A stretch of DNA of 32,000 nt from Candidatus Saccharimonadota bacterium. Its GTDB lineage: Bacteria; Bacteroidota; Bacteroidia; Flavobacteriales; Blattabacteriaceae. A program made the translations under genes and the position numbers. The notes beneath the pieces were generated by a model that saw only the letters and a program-made list of their open reading frames with translations, had not been told where the DNA came from and made no database searches. Position 1 is the stretch's first letter, and the number at the start of each line of letters is the position of its first letter. Below, one piece after another: positions 1-32,000 of the stretch. The stretch is taken from NCBI RefSeq assembly GCF_033372575.1, contig NZ_CP104094.1, positions 52,987-84,986 of the forward strand, written 5' to 3'.

Positions 1-468
1 ACCGTTTTCCCCATGTAAATAACCATAAGCATATTTATTTTTTATTTCTATTAAAGAAGATTTTTTATTATTATCTTTTATTGAATTAATTATTACATAA
101 GATAAATTATTTTTTTTTGCCCACATTATATACATTCTTTCTAGAATTTCTACCCAATTATAACTATCTTTTCCACCAATACCAGTCTTTATTTTAATTA
201 AAGCATTAAATTTATATTTTTTAGGAAATATTATTTCTTTTAATTTTTCTATTAATTTATAAATTTTTTTTTTATATATATTTATTTCATATTTAATATT
301 ATTATTTTCAAATAAATTATATAATAATTTTATATCTTTATTAATTGACATAATAATATTATAAATTTTTATTATTTTTTTATGTTTATTTAATTTTCTT
401 AATTTTTCTATATTTATTATATTTTTTATATTATTAATTGTAATATTTATATCGTCATTTATAAACAT
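1..468 (-). CDS. prfB: Peptide chain release factor 2, N-terminal ~156 codons (gene continues past the window start)
   Basis: Manual minus-strand translation from the ATG at 466-468 runs uninterrupted to the window edge: MFINDDINITINN...FNALIKIKTGIGGKDSYNWVEILERMYIMWAKKNNLSYVIINSIKDNNKKSSLIEIKNKYAYGYLHGENG. This matches the RF2 block (A)GAGG.E.QDW..ML.RMY..WA...G.KS...G..AYG.L..E.G(VHR). It is missing from the ORF track, probably because it is open-ended. Confidence 0.8.
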   Translation of the reverse strand, partial: MFINDDINITINNIKNIINIEKLRKLNKHKKIIKIYNIIMSINKDIKLLYNLFENNNIKYEINIYKKKIYKLIEKLKEIIFPKKYKFNALIKIKTGIGGKDSYNWVEILERMYIMWAKKNNLSYVIINSIKDNNKKSSLIEIKNKYAYGYLHGENG

Positions 469-472
469 ATAA

Positions 473-561
473 CGGAGAGAGAGGGATTCGAACCCCCGTA
501 AGAATTAATATTCTTAAACGGTTTTCAAGACCGTCGCATTTAACCACTCTGCCATCTCTCC
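473..561 (-). tRNA. tRNA-Ser (anticodon UGA), long variable arm, no encoded CCA
   Basis: The reverse complement is GGAGAGATGGCAGAGTGGTTAAATGCGACGGTCTTGAAAACCG...GGGGGTTCGAATCCCTCTCTCTCCG. The acceptor pairs 7 bp, the anticodon loop is CT-TGA-AA, there is a long extra arm, and the T-loop is TTCGAAT. Confidence 0.9.
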
Positions 562-563
562 TT

Positions 564-636
564 TGACGTAAGGGGGAGTTGAACCCCCGACATTTGGGTT
601 ATGAAACCAATACTCTACCACTGAGTTATTACGTCT
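564..636 (-). tRNA. tRNA with CAU anticodon (elongator Met or lysidine-Ile2; identity not resolvable by eye)
   Basis: The reverse complement is GACGTAATAACTCAGTGGTAGAGTATTGGTTTCATAACCCAAATGTCGGGGGTTCAACTCCCCCTTACGTC. The acceptor is GACGTAA/TTACGTC, the anticodon loop is TT-CAT-AA, and the 1:72 pair is closed (G:C), so it is not an initiator. Confidence 0.8.
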
Positions 637-658
637 TTATATAGTATAATATAATAAA

Positions 659-1816
659 ATGTATAATAAAAATATATTAATAGGAGTATTTAAAAATTTT
701 AAATATAAATCGGTAGAATATTTAAATGAATTAGAAAATCTTTTAAAGGTATTTAATGGTAAAGTAAAAAAAAAATTTTTACAAAGAAGATTTAAACCAC
801 ATAATTTAACATATGTAGGTAAAGGTTTTTTAAAAAAAGTTGCTTTATATGTTAAGGAAAATTTAATTGATACTGTTATATTTGATGATGAATTAACATT
901 AAGTCAAATAAAAAATATTGAAAAAGAAATAAAATGTATAATATCTGATAGAACTAAATTAATATTAGATATTTTTTTATATAAATCAAAAACATCATAT
1001 TCTAAAATGCAAATTAAATTGGCTCAATATGAATATTTATTACCTAGATTAACTCATATGTGGAGTCATTTAAAAAGACAAAAAGGTGGTATTGGATTAC
1101 GTGGACCTGGAGAAAAAGAAATAGAAACAGATAGAAGATTAATTAAAAATTCTATTTTGATATTAAAAAAAAAAATAAAAAAATTAAATAATCAATTATT
1201 AATTCAAAGAAAGAGAAGAAAAAATAAAGTATCAATATCATTAATTGGATATACGAATGTAGGTAAATCTACAATAATTAGTAAATTAACAAAAAAAAAA
1301 TTATTAATTGATAATAAATTTTTTACAACTTTAGATACTAAAGTAAATAATTATTATTTTAAAAATAAAATATTTTTAATAGTTGATACTATAGGATTTA
1401 TAAGAAAAATTCCTACTACATTAATAGAATCATTTAAATCTACTTTATTAGAAATAAAAAAATCAGACATTATTTTACATATAGTAGATATATCATCTAA
1501 TTTTGTAATTGATAAATTTTTATATATAATGAATTTTTTATTAAAATTAAATTTAATAAAAAAAAAAATAATAATTGTTTTTAATAAAATAGATAAAATA
1601 AAAAATTTTAATGTTTTATATATAAAAAATTTATTTAAAAATAAAAATTTATTATTAAAAAATAATTATATTTATTTTATTTATAAAAAAAAAAATAAAA
1701 TATATAAAAAAAAAATAAAATTCATATTTTTTACTAAACAAAATAATATATATATAAATAAATTAAAAGAATTAATTTTAATGGTCTCGGCTGGATTTGA
1801 ACCAGCGACCTCTTGA
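659..1816 (+). CDS. hflX: GTPase HflX
   Basis: 385-aa ORF. It has the HflX N-domain signature (LAQYEYLLPRLTHMWSHLKRQKGGIGLRGPGEKEIETDRRLI) followed by the G-domain motifs GYTNVGKST and DTIGF. The first stop is a TGA lying inside the antisense tRNA at 1782-1856. Confidence 0.9.
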   Translation: MYNKNILIGVFKNFKYKSVEYLNELENLLKVFNGKVKKKFLQRRFKPHNLTYVGKGFLKKVALYVKENLIDTVIFDDELTLSQIKNIEKEIKCIISDRTKLILDIFLYKSKTSYSKMQIKLAQYEYLLPRLTHMWSHLKRQKGGIGLRGPGEKEIETDRRLIKNSILILKKKIKKLNNQLLIQRKRRKNKVSISLIGYTNVGKSTIISKLTKKKLLIDNKFFTTLDTKVNNYYFKNKIFLIVDTIGFIRKIPTTLIESFKSTLLEIKKSDIILHIVDISSNFVIDKFLYIMNFLLKLNLIKKKIIIVFNKIDKIKNFNVLYIKNLFKNKNLLLKNNYIYFIYKKKNKIYKKKIKFIFFTKQNNIYINKLKELILMVSAGFEPATS

Positions 1817-1856
1817 TTATGAGTCAAGTGCTATAACCAAACTAAGCTACGAGACC
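1782..1856 (-). tRNA. tRNA with CAU anticodon, probably tRNA-Ile2 (lysidine) or else elongator Met
   Basis: The reverse complement is GGTCTCGTAGCTTAGTTTGGTTATAGCACTTGACTCATAATCAAGAGGTCGCTGGTTCAAATCCAGCCGAGACC. The anticodon loop is CT-CAT-AA. The segment GACTCATAATC...GGTCGCTGGTTCAA.TCCAGC resembles E. coli ileX as I recall it. Confidence 0.8.
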
Positions 1857-1866
1857 AATAATATAT

Positions 1867-1911
1867 ATTAATATAATATTAATATAATATTAATATAATA
1901 ATTAATATAAT
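1867..1911. repeat. Short tandem repeat, ATTAATATAAT x3 plus one 12-nt variant
   Basis: Read directly from the sequence. It lies in the spacer between the ileS stop and the downstream tRNA(CAU). Confidence 0.6.
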
Positions 1912-1917
1912 AATATA

Positions 1918-4900
1918 TTAATTTTTAATTATATCAAAATATATTTTTTTATTATTATAAATAATAAAATATTTATTATTAATATTTTTATAAATTATTT
2001 TGTTAGTTAATGTATCTTTACTAATAATATTATTATATTTAAAAATTATTTTAAATATATAATATTTAATATTTTTATTTATAATAATATTAATTTTATC
2101 AGTTAAAAAATAATTTTTTTCTTTTCTTAAAATTTGAATTTTTCTAATTAAATCTCTAATAAAACATTCATTTTTTAAATCATTAGTAATATTTATATCT
2201 AAAATAATAATAATATTATTTTTAGAATACATAATAATATTATTATTTATATTTTCATGCTCTATAAAAATTTCATTTAATTTAATTTTTATTTTATTAT
2301 TTTTAATATTTAAATTGATATATTTATTATTATAAAATTTTTCTATTTCTTTTTGATTTAATTTATTTAATAATTCAGAAATTTTATTAATATTATTTTT
2401 ATATTTTGGACCTAATATTTTATAATTTAATTTTATTTTTTTTTTTATATATTTTTTTATTTTATTAATATTTATAAAATTAATATTTTTAATATTAACT
2501 TCATTTTTTAATAAATTTATAATTTCTTTATTTTTAAAAAATTTATTATTATGTTTATTTTTTACTATATATACATTATTTAAAGGTTGTCTAACTTTTA
2601 TATTTTTTTTTTTTCTTAAAGATAATATAATAGTAGAATATTTTTTAATATATAACATATTTTTTTCTATAGAATAATTAATATATTTATTTTTATATTT
2701 TGGAAATGATTGTAATATTATATTTACTTTATTTTTTTTTTCAATATAATATAATTTTTTATTTAAATATTCCATAACAAATGGAGATATTGGATAAGAT
2801 ATTTTAAATATTTGTTTTAAACATATATATAAAATATTATAAGCTGATATTTTATCATTATCATATTTTTTTTTCCAAAATCTTTTTCTTGATAATCTAA
2901 TATACCAATTACTTAAATCATTAATAACAAAATTATATATATTTCTAGCTATAGAAGTAATATTATATAATTTATAATTTTTATAAGTTTTTAATAATAA
3001 TTTATTAATCTTTGATAATATCCAATAATCAATATATTTTTTTTTATATTTATCTTTAATATTAAAATTATCAATTTTAGAATAATTATAAAAAAATATA
3101 AATATATTATATAATGTATTAAAAAATTTATTTTTTATTTTTTTTATATTATTAATATTAAATTTTAAATTTTCCCATGGTAAATTATTATAAACCATAT
3201 ACCATCTTATACAATCTGGTCCATATTTTTTAATAATTTTAAATGGATCTATTGTATTTCCTTTACTTTTTGACATTTTTTTACCATTTTTATCTAAAAT
3301 TATTCCTAATGGTAATACATTTTTATAAGATATAGAATTTGAAATAATAGTTGATATAGTATGTAATGTAAAAAACCAACCTCTAGTTTGATCAATACCT
3401 TCTGTTATAAAATCATAAGGTAATATTAATTTTTTTTTTTTAAAAGGATAATTATGTTGAGCATAAGGAGAAACTCCAGAATCAAACCATACATCAATTA
3501 CATCTGGTTCTCTATACATTTTTTTATCTTTTTTTGAAGATAAAATAATATTATCAATAAAATGTTTATGTAAATCAATATTATTTTTTAAAGGATTTAT
3601 TTTCATAAATCCTAATTTTATTGATTTTTTAATTTCTTTATTTAATTCTTTTAATGATCCTATAACTATAAATTCTTTTTCATTTTTAGTTTTCCATATT
3701 GGTAATGGAGTTCCCCAAAATCTAGATCTTGAAATATTCCAATTTTTTATATTTTTTAACCAATTTTTAAATTTATTTTTTATAAAATTAGTAGAACACC
3801 AATTTATATTATTACTTAATTTAATTAATTTATTTTTTATTTTTTTTAAATTTATAAACCATGATTTTATTGGATAATATATAATTGGTTTATTAGTTCT
3901 CCAACAATGTGGATATAAATGTTTATATTTTTTTATTTTTAATATTTTTTTTTTTTTTTTTAAATATTTTATTATTATTTTATCTACTGAAAATTTTTTA
4001 TTTTTATAATATTCTTTTTTAATATATTTTCCCCCCAATCCTAATGGAACTTGTTTTATAAATTTACCATTATTATCTACTATAGGATAGAAATTATCAA
4101 TATTATTTAATTTAGCTATTTCAAAATCTTCTTTACCATAATTTGGTGCTATATGTATAATACCTGTACCTACGTTTTTTTTTATTATATTCAATGTATC
4201 ATTAATTATTAAAAAATTATTTTTTTTATTATCTATTGGTTTAAACCATTTAATTAATTGTTTATATTTTAAACCAATTAATTTTTTACCTAAAAATTTT
4301 AATAATATTTTATATTTTTTATTATTTAATATTTTTTTTATTGAATATTTAGATAAAATTATATAAATATATTTAAAATCATATATATTATATATTTTTA
4401 CTAAATAATAATACATATCATGTTTTACCAATAATGCAGAATTAGATGGTAAAGTCCATGGTGTTGTAGTCCAAGCTAATAAATATATATTTTTTTTTTT
4501 AAAAAAATTATTATTTTTTAACTCAAAAAATACATATATTGAAATATCAATAATTGGTTTATGAGTATATGGAAAATTAAGTTCTTGATAACTAATTGGT
4601 GTACCAGCTATAGGGGAATATGGTAATACTTTATATTCTTTATATAATAAATTTTTATTATATATTTTTTTTATTATCCACCAAATACTTTCTATATATT
4701 TATTAGAATAAGTAATATAATAATTTTTTTTATTAAAAAAATAACCAATATTATTAGTAAATTTTTTCCATATAATTAAATTTTTTTTTATAAATTTTTT
4801 ACAATTTTTATTGAATAATTTAACAGTAATTTTTTTTCCTATATCTTTTTTTTTAATTTTTAATAGTTTTTCAACTTCTATTTCAATAGGTAAACCATGA

Positions 4901-5127
4901 GTGTCCCATCCTAATTTAGATATTACTTTATAATTATTCATTGTATAAAATCTATATATAATATCTTTAATTATTCTAGCGAATATATGATGTACTCCTG
5001 GTTTTCCATTCATTGAAGGTGGACCATCCAATATAATAAATTTTTTTTTATTTTTTTTAGAATAAAATAAAATTTTTTTTTTTTTCCAATTATTAAATAT
5101 TTTTTTATAAATTTTATATAAATTCAC
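1918..5127 (-). CDS. ileS: Isoleucyl-tRNA synthetase (long, type-2/Bacteroidota-like form)
   Basis: Motifs: DGPPSMNGKPGVHH (HIGH region), KMSKSKGN (KMSKS) and WTTTPWTLPSN. The track ORF (to 5214) starts at a TTG inside tRNA-Glu, which is spurious. The first canonical in-frame start downstream of the tRNA is a GTG at 5125-5127. The true start may instead be an ATA or ATT codon at 5128-5157. Confidence 0.9.
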   Translation of the reverse strand: MNLYKIYKKIFNNWKKKKILFYSKKNKKKFIILDGPPSMNGKPGVHHIFARIIKDIIYRFYTMNNYKVISKLGWDTHGLPIEIEVEKLLKIKKKDIGKKITVKLFNKNCKKFIKKNLIIWKKFTNNIGYFFNKKNYYITYSNKYIESIWWIIKKIYNKNLLYKEYKVLPYSPIAGTPISYQELNFPYTHKPIIDISIYVFFELKNNNFFKKKNIYLLAWTTTPWTLPSNSALLVKHDMYYYLVKIYNIYDFKYIYIILSKYSIKKILNNKKYKILLKFLGKKLIGLKYKQLIKWFKPIDNKKNNFLIINDTLNIIKKNVGTGIIHIAPNYGKEDFEIAKLNNIDNFYPIVDNNGKFIKQVPLGLGGKYIKKEYYKNKKFSVDKIIIKYLKKKKKILKIKKYKHLYPHCWRTNKPIIYYPIKSWFINLKKIKNKLIKLSNNINWCSTNFIKNKFKNWLKNIKNWNISRSRFWGTPLPIWKTKNEKEFIVIGSLKELNKEIKKSIKLGFMKINPLKNNIDLHKHFIDNIILSSKKDKKMYREPDVIDVWFDSGVSPYAQHNYPFKKKKLILPYDFITEGIDQTRGWFFTLHTISTIISNSISYKNVLPLGIILDKNGKKMSKSKGNTIDPFKIIKKYGPDCIRWYMVYNNLPWENLKFNINNIKKIKNKFFNTLYNIFIFFYNYSKIDNFNIKDKYKKKYIDYWILSKINKLLLKTYKNYKLYNITSIARNIYNFVINDLSNWYIRLSRKRFWKKKYDNDKISAYNILYICLKQIFKISYPISPFVMEYLNKKLYYIEKKNKVNIILQSFPKYKNKYINYSIEKNMLYIKKYSTIILSLRKKKNIKVRQPLNNVYIVKNKHNNKFFKNKEIINLLKNEVNIKNINFININKIKKYIKKKIKLNYKILGPKYKNNINKISELLNKLNQKEIEKFYNNKYINLNIKNNKIKIKLNEIFIEHENINNNIIMYSKNNIIIILDINITNDLKNECFIRDLIRKIQILRKEKNYFLTDKINIIINKNIKYYIFKIIFKYNNIISKDTLTNKIIYKNINNKYFIIYNNKKIYFDIIKN

Positions 5128-5156
5128 AATATTATAATTATATAAAATTTTTATTA

Positions 5157-5228
5157 TAGCCCATAGGGGAATTGAACCCCTCTTTCCAGAATGAAAATCT
5201 GACGTCCTAACCAATAGACTAATGGGCT
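5157..5228 (-). tRNA. tRNA-Glu (anticodon UUC)
   Basis: The reverse complement is AGCCCATTAGTCTATTGGTTAGGACGTCAGATTTTCATTCTGGAAAGAGGGGTTCAATTCCCCTATGGGCT. The anticodon stem is TCAGA/TCTGG and the loop is TT-TTC-AT. The ends are accurate to +/-1 nt. Confidence 0.85.
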
Positions 5229-5268
5229 ATATTATAAAATATATATAAAAAATAAATATGGATAATTT

Positions 5269-6525
5269 TTAATTTTTAATATGTTTATAATAATAACCTA
5301 GTTTTTTTAAATCTTTCCAAAAATTATGATAAGATTTATTAACAGTATTAGGATTTTTAATAATTATATTTTTATTTTTATATTTTATAGGTAAAATAGA
5401 AAATGCCATAGCTATTCTATGATCTTTATAAGTTTTTATAATAATATTATTTTTTTTAATATTTATAAATTTTATTATTTCTATAGAATCATTAGTAATA
5501 TAAGTAATAGTTCCAGTTTTTTTTAATTCATTATGTAAAGCTATTAATCTATCAGTTTCTTTAATTTTTAAAGTGTTTAATCCAGTTAATAAACATTTTA
5601 TTTTTAATAAAGAACATGTTAATATAATTGTAGGAGCTATATCAGGAGTAGATTTTAAATTTAAATTAATATATTTAGGAAATTTAAAGTTTTTTTTTTT
5701 TTTAATTATTATACTTTTATTTTTAAATTTAGTATTAATTCCAAAATATTTTTTATATATATTAGCTATTTTACTATCACCTTGTAAACTATTTTTATAA
5801 AATTTTTTTAATTTTAAAGTAATATTTTTTAAAAATGTAATTATAGAATAAAAATAAGATGCTGAACTCCAATCAGATTCTATATAATATTTTATATTAT
5901 TTTTAATATTTTTAATATTTTTTATATATATAATGTTATTTTTTAATTTTAATTTTATTTTTAATTTTTTTAAAATTTTTATAGTCATATTAATATACGA
6001 AAATGAAGTTTTATTATTTTTTAAAATTATTTTTAATCCTTTTTTTAATTTTGGACCTATTAAAATTAAAGAAGTAATATACTGACTACTAATATTTGAA
6101 TTAATACTAATTTCATTTTTATTTAATTTTTTTCCAATTATTTTGATTGGTGGATAACCTATTTTTTCAATATATTTTATATTTGCTCCTAATTTATTTA
6201 AAGCATCAACAAGATGAAAAATAGGTCTATTTTTCATTCTTTTTGTACCAGTTAAAATAACATTTTTATTATTTTGTATTGCGAAATAAGATATTAAAAA
6301 TCTCATTACTGTTCCAGCATCTTTAATATTAATTATTTTTTTATTTGATTTTAAAGAATTAATTAAAATTTTAGTATCTCTAGAATTAGATAAATTAAAT
6401 AATTTAATATTATTAAATAATTTATTAATTATTAATTATCTATTAGATTCACTTTTAGAACCATTAATATTAATATTAATATTTTTATTTTTAGGTTTAT
6501 TATATTTAATTTTTAAATAAATCAT
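5269..6525 (-). pseudogene. aroA: 3-phosphoshikimate 1-carboxyvinyltransferase (EPSP synthase), full-length frame of 418 codons interrupted by one in-frame TAA at 6436-6438 (codon 30)
   Basis: The track ORF 5269-6306 carries these motifs: KRMKNRPIFHLVDALNKLGA, SSQYITSLIL, ESDWSSASYF, LQGDSKI, KIKETDRL, DHRIAMAFS. Manual extension upstream in the same frame gives MIYLKIKYNKPKNKNININING-SKSESNR-*-LIINKLFNNIKLFNLSNSRDTKILINSLKSNKKIINIKDAGTVMRFL. The ATG at 6523-6525 overlaps the mnmG stop as TAATG. Confidence 0.85.
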
Positions 6526-8345
6526 TATTTTATATATATTATTAATATATTTATATCAGATGGTGTAATACCACTAATTCTAGATGCTTGACCTATTGAT
6601 AAAGGACGAAAATAATTTAATTTTTCTTGAGCTTCTTTTGATAATGATTTAATTTTAAAATAATTAAATTTTTTAGGAATTTTAAAATTTTCTAATTTTT
6701 TCATTAATTTAACTATTTTTTTTTCTTTTTTTATATAATATTCATATTTAATATAATTAGAGATTATATGTTTATATTTAATAATATATTTAATATTTTT
6801 TTTAATAAATTTATTATTTTTTAATAATTTAATTATATAATCAATAGTAATTTTAGGTATTAATAATAATTTTTTTATATTTATTTTTTTATTATTAAAA
6901 ATAATATTTTTATTTTTTAAATAATTAATAATTATTTTTATTTTTTTTTTTTTTTTAATTACTTTTTTAAAATTTTTTTTTTTTATAAGTCCTAATTTAT
7001 AACCTTTTTTAGTTAATCTAATATCTGCATTATCTTGTCTTAATAAAATTCTATATTCAGCTCTAGAAGTAAAAATTCTATAAGGTTCTTTAGTACCTTT
7101 ATTTACTAAATCATCAATTAAAACTCCTATATAAGATTCATTTCTTTTTAATATAAAAGGTTTTTTATTATTTATTTTTAAATAAGAATTTATACCTGCT
7201 ATTAAACCTTGACATGCTGCTTCTTCATAACCAGTAGTTCCATTTATTTGACCAGCAAAAAATAAATTATTAATTTTTTTTGTTTCTAATGTTAATTTTA
7301 ATTGTATAGGATTAAAGTAATCATATTCTACAGCATAACCATATTGTATAATTTTTACATTTTCTAATCCTTTTATAGTTTTTATTGATTTATATTGAAT
7401 ATTTTTAGGTAAACTAGTTGAAAAGCCATTAATATAAATAATATTGCTATTCCATCCATCTGGTTCAATAAATATTTGGTGTTTATTTTTATTTTTAAAT
7501 TTTAATACTTTATCTTCAATAGAAGGACAATATCTAGGGCCATTATTATTTATAATACCATTAAAAATAGGGGATTTATGAATATTTTTAATGATTATAT
7601 TATGAGTTTTAGGATTAGTAAATGTAATATAACATTTTTTTTGTTTTTTTAATTTTTTTTTTTTAAAAAATGAAAAATTATTATTATTTTTATCACCTTT
7701 TTGTTTTAATAATTTTTTAAAATTAATAGTATTTTTTAAAATTCTAGGTGATGTACCTGTTTTCATTTTATTATATATAATACCATGTTTTTTTAATTGT
7801 TCACTAATACCTATAGAAGATTTTTCATTTATTCTACCCCCATTATAAGATTTATTTCCAATACATATTTTACCATTTAAAAATGTACCATTAGTTAATA
7901 TTACTGATTTACTAAATATTTTATTATTATTTTTAGTTATTACACCTAAAATAATTTTATTTTTAATAATTAATTTAATTACTATATCTTGTAAAATATT
8001 TATTTTTTTTTTTTTTAATATTTTTAAAATATTTTTAATATATAATTTTCTATCTATTTGTGCTCTTGGACTCCACATTGCTGGCCCTTTAGATTTATTT
8101 AACATTCTAAATTGTATCATAGAATTATCAGCTAATTTTCCCATATAACCACCTAATGCATCAATTTCTCTTACTATTTGACCTTTTCCTATACCACCAA
8201 TAGAAGGATTACATGACATTTTTCCAATAGAATTAATATTCATAGTAATTAATAAAGAATTAGCCCCTAATTTATAGGAAGCTAATATAGCTTCTATTCC
8301 TGAATGTCCACCACCAACTATTATAATATCATATTTTTTATTCAT
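6525..8345 (-). CDS. mnmG: tRNA uridine 5-carboxymethylaminomethyl modification enzyme MnmG (GidA)
   Basis: 606 aa. It has the FAD motif YDIIIVGGGHSGIEA, plus GPRYCPSIEDK, FFAGQINGTTGYEEAA and RPLSIGQASRISGITPSDI. Confidence 0.95.
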   Translation of the reverse strand: MNKKYDIIIVGGGHSGIEAILASYKLGANSLLITMNINSIGKMSCNPSIGGIGKGQIVREIDALGGYMGKLADNSMIQFRMLNKSKGPAMWSPRAQIDRKLYIKNILKILKKKKINILQDIVIKLIIKNKIILGVITKNNNKIFSKSVILTNGTFLNGKICIGNKSYNGGRINEKSSIGISEQLKKHGIIYNKMKTGTSPRILKNTINFKKLLKQKGDKNNNNFSFFKKKKLKKQKKCYITFTNPKTHNIIIKNIHKSPIFNGIINNNGPRYCPSIEDKVLKFKNKNKHQIFIEPDGWNSNIIYINGFSTSLPKNIQYKSIKTIKGLENVKIIQYGYAVEYDYFNPIQLKLTLETKKINNLFFAGQINGTTGYEEAACQGLIAGINSYLKINNKKPFILKRNESYIGVLIDDLVNKGTKEPYRIFTSRAEYRILLRQDNADIRLTKKGYKLGLIKKKNFKKVIKKKKKIKIIINYLKNKNIIFNNKKINIKKLLLIPKITIDYIIKLLKNNKFIKKNIKYIIKYKHIISNYIKYEYYIKKEKKIVKLMKKLENFKIPKKFNYFKIKSLSKEAQEKLNYFRPLSIGQASRISGITPSDINILIIYIK

Positions 8346-8785
8346 ATAAAATTTAATTTTGATTTTTTAAAAAAATATTTATAAAAATAAAAATTTTGTT
8401 TATAATTCATAATTTTTAAAGATTTTTTATCAATATCATTATAACCAATTAAATGTAATATAGAGTGAATAATTACTATTTTAATTTCTGTATCAAAACC
8501 TTGTTTCCATATAATAGAATTATATAATACTTGATCATAACTAATAAAAATATCTCCGTATAATATATTTTTATTATTCGAATAATTAAAACTAATAGTA
8601 TCAGTATAATAGGATTTATTTAAAAATTTACTATTTATTTCTAATATATATTTATTATTACAAAATATATAATTTACTTTATAAAGTTTTTTATTTTCTT
8701 TATAAATAATTTTTTTAATAATTTGTTTAATTTGTTTAATATTATAAATAGTAATTTTTTTATTATAAATAAAAAATTTAATCAT
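8342..8785 (-). CDS. ybeY: rRNA maturation endoribonuclease YbeY
   Basis: 147 aa with the zinc motif HSILHLIGYND (H-x3-H-x5-[HD]-like). Its TGA stop overlaps the mnmG ATG as ATGA. Confidence 0.85.
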   Translation of the reverse strand: MIKFFIYNKKITIYNIKQIKQIIKKIIYKENKKLYKVNYIFCNNKYILEINSKFLNKSYYTDTISFNYSNNKNILYGDIFISYDQVLYNSIIWKQGFDTEIKIVIIHSILHLIGYNDIDKKSLKIMNYKQNFYFYKYFFKKSKLNFI

Positions 8786-9779
8786 GTTATTTAATAATTT
8801 AATAGATAATATTAATGTAATTTGTATAAGTGGTAATGGTGGAAATGGTAAAGTACATTTTACTTATAAAAATAAAAAAATAGGTAAACCTGATGGTGGA
8901 AATGGAGGGAATGGTGGAAATATAATATTTATAAGTGATAAAAATATTTTTACATTATTTAATATAAAAAAAATTTATAAAGCTTATAATGGAGAAAATG
9001 GTAAAAATAATTGTAAAACTGGTAAAAATGGTAAAAATTGTATAATAAAAATTCCAATAGGTACAAAATTGATTTATATTGATAAAAATAAAATAAAAAA
9101 AATAAATTTTAATAAAAATAATATAAGAAAAATAATATTATTAGGAGGTAACGGAGGAAAAGGTAATTATTTTTATAAAAAATCTAATGATCAAAAAACT
9201 AAAAAATATACTAATGGTAAAAAGGGAATTAATAAAAATATAAAATTAATTTTAAATATAAAAGTTGATATTGGAATAGTAGGATTTCCAAATACTGGAA
9301 AATCTACGATATTATCTTTATTAACTAATAATAAACCTAATATAGATAATTATAATTTTACTACTATAACTCCAAATTTAGGTATATATAATAATTATAA
9401 AAAATATAATATTATTATAATGGATTTACCAGCTATTATAGAAAAATCTTATAAAGGTAAAGGAATAGGAAATAAATATTTAAGACATATAAAAAATTAT
9501 AAATTATTATTATTAGTAATTAATTATATTTCAATAAAAGATTTTATTTATCAATTAATAACTTTAAAAAAAGAATTATATAAAAGTAATGTAAAAATTA
9601 ATAAAAAAAAAACTATTATTATTTTATCTAAATCTGATAAATTAAATAAAAAATTAATTAATATTGTTAGTAATTTTTTAAAAAAAAATAAATATTATTA
9701 TTGTTTTTTTTCTAAAAAAAAAAAAAAATTATATTTAAATTTAATTAAAAAAATTAATTATTTTTTTAAATTTAAATAA
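8784..9779 (+). CDS. obg: GTPase Obg/CgtA
   Basis: 331 aa. It has the Gly-rich Obg fold (SGNGGNGKVHF...PDGGNGGNGGNIIF...GGNGGKGN) followed by GFPNTGKST. Confidence 0.92.
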   Translation: MLFNNLIDNINVICISGNGGNGKVHFTYKNKKIGKPDGGNGGNGGNIIFISDKNIFTLFNIKKIYKAYNGENGKNNCKTGKNGKNCIIKIPIGTKLIYIDKNKIKKINFNKNNIRKIILLGGNGGKGNYFYKKSNDQKTKKYTNGKKGINKNIKLILNIKVDIGIVGFPNTGKSTILSLLTNNKPNIDNYNFTTITPNLGIYNNYKKYNIIIMDLPAIIEKSYKGKGIGNKYLRHIKNYKLLLLVINYISIKDFIYQLITLKKELYKSNVKINKKKTIIILSKSDKLNKKLINIVSNFLKKNKYYYCFFSKKKKKLYLNLIKKINYFFKFK

Positions 9780-10783
9780 TTAATTAAATATTTTATATCA
9801 TTAGGTATATCAGTAATAAATTTAATTTTTTTTTTAGTAGTTGGATGTTTAATTGTTAAAGAATAAGCATGTAACGCTTGTCTTTGTAAAATATTAAAAC
9901 AATTATTAATAATATTAGTATATTTAAATTTATTATAAAATTTATTAAAATTATATAATATTTTATTTCCTCCGTATATATCATCATTAAATATAGGATT
10001 TCCAATATAATTAAAATGTACTCTTATTTGATGAGTTCTTCCAGTTTTAATAATACATTTTATTAAAGTTAAAAACTTATAATTTTTTATTATTTTATAT
10101 TTAGTAATTGCTAATTTACCATATTTTTTGTTTGAATAAACTCTCATTTTAATTCTATTTTTAATATTTCTTCCAATATAATTTTTTATTATATTATTAT
10201 TTTTTCTTGGTTTACCCCATACTAATGCTATATATTTTTTTTTTATTTTTTTATTTAAAAATTGTAATCTTAAATTATTATAACTATTAATATTTTTAGC
10301 AATTATTAACAAACCAGAAGTATTTTTATCTAATCTATGTAATAAACCGAATCTATAATTTAAATAATTTAAATTATTTATTTTTTTTTTTAAAAAATAA
10401 TATTTTAACCAATTAATTAAAGTATTTTTATAATTTCCATGTCCTGGATGTACAATTAAACCAGGTTGTTTATTAATAATTAATATATCATTATCTTCAT
10501 AATGAATATTTATTTTAATATTTTTATTTTTGTAAATATAATTTTTTCTTTTTTTATAAAAAAAATCTTTTATATAAAAAAAAATTATTTTATCATTAAT
10601 ATTTAATTTATTATTTTTTTTTATTTTCTTATTATTTAATAATACATTACCAATTTTTATATTATTTTGTATTTTTTTTCTTGAAATTTTTTTTTTTTTA
10701 AAATAATTAAATAAATATTTATCAATTCTTATATTTTTTGTAAAATATTTTTTATTTATATATATTATTTTTTTTTTTAACAT
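9758..10783 (-). CDS. rluD: RluA/RluD-family 23S rRNA pseudouridine synthase
   Basis: 341 aa. It has an S4-like N-terminus, HRLDKNTSGLLIIAKN, and GRTHQIRVH. Confidence 0.88.
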   Translation of the reverse strand: MLKKKIIYINKKYFTKNIRIDKYLFNYFKKKKISRKKIQNNIKIGNVLLNNKKIKKNNKLNINDKIIFFYIKDFFYKKRKNYIYKNKNIKINIHYEDNDILIINKQPGLIVHPGHGNYKNTLINWLKYYFLKKKINNLNYLNYRFGLLHRLDKNTSGLLIIAKNINSYNNLRLQFLNKKIKKKYIALVWGKPRKNNNIIKNYIGRNIKNRIKMRVYSNKKYGKLAITKYKIIKNYKFLTLIKCIIKTGRTHQIRVHFNYIGNPIFNDDIYGGNKILYNFNKFYNKFKYTNIINNCFNILQRQALHAYSLTIKHPTTKKKIKFITDIPNDIKYLINYLNLKK

Positions 10784-10796
10784 TTTAAATTTAATA

Positions 10797-11165
10797 TGGA
10801 GTTGGCGGGATTTGAACCCGCGTCCATAATAAAAATATTAAATATTTTTTACATATTTATCTAATTTTAATAAGATTTTTTTTAATAAATTAGCAAATTA
10901 ATAAAAAAAAATCTTCTATTTTATGTTATTAATATAAAATCTAAAATAGAAAAAATGATTTTATATTTTGTAAAAATCTTAATTTATTTAATTTATTAAA
11001 TATTTAATTTAATAAATATCTTGCTCTTAAATCATTTAAGCAGCAAGATTATAATAATTAGTTTTTCCTTGTATTTATTATAATATTTTTTTAAAGTGTA
11101 ATATAAAAAACACTATATGAATATTTTAATATCTTTTAATATGTCAAATCCAATTTTACAACCCC
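10797..11165 (-). ncRNA. ssrA: tmRNA (SsrA), standard one-piece form. Predicted tag is GKTNYYNLAA, encoded at 11036-11068 including the TAA
   Basis: The 5' end is GGGGTTGTAAAATTGGATTTGACAT and the 3' end is GGACGCGGGTTCAAATCCCGCCAACTCCA. The acceptor has a G3:U70 pair (Ala identity). The internal frame reads GGA AAA ACT AAT TAT TAT AAT CTT GCT GCT TAA, and the stop sits in a TCTTGCT/AGCAAGA helix. Confidence 0.9.
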
Positions 11166-11195
11166 TTATTAATAATATAATAAATATTATTAAAC

Positions 11196-11948
11196 TTAGC
11201 AATCTTCATTATAATGTATATTATTTATATTTTTAATATTATTAATAATATCTTTAGATAATATTTTATATTGTCCTAGTTTAATATTATTATTAATTTT
11301 TAATCCAGCAAAATATATTCTATTTAAATATAATATTTTATAACCTATTTTATTAAATATTCTATGTATAATTTTATTCCATCCTACAGTAATTGTAATA
11401 ATTAATGATTTTTTATTATTATTAAATATTTTTATATTATTAATTTTTATTTTACCTTCTTTTAATTTTATACCATTTTTTAAAATTAATAAATCTTTTT
11501 TATTTAAATTTTTATTTAAATATATTTTATATTTTCTTTTTATTTTATATTTAGGATGAGTTAAATATTGAGATAATTTTCCATCATTAGTTAATAATAA
11601 TAAACCAGTAGTATTTTTATCTAATCTACCAATAGGAAAAATACCTAATTTTTTGTATATATTAGGAATAAAATCCATAATAATTTTTCTATTTTTATTA
11701 TCTTTTACTGTAGTAATACAATTTTTAGGTTTGTTAAATAAAATATATATTTTATTTTTAAATTTTAAATTAGAATTAACATATTTAATATTATCATCAT
11801 AATTAACTTTATAACCTAATTGTTTAATAATTTTTCCATTTACTGATATTAACCCAATTTTTATTAGTTTATCCGCTTTTCTTCTAGAACATATTCCACT
11901 ATAAGCAATATATTTATTTAATCTTATTAGTTTTTTTATATTTTTCAT
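11196..11948 (-). CDS. rluB: RsuA/RluB-family rRNA pseudouridine synthase
   Basis: 250 aa. It has an S4 domain (LNKYIAYSGICSRRKADKLI), GRLDKNTTGLLLLTNDG, and THPKYKIKRKY. Confidence 0.85.
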   Translation of the reverse strand: MKNIKKLIRLNKYIAYSGICSRRKADKLIKIGLISVNGKIIKQLGYKVNYDDNIKYVNSNLKFKNKIYILFNKPKNCITTVKDNKNRKIIMDFIPNIYKKLGIFPIGRLDKNTTGLLLLTNDGKLSQYLTHPKYKIKRKYKIYLNKNLNKKDLLILKNGIKLKEGKIKINNIKIFNNNKKSLIITITVGWNKIIHRIFNKIGYKILYLNRIYFAGLKINNNIKLGQYKILSKDIINNIKNINNIHYNEDC

Positions 11949-12567
11949 ATAAAAATAATATATTTTTAGATTTTAAAATATTATTTAATATACCATTTAT
12001 AAAATTAATATTATTTTTAGATGAAAAAATTAATATTATTAATTTATATTCATTAATAATAATTTTAATATTTATTTCATTATAGAAAATAATAAATTCA
12101 CAAATAGCTATTTTAATTACTATTAAATCAATAATATTTATTCTATTTATACTCCAATTTACTAAATAATTTTTAATAATATCTAATAATATTTTATCAT
12201 TTTTTTTTATATAATTTATTATTTTAATAATAAAATTTAAATAATCATAAAAATTAATAAATATATTATATTTTAATTTTAAAAATAATATATATTTAAT
12301 AATTTCTTTATCTTCATATTGTAAAAAAAAATTTTCATTTAATTTATTTATATTTTTATTTATGTTATTAATTATATTTATTTTATTAATTTTATTAATT
12401 TTATTAATTTTATTAATTTTATTAAAAATTTTATTAATTTTTTTATTTAAATATTTAAAATTTTTATTTAAATAATATAAATAATTAAATTTATTATTGT
12501 AGTTAATAATAAATAATATTTTCATTATTTTTATTCTAAAATAATTTTTTATTTTTATAAATTTCAA
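11914..12567 (-). CDS. nusB: Transcription antitermination factor NusB with a long low-complexity N-terminal extension
   Basis: The C-terminal half matches NusB: NWSINRINIIDLIVIKIAICEFIIF...IIINEYKLIILIFSSKNNINFINGILNNILK. The N-terminal ~90 aa are repeat-rich (KINKINKINKINKIN). The 3' end overlaps the rluB start by 35 nt. Confidence 0.75.
   Translation of the reverse strand: MKFIKIKNYFRIKIMKILFIINYNNKFNYLYYLNKNFKYLNKKINKIFNKINKINKINKINKINIINNINKNINKLNENFFLQYEDKEIIKYILFLKLKYNIFINFYDYLNFIIKIINYIKKNDKILLDIIKNYLVNWSINRINIIDLIVIKIAICEFIIFYNEINIKIIINEYKLIILIFSSKNNINFINGILNNILKSKNILFLYEKYKKTNKIK
12381..12425. repeat. 9-nt tandem repeat TTTTATTAA x5, in frame, encoding (KIN)n in nusB
   Basis: Read directly from the sequence. 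Confidence 0.8.
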
Positions 12568-12610
12568 TTGAATAATTATTTTATTATTATTAATAAATAA
12601 ATTATTAATA

Positions 12611-13510
12611 ATGAATAAATATAATCAAGAGATTATAAAAAATAAAATTTATAATCAAGACAATAAAAATTTAAATAATAGTTTTAATAAACCTTTTAAT
12701 AAAAGAAGTTTTTATAAACCTTTTAATAAAAGAAGTTTTAATAAACCTTTTAATAAAAGAAGTTTTTATAAACCTTTTAATAAAAGAAGTTTTTATAATA
12801 AAGAATATTATGATTATTTAAAGGATAAAGAGGAGGAGATTAAACCAATATATAGTAAAACTTTAAAATCAAGAAAAAAAATATTTTTTTTGGATGTATT
12901 AGATACTATAACAGGGGATTATTTATTATGCCTAACAGAAAGTAAAAAAATGTTATTAAAAGATAATAATAATTTTTTTAAAAAAGAAAAAATTTATATA
13001 TATAAAGAAAATTTAGAATTATTAAAACAACATTTAGATGATATTATAAAATTTATTTATAGTAAAAAAGGTAAAGAAGTTATTTATGATAAAGAAATTT
13101 TAAAAAAAAATATTAAATTATTAGAAGAAAAAGAAAAACTTTTTTATAATAAAAAAAAAGGAGAATTAGAATCAATTTATGATGATGATGAATACTATCA
13201 AGATATTAATCCAGAAATAAATAAAAAATTTTATGATAGTATAAATAAAAGTATAAATAGAGGTAAAAATAAAGGAAAAAATATTAATCAAGATATTAAT
13301 CAAGATATAAAAAAAGATCTTAATAAAGGTATAAATAAAGGGATTAATCAAGATAAAATAAATAAAGATAAAAAAATAATAAAAGATAAAAAAATAAATA
13401 AAGATAATAAAATAATAAAAGATAAAAAAATAAATAAAGATAAAAAAATAAATAAAGATAAAAAAATAATAAAAGATAAAAAAATAATAAAAGATAAAAA
13501 AATAAAATAA
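12611..13510 (+). CDS. DUF3276 / PUR-alpha-like nucleic-acid-binding protein with repeat expansions at both termini
   Basis: The core YSKTLKSRKKIFFLDVLDTITGDYLLCLTESKK...KEKIYIYKENLELLKQHLDDIIKFI matches my recollection of the Bacteroidota DUF3276 pattern (FSK.V.AG.RTYFFDVK.T..GDYYLTITESKK...HKI.LYKEDF.KF). The N-terminus has (KPFNKRSFY)x4 and the C-terminus has (KDKKI[IN])n. Confidence 0.75.
   Translation: MNKYNQEIIKNKIYNQDNKNLNNSFNKPFNKRSFYKPFNKRSFNKPFNKRSFYKPFNKRSFYNKEYYDYLKDKEEEIKPIYSKTLKSRKKIFFLDVLDTITGDYLLCLTESKKMLLKDNNNFFKKEKIYIYKENLELLKQHLDDIIKFIYSKKGKEVIYDKEILKKNIKLLEEKEKLFYNKKKGELESIYDDDEYYQDINPEINKKFYDSINKSINRGKNKGKNINQDINQDIKKDLNKGINKGINQDKINKDKKIIKDKKINKDNKIIKDKKINKDKKINKDKKIIKDKKIIKDKKIK
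12689..12796 (+). repeat. 27-nt tandem repeat x4 (AAACCTTTTAATAAAAGAAGTTTTTAT), in frame
   Basis: Read directly from the sequence. Copy 2 differs by TAT->AAT. Confidence 0.9.
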
Positions 13511-13749
13511 AAGATAAAAAAATAAATAAAGATAATAAAATAATAAAAGATAAAAAAATAAATAAAGATAAAAAAATAAATAAAGATAAAAAAATAATAA
13601 AAGATAAAAAAATAATAAAAGATAAAAAAATAATAAAAGATAAAAAAATAATAAAAGATAAAAAAATAAATAAAGATAAAAAAATAAATAAAGATAAAAA
13701 AATAAATAAAGATAAAAAAATAAATAAAGATAAAAAAATAAATAAAAGA
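13351..13749 (+). repeat. Array of 18-nt tandem repeats (AAAGATAAAAAAATAAAT / AAAGATAAAAAAATAATA, >20 units) with a 128-nt higher-order duplication. It spans the DUF3276 stop codon
   Basis: Read directly from the sequence. The block starting GATAAAAAAATAAATAAAGATAATAAAATAATA at 13385 recurs at 13513, an offset of 128, with ~119 identical nt. Confidence 0.9.
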
Positions 13750-13812
13750 TAAGTAAGAAAAATTTAAAAAATATTACATAAATAAATAATAAATATTTAT
13801 TTATGTAATATT

Positions 13813-15159
13813 ATGGATTTAAAAATTTGTATAGTAGGTAAATCAAATGTAGGTAAATCTACATTATTTAATTTATTAATTAAAAAAAAAAAATCTATAA
13901 TTAATAAGAATGAAAATACAACTAAAAATAGAAATTATGGTATTTTAAAAATAAAAAAAAAAATTTATTATATAATAGATACTGGGGGATATTATGAAGA
14001 ATATAAAAATAATGTTTTAAAAAAAAAAGTTATTGAACAAATATTATATGGTATAAAAGAATCATTATTAATTTTATATGTTATAGATGTAATTAATGGT
14101 ATAACATATTTAGATAAAAAATTATCATTAATTATTCGTAAATATAATAAACCTACATTTTTATTAATTAATAAAATAGATATAAAAAAATATAATTCTA
14201 AAAATAAATATTATGAATATTATAAATTAGGATTTTATAAAATATTTACTATTTCCTGTACACATAATATTGGAATAAAAAAATTATATAAGAATATATA
14301 TAATTTTTTTATTAAAGAAAAAAATAATATTAATAAATATAATAATAATTTTAAAATTTCAGTAGTAGGAAAACCTAATACAGGAAAATCAACATTTATA
14401 AATAATTATTTAAAAGATTATAATAAAAGTATTGTATCTAATATTGAAGGTACAACAATAGATACATTATTTTTTTATTTAAAAAATAATAAAAAAAATT
14501 TTATAATAATAGATACACCAGGAATAATAAAAAAATTTAAATTTAGTAAAAAAATTCAAAATGAATATTTATTAAATACAATTAATATAATAAAGGAATC
14601 AGATATATGTATTTTAATGATAGATAGTAAAATAACAAAAAATGATATATATATATATAATAAAATATTATTATATAAAAAAGGATTAATTATTTTATTT
14701 AATAAAATAGATTTATTTAATAATAAAGAAAAAAAAGAAATTATTTTAAGTATAAAAAATTTAATAAAAAATAATTTTCCATATTTATTAATATCAAATA
14801 AAAATAAATTAAATGAAAATATAATAAATAAAATAAATAATATAATAAATATGATATATAAAAATAGAAATAAAAAAATTTCTACAAGTTTATTAAATAA
14901 TAAATTATTATTAAAAATAAATAAAAAAATAAAAATAAATAATAAAATATTAAAAATAAAATTTTGTTATCAATTAAAAAATAAAAAATTTCCTAGTTTC
15001 GTATTAATATCTAATTTAGAAAAAAATATTAATTTAAATTATAAAAAATATATAGAAAATATTATAATAAAATTATTTGATTTTTATGGTGTACCAATAG
15101 AAATATCATTTAAAAAAAATAAAAATAATGTTAACAGATTCATTAATAAAAGAAAATAA
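13813..15159 (+). CDS. der: Ribosome-assembly GTPase Der (EngA), two tandem G domains
   Basis: 448 aa. Motifs: GKSNVGKST...DTGG...NKID, then GKPNTGKST...DTPG...NKID. Confidence 0.92.
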   Translation: MDLKICIVGKSNVGKSTLFNLLIKKKKSIINKNENTTKNRNYGILKIKKKIYYIIDTGGYYEEYKNNVLKKKVIEQILYGIKESLLILYVIDVINGITYLDKKLSLIIRKYNKPTFLLINKIDIKKYNSKNKYYEYYKLGFYKIFTISCTHNIGIKKLYKNIYNFFIKEKNNINKYNNNFKISVVGKPNTGKSTFINNYLKDYNKSIVSNIEGTTIDTLFFYLKNNKKNFIIIDTPGIIKKFKFSKKIQNEYLLNTINIIKESDICILMIDSKITKNDIYIYNKILLYKKGLIILFNKIDLFNNKEKKEIILSIKNLIKNNFPYLLISNKNKLNENIINKINNIINMIYKNRNKKISTSLLNNKLLLKINKKIKINNKILKIKFCYQLKNKKFPSFVLISNLEKNINLNYKKYIENIIIKLFDFYGVPIEISFKKNKNNVNRFINKRK

Positions 15160-16378
15160 AAAAAAATATATTTTAAGTTTAAAAAAAAGAAAATTTAAAA
15201 ATATTAATATAATAAAAGAAATATTATTTTTATATAAAAAACAAAAAAATTATATAATATTATTAGAAAAATATAATAGAATAATAAATAAATATTCAAA
15301 AAATTTTTTTAAAAAAAATAAAATAAAAATAAAATATAAAAAAATATTAAATATAAAAAATAAAAGTAAAAAACTTAAAAATGAATTATTAATAATTAAA
15401 GAAAAAATATTTAATATTAAAATTAAATTACCAAATATTATAAATGAATTATATTTTAAAAAATATAAAAATATTAAAAATAATAAAATTATTTATAAGA
15501 ATAAAAAATATAAATTATATTTAAAAAAAAATAAATTATTATCACATATAGAATTATCTAAAAAATTTGAATTATTTGATACTAATACTGCTAGTAAAAT
15601 AAGTGGTACTGGTTTTGTTATATATTCAGGTATAGGATTAAAATTATATAATTCTTTAGTTAAATATTTGTTATTTATAAATAAAAAAAAAGGTTATAAA
15701 GAATATAAATTACCTTATTTAGTAAATGAACAATCAATATATGGAACTGGACAATATCCAGATAAAAAAAATCAATTATATAATATATTAAAAGATAATT
15801 TATATTTAATACCAACAGGAGAAGTACCATTAATAAATTTATATAAAAATAAAATTTTTAAAATAAATAATTTACCTATAAAAGCTCAAACATATACTAA
15901 TTGTTTTAGAAGAGAAGCTGGATCATATGGTAAAAATGTAAAAGGTTTAAATAGATTACATCAATTTGGAAAAGTAGAAATAATTGAAATTATGGATAAT
16001 AAAAATTCTAATTTAAGATTATTTAAAATGTTAGAACATATAAAATATGTATTAAAAACATTAAAATTATATTTTAGAATAATATTATTATCATGTAATA
16101 ATATAGGATTAACTTCATCAATAACATATGATTTTGAAGTATATTCATTTGGTCAAAAAAAATGGATAGAAGTTAGTTCATTATCTAATTGTTTAGATTA
16201 TCAATCAAATAATTTAAATATATATTATTTAAATAAAAATAATAAAGAATTATGTCATACTTTAAATGGTAGTTGTATATCAATTCCTAGATTATTATTA
16301 ACAATTATAGAAATGTATCAAACAAAAAATAAAATTAAAATACCTAAGGTTTTAATACCATTTTATAAAAATGAATAA
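15128..16378 (+). CDS. serS: Seryl-tRNA synthetase
   Basis: 416 aa. The N-terminus MLTDSLIKEN matches the MLD.K.IREN pattern. Other motifs: TGEVPL, FRREAGSYGKNVKGLNRLHQFGKVE, and NGS.ISIPR. It overlaps the der 3' end by 32 nt. Confidence 0.92.
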   Translation: MLTDSLIKENKKKYILSLKKRKFKNINIIKEILFLYKKQKNYIILLEKYNRIINKYSKNFFKKNKIKIKYKKILNIKNKSKKLKNELLIIKEKIFNIKIKLPNIINELYFKKYKNIKNNKIIYKNKKYKLYLKKNKLLSHIELSKKFELFDTNTASKISGTGFVIYSGIGLKLYNSLVKYLLFINKKKGYKEYKLPYLVNEQSIYGTGQYPDKKNQLYNILKDNLYLIPTGEVPLINLYKNKIFKINNLPIKAQTYTNCFRREAGSYGKNVKGLNRLHQFGKVEIIEIMDNKNSNLRLFKMLEHIKYVLKTLKLYFRIILLSCNNIGLTSSITYDFEVYSFGQKKWIEVSSLSNCLDYQSNNLNIYYLNKNNKELCHTLNGSCISIPRLLLTIIEMYQTKNKIKIPKVLIPFYKNE

Positions 16379-16560
16379 TAATTTTTATGAAATATAAAAT
16401 TTTATTATATAAAAAAAAATTAATAATTATATCTTTTATTTATAAGAAAAATTATAATAAAATAATAAAATTTATAAATAATTTTTGTTTTAATTTGTCA
16501 AAAAAATTAAAACAAAATGTTATAATTTTTTTTAATAAAAAAAATATTTAAAATATAAAT

Positions 16561-16872
16561 AAGTTAATAGTTTTATCGCATTAATGAGAATTAATGAGGA
16601 AAGTCCGGACACTAAAGAGAAATACAAAGGATAACATCCTTACATCGAAAGATGATGAATAGTACAACAGAAAGAAAGTATAATATATTAAATATTATAG
16701 TGAAATCATGGAAACTCTGTATAGTGAAATGTTAAATATCCATAGATTGTCTCGATTATTATGGATGGTAAACAGATATGATATATATGGTAACATATAT
16801 ACTAGATAAATGATAAAAATATATTATTTAAAATAAAATAATATATACAGAATCCGGCTTATATATTAACTT
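16561..16872 (+). ncRNA. rnpB: RNase P RNA (bacterial type A, reduced)
   Basis: Conserved blocks GAGGAAAGTCCGGAC (16595-16610 region) and ACAGAATCCGGCTTA near the 3' end. The terminal P1 pairing is AAGTTAATA (16561-16569) with TATTAACTT (16864-16872). It forms a GC-richer island. Confidence 0.88.
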
Positions 16873-16888
16873 AAATAATAAAAAAAAA

Positions 16889-17773
16889 ATGCATATTCAT
16901 AATATGTTAATAAAAAAAATATTAGAAATATTAAAAAAAAATAAAGAAGAAAAAAAAATAAAAGAAGAAATAAAAAAAAAGATTAATTTAAAAAAAATAA
17001 ATAGAAAAAAAATAATAAAAATAAAAAATAAAATAATAGAAATAAAAGAAAAAAAAATTTATAAAAATTATAAAAAAAAAGAAGGAAAATTAGTACGTTT
17101 AAAAGTAATAAATGTATATAATAATAAATTAATATTAACAGATAAAAATAATAATGAATTAATATTTAATAAAGATAATAATTATGATAGACAATATAAA
17201 GAGATAAAAGATATAAAAGATAAAGATATAAAAGAAAATAATTTTTTTAAAAAAAATAATTACTATTATTTTTTAGTAGAAAAAATATTTTTAAATAAAA
17301 ATAAAAAAAAAATAATAATCTTAAAAAGAAATAATAGTTTATTTGTAAAACTATTATTTAAAAAAGAAATATTAGAAATTAAAGATAATATAGTAAAAAT
17401 AAAAAAAATAGTAAGAATATCAGGTATAAAAACTATTATAGTAGTTTATTCAAAAAATAAAAATATAAATGCTGTAGGATGTTGTATAGGAATAAAAAAT
17501 ATAAGATTAAATAATATAAAAAAAGAATTAAATAATGAAATAATTGAAATATATAAATATAATAGTAATAAATTAGAATATATTAATGAGATATTTAAAA
17601 GAAAAAATATAAAAAAAATAGAAATATTTAAAAAATTAATAATATTATATTTTAATAAAGAAATAATAGGTAAAATAATAGGGAAAAAAGGTTATAATAT
17701 AAAATTATATTCATTATTATTAATGAAAAAAATAATAGTAAAGGAATATGAAGAAAGTAATAGAATTATATAA
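16889..17773 (+). CDS. nusA: Transcription elongation factor NusA (shortened, 294 aa)
   Basis: The S1-like segment is EGKLVRLKVINV. The KH regions are INAVGCCIGIKNIRLNNIKKELNNEIIEIYKYN and GKIIGKKGYNIKL. It lies directly upstream of infB, as in the canonical nusA-infB arrangement. Confidence 0.8.
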   Translation: MHIHNMLIKKILEILKKNKEEKKIKEEIKKKINLKKINRKKIIKIKNKIIEIKEKKIYKNYKKKEGKLVRLKVINVYNNKLILTDKNNNELIFNKDNNYDRQYKEIKDIKDKDIKENNFFKKNNYYYFLVEKIFLNKNKKKIIILKRNNSLFVKLLFKKEILEIKDNIVKIKKIVRISGIKTIIVVYSKNKNINAVGCCIGIKNIRLNNIKKELNNEIIEIYKYNSNKLEYINEIFKRKNIKKIEIFKKLIILYFNKEIIGKIIGKKGYNIKLYSLLLMKKIIVKEYEESNRII

Positions 17774-19451
17774 TTATCTTAATATTAATGATTTATCTTT
17801 GTTATTAAATATAAATAATAATGAAATAATAAATATATGTAAAGATTTAGGAATAATAGTAAATATAAATACAATATTAGAGAAAGAATTAATATTATTA
17901 ATAAGTGATGAATTAGGATATAAAGTAAAATTTTTAGATTCATTATTATTAAATGAAAAAGAAAAAATAAAAATATATAAAAAAAATATATATATTAAAA
18001 GATCTCCAATAGTTTCAATAATGGGTCATGTAAATCATGGGAAAACCTCATTTTTAGATTATATAAGGAAATCAAATATAAATATAATAGAAGAAGGTAA
18101 TATTACTCAACATATAGGTATATATAATGTTAATTTAAAACCAAGTATAACATTTATAGATACTCCAGGCCATGAATCATTTTTATCTATTAGGCGTATA
18201 AGTATAAAATTATCAGATATAGCGTTAATAATAATTTCATCAGAAAATGGTGTAATGGAACAAACAATAGAAGCTATTAATAATGCTAAATCAGATAATT
18301 TACCTATTATATTTGGAATTAGTAAAATAGATAAAAATAATAATATTAATAAAATAAAAGAACAATTATCAAATATTAATATTTTAGTAGATGATTGGGG
18401 AGGAGAATATTTATATCAAAAAATATCTGTTAAAACAGGATATGGAATAAATGAAATAATAAAAAAAATTTTAAATTTAACAAAAAAAAAAAAATTATTT
18501 ACAAATATAAATAAATTATGTACAGGAAAAATAATATATTCATATATAAATAAAAATAAAGGATATATAGTAAGAATATTAGTATTAGAAGGAATTTTAA
18601 AAAGAGGGTATTATATAATATCAGGTATATATTATGGAAAAATAAAAGAAATAATAGATGAAAATAATATAAATATAAATGTAGTTTATCCAGGTTTATC
18701 AGTAAATATAGTGGGATTTAATGGTGTACCGTATACAGGAGATGATTTTAAAGTATTAAAAAACGAAATAGAGATTAAACAAATAGTAATAGATAGAAAA
18801 AATATAATAAAAGAACAAGAAATAAAAATAAAAAAAAAATTATATAAAAAAAATAAAAATAAAAAAAAAAAAATAAATATAATATTAAAAGTAGATGTAG
18901 AAAATAGTTTATTAGCGATTATAGAAGAAATAAATAAATTAAATATTGATATAAATATAATAAAGAAAAAAGTAGGTAATATAAAATATTCTGATTATTT
19001 ATTAGCTAATACTTTTAATTGTATAATAATAGGTTTTAATGTAAAAAATATTATAAATAAAAAAAAAATAAATAATAAAAATATTGAAATATATAATTTT
19101 AAAGTTATTTATAATATTATAAAATTATTAATTAATAAAAATAAAAATAAAAATAAAGAAAATATAAAAATATTAGGGAAAGCAAAAGTAATAAAAATCT
19201 TTATTAAAGATAAAATATTAATTATGGGATGTAAAGTAATAAATGGAAAAATTAATAAATTTAATAAAATAAGAATTATAAGAAATAACAAAATAATATT
19301 AATAAGTGAAATAATATCAATTAAAATATTTAATAAAAATGTTAATGAAGTAAAAAAAAATAATGAATTTGGATTAATTATAAATAATAAAGAAGAAATA
19401 AAAGTAAATGATATAATAGAGAATATAATAGTAAATAATAAAAATATATAA
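17748..19451 (+). CDS. infB: Translation initiation factor IF-2 (short N-terminus)
   Basis: 567 aa. Motifs: RSPIVSIMGHVNHGKTSFLDYIR, DTPGHESF and SKID. It overlaps the nusA end by 26 nt. Confidence 0.92.
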   Translation: MKKVIELYNYLNINDLSLLLNINNNEIINICKDLGIIVNINTILEKELILLISDELGYKVKFLDSLLLNEKEKIKIYKKNIYIKRSPIVSIMGHVNHGKTSFLDYIRKSNINIIEEGNITQHIGIYNVNLKPSITFIDTPGHESFLSIRRISIKLSDIALIIISSENGVMEQTIEAINNAKSDNLPIIFGISKIDKNNNINKIKEQLSNINILVDDWGGEYLYQKISVKTGYGINEIIKKILNLTKKKKLFTNINKLCTGKIIYSYINKNKGYIVRILVLEGILKRGYYIISGIYYGKIKEIIDENNININVVYPGLSVNIVGFNGVPYTGDDFKVLKNEIEIKQIVIDRKNIIKEQEIKIKKKLYKKNKNKKKKINIILKVDVENSLLAIIEEINKLNIDINIIKKKVGNIKYSDYLLANTFNCIIIGFNVKNIINKKKINNKNIEIYNFKVIYNIIKLLINKNKNKNKENIKILGKAKVIKIFIKDKILIMGCKVINGKINKFNKIRIIRNNKIILISEIISIKIFNKNVNEVKKNNEFGLIINNKEEIKVNDIIENIIVNNKNI

Positions 19452-19493
19452 AATAAATGCATACCTAATAATTTTTAATAAAAATTATTTTTT

Positions 19494-20582
19494 ATGAATA
19501 AAGTATTAGTAATTAATGTAATTAATAAAATTATTAAAATAGCTTTATTAAAAAAAAATAAATTATTAGAATATAGGGAATATAAATATAAAAAATTATT
19601 ATCAGTAGGTGATATATTTAATGGAAAAATAAATTATATATCAAAAGGGATGAAGGTAGCATTTATAGATATAGGATATAAAAAATATGGAATTTTACAT
19701 TTTGAAGATTTATTAAAAAAAAATGAATTAAAAAAAAATGAATTAAAAATAGGTAATAATATATTGGTACAAATATTAAAAACACCAATAAATGATAAAG
19801 GACCTAAATTAACAAGTAAAATAAAAATAATAGGTAAATATATAATATTAATACCTAAATTAAAAAAAATTTTAATATCAAGAAAAATAAAAAATAATAA
19901 TATTATAAAAACAATAATAGATAAAGTAGAAAATAAGAAAAAATATGGAATAATAATAAGAACATTATGTAAAAAAAATAATATAAAGGTAATAAAAAAT
20001 GAAATAAAATATTTAAAAATAAAAAATAATTTAATAAAAAAAAATAATAAAAATAATAAAAAATATACAAATAATAATATTTTAAATTATATATTAAAAG
20101 AAAAAAAAATAATAATATGTAATAATTTAAGTTTATATAAAAAAATAATTAATTATTTAAATTTAAATAATAATAATAAAATTAAATTATATAATAGTAA
20201 TATACCAATATTTAAAAAATATGGAATTGAATTACAAAAAAAAATATTATTAGGTAAAAAAGTATATTTATTAGATGGATCTAATTTGATAATAGAAAAA
20301 ACAGAAGCATTAAATGTAATAGATATAAATAGTAATATGATAAGAAATAATAAAAATTCATTATTAGAAATAAATTTAATTGCAATTAAGGAAATAATAA
20401 GACAAATAAAATTAAGAAATATGGCAGGTATAATAATAATAGATTGTATAAATATGAAAAAAAAAAAATATAATAATATAATATATGAATATTTAAAAAA
20501 AAATATAATTGAAGATAATATTATATTACCTCCTAATAAATTAAATATTATTCAAATAATTTTAAATAAAAAAAGTATTTAA
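19494..20582 (+). CDS. rng: Rne/Rng-family ribonuclease (RNase G-like, C-terminally short)
   Basis: 362 aa. It has an S1 domain (VGDIFNGKINYISKGMKVAFIDIGYKKYGILHFEDL) and a catalytic-core-like segment (EKTEALNVIDINS...NLIAIKEIIRQIKLRNMAGIIIIDCI). Confidence 0.8.
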   Translation: MNKVLVINVINKIIKIALLKKNKLLEYREYKYKKLLSVGDIFNGKINYISKGMKVAFIDIGYKKYGILHFEDLLKKNELKKNELKIGNNILVQILKTPINDKGPKLTSKIKIIGKYIILIPKLKKILISRKIKNNNIIKTIIDKVENKKKYGIIIRTLCKKNNIKVIKNEIKYLKIKNNLIKKNNKNNKKYTNNNILNYILKEKKIIICNNLSLYKKIINYLNLNNNNKIKLYNSNIPIFKKYGIELQKKILLGKKVYLLDGSNLIIEKTEALNVIDINSNMIRNNKNSLLEINLIAIKEIIRQIKLRNMAGIIIIDCINMKKKKYNNIIYEYLKKNIIEDNIILPPNKLNIIQIILNKKSI

Positions 20583-20585
20583 AAG

Positions 20586-20671
20586 GCGGATGTGGTGAAA
20601 AGGTAAACACGCTAGATTTAGGATCTAGTTCTATATTAATAGAATTAAGGGTTCAAATCCCTTCATCCGCA
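20586..20671 (+). tRNA. tRNA-Leu (anticodon UAG), long variable arm
   Basis: GCGGATGTGGTGAAAAGGTAAACACGCTAGATTTAGGATCTAG...AAGGGTTCAAATCCCTTCATCCGCA. The anticodon stem is CTAGA/TCTAG and the loop is TT-TAG-GA. Confidence 0.9.
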
Positions 20672-20687
20672 TAAAAAATTTTTAAAA

Positions 20688-22073
20688 GTGTTAAATAATT
20701 ATTATATATCTAGGAAAGATACTATAACAGCAATATCAACTCCATTAGGAACAGGAGCAATATCAATAATTAGAATATCAGGAAAAAAATCAATAAAAAT
20801 TATAAAAAAAATTTTTTATAAAAAAAAAATAAAATATAATAAAGTAAATATAGGAATTATTTATGATAAAAAAGAAATAATTGATCAAGTAATAATTATA
20901 ATTTATAAAAAACCAAATTCTTATACTGGAGAAAATTTAGTAGAAATAAATTGTCATGGATCAAATTATATACAAAAAAAAATAATAAATATAATAATAA
21001 AAAATGGAGGTAGATTAGCAAAAAATGGAGAATTTACTTTTAGAGCATTTTTAAATAAAAAAATAGATTTATTACAAGCAGAATCAATATATGATTTAAT
21101 AAACTCTGAAAATAAAATTTATCATGATATAGCAATAAATAATTTAATATATAATAAATTATCAAAAAATATATTAAAAATACAAAATAGTATATTAGAT
21201 ATATTATCTTATATAGAAATTAGTTTAGATTTTTCAGAAGAAGATATAACAATTGATAAAAAAAAAATATATAATAAAATAATATATATAGAAAATAAAA
21301 TAAAAAATTTAATAGAATCTTATAATATTAATAATATAATAAAAGAAGGATTAAATATTTCTATTATTGGACCAGTAAATTCAGGAAAATCTACATTAAT
21401 GAATGTATTAATTAAAGAAGATAAATCTATAATATCTAATATTCCAGGTACTACAAGAGATATAGTAGAAGGTAAAATAATAATTGATAATTTAAATTTA
21501 AATTTATTTGATACTGCAGGTATAAGAAAAACTAATTCAAAAATAGAAAAAATAGGAATTAAAAAAACATTTAAAAAAATTAATGATACTAATATAATTT
21601 TATATGTATTTGATATTTTAAAATTAAAAAATTATTTAAAATTTAAAGAAAAAATAAAATATTTAAAAAAGAAAATATTTAAAAAAAAAAAAGTATTATT
21701 AATAGCTAATAAAATAGATAAAAATAATATTAATTTAAAAAAAAAAAAAATTATAAATTATAATATTATTTTTATATCAGCAAAAAAAAAGAAAGGAATA
21801 AAAAAAATATATAAATATTTATATAAAATTATACCAAAAAAACAAATAAGAAATAATATTTTTATAAATAATTTAAGACATTATGAAGAATTAAAAAAAA
21901 GTTTAAAATATATTAAAAAATTTAAAAAAGATTATTTAAATAAAATTCCTTATGAATTTATTACAATAGATTTAAAATTATCTTTAAAACATTTATATTA
22001 TATAAATGGTTATAATTTAACTTCTAATGAAATATTAGAAAATATTTTTTCTAAATTTTGTATAGGTAAATAA
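20688..22073 (+). CDS. mnmE: tRNA modification GTPase MnmE (TrmE)
   Basis: 461 aa with an apparent GTG start. Motifs: DTITAISTPLGTGAISIIRISG, GPVNSGKST, DTAGIR, and the C-terminal FCIGK (the C-[ILV]-GK motif). Confidence 0.92.
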   Translation: MLNNYYISRKDTITAISTPLGTGAISIIRISGKKSIKIIKKIFYKKKIKYNKVNIGIIYDKKEIIDQVIIIIYKKPNSYTGENLVEINCHGSNYIQKKIINIIIKNGGRLAKNGEFTFRAFLNKKIDLLQAESIYDLINSENKIYHDIAINNLIYNKLSKNILKIQNSILDILSYIEISLDFSEEDITIDKKKIYNKIIYIENKIKNLIESYNINNIIKEGLNISIIGPVNSGKSTLMNVLIKEDKSIISNIPGTTRDIVEGKIIIDNLNLNLFDTAGIRKTNSKIEKIGIKKTFKKINDTNIILYVFDILKLKNYLKFKEKIKYLKKKIFKKKKVLLIANKIDKNNINLKKKKIINYNIIFISAKKKKGIKKIYKYLYKIIPKKQIRNNIFINNLRHYEELKKSLKYIKKFKKDYLNKIPYEFITIDLKLSLKHLYYINGYNLTSNEILENIFSKFCIGK

Positions 22074-22076
22074 TTA

Positions 22077-23606
22077 TTATTTATAATAATTAAAAATAAT
22101 TTTTTTAAAATAATTAATACGAAAAATAATTTGTTTATAATTTAATATATTTAATATATCTAATAAATAAATTCCTTTTAATTCACCAATAATTAATATT
22201 CTTATAATTTTTAAAATTAAATAATAATCATTATTATTATTTTGTAATTTTTTAAATAATAAAATAATTTTATTTTTATTATGATTTTTTTTTAAAAAAA
22301 TATTTATTTTAAAAAATAAATTAATAATTTTTTTTTTATTATAAATAATATATTTTTTAATTTTTAAAGGAATATAAAATTTTTTTGGTCTAATAAAAAA
22401 ATAATAACAATTATACCATATATCATTAATATTTATTAATTTAATTCTATTAATTATTAAATTAATAATTGTATTAAGTAGTTTATCATTATAATAATGA
22501 TAAATTTTATTAAAAATTAAATATTTTTTTAATAAAATTAATATTTTTTTATTATTATTATTAATATATTTTTTATTTATCCAACATGATTTTTTAAAAT
22601 TTAAATGTACATCAGATTTATTAATATCTTTTAATGTAAATAATTTAATAATAGTATTGATATTTAAAATTTCATTGTTAATTTTTGGTTTCCAACCTAA
22701 TAAAGCTATTATATTAATTAATGATTCAGGTAATATACCTAATTCTTCGTAACTATTTTTAATCTTTATATTTTTATATTTAGATTTAATAGGGTAAATA
22801 GGGTTATTATTATTATTAAAATTTCTTTTACTTATTTTACCTTTATTATTTAAAAGTAATGGTAAATGAACAAATTTAGGTATTTTCCAATTTAAATAAT
22901 TATATATAATAATATGTAAAGGAGTAGATGATAACCACTCTTTCCCTCTAATTACATGTGTAATATTCATTAAATGATCATCTATAACGTTAGCAAAATG
23001 ATAAGTAGGAGTTTTATTAGATCTATAAATAATTTTATCATCTAATTGATTAGAATTAATAGTAATTTTTCCATAGATTTTATCATAAAATGTAATTTGT
23101 TTATTATAAGGTGTTTTTAATCTAATTACATATTTATTTTTTTTAATTAATTTAGTTAGTTTTTTATTATTAATATTTAATGAATTATTCAAATTTTTTC
23201 TAGTTAAACTATTATAAATAAAATTTTTATATTTTTTTTTATATAATTTTAATTTGTTTTTTTTATCAAAAGCGTAATAAGCTAATTTATTTTTAATTAA
23301 TTTATTTATATATTTTTTATATATTTTTAAACGTTTAGATTGAATATAAGGTTTATATTTTCCTTTCTTTCCATAACCTTCATCATAATTTATATTACAC
23401 CATTTTAATGAATCTATTAAATAATTAATAGAATTTTTTATAAATCTTTTTTTATCAGTATCATCAATTCTTAATATAAATTTTCCATTATTTTTTTTAG
23501 CATATATATAATTATATAAAGCTGTTCTTAAACCTCCAATGTGTAATGGGCCTGTTGGACTAGGGGCAAATCTTACTCTAATAATTTTATTAAATTTATT
23601 TTTCAT
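22077..23606 (-). CDS. gltX: Glutamyl-tRNA synthetase
   Basis: 509 aa. Motifs: VRFAPSPTGPLHIGGLRTALYNY, VIRGKEWLSSTP and KISKR. Confidence 0.92.
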   Translation of the reverse strand: MKNKFNKIIRVRFAPSPTGPLHIGGLRTALYNYIYAKKNNGKFILRIDDTDKKRFIKNSINYLIDSLKWCNINYDEGYGKKGKYKPYIQSKRLKIYKKYINKLIKNKLAYYAFDKKNKLKLYKKKYKNFIYNSLTRKNLNNSLNINNKKLTKLIKKNKYVIRLKTPYNKQITFYDKIYGKITINSNQLDDKIIYRSNKTPTYHFANVIDDHLMNITHVIRGKEWLSSTPLHIIIYNYLNWKIPKFVHLPLLLNNKGKISKRNFNNNNNPIYPIKSKYKNIKIKNSYEELGILPESLINIIALLGWKPKINNEILNINTIIKLFTLKDINKSDVHLNFKKSCWINKKYINNNNKKILILLKKYLIFNKIYHYYNDKLLNTIINLIINRIKLININDIWYNCYYFFIRPKKFYIPLKIKKYIIYNKKKIINLFFKINIFLKKNHNKNKIILLFKKLQNNNNDYYLILKIIRILIIGELKGIYLLDILNILNYKQIIFRINYFKKIIFNYYK

Positions 23607-23634
23607 ATATTAATAATAAAAATAAATTAATAAT

Positions 23635-23705
23635 GGCACTATGGCCGAGAGGTTAGGCAAGGGTCTGCAAAACCTTTTACAGTAGTTCGAATCTACTTAG
23701 TGCCT
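23635..23705 (+). tRNA. tRNA-Cys (anticodon GCA), U73 discriminator
   Basis: GGCACTATGGCCGAGAGGTTAGGCAAGGGTCTGCAAAACCTTTTACAGTAGTTCGAATCTACTTAGTGCCT. The anticodon loop is CT-GCA-AA and the acceptor is GGCACTA/TAGTGCC. Confidence 0.88.
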
Positions 23706-24358
23706 TATAAATATTTTATTTTTTTTATAAATTGGTTTAATTTTCTCCATTTTATAATATTTTTATGATTACCTGATAATAATATATTAGGTACTTTCAT
23801 ATTTTTAAATTTATATGGTCTAGTATATAAAGGATATTCATAATCATAATTATTTTTATAAAATGAATCAGTAAATGCAGATTTTATATTACCCAATACA
23901 CCAGGAATTAATCTAATTATTGAATCAATTACTACTAAAGTAGAGATTTCTCCATTTGATAATACATAATTACCAATTGAATATTCTTTTGTAATTATAA
24001 AATCTCTAATTCTTTGATCAATTCCTTTATAATGTCCACAAATAAATAATATATTATTTAATTTAGATAATTTTATAGCTATTTGTTGATTAAATAATTT
24101 AGCATCAGGAGTTAAAAAAATAATTTCATTAAAATTAATATTTAATTTATTAATACAATTATATATAGGTTCAATTTTTAGGATCATTCCATGTCCTCCA
24201 CCATATGGATAATCATCAATTTTATTACCTATAACATAATTTTTTAAATTATGTATTTTAAATTTTAAAATTTTTTTTTTTATAGCTTTTTTAATAATTG
24301 GATAAGATAAAAAATTTATCCAAAATTGTGGAAATAAAGTAATAATATTAATAAACAT
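23705..24358 (-). CDS. trmD: tRNA (guanine37-N1)-methyltransferase TrmD
   Basis: 217 aa. Motifs: MFINIITLFPQF, DDYPYGGGHGMIL, CGHYKGIDQR and SIGNYVLSNGE. Confidence 0.92.
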   Translation of the reverse strand: MFINIITLFPQFWINFLSYPIIKKAIKKKILKFKIHNLKNYVIGNKIDDYPYGGGHGMILKIEPIYNCINKLNINFNEIIFLTPDAKLFNQQIAIKLSKLNNILFICGHYKGIDQRIRDFIITKEYSIGNYVLSNGEISTLVVIDSIIRLIPGVLGNIKSAFTDSFYKNNYDYEYPLYTRPYKFKNMKVPNILLSGNHKNIIKWRKLNQFIKKIKYL

Positions 24359-24373
24359 TAAACAAATAAAAAA

Positions 24374-24447
<74 letters not shown>

Positions 24448-24501
24448 ATATTAATAATTAATATAATGAATTATTAATTAATAATAATATAATTAAAATT
24501 A

Positions 24502-25286
24502 TTAATAAATATATAAATTAAAAATAAAACCAATATGATTAATAATATTTAAAACATAATTATTGTTAAATATTAAATATTGGCCTTTTATACCTTTTAA
24601 TTTAAGAGTAATATTTTTAATTTTATTTAATTTTATTATTTTAATAATTTTTGGATATTTAATAATTGGATAGTTAAAATAAAATATTTTATTATTATTA
24701 ATAATGTATTTATAATAATTAGTTTTAATTAAAATATTAATAATTTTTTTTTTAATTTTTAAAATATTAATTTTTTTTTTAAATTTATTAGTTAACATTA
24801 TTCTGAAATTAGTTTTATCCGATATATATTGTTTTACTATTTTTTCTATTACACCAGCTATATATCTATTAGGAGTATAAGCAATTATAATAGCTTTAAT
24901 TGCTCCTTGATCCATTAATCTATTGATAAAATTTGATTTTATAGTTACACCTATTTTAAAATTACTTGTAAATGATAAATAAACTATATGTTTTTTAAAT
25001 TCGAAATTATTAATTTTATTATTATTATTTGATGAACATAAAATAGGATTAAATATTTTAATATTAAATATTTTGATAAAATAACAGTTTTTACAATATC
25101 CATTTCTAAAAATATTTTTTTTTTACATAATAAACAATTATTATTTAAAAATTTAAATATAAAATATTTATTAATATAATTATTTAATAATAATAATTTA
25201 TTATTTATGTTTAAATAATATAATAAAGTATAATTATATTTTATTAATAATTTATCTAAAATTATAATTTTTTTAAATTTTAACAT
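24502..25286 (-). pseudogene. DUF2797-family protein, split by a frameshift within an A10 tract (plus-strand T-run 25115-25124)
   Basis: The two track ORFs (24502-24915 and 24984-25298) plus my manual extension of the downstream frame give ...FKFLNNNCLLCKKK / (K)KNIFRNGYCKNCYF...FKIGVTIKSNFINRLMDQGAIKAIIIAYTPNRYIAGVIEKIVKQYISDKTNFRIML...LKGIKGQYLIFNNNYVLNI. This matches my recollection of DUF2797 (C.NC...GFCKSCFF...VKVGVTR...RWIDQGA...PNRYLAG..E...SDKT.WR.ML...GIKGQYLIF). The likely start is the ATG at 25284-25286, because the track's TTG start lies inside tRNA-Asn. Confidence 0.8.
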
Positions 25287-25290
25287 AATA

Positions 25291-25363
25291 CTCCTCAAGC
25301 TGGATTCGAACCAGCTACCTTCTGATTAACAGTCAGATGCTCTACCTGATGAGCTATTGAGGA
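25291..25363 (-). tRNA. tRNA-Asn (anticodon GUU)
   Basis: The reverse complement is TCCTCAATAGCTCATCAGGTAGAGCATCTGACTGTTAATCAGAAGGTAGCTGGTTCGAATCCAGCTTGAGGAG. The anticodon loop is CT-GTT-AA. Confidence 0.9.
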
Positions 25364-25407
25364 AAATTAATTTAATAATATATTAATAATATATTAAAAA
25401 TATAATA

Positions 25408-26640
25408 ATGAAAAAAATAGAATTATTATCACCAGTTGGTAATTATGATAGTTTATATGCCGCTATAGAATCAGGAGCTGATTCAATTTATTATGGTATA
25501 GAACAATTAAATATGAGAGCTAGTAAAATTAATTTTACTATAAAAGATATTAAAAAAATAAATGAAATATGTAAAAAAAAAAGAATAAGAAAATATTTAA
25601 CATTAAATACTATAATATATGATCATGATATCAATATGGTAAAAAGAATTTTATATGAAGCAAAAGAATATAAAATAGATGCAATAATAGCAATGGATAG
25701 TTTCGTTATAAAATATTCTAATAAATTAAAATTACCAATTCATATTTCTACTCAATTAAATATAACTAATTTTGAATCATTAAAATTTTATTCAAAATAT
25801 TCAGATGTATTTGTATTAAGTAGAGAATTAAATTTGAATCAAATAAAATATATAACTAATAAGATAAATATATATAATTTAAAAGGATTTTCAAAAAAAA
25901 AAATAAAAATAGAAATATTTTGTCATGGGTCTTTATGTATGGCAATATCAGGAAAATGTTATTTAAGTTTACATACATATAATTCATCAGCAAATAGAGG
26001 AGTATGTAAACAAAATTGTAGAAGAAAATATTTAGTAAAAGATAAAGATTCAAATATAGAATTGGAAGTAGATAATGAATATATAATGTCTTCTAAGGAT
26101 TTGTGTACAATAAATTTTTTAGATAAAATAATTGATTCAGGGGTAAGTATATTAAAAATAGAAGGAAGAAATAAATCACCAGAATATATAAGTAAATGTA
26201 CTAAATATTATAAAGAAGCTATAAAATCTATATATAATAAAACTTATAATAAAGAAAAAATATTAAGATGGATAAATGAATTAAAAAAAGTATATAATCG
26301 TGGTTTTTGGAGTGGATATTATTTAGGGGAAAAAATAGGACAATGGAATAATTGTTATGGTTCAAAAGCAATAAAAAAAAAAATATTTATAGGATTTGTA
26401 AAAAAATATTATAATAAAAAAAAAATAATGGAAATTGAAGTAAAATCTAATAATATAAAAAAAAAAGATAAAATATTAATTATAGGTAATAATTTGGGGG
26501 TAAAAGAAATAGAAATAAAATTATTAAAAAATGAAAATAAAGAAATAAAAAATAAAATAAAAAAAGGTAATATATGTACTACTTATGTACCTTTTAAAGT
26601 ATTTAAAAATAATAAAATATATAAAATTATAAATAAATAA
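25408..26640 (+). CDS. Peptidase-U32-family protein (PrtC/YegQ-like; likely an Fe-S RNA hydroxylation-type enzyme rather than a protease)
   Basis: 410 aa. Motifs: KIELLSPVGNYDSLYAAIESGADSIYYG, the Cys cluster HGSLCMAISGKCYLS...SANRGVCKQNCRRKY, and ILKIEGRNKSPEY. Confidence 0.85.
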   Translation: MKKIELLSPVGNYDSLYAAIESGADSIYYGIEQLNMRASKINFTIKDIKKINEICKKKRIRKYLTLNTIIYDHDINMVKRILYEAKEYKIDAIIAMDSFVIKYSNKLKLPIHISTQLNITNFESLKFYSKYSDVFVLSRELNLNQIKYITNKINIYNLKGFSKKKIKIEIFCHGSLCMAISGKCYLSLHTYNSSANRGVCKQNCRRKYLVKDKDSNIELEVDNEYIMSSKDLCTINFLDKIIDSGVSILKIEGRNKSPEYISKCTKYYKEAIKSIYNKTYNKEKILRWINELKKVYNRGFWSGYYLGEKIGQWNNCYGSKAIKKKIFIGFVKKYYNKKKIMEIEVKSNNIKKKDKILIIGNNLGVKEIEIKLLKNENKEIKNKIKKGNICTTYVPFKVFKNNKIYKIINK

Positions 26641-26665
26641 ATGTATTTATAAAAGTTAATTAATA

Positions 26666-28201
26666 TTAAGGATTTAAAAAAAATAATTTTTTAAAATAAA
26701 ATATATTATTTTTTTTTTTAAAAAAATAAAAAAATCCTATTCTGTGAAATTGATAAATATTATATAAATTAATATTATTAATAGATATATCTCCATATAC
26801 GTTAATAGAATTTAAAGAATTTTTATTAATAATATTATTATTTTTAAAATAAATATAATTATATAAAGTAATATTAATTTTAGTATTATATTTAACAGAA
26901 ACCCATTGAATAGTACTTTTAATTTTATTATTTTTAATAGTATTATATATTTTACAATATATTTTTTTTATATTATTATTAATTTTAACAATTTTAAATA
27001 TTTTTATAATATAAGAATATTTAAGTCTTACATAATTATTTAATGATAATCTAAAAAAATTTTTATCATAAATATCTTTAAAATCGTTTTTATCTATGTA
27101 TATAGTTTTAGTAAAAGGAATAATTTTATATTTAGGATAATAATTTTTATTATTTATATAAATCCATTCAATTGAGTTTTTAGGAAAGTTAATAATTGTT
27201 AATTTAATTGGATTTAATATAACTAATAATTTAGGTGATTTATTAATTATTTTTTTTTTAATATATAATTCTAATTTTTTTATATTTATATTATTATTTC
27301 TTTTAGAATATCCTATATTTTTAATAAAATTAATAATATATTTAGCATCATAACCTTTTTTTTTAAATGAAGTAATAGTACATAATCTAGGATCACATAA
27401 ATTATTAATAATTTTTGTTTTTTTTAGAATATTAATTTGTCTTTTACTAGTAATAGTATTAGATATATTTAATCTAGAAAATTCAATTTGTTTAGGCTTT
27501 ATTATATTAAAATTTTTATTATATATTTTATTAATATACCAATCATATAAGGGTTTATGGTGTTGAAATTCAATAGAACATAAAGAATGTGAAATTTTTT
27601 CTATATAATCTGATTGTCCATGTGCCCAATCATAAGTAGGGTAAATACACCATTTATCTTTAGTAAATAAATGTTTTTTATTAATAATTCTATACATTAT
27701 AGGATCTTTTAAATAAAAATTAGGTGAATTATTATTTATTTTAGCTCTTAATATATAAGAATTTTCTTTATATTTACCATTTTTCATATTTTTAAAAAGA
27801 AATAAATTATTTTCAATATTTTTTATATTATATATTTTATTATTATATATTTTTTGTATATAAGCTTTTTTTTTAATTATTAATTGTTTAGCCCATTTAT
27901 ATAAAATATTAAAATAATTAGATATATAAGTAATTTTAGTATATTTAAAACCTAACCATTTAATATTTTTAATAATTTGATTAATATATTTAATATTAAT
28001 ATTATTAGGATTAGTATCTTCAAATCTTAAATTAATTTTAGCATTATATTTTTTAGCTAAAGTAAAATTTATATATAAAGATTTAATATGTCCTAAATGT
28101 AAAAAACCATTAGGTTCAGGAGGAAATCTAAATTTAATATTTTTAATAGATAATCCGTTTTTTATATCATTATCAATAATATTAGTAATAAAATTATTCA
28201 T
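26666..28201 (-). CDS. glnS: Glutaminyl-tRNA synthetase
   Basis: 511 aa. Motifs: FRFPPEPNGFLHLGHIKSLYINF, LRFEDTNP, YPTYDWAHGQSD, and ITSKR (MSK-like). Confidence 0.9.
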   Translation of the reverse strand: MNNFITNIIDNDIKNGLSIKNIKFRFPPEPNGFLHLGHIKSLYINFTLAKKYNAKINLRFEDTNPNNINIKYINQIIKNIKWLGFKYTKITYISNYFNILYKWAKQLIIKKKAYIQKIYNNKIYNIKNIENNLFLFKNMKNGKYKENSYILRAKINNNSPNFYLKDPIMYRIINKKHLFTKDKWCIYPTYDWAHGQSDYIEKISHSLCSIEFQHHKPLYDWYINKIYNKNFNIIKPKQIEFSRLNISNTITSKRQINILKKTKIINNLCDPRLCTITSFKKKGYDAKYIINFIKNIGYSKRNNNINIKKLELYIKKKIINKSPKLLVILNPIKLTIINFPKNSIEWIYINNKNYYPKYKIIPFTKTIYIDKNDFKDIYDKNFFRLSLNNYVRLKYSYIIKIFKIVKINNNIKKIYCKIYNTIKNNKIKSTIQWVSVKYNTKINITLYNYIYFKNNNIINKNSLNSINVYGDISINNINLYNIYQFHRIGFFYFFKKKNNIFYFKKLFFLNP

Positions 28202-29462
28202 TTAAATTTTTAATTAATTTAATTAAAAAATGTATTTTTTTACCTTTTTGAATAATTAAATATTTATTTTTAATTAAATTATTAAAATTAGTAATTAAAT
28301 TATTATTTATTTTTAATCCATTAATTAAAAATAAACCATTATTATTAATAAATTTTTTATATTCTGAATTAGAATTAAAAAATATTTTGTTTTTAATAAA
28401 ATTAAAAATATATATATTTTTTATTTTATTATAATAATAATTATAAGTTTTAATATTATTTTTAATAATATTAATATATTTATTAATTAATTTAATATTA
28501 AATTTATTATTAAATAATATTTTTGAAATAATAATTGATATTTTATAATTTTTTTTATTGTGTACCCATTGAGTAATTTCTTTAGCAATTTTATTTTGTA
28601 ATATTTTTTTTTCAGGATTTTTAATATGATTAGAAATAATTTGTTTAATTATTTTTTTTTTTTTAAAAGAAAAATATTTAATATATTTAATACAATTTTT
28701 ATCTGATAAATTAATAAAGTATTGATAAAAGTAATAAACTGAAGTATATTTTTTATTTAACCAAATATTATTATTTTTTTTATTACTTTTACTAAATTTT
28801 ATATTATTATTATTTAATAATAAAGGAAATGTAAATCCATGAACATTTTTATTATATTTTTTTTTTATTATTTTTATTCCAGTTAATATATTACTCCATT
28901 GATCAGATCCACCAATTTGTAAATTACATTTATATTTTTTATATAAATAATAATAATCATAACCTTGTAATAATTGATATAAAAATTTTGTAATTTTAAT
29001 ATTATTATTATTATTTAATTTATTATAAATTATTTTTTTTTTTAACATAAAATTTAAATTTATATATTTACATATTTTTTTTAAAAAATTATATAAATTA
29101 AGTTTATTTAACCATTTATTATTATTAATAATTTTAATATTTTTAATATTTAATAAATTATATATTTGTTTTTTAATATTTTTAATATTTTTTTTTATTA
29201 ATTTAATTTTATTTTTATTTAAATTAATTTTAGCAGTAAATTCACCAATTAATATTAAATTAAATTTATAAATTTTATAATAACGATAAATAATAGATAT
29301 TGGTAATAAATGACCAATATGTAAAGAATCATAAGTAGGATCAAAACCAATATATAAAATAATATTATTATTTTTAATAAAGTATTTAATAATATTATTA
29401 GTTTTATTTAATATTAATTTTCTCCATTTTAAATCTTTAAATAATTTTATAATATTATTCAT
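28194..29462 (-). CDS. tyrS: Tyrosyl-tRNA synthetase
   Basis: Motifs: YIGFDPTYDSLHIGHLLP, QIGGSDQW and KFSKS. I place the start at the internal ATG (29460-29462, MNNIIKLFKDLKW...). That gives the usual ~38 residues before GFDPT. The track's longer start would overlap tsaD. Confidence 0.88.
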   Translation of the reverse strand: MNNIIKLFKDLKWRKLILNKTNNIIKYFIKNNNIILYIGFDPTYDSLHIGHLLPISIIYRYYKIYKFNLILIGEFTAKINLNKNKIKLIKKNIKNIKKQIYNLLNIKNIKIINNNKWLNKLNLYNFLKKICKYINLNFMLKKKIIYNKLNNNNNIKITKFLYQLLQGYDYYYLYKKYKCNLQIGGSDQWSNILTGIKIIKKKYNKNVHGFTFPLLLNNNNIKFSKSNKKNNNIWLNKKYTSVYYFYQYFINLSDKNCIKYIKYFSFKKKKIIKQIISNHIKNPEKKILQNKIAKEITQWVHNKKNYKISIIISKILFNNKFNIKLINKYINIIKNNIKTYNYYYNKIKNIYIFNFIKNKIFFNSNSEYKKFINNNGLFLINGLKINNNLITNFNNLIKNKYLIIQKGKKIHFLIKLIKNLNE

Positions 29463-29472
29463 AATAATAAAA

Positions 29473-30507
29473 ATGATAAAAAAAATATTTAAAAAAAAAA
29501 AGATAATATTAGGAATTGACACATCTTTTGATGATACATCTGCATCAATAATAAAGGGAAATAGAGTATTATCAAATATTATAAAAGTTCAAAAAATACA
29601 TAATAAATATAATGGAGTAATACCTAATATAGCATCTAATTATCATTTAAAAAATATATATAATGTAGTAAATATAGCAATTAGAAAGTCTAAAATAAAA
29701 AATAATAATTTAATAAATGGAATAGCTTTTACATGTGGTCCAGGATTAATAAATAGTTTAATAATAGGGGAATTTTTTGCAAAATCAATGGCTTTAGCGT
29801 TAAATATACCATTATTTGGGGTAAATCACGTACAAGCTCATATATTATCAATATTTTTAAAAAATAAAAAATATCCAAAATTTCCTTATATATGTTTAAG
29901 TATAAGTGGAGGACATACTAAATTATTAATAGTAAAGGATTTTTTTAAAATAAAAATAATAGGGGAAACATTAGATGATTCGTTAGGTGATTTAATAGAT
30001 AAAATATCGAATAAATTAGGATTTAATTATTGTGATGGAGCGGAGATGTTAAATAAATATTGTAAAAAAGGAAAAAATAAATATAAATTTCCTATACCTA
30101 GAGTAAAAAATTATAATTTTAGTTTTAGTGGTTTAAAAACATATTTATTTAATTTTATAAAAAATAAAAAAAAAGAATATATAAAAAATAATATAAAAAA
30201 TATATCAAAATCATTTCATATAACTATTTATAAAATATTAATAGAAAAAATAGATAAATTAATAAAAAAAACGAAGATAAGAACATTATTAATATGTGGT
30301 GGAGTATCATGTAATACATATTTAATAAAAAAAATAAAAAAATATAGTGAGGAAAATAAAATAAATTTATTTTATTTAAAAAAAAAAAAATATATAAGAG
30401 ATAATGGAGCAATGATAGCATTGGTAGGATATTTAAAAGATTATTATAAAATTTATGATGATTTAAATATTAAAAGTAATAGTAAATTTAAAATAGAAAA
30501 TTATTAA
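29473..30507 (+). CDS. tsaD: tRNA N6-adenosine threonylcarbamoyltransferase TsaD
   Basis: 344 aa. Motifs: ILGIDTSFDDTSASII, GVNHVQAHI, SISGGHT, CGGVSCN and DNGAMIA. Confidence 0.92.
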   Translation: MIKKIFKKKKIILGIDTSFDDTSASIIKGNRVLSNIIKVQKIHNKYNGVIPNIASNYHLKNIYNVVNIAIRKSKIKNNNLINGIAFTCGPGLINSLIIGEFFAKSMALALNIPLFGVNHVQAHILSIFLKNKKYPKFPYICLSISGGHTKLLIVKDFFKIKIIGETLDDSLGDLIDKISNKLGFNYCDGAEMLNKYCKKGKNKYKFPIPRVKNYNFSFSGLKTYLFNFIKNKKKEYIKNNIKNISKSFHITIYKILIEKIDKLIKKTKIRTLLICGGVSCNTYLIKKIKKYSEENKINLFYLKKKKYIRDNGAMIALVGYLKDYYKIYDDLNIKSNSKFKIENY

Positions 30508-30731
30508 TAATTGTATTTTTTATTAAATTTATCAATTCTACCAGTTATTTTATTATGTGTTCTGTGTCCTATATAAAAAGGATGAGAAAATCTAGAAATT
30601 TCCATTTTATATAAATCATAGGATTTATTATTAATTTTAATTTTATGTTTAGTATTTAAAGTAGATTTACAGAAGAAATATTTTTTATTATTAATATCTT
30701 GAAATACTATTAATCTATAATTAATTTTCAT
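30504..30731 (-). CDS. rpmE: 50S ribosomal protein L31 (type B-like, no CxxC pair)
   Basis: 75 aa with SRFSHPFYIGHRTHNKITGRIDKFNKKY, which matches the pattern HPFYTG.....T.GR..KF.K+Y. Confidence 0.85.
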   Translation of the reverse strand: MKINYRLIVFQDINNKKYFFCKSTLNTKHKIKINNKSYDLYKMEISRFSHPFYIGHRTHNKITGRIDKFNKKYNY

Positions 30732-30739
30732 AAATAATA

Positions 30740-31807
30740 TTATATTTTAATAAATAATAAATCACCATAATTAAATAAACAATATTTATATTTAATAGCT
30801 TCATTATAAATATGAATAATATTATTATATCCACAATAATCAGCTAATAAATGAAAATAATAAGTATTAGGATAAGGGAAAAAAGTTAATAAATTATTAA
30901 TAATATAAGATTTATTTTTATTAGGTAGATCAATAAAATTATTAAAATAACCTTTAAAATGTTTATTATTAATAATAAATTTCTGACATGATTCTATAGT
31001 TTGATATGTATTTAAACCAATAGCACAAATATTAGAATTATTAATTAATGCCTTTAAAATATAATGAACATTATAAGAAGAAATATGTATAAATTCAGGA
31101 TTATATAGAAATTTATTAAAATCATTTAAATTTAATAAATTGTATAAATAATAATTAAAATGATTAGTAATATCTAATATTTTTACAAAATTATATTTTA
31201 ATTTAAGAAAAAATTGTTTAGAAAATTGAATACCAGAGGTAGGTATAAATAAAGCGCCTTCCTTTTTAGCGTAAAAATTTTGATAATAAGTAAAATTTTT
31301 AAATAAATTAATAAAATTAAAAATTTTAGGTAATATAAGATTACCAATTAAATTTAATTTTTTAATAAAAGTTTTATAATCAATATTTAAAATTTTTATA
31401 AGTCTACCTCTAGAAGAAGTATTTTCTAATATATTAGAAGAAATAATTTGTTTATTATTATTATAATTATAATAAAAGAAATTAATAGTATTACCAATTC
31501 TTATTTTTCTAGCATTGTTAATTAAAGTTTCCCAAATATTATTAGATTTATCAATAGCTTTTAATAAAATTAAAGAAATTTTAGATTTATTTTTATAACC
31601 AGTTAATTTACAAGGTAAAACTTTAGTGTTATTTCTTATAATTATATCTTTATATTTAAAATGATCAATTAAATAGTTTATATTTTTATGATATAATTTT
31701 TTTTTTTTTTTATCAAAAACAAGAAGTTTACAATTATCATGACCAAAAGTTGGAAAAATATTTAAACAATATTTAGGAATATTAAATTTAATAGGATAAA
31801 ATGTCAT
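30740..31807 (-). CDS. queA: S-adenosylmethionine:tRNA ribosyltransferase-isomerase QueA
   Basis: 355 aa. The N-terminal FNIPKYCLNIFPTFGHDNCKLLVF...IIIRNNTKVLPCKLTGYK fits the QueA pattern (Y.LP..LIA..P...RD.S+LLV...LV.N.T+V.PARL.G.K). Confidence 0.8.
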   Translation of the reverse strand: MTFYPIKFNIPKYCLNIFPTFGHDNCKLLVFDKKKKKLYHKNINYLIDHFKYKDIIIRNNTKVLPCKLTGYKNKSKISLILLKAIDKSNNIWETLINNARKIRIGNTINFFYYNYNNNKQIISSNILENTSSRGRLIKILNIDYKTFIKKLNLIGNLILPKIFNFINLFKNFTYYQNFYAKKEGALFIPTSGIQFSKQFFLKLKYNFVKILDITNHFNYYLYNLLNLNDFNKFLYNPEFIHISSYNVHYILKALINNSNICAIGLNTYQTIESCQKFIINNKHFKGYFNNFIDLPNKNKSYIINNLLTFFPYPNTYYFHLLADYCGYNNIIHIYNEAIKYKYCLFNYGDLLFIKI

Positions 31808-31924
31808 TTGGATTTGGATATTTAAATAAAAATATATATAATATTAATAAGAATAAATTTGTTAATTGAAAATTAATAAGTTAAAAATAAAATATTAGAA
31901 ATTTTATTATTTCTAATATTTAAT

Positions 31925-32000
31925 TATAAAGAGTTTGATCCTGGCTCAGGATAAACGCTAGCGATTAGCTTTACACATGCAAGTCGAGGGGTAATATAGA
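31925..32000 (+). rRNA. rrs: 16S rRNA, 5' end (partial, continues past the window)
   Basis: AAAGAGTTTGATCCTGGCTCAGGATAAACGCTAGCGATTAGCTTTACACATGCAAGTCGAGGGG. This contains the universal 27F region plus a Bacteroidota-type GAT.AACGCTAGCG. The exact 5' end is uncertain by a few nt. Confidence 0.9.

Follow-up and report, generated by a model that had tools for sequence, protein, structure and literature searches.

The closest described systems to the locus reported here are the Shikimatogenerans symbionts of beetles. Candidatus Shikimatogenerans bostrichidophilus is a Bacteroidota endosymbiont whose hosts are bostrichid beetles, and the shikimate pathway is the sole metabolic service described for it; grain- and wood-boring beetles are thought to retain Shikimatogenerans only for the tyrosine precursors that serve the cuticle, and the aroA product of these symbionts is the target of glyphosate. 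A class I, glyphosate-sensitive EPSP synthase (EPSPS) has been described in both Shikimatogenerans silvanidophilus and S. bostrichidophilus, and the published Shikimatogenerans genomes, which measure 164–200 kb, are reported to keep all shikimate genes but aroE (PMC8113238, PMC10284843). Ongoing pseudogenization has been documented in tiny symbiont genomes (PMC12188211). The aroA gene examined here is like the class I EPSPS genes of Shikimatogenerans in being their orthologue, with the shared synteny mnmG-aroA-rpsT-tRNA-Glu-ileS, an amino acid identity of 66–72% to AroA of the other S. bostrichidophilus genomes and the catalytic blocks kept; unlike the published genomes, it carries an internal stop codon in a genome from which aroQ is gone.

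The window, a stretch of 32 kb that was analysed as a whole, comes from a 156,922-bp genome of S. bostrichidophilus, as a 345-amino acid ORF within it is 100% identical to WP_420095088.1; this genome is the smallest of the clade among those compared. The G+C content of the window is 10–17%, and it is dense in translation-related genes (hflX, ileS, mnmG, ybeY, obg, rluD, der, serS, nusA, infB, mnmE, gltX, trmD, glnS, tyrS, tsaD, rpmE, and queA), with RNA genes comprising nine tRNA genes, tmRNA, RNase P RNA, and the start of the 16S rRNA. The closest relative found is CP104096.1 (160,463 bp, hereafter L010), with ∼90% nucleotide identity to the window genome. The 157-kb and 160-kb genomes are both absent from the supplementary genome table of Kiefer et al. 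(2023), and no literature mention of CP104096 or neighbouring accessions was found in this context. The features discussed below are collected in Table 1.

Table 1. Position and basis of the features described at and around aroA in the window.
Feature	Position	Strand	Basis or remark
Class-I peptide chain release factor gene, 5' part (PCRF domain)	1..345	-	Runs off the window edge
rpsT (S20) loss junction, aroA to tRNA-Glu	5230..5268	.	rpsT at this place in L004–L009
aroA (EPSP synthase), 418 codons plus terminal TAA, one interruption, probable young pseudogene	5269..6525	-	Frame, Pfam, alignment
ATG codon 74, first canonical start 3' of the stop	6304..6306	-	RefSeq start, WP_420095088.1 (345 aa)
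ATA codon 32, GenBank start of WOX79202.1 (387 aa)	6430..6432	-	Depositor annotation
Premature stop TAA, codon 30; ancestral TTA (Leu), changed base 6437	6436..6438	-	Relatives' DNA
Substrate-binding motif GSKSESNR, codons 22–29 (E. coli K22, S23, N26, R27)	6439..6462	-	Alignments
TAATG overlap of mnmG stop and aroA start	6523..6527	-	Sequence
aroQ deletion junction (type II 3-dehydroquinate dehydratase)	11166..11195	.	30 bp, rsuA-like stop to tmRNA

The aroA frame runs on the minus strand from an ATG at 6525–6523 to a TAA at 5271–5269 and holds 418 sense positions with one internal stop. The initial annotation had reported a single in-frame TAA at codon 30 of an otherwise full-length EPSPS frame, and both statements are confirmed: the TAA at 6438..6436 is the only internal stop in 418 codons, and the frame matches the EPSP_synthase profile PF00275 with 240.9 bits against a cut-off of 22.8, with the conserved blocks aligned. 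The profile match covers the two-domain fold, and the product matches EPSPS chains in the PDB with E values of 1e-52 to 1e-46. With the AroA of a relative as the tblastn query, a single HSP (6462..5272) spans the stop, and the 29 codons 5' of it are homologous coding sequence; aligned to 22 full-length AroA proteins of Bacteroidota, they match the GSKSESNR-L-LII block, and the translation around the stop reads NINGSKSESNR*LIINKL. The alignments show each of the blocks GSKSESNR, SSQY, TPDIA, KIKETDRL, DHR, and NKSY, and the substrate-binding residues checked by their E. coli EPSPS numbering (K22, S23, R27, S169–Q171, D313, K340/E341/R344, H385/R386, and K411) are conserved in the window aroA when the motif upstream of the stop is counted in.

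In E. coli EPSPS, K22, S23, and R27 bind S3P and PEP or glyphosate. The placement of the stop directly after the K-S-x-S-N-R motif, as first described, is borne out by alignment with E. coli K22, S23, N26, and R27, immediately C-terminal of which the stop takes the position of Ala28. The frame is interrupted at a point where the TAA cuts the motif (codons 22–29) off from the remaining 388 codons. The expectation that the motif would be lost if translation restarted downstream also holds, the next ATG being codon 74, and a product restarted at ATA32 or Met74 would be without the equivalents of K22, S23, and R27, so that EPSPS activity would be expected to be lost. The overlap of aroA with mnmG is present as reported; as a sign of continued expression it is weak, because in the relatives aroA starts 4–45 nt downstream of mnmG and because co-transcription says nothing on whether the product works. 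The GenBank accessions of the neighbouring genes are WOX79177 for hflX and WOX79179 for mnmG, but aroA, located between ileS and mnmG, bears WOX79202; this out-of-order number and the non-canonical ATA start suggest that the aroA coding sequence was added or curated by hand.

Comparison with orthologues places the lesion in the window genome only. In the alignment of the 22 AroA proteins, the stop column contains leucine in 21 and phenylalanine in Karelsulcia, and at the DNA level six of seven relatives read AGA TTA TTA and one reads AGA TTG TTA, where the window reads AGA TAA TTA. Read against the relatives' DNA, the stop is explained by one T>A substitution in the coding strand (plus-strand base 6437), which altered a conserved leucine codon. 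The alignment with sister strains that had been proposed for this gene thus yields a leucine codon (TTA or TTG) in the DNA of all seven relatives, and the internal TAA is a presumably inactivating lesion private to the window genome, with no counterpart in the orthologues compared.

Gene order around the locus was compared with seven other S. bostrichidophilus genomes (L001 and L004–L009, with gene tables for L004–L009), the hosts of which include Bostrichus capucinus, Dinoderus porcellus, Trogoxylon impressum, Rhyzopertha dominica, and Lyctus brunneus. The order in these relatives is nusB, pseudouridine synthase, aroQ, tmRNA, rluD, obg, ybeY, mnmG, aroA, rpsT, tRNA-Glu, ileS, hflX, tRNA-Met, ferredoxin, tRNA-Ser, and release factor; the R. 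dominica symbiont is without the ferredoxin gene, mnmG and hflX are uncalled in the fragmented L008, and L001 has the same tRNA and tmRNA layout as L004–L009. The window retains this order minus aroQ, rpsT, and the ferredoxin gene. A gene for AroQ of 144–155 amino acids stands at the conserved site in eight relatives (L004–L010 and, through cluster P0125, L001), and aroQ is absent both from this site and from the whole 32-kb window. A profile built from 20 Shikimatogenerans AroQ proteins matched ∼20 other Shikimatogenerans genomes or drafts and no protein of the 156,922-bp contig; an earlier search with a single AroQ sequence is a weak negative, as it missed the AroQ of genomes that have aroQ, for example that of R. 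dominica, all of which the profile retrieved.

Further gene content differences were observed along the same region. The ferredoxin gene (between tRNA-Met and tRNA-Ser, window 562–563) and rpsT (5230–5268), which are present in most relatives, are missing from both the window genome and L010, and the ferredoxin gene is missing also from the R. dominica symbiont (L007). The greA gene (155 amino acids), which in L010 lies at 4000–4467 between nusA and the RNase P RNA, is missing at window 16878–16888, and tblastn over the whole window found no greA. In L008 (CP099821, the Lyctus brunneus symbiont, sequenced at 17x), positions 8189–14850 hold ileS in three pieces, serS in two, a truncated der, and uncalled mnmG and hflX, a state due to numerous frameshift errors or else to extensive decay, which calls for caution in the use of this genome as a reference.

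L010 is by far the closest relative found. Codon-wise alignment of 10 neighbouring genes gives a dS of 0.23, a dN of 0.054, and a dN/dS of 0.24 between the window and L010, with protein identities of 85–92%, and all 10 genes align over their full length with no frameshift. In L010, mnmG is followed by an A+T-rich spacer of 161 bp (15246–15406) and then by tRNA-Glu and ileS, and aroA is gone; alignment of this spacer with aroA gave only scattered short A+T-rich matches, which are uninformative as to remnants of the gene. The aroQ gene of L010 (10001–10459) is present with all invariant residues intact. The two sister genomes have each lost a different step of the shikimate pathway. Elsewhere in the comparison, blastn with the whole window matched 19494–20053, the 5' part of rng, to L010 twice, at the start of rng (691–1) and at ∼820–1379. 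The second match falls in a 203-amino acid ORF (L010 768–1379) between rng and infB that consists mostly of Lys/Asn/Glu-rich repeats (KINKKINKK) and has no equivalent in the window; the match may reflect low-complexity similarity rather than duplication.

The age of the lesion can be bounded from the sequence of aroA itself. The ratio of window-to-relative over relative-to-relative distance, computed against seven more distant relatives, is 0.99 for aroA and 0.91–1.01 in nine neighbouring genes, and aroA has private changes at 10 of 185 otherwise invariant columns, a number equal to that in two relatives with intact genes. Beyond the one stop, the gene contains no further lesion and no sign of faster amino acid change. 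Stops are created by 6.5% (uniform) to 10% (A+T-biased) of single substitutions in aroA, and the gene contains 15 homopolymer runs of at least six bases, one of them 14 long, all of which are in frame. The presence of one stop only and the lack of any frameshift in these 15 runs cap neutral evolution of aroA at ∼28–45 substitutions (95% level), equal to a divergence of 2.3–3.6%. As the terminal branch that leads from the split with L010 to the window genome measures ∼0.11 substitutions per synonymous site, a neutral phase covers at most ∼20–30% of that branch; aroA was thus under purifying selection for ∼70–80% or more of it, and the stop is recent and independent of the deletion of aroA in the sister genome. 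The lack of excess divergence together with the single lesion points to the youth of the pseudogene and not to a functional gene.

The best explanation, with a probability of roughly 0.8, is that the stop is a real and recent nonsense mutation that occurred in the course of shikimate pathway loss, and thus a case of ordinary gene decay. A very recent nonsense mutation was one of the options raised in the initial annotation, and it gains support from the single step from TTA to TAA, from the deletion of aroQ, and from the deletion of aroA in the sister genome. A T>A change would have turned the Leu30 codon TTA of aroA into TAA, translation would end after 29 residues, and products of a downstream restart, being without the Lys, Ser, Asn, and Arg residues for S3P and PEP, would lead to loss of the enzyme. 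Tolerance of the mutation would stem from the end of selection on the shikimate pathway in this sub-lineage, aroQ having probably been deleted already in the same genome and aroA having been deleted in its sister, and the recency of the lesion would account for the fact that the rest of aroA still looks perfect. Relaxed selection as the cause of the stop is inferred; the aroQ deletion here and the aroA deletion in CP104096.1 are an independent sign of dispensability. The alternative description of the gene as an ordinary decaying pseudogene, which had also been put forward, as a refuting condition, stands in so far as the pathway decays across genomes, but not for this one gene by itself.

Several observations speak against this reading of aroA as a pseudogene in a dead pathway. 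Selection evidently maintained the gene along the greater part of the branch that saw the loss of aroQ, so that either both the aroQ and the aroA events are recent or aroQ became dispensable earlier while aroA did not. All Shikimatogenerans are without aroE and yet the pathway is considered functional in them; aroE is apparently dispensable in the whole genus, as aroQ may earlier have been. The depositors, in addition, annotated aroA as a coding gene. A relocated and unannotated aroQ in the part of the 157-kb genome beyond the 32-kb window is conceivable.

An error of sequencing, assembly, or consensus, or a minority allele of a polyploid symbiont population, would leave the real aroA intact with TTA at codon 30, and this is unlikely. 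The lesion is a single base in a gene that is otherwise flawless and free of relaxed evolution, another public assembly of the clade (L008, from Lyctus brunneus at 17x) is visibly fragmented, and one homopolymer frameshift in the window (the A10 tract of the DUF2797 gene) is possibly a length error, all of which would fit an error; against it, substitution errors are much rarer than errors of homopolymer length, of which the 15 runs of at least six A or T in aroA, all in frame, bear no trace, and 10 neighbouring genes are full length and free of frameshifts relative to the sister genome. The deletion of aroQ and the sister's deletion of aroA are structural and impossible as base-calling errors, which makes a real nonsense mutation likely beforehand, and the GenBank and RefSeq annotations both work around the stop. 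It is considerably more doubtful still that the 156,922-bp and 160,463-bp genomes are co-resident in one beetle and share the pathway between them, with aroA supplied by the former and aroQ by the latter. The window aroA would in that case be the only copy of the system and still be selected, in keeping with its lack of excess divergence, and the TAA must then be an error, a polymorphism, or a stop that is tolerated through read-through or a split enzyme. Under such sharing each gene lost from one genome would be retained intact by the other, and L010 does have an intact aroQ, but the aroA of the window carries the stop.

The remaining alternatives accept the stop and let the cell overcome it. 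Some EPSPS might be made through low-level read-through of UAA by a near-cognate tRNA or through termination and re-initiation at the ATA or ATT codons, in which case a peptide of 29 residues and a fragment of 387 residues would assemble non-covalently; such bypass is improbable. It would agree with an aroA that is otherwise intact in every catalytic block, with its overlap and probable co-transcription with mnmG, with the ATA and ATT codons right after the stop, the first of which the depositors took as the start, and with the general view that translation in highly reduced symbionts is error-prone. In E. coli, termination is most efficient at UAA-U. Among the 26 genes of the window, 23 end in TAA, two in TGA, and one in TAG, and the four bases TAAT, identical to those of the internal aroA stop, end 14 genes and are the context most used for true termination within the window. 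The stop is conserved in no relative, no leaky context and no downstream structure was found as a signal of programmed read-through, and the 131 nt around and downstream of the stop fold with −13.3 kcal/mol, where shuffled sequences average −13.0 (z = −0.09). A release-factor gene with a PCRF domain is present, no suppressor tRNA occurs among the nine tRNAs of the window, and, with aroQ gone here and the sister genome able to dispense with aroA, there would be no selective pressure for a rescue. The option of a stop that is read through or otherwise bypassed, as the initial annotation had it, is thus not supported, TAA being a normal terminator, TAAT its commonest context, and the stop being unconserved and without local RNA structure. 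Programmed read-through was likewise rejected as a candidate on the TAA-T context shared with 14 true terminators and on RNA folding no different from shuffles, and rescue by frameshifting, hopping, or slippage was rejected on the reading frame, which is identical on both sides of the stop.

Reassignment of TAA to a sense codon has a next to negligible probability. Other code changes have arisen under extreme A+T content and extreme genome reduction, and both apply here (10–17% G+C); but the 23 genes that end in TAA do so where their orthologues predict, and the other 25 genes of the window cover their family profiles essentially end to end with no in-frame stop in any of them. The scan for in-frame TAA in other conserved genes and for a tRNA with a UUA anticodon, which had been proposed as a check, was carried out on the window and was negative on both counts (0 of 25 genes and none among nine tRNAs). 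On this stop usage the candidate was rejected, and an altered genetic code is refuted for the window.

A young nonsense pseudogene, the preferred reading, can also be set beside known cases of decay in endosymbionts. Like the nonsense pseudogenes of other endosymbionts, the window aroA carries one presumably inactivating point mutation and has intact orthologues in relatives (PMC12188211), and the clean deletions of the neighbouring non-essential genes aroQ, rpsT, ferredoxin, and greA resemble endosymbiont reductive evolution at large. Unlike such pseudogenes in general, the gene hit here belongs to the pathway considered the symbiont's reason to exist, and the two closest genomes have independently lost different steps of it.

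In Hodgkinia, a symbiont of cicadas, lineages have split with complementary gene loss. The present pair of genomes is similar in that two tiny genomes with ∼90% identity are each missing a different pathway gene (aroQ in the window genome and aroA in CP104096.1), but the complementing copy that would be needed, the aroA of the window, is broken, residence in one host is only hypothetical, and the losses in the 20 kb compared are not neatly reciprocal, as the window genome has neither greA nor aroQ. In Buchnera and Blochmannia, frameshifted genes are rescued by transcriptional slippage at poly(A) tracts. Similarly, A+T-rich genes that are broken in the DNA may here still yield a product, for which the DUF2797 gene with its A10 tract is the candidate in the window; the lesion of aroA, unlike the frameshifts of those systems, is a stop in the same frame that arose by substitution and is not repairable by slippage.

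Other observations in the window concern genes apart from aroA. The DUF2797-family gene (24502–25298, minus strand) is split into ORFs of 104 and 137 amino acids by a frameshift in the A10 tract at 25115–25124, and when the frames are joined at this tract the Pfam score climbs from 109 to 176 bits, with coverage of positions 7–225 of the 227 in the profile; the upstream piece ends in the window's only TAG stop. This may be a second pseudogene; otherwise it reflects a homopolymer length error, or the gene is a candidate for rescue through transcriptional slippage. An ORF with a DUF3276 domain (12611–13510, plus strand) encodes 299 amino acids against ∼138 in several relatives and contains, near its 5' end, 4.4 copies of a 27-bp repeat; an 18-bp repeat in 21.9 copies (KINKDK-type) within 13355–13752 extends ∼240 bp beyond the stop of this ORF, and similar lysine-rich repeat ORFs occur in L010. 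An intact gene of the U32-peptidase family lies at 25408–26640 (plus strand), and its best NCBIfam match is TrhP, with a score below the family cut-off. TrhP is a prephenate-dependent tRNA U34 hydroxylase; should this assignment be correct and the shikimate pathway no longer work, the enzyme would be without a source of its co-substrate.

The kind of event described here, a young pseudogene in a shrinking endosymbiont genome, is ordinary, and its place is unusual, as it has struck the pathway from which the symbiont takes its name. The finding indicates no new mechanism, and its value is evolutionary and, for annotation, practical. Both public annotations show aroA as a normal protein of 345 or 387 amino acids, so that pathway reconstructions built on them would wrongly score the EPSPS step as present. 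Should the smallest genomes of the clade carry a broken aroA and no aroQ in one case, and no aroA in the other, their hosts may no longer depend on the service; alternatively, the hosts may obtain it in some other way, or the symbiont may be on its way to loss or replacement. This would be a concrete example of an obligate symbiont that persists after the one function known for it has gone.

What the first reader, a model, noticed from the sequence alone, without database searches (positions are those of the whole stretch)
13351..13752. ~400-nt Lys-rich 18-nt repeat array at the 3' end of the DUF3276 gene, with a 128-nt duplication that shifts frame and strands ~80 repeat codons after the stop
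The ORF ends ...KDKKIIKDKKIIKDKKIK-TAA at 13508-13510, but the same AAAGATAAAAAAATAA(A/T)(T/A) repeat continues to ~13749. At 13501-13512 one unit reads ATAAAATAAAAGAT instead of the 12-nt ATAATAAAAGAT, which adds 2 nt. The block beginning at 13385, marked by the variant unit GATAATAAAATAATA (DNKII), recurs at 13513. That is a period of 128 nt, not a multiple of 3. In the shifted frame the array stays open as (KDKKI[IN])n to a TAA at 13750-13752. So a recent 128-nt duplication, or replication slippage, truncated a tail that could otherwise be ~80 aa longer. Changes in unit number could toggle the tail length. A PUR-like nucleic-acid-binding core fused to a histone-H1-like Lys-rich repeat tail resembles the repeat-variable nucleoid proteins of other obligate intracellular bacteria, such as Chlamydia Hc2. 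It is a rare case of sequence expansion in a genome under extreme reduction.
Basis: partly seen in the sequence, partly recalled or inferred. Interest (0 to 1): 0.65.

Follow-up and report, generated by a model that had tools for sequence, protein, structure and literature searches.

The report
Repeat-expanded lysine tail on PUR protein
A small nucleic-acid-binding protein of an extremely AT-rich beetle endosymbiont carries a long lysine-rich tail built from an 18-base tandem repeat. A perfect 128-base duplication has knocked the far end of that tail out of frame, and related symbionts show the same fast-changing repeat tails on this gene.

Summary
ORF 12611-13510 (299 aa) is a DUF3276/PUR-repeat protein. 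An 18-nt array (13355-13752, 21.9 copies) encodes (I[I/N]KDKK)n and is by far the strongest tandem repeat in the window. A perfect abutting 128-nt duplication (13378-13505 = 13506-13633, 128/128) makes a 20-nt junction unit and a TAA at 13508-13510. It leaves 13 units (~80 codons) open only in the -1 frame, down to TAA 13750-13752. Deleting one copy restores a 337-aa ORF that ends 17 nt before an intergenic hairpin also found in three relatives.

The window comes from a Candidatus Shikimatogenerans-clade Bacteroidota endosymbiont (same gene order; Der 58-61% identical). Fourteen orthologues there all carry different tails of 110-237 aa total length, mostly lysine-rich, many built from unrelated 3n-period repeats. 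In three assemblies the array causes a gap or a contig end. Free-living homologues instead have short acidic tails.

So this is a clade-wide hotspot for in-frame minisatellites in a disordered tail, not a one-off. I could not tell whether the frameshifting duplication is fixed, heteroplasmic or an assembly artefact. The Hc2 comparison is an analogy only. In-register unit gains or losses cannot toggle the frame.

The parts
12611..13510 (+). Present ORF of the DUF3276 / PUR-repeat protein (299 aa)
   Evidence: ORF list; Pfam PF11680 E 4.5e-22; same nusB(-)/PUR/der/serS gene order as Ca. Shikimatogenerans bostrichidophilus.
12680..12798 (+). N-terminal in-frame 27-nt repeat, 4.4 copies, 96% matches, encoding (SF[Y/N]KPFNKR)n. 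It is part of a ~69-aa basic extension (net +13) absent from all relatives.
   Evidence: TRF; alignments A1 and A3; charge.
12833..13147 (+). PUR-repeat core (residues 75-179): four beta strands plus a helix
   Evidence: Pfam; profile hit to Borrelia Pur-alpha 3NM7/3N8B, E 7e-13; AF2 block-mean pLDDT 85-96 over residues 81-150; Foldseek 3n8b TM(target) 0.83, rmsd 1.8 A.
13197..13362 (+). Older, decayed in-frame repeats (periods 24 and 90 nt, 77-79% matches) encoding INQD/INKG-type units just upstream of the young array
   Evidence: TRF.
13355..13752 (+). 18-nt minisatellite, 21.9 copies, encoding (I[I/N]KDKK)n; about 5.6% GC
   Evidence: TRF score 629, the top array of the window; unit-by-unit parse.
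13378..13505 (+). Copy 1 of the perfect 128-nt tandem duplication (7.1 units)
   Evidence: 128/128 identity at offset 128.
13506..13633 (+). Copy 2 of the 128-nt duplication; the junction lies between 13505 and 13506
   Evidence: Deleting either copy gives an in-frame 1014-nt ORF (337 aa).
13502..13521 (+). 20-nt junction unit ATAAAATAAAAGATAAAAAA, containing the present stop TAA at 13508-13510
13511..13749 (+). Stranded repeat codons (13 units, ~80 codons), open only in the -1 frame, with no ATG/GTG/TTG start of their own
   Evidence: Three-frame translation; no ORF is listed there.
13750..13752 (+). Inferred ancestral stop codon (TAA) of the gene
   Evidence: It ends the -1-frame run. It lies 17 nt before the hairpin; a hairpin also follows the gene's stop in three relatives, 15 to about 69 nt downstream.
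13770..13812 (+). Perfect 19-bp hairpin. An outer 7-bp stem (13760-13766 with 13814-13820) overlaps the der ATG.
   Evidence: RNA fold -18.8 kcal/mol, z -7.6, 0 of 200 shuffles fold as well.
13813..15159 (+). der (EngA GTPase), the downstream neighbour that fixes the end of the intergenic space
   Evidence: Pfam MMR_HSR1 x2 plus KH_dom-like.

Best explanation
The window comes from a Candidatus Shikimatogenerans-clade Bacteroidota beetle endosymbiont. Gene 12611-13510 encodes a single-PUR-repeat (DUF3276) protein. By homology to Borrelia and eukaryotic Pur-alpha, the core should dimerise and bind single-stranded DNA or RNA.

In this clade the disordered C-terminal tail has lost the short acidic form seen in free-living Flavobacteriia. 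It has become a hotspot where replication slippage, in an A-rich sequence almost devoid of G and C, keeps creating and replacing in-frame minisatellites (all periods are multiples of 3) that encode lysine-rich peptides.

In this genome the current array is an 18-nt unit encoding I[I/N]KDKK. The ancestral gene had 15 units and ended at TAA 13750-13752, just before the intergenic hairpin. A very recent out-of-register tandem duplication of 128 nt (7 units plus 2 nt) created a junction unit containing TAA at 13508. The gene as assembled therefore makes a 299-aa protein with a 9-unit tail, and 13 units are stranded as untranslated sequence.

The core is untouched, so this is a change in tail length, not gene loss. 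It can be reversed by loss of the duplication.

Inferred, not shown: the basic tail (about +20 net charge; the N-terminal extension adds +13) adds non-specific electrostatic affinity for nucleic acid. It is tolerated, and perhaps mildly favoured, rather than precisely selected.
For: Anatomy:
- Perfect 128/128 abutting duplication. One event explains the odd 20-nt unit, the stop and the frame change.
- Deleting one copy gives a clean 337-aa ORF.
- Hairpin 17 nt after the second stop. A hairpin also follows the orthologous stop in L001, L082 and L084, 15 to about 69 nt downstream.
- With the array counted as coding, the intergenic space would be 60 nt, against 67 nt in L001.

Against a simple base-calling error:
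- 149 homopolymers of 8 nt or more lie inside 25 long ORFs that are all intact.
- The extra 2 nt sit in an A2-to-A4 context, not in a long run.

Clade-wide hotspot:
- 14 orthologues of 110-237 aa. Tails include tandem units of 12, 18, 15, 54, 63, 42 and 36 nt, all multiples of 3.
- Pairs with 85-98% identical cores have tails only 11-49% identical, with tail lengths differing by up to 85 aa.

Charge reversal:
- 228 other homologues have a median tail of 32.5 aa and a median charge of -4. The Shikimatogenerans tails run from -3 to +20, ten of the twelve scored being positive. The window tail is 136 aa at +20.

PUR core.

Clade assignment: gene order, and Der 58-61% identical, the same depth as among the isolates themselves.
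Against: - No reads and no independent assembly of this organism could be found. Fixation of the duplication is therefore unverified.
- Homologous arrays coincide with 100-N gaps or a contig end in 3 of 14 related assemblies, so array structure in this group is error-prone.
- The stranded units show no decay at all. That fits a very recent event, but equally fits an artefact or a polymorphism.
- The functional role of the tail is pure inference. A lysine-rich composition is also what extreme AT bias yields by default.
- AF2 predicts the tail as one long helix at only moderate confidence (block-mean pLDDT 73-82), which is not informative for charged repeats.
Confidence: 0.55

Rival explanations
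1. The duplication is not fixed. It is either an assembly artefact (a repeat loop traversed once too often) or one allele in a mixed symbiont population. The real or predominant gene would be the in-frame 337-aa form ending at 13752.
For: - Deleting exactly one copy restores the frame.
- There is zero divergence between the copies and zero decay in the stranded units.
- Related assemblies fail at this very array: a contig end in L081 and 100-N gaps in L082 and L083.
- Most published Shikimatogenerans genomes are short-read or hybrid SPAdes/MaSuRCA assemblies, and AT-rich repeats at contig ends were reported as a problem (PMC8113238, PMC10284843).
Against: - The junction sequence is novel and must have been present in reads to be assembled.
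- To my knowledge, assemblers more often collapse tandem repeats than expand them.
- The period (128) does not match simple concatenation of overlapping contig ends. By my recollection of the defaults, it also does not match SPAdes k-mer overlaps, which are odd numbers up to 127.
- The rest of the window looks base-accurate.
Confidence: 0.27
2. A real in-register 126-nt (7-unit) duplication plus a 2-nt sequencing or polishing error at 13504-13507. The true gene would be 379 aa with an uninterrupted 22-unit tail.
For: - Removing 2 nt gives a clean 1140-nt ORF.
- If I recall the methods literature correctly, polishing is unreliable inside repeats.
Against: - It needs two events, with the error falling in the roughly 30-nt window where the duplication junction could lie.
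- The change is A2 to A4, or two separate +1 changes in A3 runs. This is not the typical long-homopolymer error.
- 149 runs of 8 nt or more elsewhere left their ORFs intact.
Confidence: 0.08
3. The frameshift is bypassed during expression, so both a short and a long-tailed protein are made from one gene. This could happen by -1 ribosomal slippage of tRNA-Lys on A AAA UAA (13504-13510) or on the A7 run (13496-13502), or by transcriptional slippage that adds one A.
For: - The two frames overlap for only 10 nt (13498-13507). That stretch consists of an A7 run and an A4 run directly before the stop, and AAA re-pairs perfectly after a -1 shift.
- From my own knowledge, rescue of frameshifted genes at poly(A) tracts is known in Buchnera and Blochmannia. 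The review of recoding found (PMC5009743) was listed but not read.
Against: - There is no canonical X XXY YYZ heptamer in register.
- There is no downstream RNA structure at all (minimum free energy 0 kcal/mol).
- By my recollection of the slippage literature, A7 is shorter than the tracts of about 9 or more where transcriptional slippage is efficient.
- Every one of the 22 units has the same A7 run, and slippage in any unit before 13498 would hit a stop within one unit. Nothing marks this site as special.
- A perfect, very recent duplication is not what a maintained recoding signal looks like.
Confidence: 0.05
4. The tail has no function. It is neutral slippage debris in a dispensable disordered region, and tail length, including this truncation, is invisible to selection.
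For: - Tails differ completely between isolates whose cores are 85-98% identical. One orthologue has almost no tail (P0050, 110 aa).
- Units use a single codon per residue, which indicates recent expansion rather than conservation.
- Lys, Asn and Ile are the default products of DNA at roughly 5-15% GC.
Against: - All arrays have periods that are multiples of 3, although arrays with other periods would end the ORF and escape notice.
- Ten of the twelve tails scored became net basic while free-living ones are acidic. Each unit keeps its single G, as a GAT or GAA acidic codon.
- The gene is retained, with an intact core, in genomes of about 170-200 kb.
Confidence: 0.35

Closest known systems
Bacterial single-repeat PUR proteins (Pfam DUF3276, PF11680; Borrelia burgdorferi Pur-alpha, PDB 3N8B/3NM7)
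   Same: The core sequence and fold are the same. Pfam gives 79 bits. The profile hit to 3NM7 has E 7e-13. The predicted four-strands-plus-helix fold superposes on 3N8B at TM 0.83. NCBI names the orthologues 'PUR family DNA/RNA-binding protein'.
   Different: - Typical members are 105-140 aa with a short acidic tail, often ending in a hydrophobic-acidic tip such as F-D-D-I (96 of 228).
- This protein is 299 aa (337-379 aa if repaired), with basic tandem-repeat extensions at both ends and no terminal tip.
- Several nearly invariant core residues are replaced: RRTYFFDV becomes KKIFFLDV, HKI becomes EKI, and KEDF becomes KENL.
Chlamydia trachomatis Hc2 (hctB), a histone-H1-like protein with variable lysine-rich repeats
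   Same: Both are lysine-rich, intragenic, tandemly repeated modules in a nucleic-acid-binding protein of an obligate intracellular bacterium. Size variation comes from repeat number: Hc2 ranges over 165-237 aa through differing numbers of lysine-rich pentamers or repeat elements (abstract of PMC2848022, listed). Here tails vary over a similar range between host lineages.
   Different: - There is no sequence homology. Pfam finds only DUF3276.
- Here the repeats are an appendage on a folded PUR domain, and they contain 26% Ile and 16% Asp.
- DNA compaction is untested.
- The variation shown here is between species, not within a population.
Low-complexity and minisatellite expansions in extremely AT-rich genomes, and frameshifts at A-tracts in insect endosymbionts (Buchnera, Blochmannia)
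   Same: Slippage-prone A-rich sequence produces length changes and frameshifts in coding regions of repair-poor endosymbionts (my own knowledge; PMC3017870 and PMC5009743 were listed but not read).
   Different: The frameshift here is not a homopolymer length change. It is a 128-nt out-of-register tandem duplication inside an 18-nt minisatellite. The expansion recurs at the same gene across a whole clade.

Membership tests
PUR / DUF3276 (PF11680) | Sequence match to the family HMM above the curated threshold | tested here: met
   79 bits against a 23.1 cut-off, residues 75-179. There were 425 homologues at E<=1e-3 in the representative library.
PUR / DUF3276 (PF11680) | PUR-repeat fold: four beta strands followed by a helix | tested here: met
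   AF2 gives strands 81-131 and helix 132-153, with block-mean pLDDT 85-96 over residues 81-150. Foldseek top hits are Borrelia Pur-alpha 3n8b/3nm7 (TM target 0.72-0.83, rmsd 1.8-2.3 A), followed by Drosophila and human PURA and PC4.
PUR / DUF3276 (PF11680) | Family-invariant core residues retained | tested here: inconclusive
   All 15 invariant columns of A4 are kept (I80, S82, D95, D103, Y104, T109, E110, S111, K112, K113, K125, K127, Y131, K132, K153). Several nearly invariant positions (90% or more) are replaced: R90, Y92, A101, H126, D134 and F135.
PUR / DUF3276 (PF11680) | Dimerisation of the single repeat and binding of single-stranded nucleic acid | not testable with these tools
   Inferred only from homology to 3N8B and PURA.
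PUR / DUF3276 (PF11680) | Short acidic C-terminal tail with a hydrophobic-acidic tip (typical of free-living members, not formally defining) | tested here: not met
   The window tail is 136 aa with net charge +20 and ends in KDKKIK. A possible internal remnant is SIYDDDEYYQDI.
Histone-H1-like / Hc2-type lysine-rich repeat nucleoid proteins | Lysine-rich tandem peptide repeats that make up a large part of the protein | tested here: met
   The translated array is 48% Lys, with 9 units translated and 13 more stranded.
Histone-H1-like / Hc2-type lysine-rich repeat nucleoid proteins | Sequence homology to H1/Hc1/Hc2 families | tested here: not met
   The Pfam scan of the whole protein returns DUF3276 only. 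NCBIfam returns nothing. No direct alignment to Hc2 was made.
Histone-H1-like / Hc2-type lysine-rich repeat nucleoid proteins | Repeat-number polymorphism between strains | tested here: inconclusive
   Large tail differences exist between host-specific lineages. Within-population variation could not be tested because no reads were available.
Histone-H1-like / Hc2-type lysine-rich repeat nucleoid proteins | DNA condensation activity | not testable with these tools
   Needs experiment.
Phase-variable contingency locus (repeat-number frame switching) | A repeat unit whose gain or loss changes the reading frame (unit length not a multiple of 3, or a homopolymer) | tested here: not met
   The unit is 18 nt, and every array in the relatives also has a period that is a multiple of 3. 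Only the 128-nt higher-order duplication shifts the frame.
Programmed -1 frameshift / transcriptional-slippage rescue | A slippery heptamer in register plus a downstream stimulatory structure, or a long (about 9 or more) A/T tract | tested here: not met
   The frame-overlap window 13498-13507 holds only A7 and A4 runs. The downstream RNA has no structure (0 kcal/mol).

The most novel reading that the evidence does not exclude
In the Shikimatogenerans clade, a PUR-type single-strand binder may have been converted into a histone-like, strongly basic nucleoid or RNA-coating protein. The conversion would be the replacement of its acidic tail by selected, rapidly turning-over lysine-rich repeat modules. 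Tail length would be tuned within host populations by reversible tandem duplication and loss, the 128-nt duplication here being one such switch caught in the act, possibly heteroplasmic. This would be a gain-of-sequence innovation in genomes of about 170-200 kb.
Probability: 0.15. Interest if true: 0.65.

Novelty: new variant of a known kind. Interest (0 to 1): 0.45.

Why it matters
Tiny endosymbiont genomes are generally understood (my own knowledge) to shrink, and their proteins to shorten. Here one retained nucleic-acid-binding protein has grown two- to three-fold, independently and repeatedly, across a clade of the smallest known Bacteroidota genomes, and its tail has switched from acidic to strongly basic.

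If the tail is functional, it points to a substitute chromatin or RNA-chaperone protein in genomes that have lost most such factors. If it is neutral, it is a clean natural example of minisatellite birth, decay and out-of-register duplication in a repair-poor genome.

There is also a practical warning. This locus breaks or distorts assemblies: three related assemblies have gaps or a contig end in it. A frameshift or premature stop seen inside such an array should not be taken at face value without spanning reads.

Tried and rejected
- Word-indexed homologue search with the core alone found nothing. The exhaustive HMMER scan and a profile search were needed instead.
- Exact-protein look-ups for the PUR protein and for Der found no public contig.
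- An exact 32-mer from the gene is absent from JGI metagenomes.
- The genome itself was not among the 80 loci kept from the capped GTDB-representative scan. No independent assembly was therefore available to test the duplication.
- NCBIfam has no model hit.
- The consensus terminator scan found nothing because it requires G-C pairs. The hairpin was found by folding instead.
- I considered the stranded array as a separate gene and rejected it, because it has no start codon and no ORF is listed there.
- I rejected simple unit-number phase variation because the unit is 18 nt.
- I rejected a programmed frameshift as unlikely because there is no register-correct heptamer and no downstream structure.
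- I considered general homopolymer miscalling and judged it unlikely.
- Literature searches found no paper that discusses DUF3276 in these symbionts and no mention of tandem repeats in the papers read.
Full report
**1. What is in the sequence**

- The region lies in a stretch of about 10% GC, in a window that averages 13.9% GC.
- ORF 12611-13510 (+, 299 aa) ends ...KDKKIIKDKKIIKDKKIK-TAA.
- From 13358 the DNA is a head-to-tail series of 18-nt units. Each is ATAATAAAAGATAAAAAA (IIKDKK) or ATAAATAAAGATAAAAAA (INKDKK). A rare variant, GATAAT (DNK), occurs twice.
- TRF reports 13355-13752, period 18, 21.9 copies, 92% matches, score 629. The next best array in the whole window scores 224 and is in the same gene.
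- The unit at 13502 is 20 nt (ATAAAATAAAAGATAAAAAA) and contains the stop at 13508-13510.
- Beyond it, 13 further units are open only in the +2 (= -1) frame, from 13498 to TAA 13750-13752.
- That frame has no start codon, and no ORF is listed there.
- The open frame is an automatic property of the repeated unit. It is not independent evidence of selection.

**2. The duplication**

At offset 128 the sequence matches itself exactly for 128 nt. Positions 13378-13505 equal 13506-13633, and the two copies abut. Both carry the DNK marker and the same order of II and IN units, so this is a true higher-order duplication and not a chance recurrence.

Because 128 = 7 x 18 + 2, the junction (ATAA|AATAAAAGAT) yields the 20-nt unit, the TAA and the frame change in one event.

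- Deleting one copy gives a 1014-nt ORF (337 aa, 15 units) that ends at 13752.
- Deleting only 2 nt gives 1140 nt (379 aa, 22 units).

Relative to the inferred ancestor the present protein has lost 38 aa of tail. The core is untouched.

**3. Where the gene used to end**

A perfect 19-bp hairpin (13770-13812; -18.8 kcal/mol; z = -7.6) lies 17 nt after the second stop and abuts the der ATG. Hairpins also follow the stop of the orthologous gene in L001, L082 and L084, at 15 to about 69 nt.

With the array counted as coding, the spacer to der is 60 nt, against 67 nt in L001. As assembled it is 302 nt. That makes it the only non-coding stretch of 300 nt or more in the window interior that is not explained by an RNA gene.

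**4. Identity of the gene and the organism**

- Pfam gives DUF3276 (79 bits).
- A profile of the clade hits Borrelia burgdorferi Pur-alpha (3NM7/3N8B, E about 1e-12) and, more weakly, human and fly PURA.
- AF2 with a 54-sequence alignment gives four strands plus a helix at block-mean pLDDT 85-96. Foldseek returns 3n8b at TM 0.83.
- The gene order rluB-like / nusB(-) / PUR / der / serS matches Ca. Shikimatogenerans bostrichidophilus BCAP and LCAV1.
- Der is 58-61% identical to three isolates, which are themselves 55-69% identical to one another.
- The window is therefore a Shikimatogenerans-clade genome, but not one I could find in any collection.
- The neighbouring genes are all RNA or translation housekeeping: obg, ybeY, mnmG, rlu, nusB, der, serS, rnpB, nusA, infB, RNase E/G and mnmE.

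**5. The tail is a clade-wide hotspot**

Fourteen orthologues range from 110 to 237 aa. Several tails consist of quite different tandem repeats:

| Orthologue | Repeat unit | Period |
|---|---|---|
| L001 | KKIE x5 | 12 nt |
| L002 | KKNNTD x3 | 18 nt |
| L081 / P0154 | KKKID x5+ | 15 nt |
| L082 / P0155 | 18-aa unit | 54 nt |
| L083 / P0030 | 21-aa unit | 63 nt |
| L084 / P0158 | 14-aa unit x6 | 42 nt |
| P0159 | 12-aa unit x3 | 36 nt |

- All periods are multiples of 3.
- Pairs whose cores are 85-98% identical have tails only 11-49% identical, with tail lengths differing by up to 85 aa.
- In L081 the contig ends inside the array. In L082 and L083 a 100-N gap sits inside it, and the repeat resumes on the far side.
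- Among 228 other homologues the median tail is 32.5 aa with net charge -4, and 96 end in a hydrophobic-acidic tip. Blattabacterium keeps this tip, as NFEDV.
- The twelve Shikimatogenerans tails scored run from -3 to +20 net charge, ten of them positive, and none has the tip. The window tail is 136 aa at +20, plus a unique N-terminal extension at +13 that contains a 27-nt x4.4 repeat.
- Upstream of the young 18-nt array lie decayed repeats of periods 24 and 90 nt. This suggests successive rounds of array birth and decay.

**6. Real or artefact**

Against a base-calling error:
- 149 homopolymers of 8 nt or more sit inside 25 long ORFs that are all intact.
- The extra bases are not in a long run.

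Against a spurious join:
- The junction is a novel sequence that must have been present in reads.
- The period of 128 does not fit concatenated overlapping contig ends.

For caution:
- The two copies are identical and the stranded units are undecayed.
- Related assemblies fail at this locus.
- The published genomes of this group are short-read or hybrid assemblies in which AT-rich repeats caused breaks.

My estimates are about 0.55 for a real and predominant duplication, about 0.27 for an artefact or heteroplasmy, and about 0.08 for a 2-nt error.

**7. Expression bypass**

The two frames overlap for only 10 nt (13498-13507), made of an A7 run and an A4 run before the stop, so tRNA-Lys could re-pair after a -1 slip. 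However:
- there is no register-correct heptamer;
- there is no downstream structure (0 kcal/mol);
- every unit has the same A7 run.

I rate designed recoding at about 0.05.

**8. Function**

Shown: an intact PUR core, and a very basic repeat tail that is predicted helical or disordered.

Inferred: the tail adds non-specific electrostatic affinity for nucleic acid, like the H1, Hc2 and HU tails. The analogy with Hc2, whose length variation comes from lysine-rich repeats (abstract of PMC2848022, listed), is functional only. There is no homology, and the composition differs (26% Ile, 16% Asp).

A neutral-debris reading remains quite possible, at about 0.35. That figure concerns whether the tail functions at all, a separate question from the real-or-artefact estimates in section 6, so it is not meant to sum with them.

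**9. Verdict**

- The duplication and truncation reading is supported at the sequence level, but unverified at the level of reads.
- 'Unit number toggles length' is incorrect.
- 'Rare expansion' understates a clade-wide pattern that I could not find described in the literature searched.
- It is a new variant of known phenomena: intragenic VNTRs in basic nucleic-acid-binding proteins, and slippage in AT-rich endosymbionts.
- Interest is moderate.

Noticed in passing
window 12611-12817 (repeat 12680-12798): The gene has a ~69-aa N-terminal extension, absent from all 14 Shikimatogenerans orthologues and from free-living homologues. It is built around a 27-nt x4.4 in-frame repeat encoding SF(Y/N)KPFNKR and has net charge +13. 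No alternative start codon lies near the ancestral start position.
   Followed up: partly
window 13166-13201 (residues ~186-197); proteins P0010, P0011, P0022; L059 3977-4387: Free-living DUF3276 proteins, and Blattabacterium, often end in a conserved hydrophobic-acidic tip (F-x-D/E-V-x-F-D/E-D/E-I; 96 of 228). It is reminiscent of the SSB C-terminal tip. In the window a possible remnant (SIYDDDEYYQDI) is internal and is followed by about 100 aa. This suggests the ORF was extended past its ancestral C-terminus.
   Followed up: partly
window 13760-13820: A perfect 19-bp A/T-only hairpin lies directly before der. An outer 7-bp stem pairs across the der ATG. Analogous hairpins, with a GCGTA core, lie between the PUR gene and der in L001, L082 and L084. 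This may be a terminator or a control element for der translation.
   Followed up: partly
L081 2909-2995; L082 2920-3019; L083 3034-3129: In three public Shikimatogenerans assemblies (JAMYFC010000009.1, CP099828.1, JAMYEX010000002.1) the PUR-gene repeat array coincides with a contig end or a 100-N gap. NCBI labels those proteins 'partial'. The true arrays there are longer than assembled.
   Followed up: yes
L083 3274-4860: In draft JAMYEX010000002.1 the der gene downstream of the PUR gene is split into short pieces (117 aa, 102 aa and so on). This is either pseudogenisation or poor consensus quality in that assembly.
   Followed up: no
window 16889-17773: The nusA-like ORF is only 294 aa. Its only Pfam hit is the KH_5 domain, and it has a lysine-rich, low-complexity N-terminal part overlapping A-rich repeats at 16908-17083.
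   Followed up: no
window whole (25 ORFs of 100 aa or more): 149 A/T homopolymers of 8 nt or more (56 of 10 or more, 20 of 12 or more) lie inside long ORFs that all remain open. This implies accurate base-calling, and it means many slippage-prone tracts sit inside working genes.
   Followed up: yes
window 12830-12838: GAGGAGGAG (three GAG Glu codons) sits in a gene of about 10% GC, just before the conserved core begins. The sequence resembles a Shine-Dalgarno motif, but no start codon follows, and as far as I know Bacteroidota rarely use such motifs.
   Followed up: no
window 10797-11165, 16560-16877, 31923-32000: The window also holds a tmRNA (tag GKTNYYNLAA), RNase P RNA class A, and the first 78 nt of a 16S rRNA gene. 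Nine tRNA and tmRNA genes were found in all.
   Followed up: no

Follow-up and report, generated by a model that had tools for sequence, protein, structure and literature searches.

The closest described case to the locus reported here is that of the slippage-rescued genes of the insect endosymbionts Buchnera and Blochmannia (Tamas et al. 2008 PNAS; Wernegreen et al. 2010 MBE, via PMC3017870 and PMC5009743), in which poly(A) frameshifts are conserved and 12–50% of the transcripts are corrected. Bacterial RNA polymerases slip on A or T runs of at least 9 nt (PMC5009743), and the transcription errors found in the A or T runs of Buchnera are mostly +1 insertions that rise exponentially with run length (PMC5574713). 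Here, a gene of comparable geometry was analysed in a 32,000-nt stretch of DNA, referred to below as the window, which derives from Candidatus Shikimatogenerans bostrichidophilus, a beetle endosymbiont with a 157-kb genome of about 14% GC. The proteins nearest to those of the window are from this species: the window AroA matches a 345-aa protein (P0121) at 100% identity, and the DUF2797 protein matches its counterpart (P0001) at 99%. The genes in the window are chiefly translation-related, together with nine tRNA or tmRNA genes. Its aroA carries a nonsense codon, and trmD, gltX, mnmE, infB and tsaD are also split in sister genomes. A change of the genetic code was ruled out, as all other open reading frames are intact under translation table 11.

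The DUF2797 gene lies on the minus strand, directly downstream of a tRNA-Asn (GTT) gene (25290..25364, minus strand) that is its conserved left neighbour at 12/12 loci and served as the anchor for locus comparison. Its upstream segment (25116..25286, minus strand) consists of 57 zero-frame codons, running from the ATG at 25286..25284 to a TGT (25127..25125) followed by AAA AAA AAA; it reads MLKFKK...FLNNNCLLCKKK (...NNNCLLCKKK) and specifies the beta-rich part at the N terminus together with the first CxxC (C51, C54). Around the tract the minus strand reads TTA TTA TGT AAAAAAAAAA TATTTTTAGAAATGGATATTGT, with an A run of exactly 10 bases at 25124..25115 (T10 on the plus strand), and 25127..25101 is TGT AAAAAAAAAA TATTTTTAGAAATGG. 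Beyond the tract, the upstream frame reads on into an unrelated tail, I FLEMDIVKTV...LKNI (24984..25115, minus strand), and stops at 24986..24984. Shifted back by one base, the frame instead reads (N)IFRNGYCKNCYF...MDQGA...PNRYIAG...SDKTNF...GIKGQYLIF, given at greater length as NIFRNGYCKNCYF...RLMDQGAI...TPNRYIAG...SDKTNF...LKGIKGQYLIF. This downstream segment (24502..25115, minus strand) has 204 codons, N-IFRNGYCKNCYF...GIKGQYLIF...LYIY, with its codon phase set from the ATT at 25113..25111 and a TAA stop at 24504..24502. When one A is added to give A11, both frames are joined into a 261-aa protein with the junction ...CLLCKKKNIFRNGYCK..., the segment of which from the tract to Met125 includes HIVYLSFTSNFK, IGVTIK and IFNPILCSSNNNNK. 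The original prediction held that the gene is interrupted exactly at the A10 tract and that one additional A restores the family alignment; the sequence, the reading frames and the Pfam match all agree with it. Based on the sequence and on the comparison with orthologues, the A10 tract (25115..25124, minus strand) is proposed as the recoding site, where the two segments would be joined through an additional A in the transcript or through a −1 step of the ribosome.

Membership of the restored protein in the family is clear-cut. Against Pfam PF10977 (DUF2797), the 261-aa protein scored 176 bits (E = 1.4e-51; cut-off 25), covering profile positions 7–225 of 227 and displaying the conserved CxxC...CxxC and DQGA / GIKGQYLIF motifs with a score above the gathering threshold, while the 137-aa ORF starting from MDQGA covered positions 96–225 only (E = 3.2e-31) and the 100-aa zero-frame product had no Pfam match. 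The alignment is collinear with 39 homologues across the junction, and 32/32 invariant columns of the 40-sequence alignment, restored protein included, are matched; the invariant Y23, N35 and C54 are retained upstream of the tract. AlphaFold2 predicted the restored protein with a mean pLDDT of 90.3 and a pTM of 0.85, with pLDDT values of 91–97 across residues 1–50 and above 90 for the residues upstream of the tract. Searches of the DUF2797 protein against NCBIfam and, by sequence profile, against the PDB returned no match, and Foldseek searches of the model against the PDB gave none with E < 2. At E values up to 10, Pfam yielded only DUF2797 and weak zinc-finger noise, without any match to the GIY-YIG clan. 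Structure matches in BFVD were weak (E = 0.009–0.5), and several of them were GIY-YIG or T5orf172 proteins. By our own reading of the alignment, the HIVYL...KVGVTR...R...E motifs resemble GIY-YIG. That the DUF2797 core is possibly GIY-YIG / T5orf172-like is a lead, not a result.

To judge the A10 tract against its background, homopolymers were counted throughout the window. A or T runs of at least 9 nt occur 100 times in these 32 kb, and runs of at least 10 nt (up to 17) occur 58 times inside its long ORFs, nearly all of them being sense-strand poly(A). The DUF2797 tract is the sole frame-breaking run among the 58, and the other 57, runs of 13–17 included, stay in frame; DUF2797 itself has in-frame A10 tracts at 24744..24753 and 24771..24780. 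The A10 itself is thus ordinary in the window and the frame break is the unusual part. A scan for frame changes by tblastn against the sister genomes, with identity and E-value filters against low-complexity matches, showed that the reading frame changes nowhere else in the window. Likewise, in an alignment of approximately 18 kb with Strain C (CP104096), the indels in other genes preserve the frame, since they are multiples of three or, for a pair in the terminal part of infB, add up to 24 nt; only a 100-nt poly(A) expansion in the Strain C mnmE departs from this. The DUF2797 tract differs between the two by a substitution and has the same total length (A10-T-A-T5 in the window, A12-T5 in Strain C), which indicates that the out-of-frame state is older than their split. 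An assembly rich in homopolymer errors would not be expected to give such a pattern.

The locus was then compared across 12 Shikimatogenerans genomes, namely those of the window, Strain C, TIMP, DMIN, LCAV, LBRU, ESQU, PNIT, CTRU, SANA, RDOM and LAFR, with host codes taken from Supplementary Table 2 of PMC10284843 and the SANA locus from an independent Logan assembly. DUF2797 is broken in 10/12 genomes, at two different A tracts, and all ten broken copies need +1 nt. Seven genomes (window, Strain C, TIMP, DMIN, LCAV, LBRU and ESQU) are broken at the first site described above, three at another A tract, close to codon 18 and termed the second site (PNIT, A13; CTRU, A9; SANA, A10), and only RDOM and LAFR have a fully intact DUF2797 gene. 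The spacer, taken as the nucleotides that separate the final Cys codon in the first CxxC from the Gly codon in G-[YFH]-C, is 27 nt long in the five genomes that are in frame at the first site (RDOM, LAFR, PNIT, CTRU and SANA), while all seven first-site broken spacers are 2 mod 3. The sequences of the broken tracts vary: TGT-A10-TAT5 in the window, TGT-A12-T5 in Strain C and TCT-A12-T5 in both TIMP and DMIN, each with a spacer of 23 nt; TAT-A10-TCAAAT5 in ESQU, with 26 nt; and TGT-AAT-A15-T5 in LCAV and A5TATA6GA5TTA4GAA in LBRU, with 29 nt each.

These data bear directly on whether the tract is really A11 and was miscalled by sequencing or assembly. Long A runs are error-prone on every platform, and the +1 needed by all broken copies is the direction expected from under-calling. 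Against this stand the 57/58 tracts of at least 10 nt that stay in frame in the long ORFs of the window, and the equal deficit in independent assemblies (coverage 55x to 1159x), which stem from different hosts and differ in the sequence of the tract. Short tracts are broken too (A9 in CTRU; A10 in ESQU and SANA), and LAFR and SANA have an in-frame A10 at the first site. Reported coverage ranged from 17x (LBRU) to 1159x (PNIT) and exceeded 50x for most genomes. The original prediction had proposed that tract lengths be compared in relatives, and this comparison revealed that six further genomes, all assembled independently, have the one-base deficit at this position. A base-calling error is consequently extremely improbable; the lesion is real, and either conserved or else recurrent.

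The distribution of the two breaks was examined on a neighbour-joining tree of the 12 taxa, built from 612 complete columns of GlnS, TrmD, GltX and the C-terminal part of DUF2797; the U32 peptidase was left out, since RDOM is without this gene at the locus. PNIT, CTRU and SANA form a group with a bootstrap value of 90%, and the other nine genomes one with 100%, a split that agrees with the two main host clades in PMC10284843. Because the second-site break is confined to a supported clade, it can be regarded as a shared character of that clade, within which housekeeping proteins share only some 60% identity. The first-site break is found in 7/9 genomes of the other clade, for which one gain and two reversions (three steps) would be more parsimonious than five gains. 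Since the internal nodes are weakly supported (3–60%), a single ancient origin and repeated origins are inseparable. The break has apparently persisted while the beetle family of the hosts diversified.

Next, we evaluated whether the gene is maintained by selection. Between the window and Strain C, dN/dS of DUF2797 was 0.21 for the 57 upstream codons and 0.10 for the 203 downstream codons, compared with 0.08 for the U32 peptidase, 0.24 for trmD, 0.30 for glnS and 0.32 for gltX. The dS of DUF2797 (0.36–0.40) is about twice that of its neighbours, which we count against the explanation favoured below. In a neutral simulation of the same strain pair, where the observed numbers of substitutions were placed at random under the genome base composition, amino-acid differences as few as or fewer than those observed were rare (P = 1e-4 for the N-terminal part and P < 5e-5 for the C-terminal part), and the probabilities of staying stop-free were P = 0.06 and P = 0.006, respectively. 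Moreover, of 38 invariant residues defined against 37 free-living family members, 33–36 are kept in the seven restored broken genes examined and 33–34 in the two intact ones, and no second lesion was found in the ten broken copies. Both halves of DUF2797 are thus under purifying selection. With its low dN/dS, one lesion per copy and retained invariant residues, the locus does not behave as a pseudogene, and the earlier view that it is not an old pseudogene stands, given a dN/dS of 0.10–0.21 and the retention of the invariant residues.

A gene in the course of being lost, with selection relaxed across the clade and recent parallel homopolymer indels, could also be broken in 10/12 genomes at two sites. 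Such indels are the commonest mutation in these genomes, the split genes of the sister genomes and the aroA nonsense codon mentioned above fit this explanation as well, and the weak internal nodes of the tree leave room for several independent events. Nevertheless, the dN/dS of 0.10–0.21 comes from a strain pair that shares the lesion; the ten broken copies have acquired no second lesion, though at this base composition a random codon is a stop with a frequency of approximately 11%; the C-terminal part remained stop-free at P = 0.006 on the window–Strain C branch alone; and the invariant residues are retained as well as in the intact copies. In addition, all ten lesions have the same sign, and the second-site break is common to a clade with 90% support and approximately 60% housekeeping protein identity. 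Ongoing gene loss is therefore considered quite unlikely. As a separate observation, which speaks against the explanation favoured below, DUF2797 is the most often broken gene of its neighbourhood, and this could also mean weak selection.

The public annotation presents the gene differently. NCBI lists a 186-aa “DUF2797 domain-containing protein” in which the start is an ATT codon downstream of the tract, and the frameshift is hidden because the gene was called from this ATT. The NCBI DUF2797 proteins in the three closest genomes (P0001–P0003; 185–188 aa) also start downstream of the tract, and the gene callers' products in other genomes have 194–212 aa. In the genome paper on this symbiont group, the words frameshift, slippage, homopolymer and pseudogene are all absent. 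Such annotations would be in line with a two-piece gene or internal initiation, by which the downstream part is translated alone and the upstream fragment is dispensable or forms a separate chain. The downstream frame, however, opens 7–9 codons before the conserved Gly in 7/7 first-site broken genomes (7 codons in the window), the xxT-AAA junction making a TAA in this frame, and in each of the seven it runs for at least 69 codons without an ATG, GTG or TTG; the first canonical start downstream in the window is codon 69, an ATG at 24915. This stretch of approximately 69 codons specifies the second CxxC as well as the HIVYL...KIGVT block and ranks with the most strongly conserved portions of the family. 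Lacking a canonical start, this segment would be reachable only by an in-tract frame change or by a non-canonical initiation that varies between genomes, and indeed the annotated starts vary from genome to genome and are all non-canonical codons. Furthermore, the upstream part is itself under purifying selection (dN/dS 0.21) and retains Y23, N35 and C54, and a split would put the two CxxC knuckles that make up a single zinc ribbon into different pieces. A two-piece gene is thus very unlikely. The unshifted product also has no conserved end, its zero-frame tail being 44 residues long in the window, 15–16 in Strain C, TIMP, ESQU, DMIN and LCAV, and 6 in LBRU; on this ground, a dual-coding system like that of dnaX was ruled out.

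Taken together, the substitution pattern and the frames indicate that purifying selection acts on the gene and that its expression requires recoding at the tract. The explanation that we favour, on balance and with moderate confidence, is that the gene is functional and yields its full-length protein through frame correction at the tract, chiefly by RNA polymerase slippage. Standard decoding would give the 57-residue N-terminal fragment with the unrelated tail. If a backward slip of RNA polymerase on the T10 template added a further A, an A11 mRNA would result, and the corrected frame would give the full-length 261-residue DUF2797 protein; a −1 ribosomal slip on the A run could contribute. From the features of the locus we infer that slippage occurs, that the polymerase is its main agent and that the protein yield is sufficient. 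Selection on the approximately 69 codons lacking a start of their own supports a full-length product indirectly. The +1 bias of Buchnera transcription errors (PMC5574713) matches the uniform +1 need of all ten broken genes. Two points count against the polymerase route: the CirSeq study of Buchnera found no frame-restoring transcription error (PMC5574713), and the A6GA5 of LBRU, known from a 17x assembly, is too short for efficient polymerase slippage.

The original prediction that the locus has the right geometry for RNA polymerase slippage was only partly sustained: the geometry fits, but a −1 ribosomal slip on A_AAA_AAA fits equally well and gives an identical protein. Here the gene would again be functional and the lesion real, with the correction made by the ribosome, either through a −1 slip of tRNA-Lys on A_AAA_AAA or by sliding on poly(A). 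After such a slip, reading would continue as AAT ATT TTT AGA..., which is exactly the same protein, and the zero frame AAA AAA AAA conforms to the X_XXY_YYZ rule. The zero frame of LBRU, ATA AAA AAG, contains the classic dnaX-type A_AAA_AAG heptamer, where a −1 shift would produce a 10-residue Cys-to-Gly spacer as in the intact LAFR protein, but this case comes from one assembly with 17x coverage. It has also been argued that endosymbionts may keep indels that are compensated by frameshifting (PMC5009743). As regards the tests for programmed −1 frameshifting, a slippery heptamer was found in the window and LBRU, and a stimulatory element was not: 80-nt folds downstream of the tract in five genomes had z-scores of −1.64 to +1.00 relative to shuffled sequences and were not conserved among the five, and no Shine-Dalgarno-like element was seen by eye just upstream of the tract. 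Bacteroidota largely do without Shine-Dalgarno use. Frameshifting without a stimulator is usually inefficient. Correction by the ribosome as the main route is hence possible but unlikely, and we rank polymerase slippage first as the most likely agent and the ribosomal slip second.

A further reading concerns the out-of-frame register itself, which might be selected: the slippage-dependent signal would set a low dose of DUF2797, a possibly GIY-YIG-like protein that would be harmful in excess, and would have been kept over roughly 100 million years of bostrichid symbiont diversification, arising anew at another A tract within a single clade. We put this forward as a speculative and unlikely idea. 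In the same genomes, sense-strand runs of A47 to A71 are tolerated inside essential genes, so that, on this reading, slippage by the polymerase or the ribosome may be routine there and required for gene expression. Preferring slippage-based correction of a functional gene, we note several implications. Gene inventories of these symbionts may misjudge which genes work, as the lesion is hidden by the annotation; the DUF2797 locus offers a compact natural test of slippage-delivered expression, polymerase against ribosome; and DUF2797, kept under selection in a 157-kb genome, is worth characterising.

Compared with other known systems, the locus shares with programmed transcriptional realignment, as in the Thermus thermophilus dnaX (A9) and bacterial IS elements (PMC5009743), a conserved run of at least 9 A that gives access to another frame. 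Those systems make two useful products at a set ratio, whereas the unshifted product here has a non-conserved tail of 6 to 44 residues and shows no sign of a function, so that the DUF2797 case looks like rescue and not dual coding. The E. coli dnaX A_AAA_AAG signal and ribosome sliding on poly(A) are similar in having a slippery Lys heptamer and the −1 direction, with the exact heptamer occurring in LBRU; unlike in E. coli dnaX, no downstream hairpin or pseudoknot and no sign of two products were found. Phase-variable contingency genes resemble the locus in that the length of a coding homopolymer sets the frame and flips over evolution, as illustrated by the in-frame RDOM and LAFR, but the present host is a vertically inherited intracellular symbiont without obvious use for on–off switching. 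Phase variation was rejected as a poor fit, the off register being apparently fixed across whole clades and not polymorphic.

The slippage-rescued genes of Buchnera and Blochmannia are matched in the AT-rich obligate insect endosymbiont host, in a single 1-nt indel within a sense poly(A) of at least 9 nt in an otherwise intact ORF, in a frameshift that is common to diverged lineages without decay, and in indications that the same tract changed independently or reverted. Two defining features of the Tamas/Wernegreen type, a single indel in a homopolymer of at least 9 nt and conservation without degradation, are found at this locus. Slippage in Buchnera and Blochmannia was measured in transcripts, while the present case is known from genome sequence alone. 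Those hosts are Gammaproteobacteria, whereas the present one belongs to the Bacteroidota and has a far smaller and more AT-rich genome (157 kb, about 14% GC); a further difference is that 10/12 genomes are broken, at two clade-specific tracts in one gene. The analysis would thereby extend homopolymer frameshifts kept by selection, so far described in symbionts among the Gammaproteobacteria, to one of the Bacteroidota whose genome size and GC content lie close to the lower limit, and what is new in comparison with the earlier cases is the phylum, the extreme genome and the depth of the series, with ten of the 12 genomes broken at two clade-specific sites and all with one sign.

Where the window and the sister loci overlap, only one gene was found to be broken in frame, the minus-strand DUF2797 gene that lies one base short in its A10 tract. 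Through comparing this gene (window 24502..25286) with its counterpart in Strain C (L001 10003..10776), a dS of 0.36-0.40 was obtained, approximately twofold that of four neighbouring genes in the same pair of genomes (0.15-0.19).

A disruption of another kind was observed in aroA (window 6525..5269, minus strand), the EPSP synthase gene, which in this symbiont stands as the signature gene of the shikimate pathway. An in-frame TAA is located inside the gene at 6436..6438 (minus strand), immediately 3′ of the conserved GSKSESNR motif, and the reading frame is the same before and after it. Four orthologues carry a leucine at this position (SNRLL), which is consistent with an origin of the stop by substitution of one base, from TTA to TAA. 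The NCBI annotation covers only the 345-aa part starting from Met74 (P0121, 100% identical to the window's protein); the N-terminal 73 residues are left out of it, and with them the GSKS motif and a portion of the conserved DAGTVMR block. Among the top matches listed, none was an AroA protein of the 160-kb or 152-kb sister strains.

The GC-richer stretch devoid of ORFs between serS and nusA is accounted for by a class A bacterial RNase P RNA gene (rnpB, window 16560..16877, plus strand; Rfam, 129.5 bits); at the window end, 31923..32000 holds the start of a 16S rRNA gene. In Strain C (L001), TIMP (L002) and RDOM (L004), greA is flanked by rnpB and nusA, and in Strain C it encodes 155 aa (L001 19207..19674) with Pfam matches to both the N- and C-domains of GreA_GreB. 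This segment of approximately 460 nt is deleted in the window, leaving a gap of 16878..16888 between rnpB and nusA, and greA was absent throughout the 32 kb by tblastn. Speculatively, the missing transcript-cleavage and fidelity factor might alter polymerase behaviour at A tracts. The nusA ORF (16889..17773, plus strand), directly preceded by an A10 run at 16880..16889, has only 294 aa and matched KH_5 as its sole Pfam domain, while the NusA_N and S1 domains were not detected in it by Pfam.

Approximately 650 nt of Strain C (insertions of 564 and 84 nt) are missing from the window at a site flanked by infB and the RNase E/G gene. The insert (L001 about 15800..16620, minus strand; corresponding to window 19452..19493) codes for an ORF of ~164 aa with INKK/NIKK repeats and an acidic C-terminus, for which no Pfam match was found, and also contains a GC-rich GCTGCAGCT repeat, atypical of this genome.

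Further housekeeping genes were found to be split in the sister genomes (L005 4919..4960 and 6040..6440, L007 4225..4235, L008 3755..4448, and L011 3984..5803): gltX and mnmE in PNIT, trmD in ESQU, where the break falls at a CCC and not at a long homopolymer, trmD also in LBRU, and glnS, which has come apart into three pieces, in LCAV. Very long sense-strand poly(A) runs also lie within essential genes, namely Strain C mnmE (A47, A27 and A18; L001 13568..13692), TIMP infB (A71 and A26; L002 18204..18327) and TIMP tsaD (A18; L002 4733..4781), and a T118 run is located outside any long ORF in RDOM (L004 16582..16699), the lengths of such extreme homopolymer runs being unreliable in Illumina assemblies. 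Apparent frame changes were observed in all three of these genes. Despite this uncertainty in length, the extreme poly(A) runs of the sister genomes imply long poly-Lys inserts as well as unavoidable slippage.
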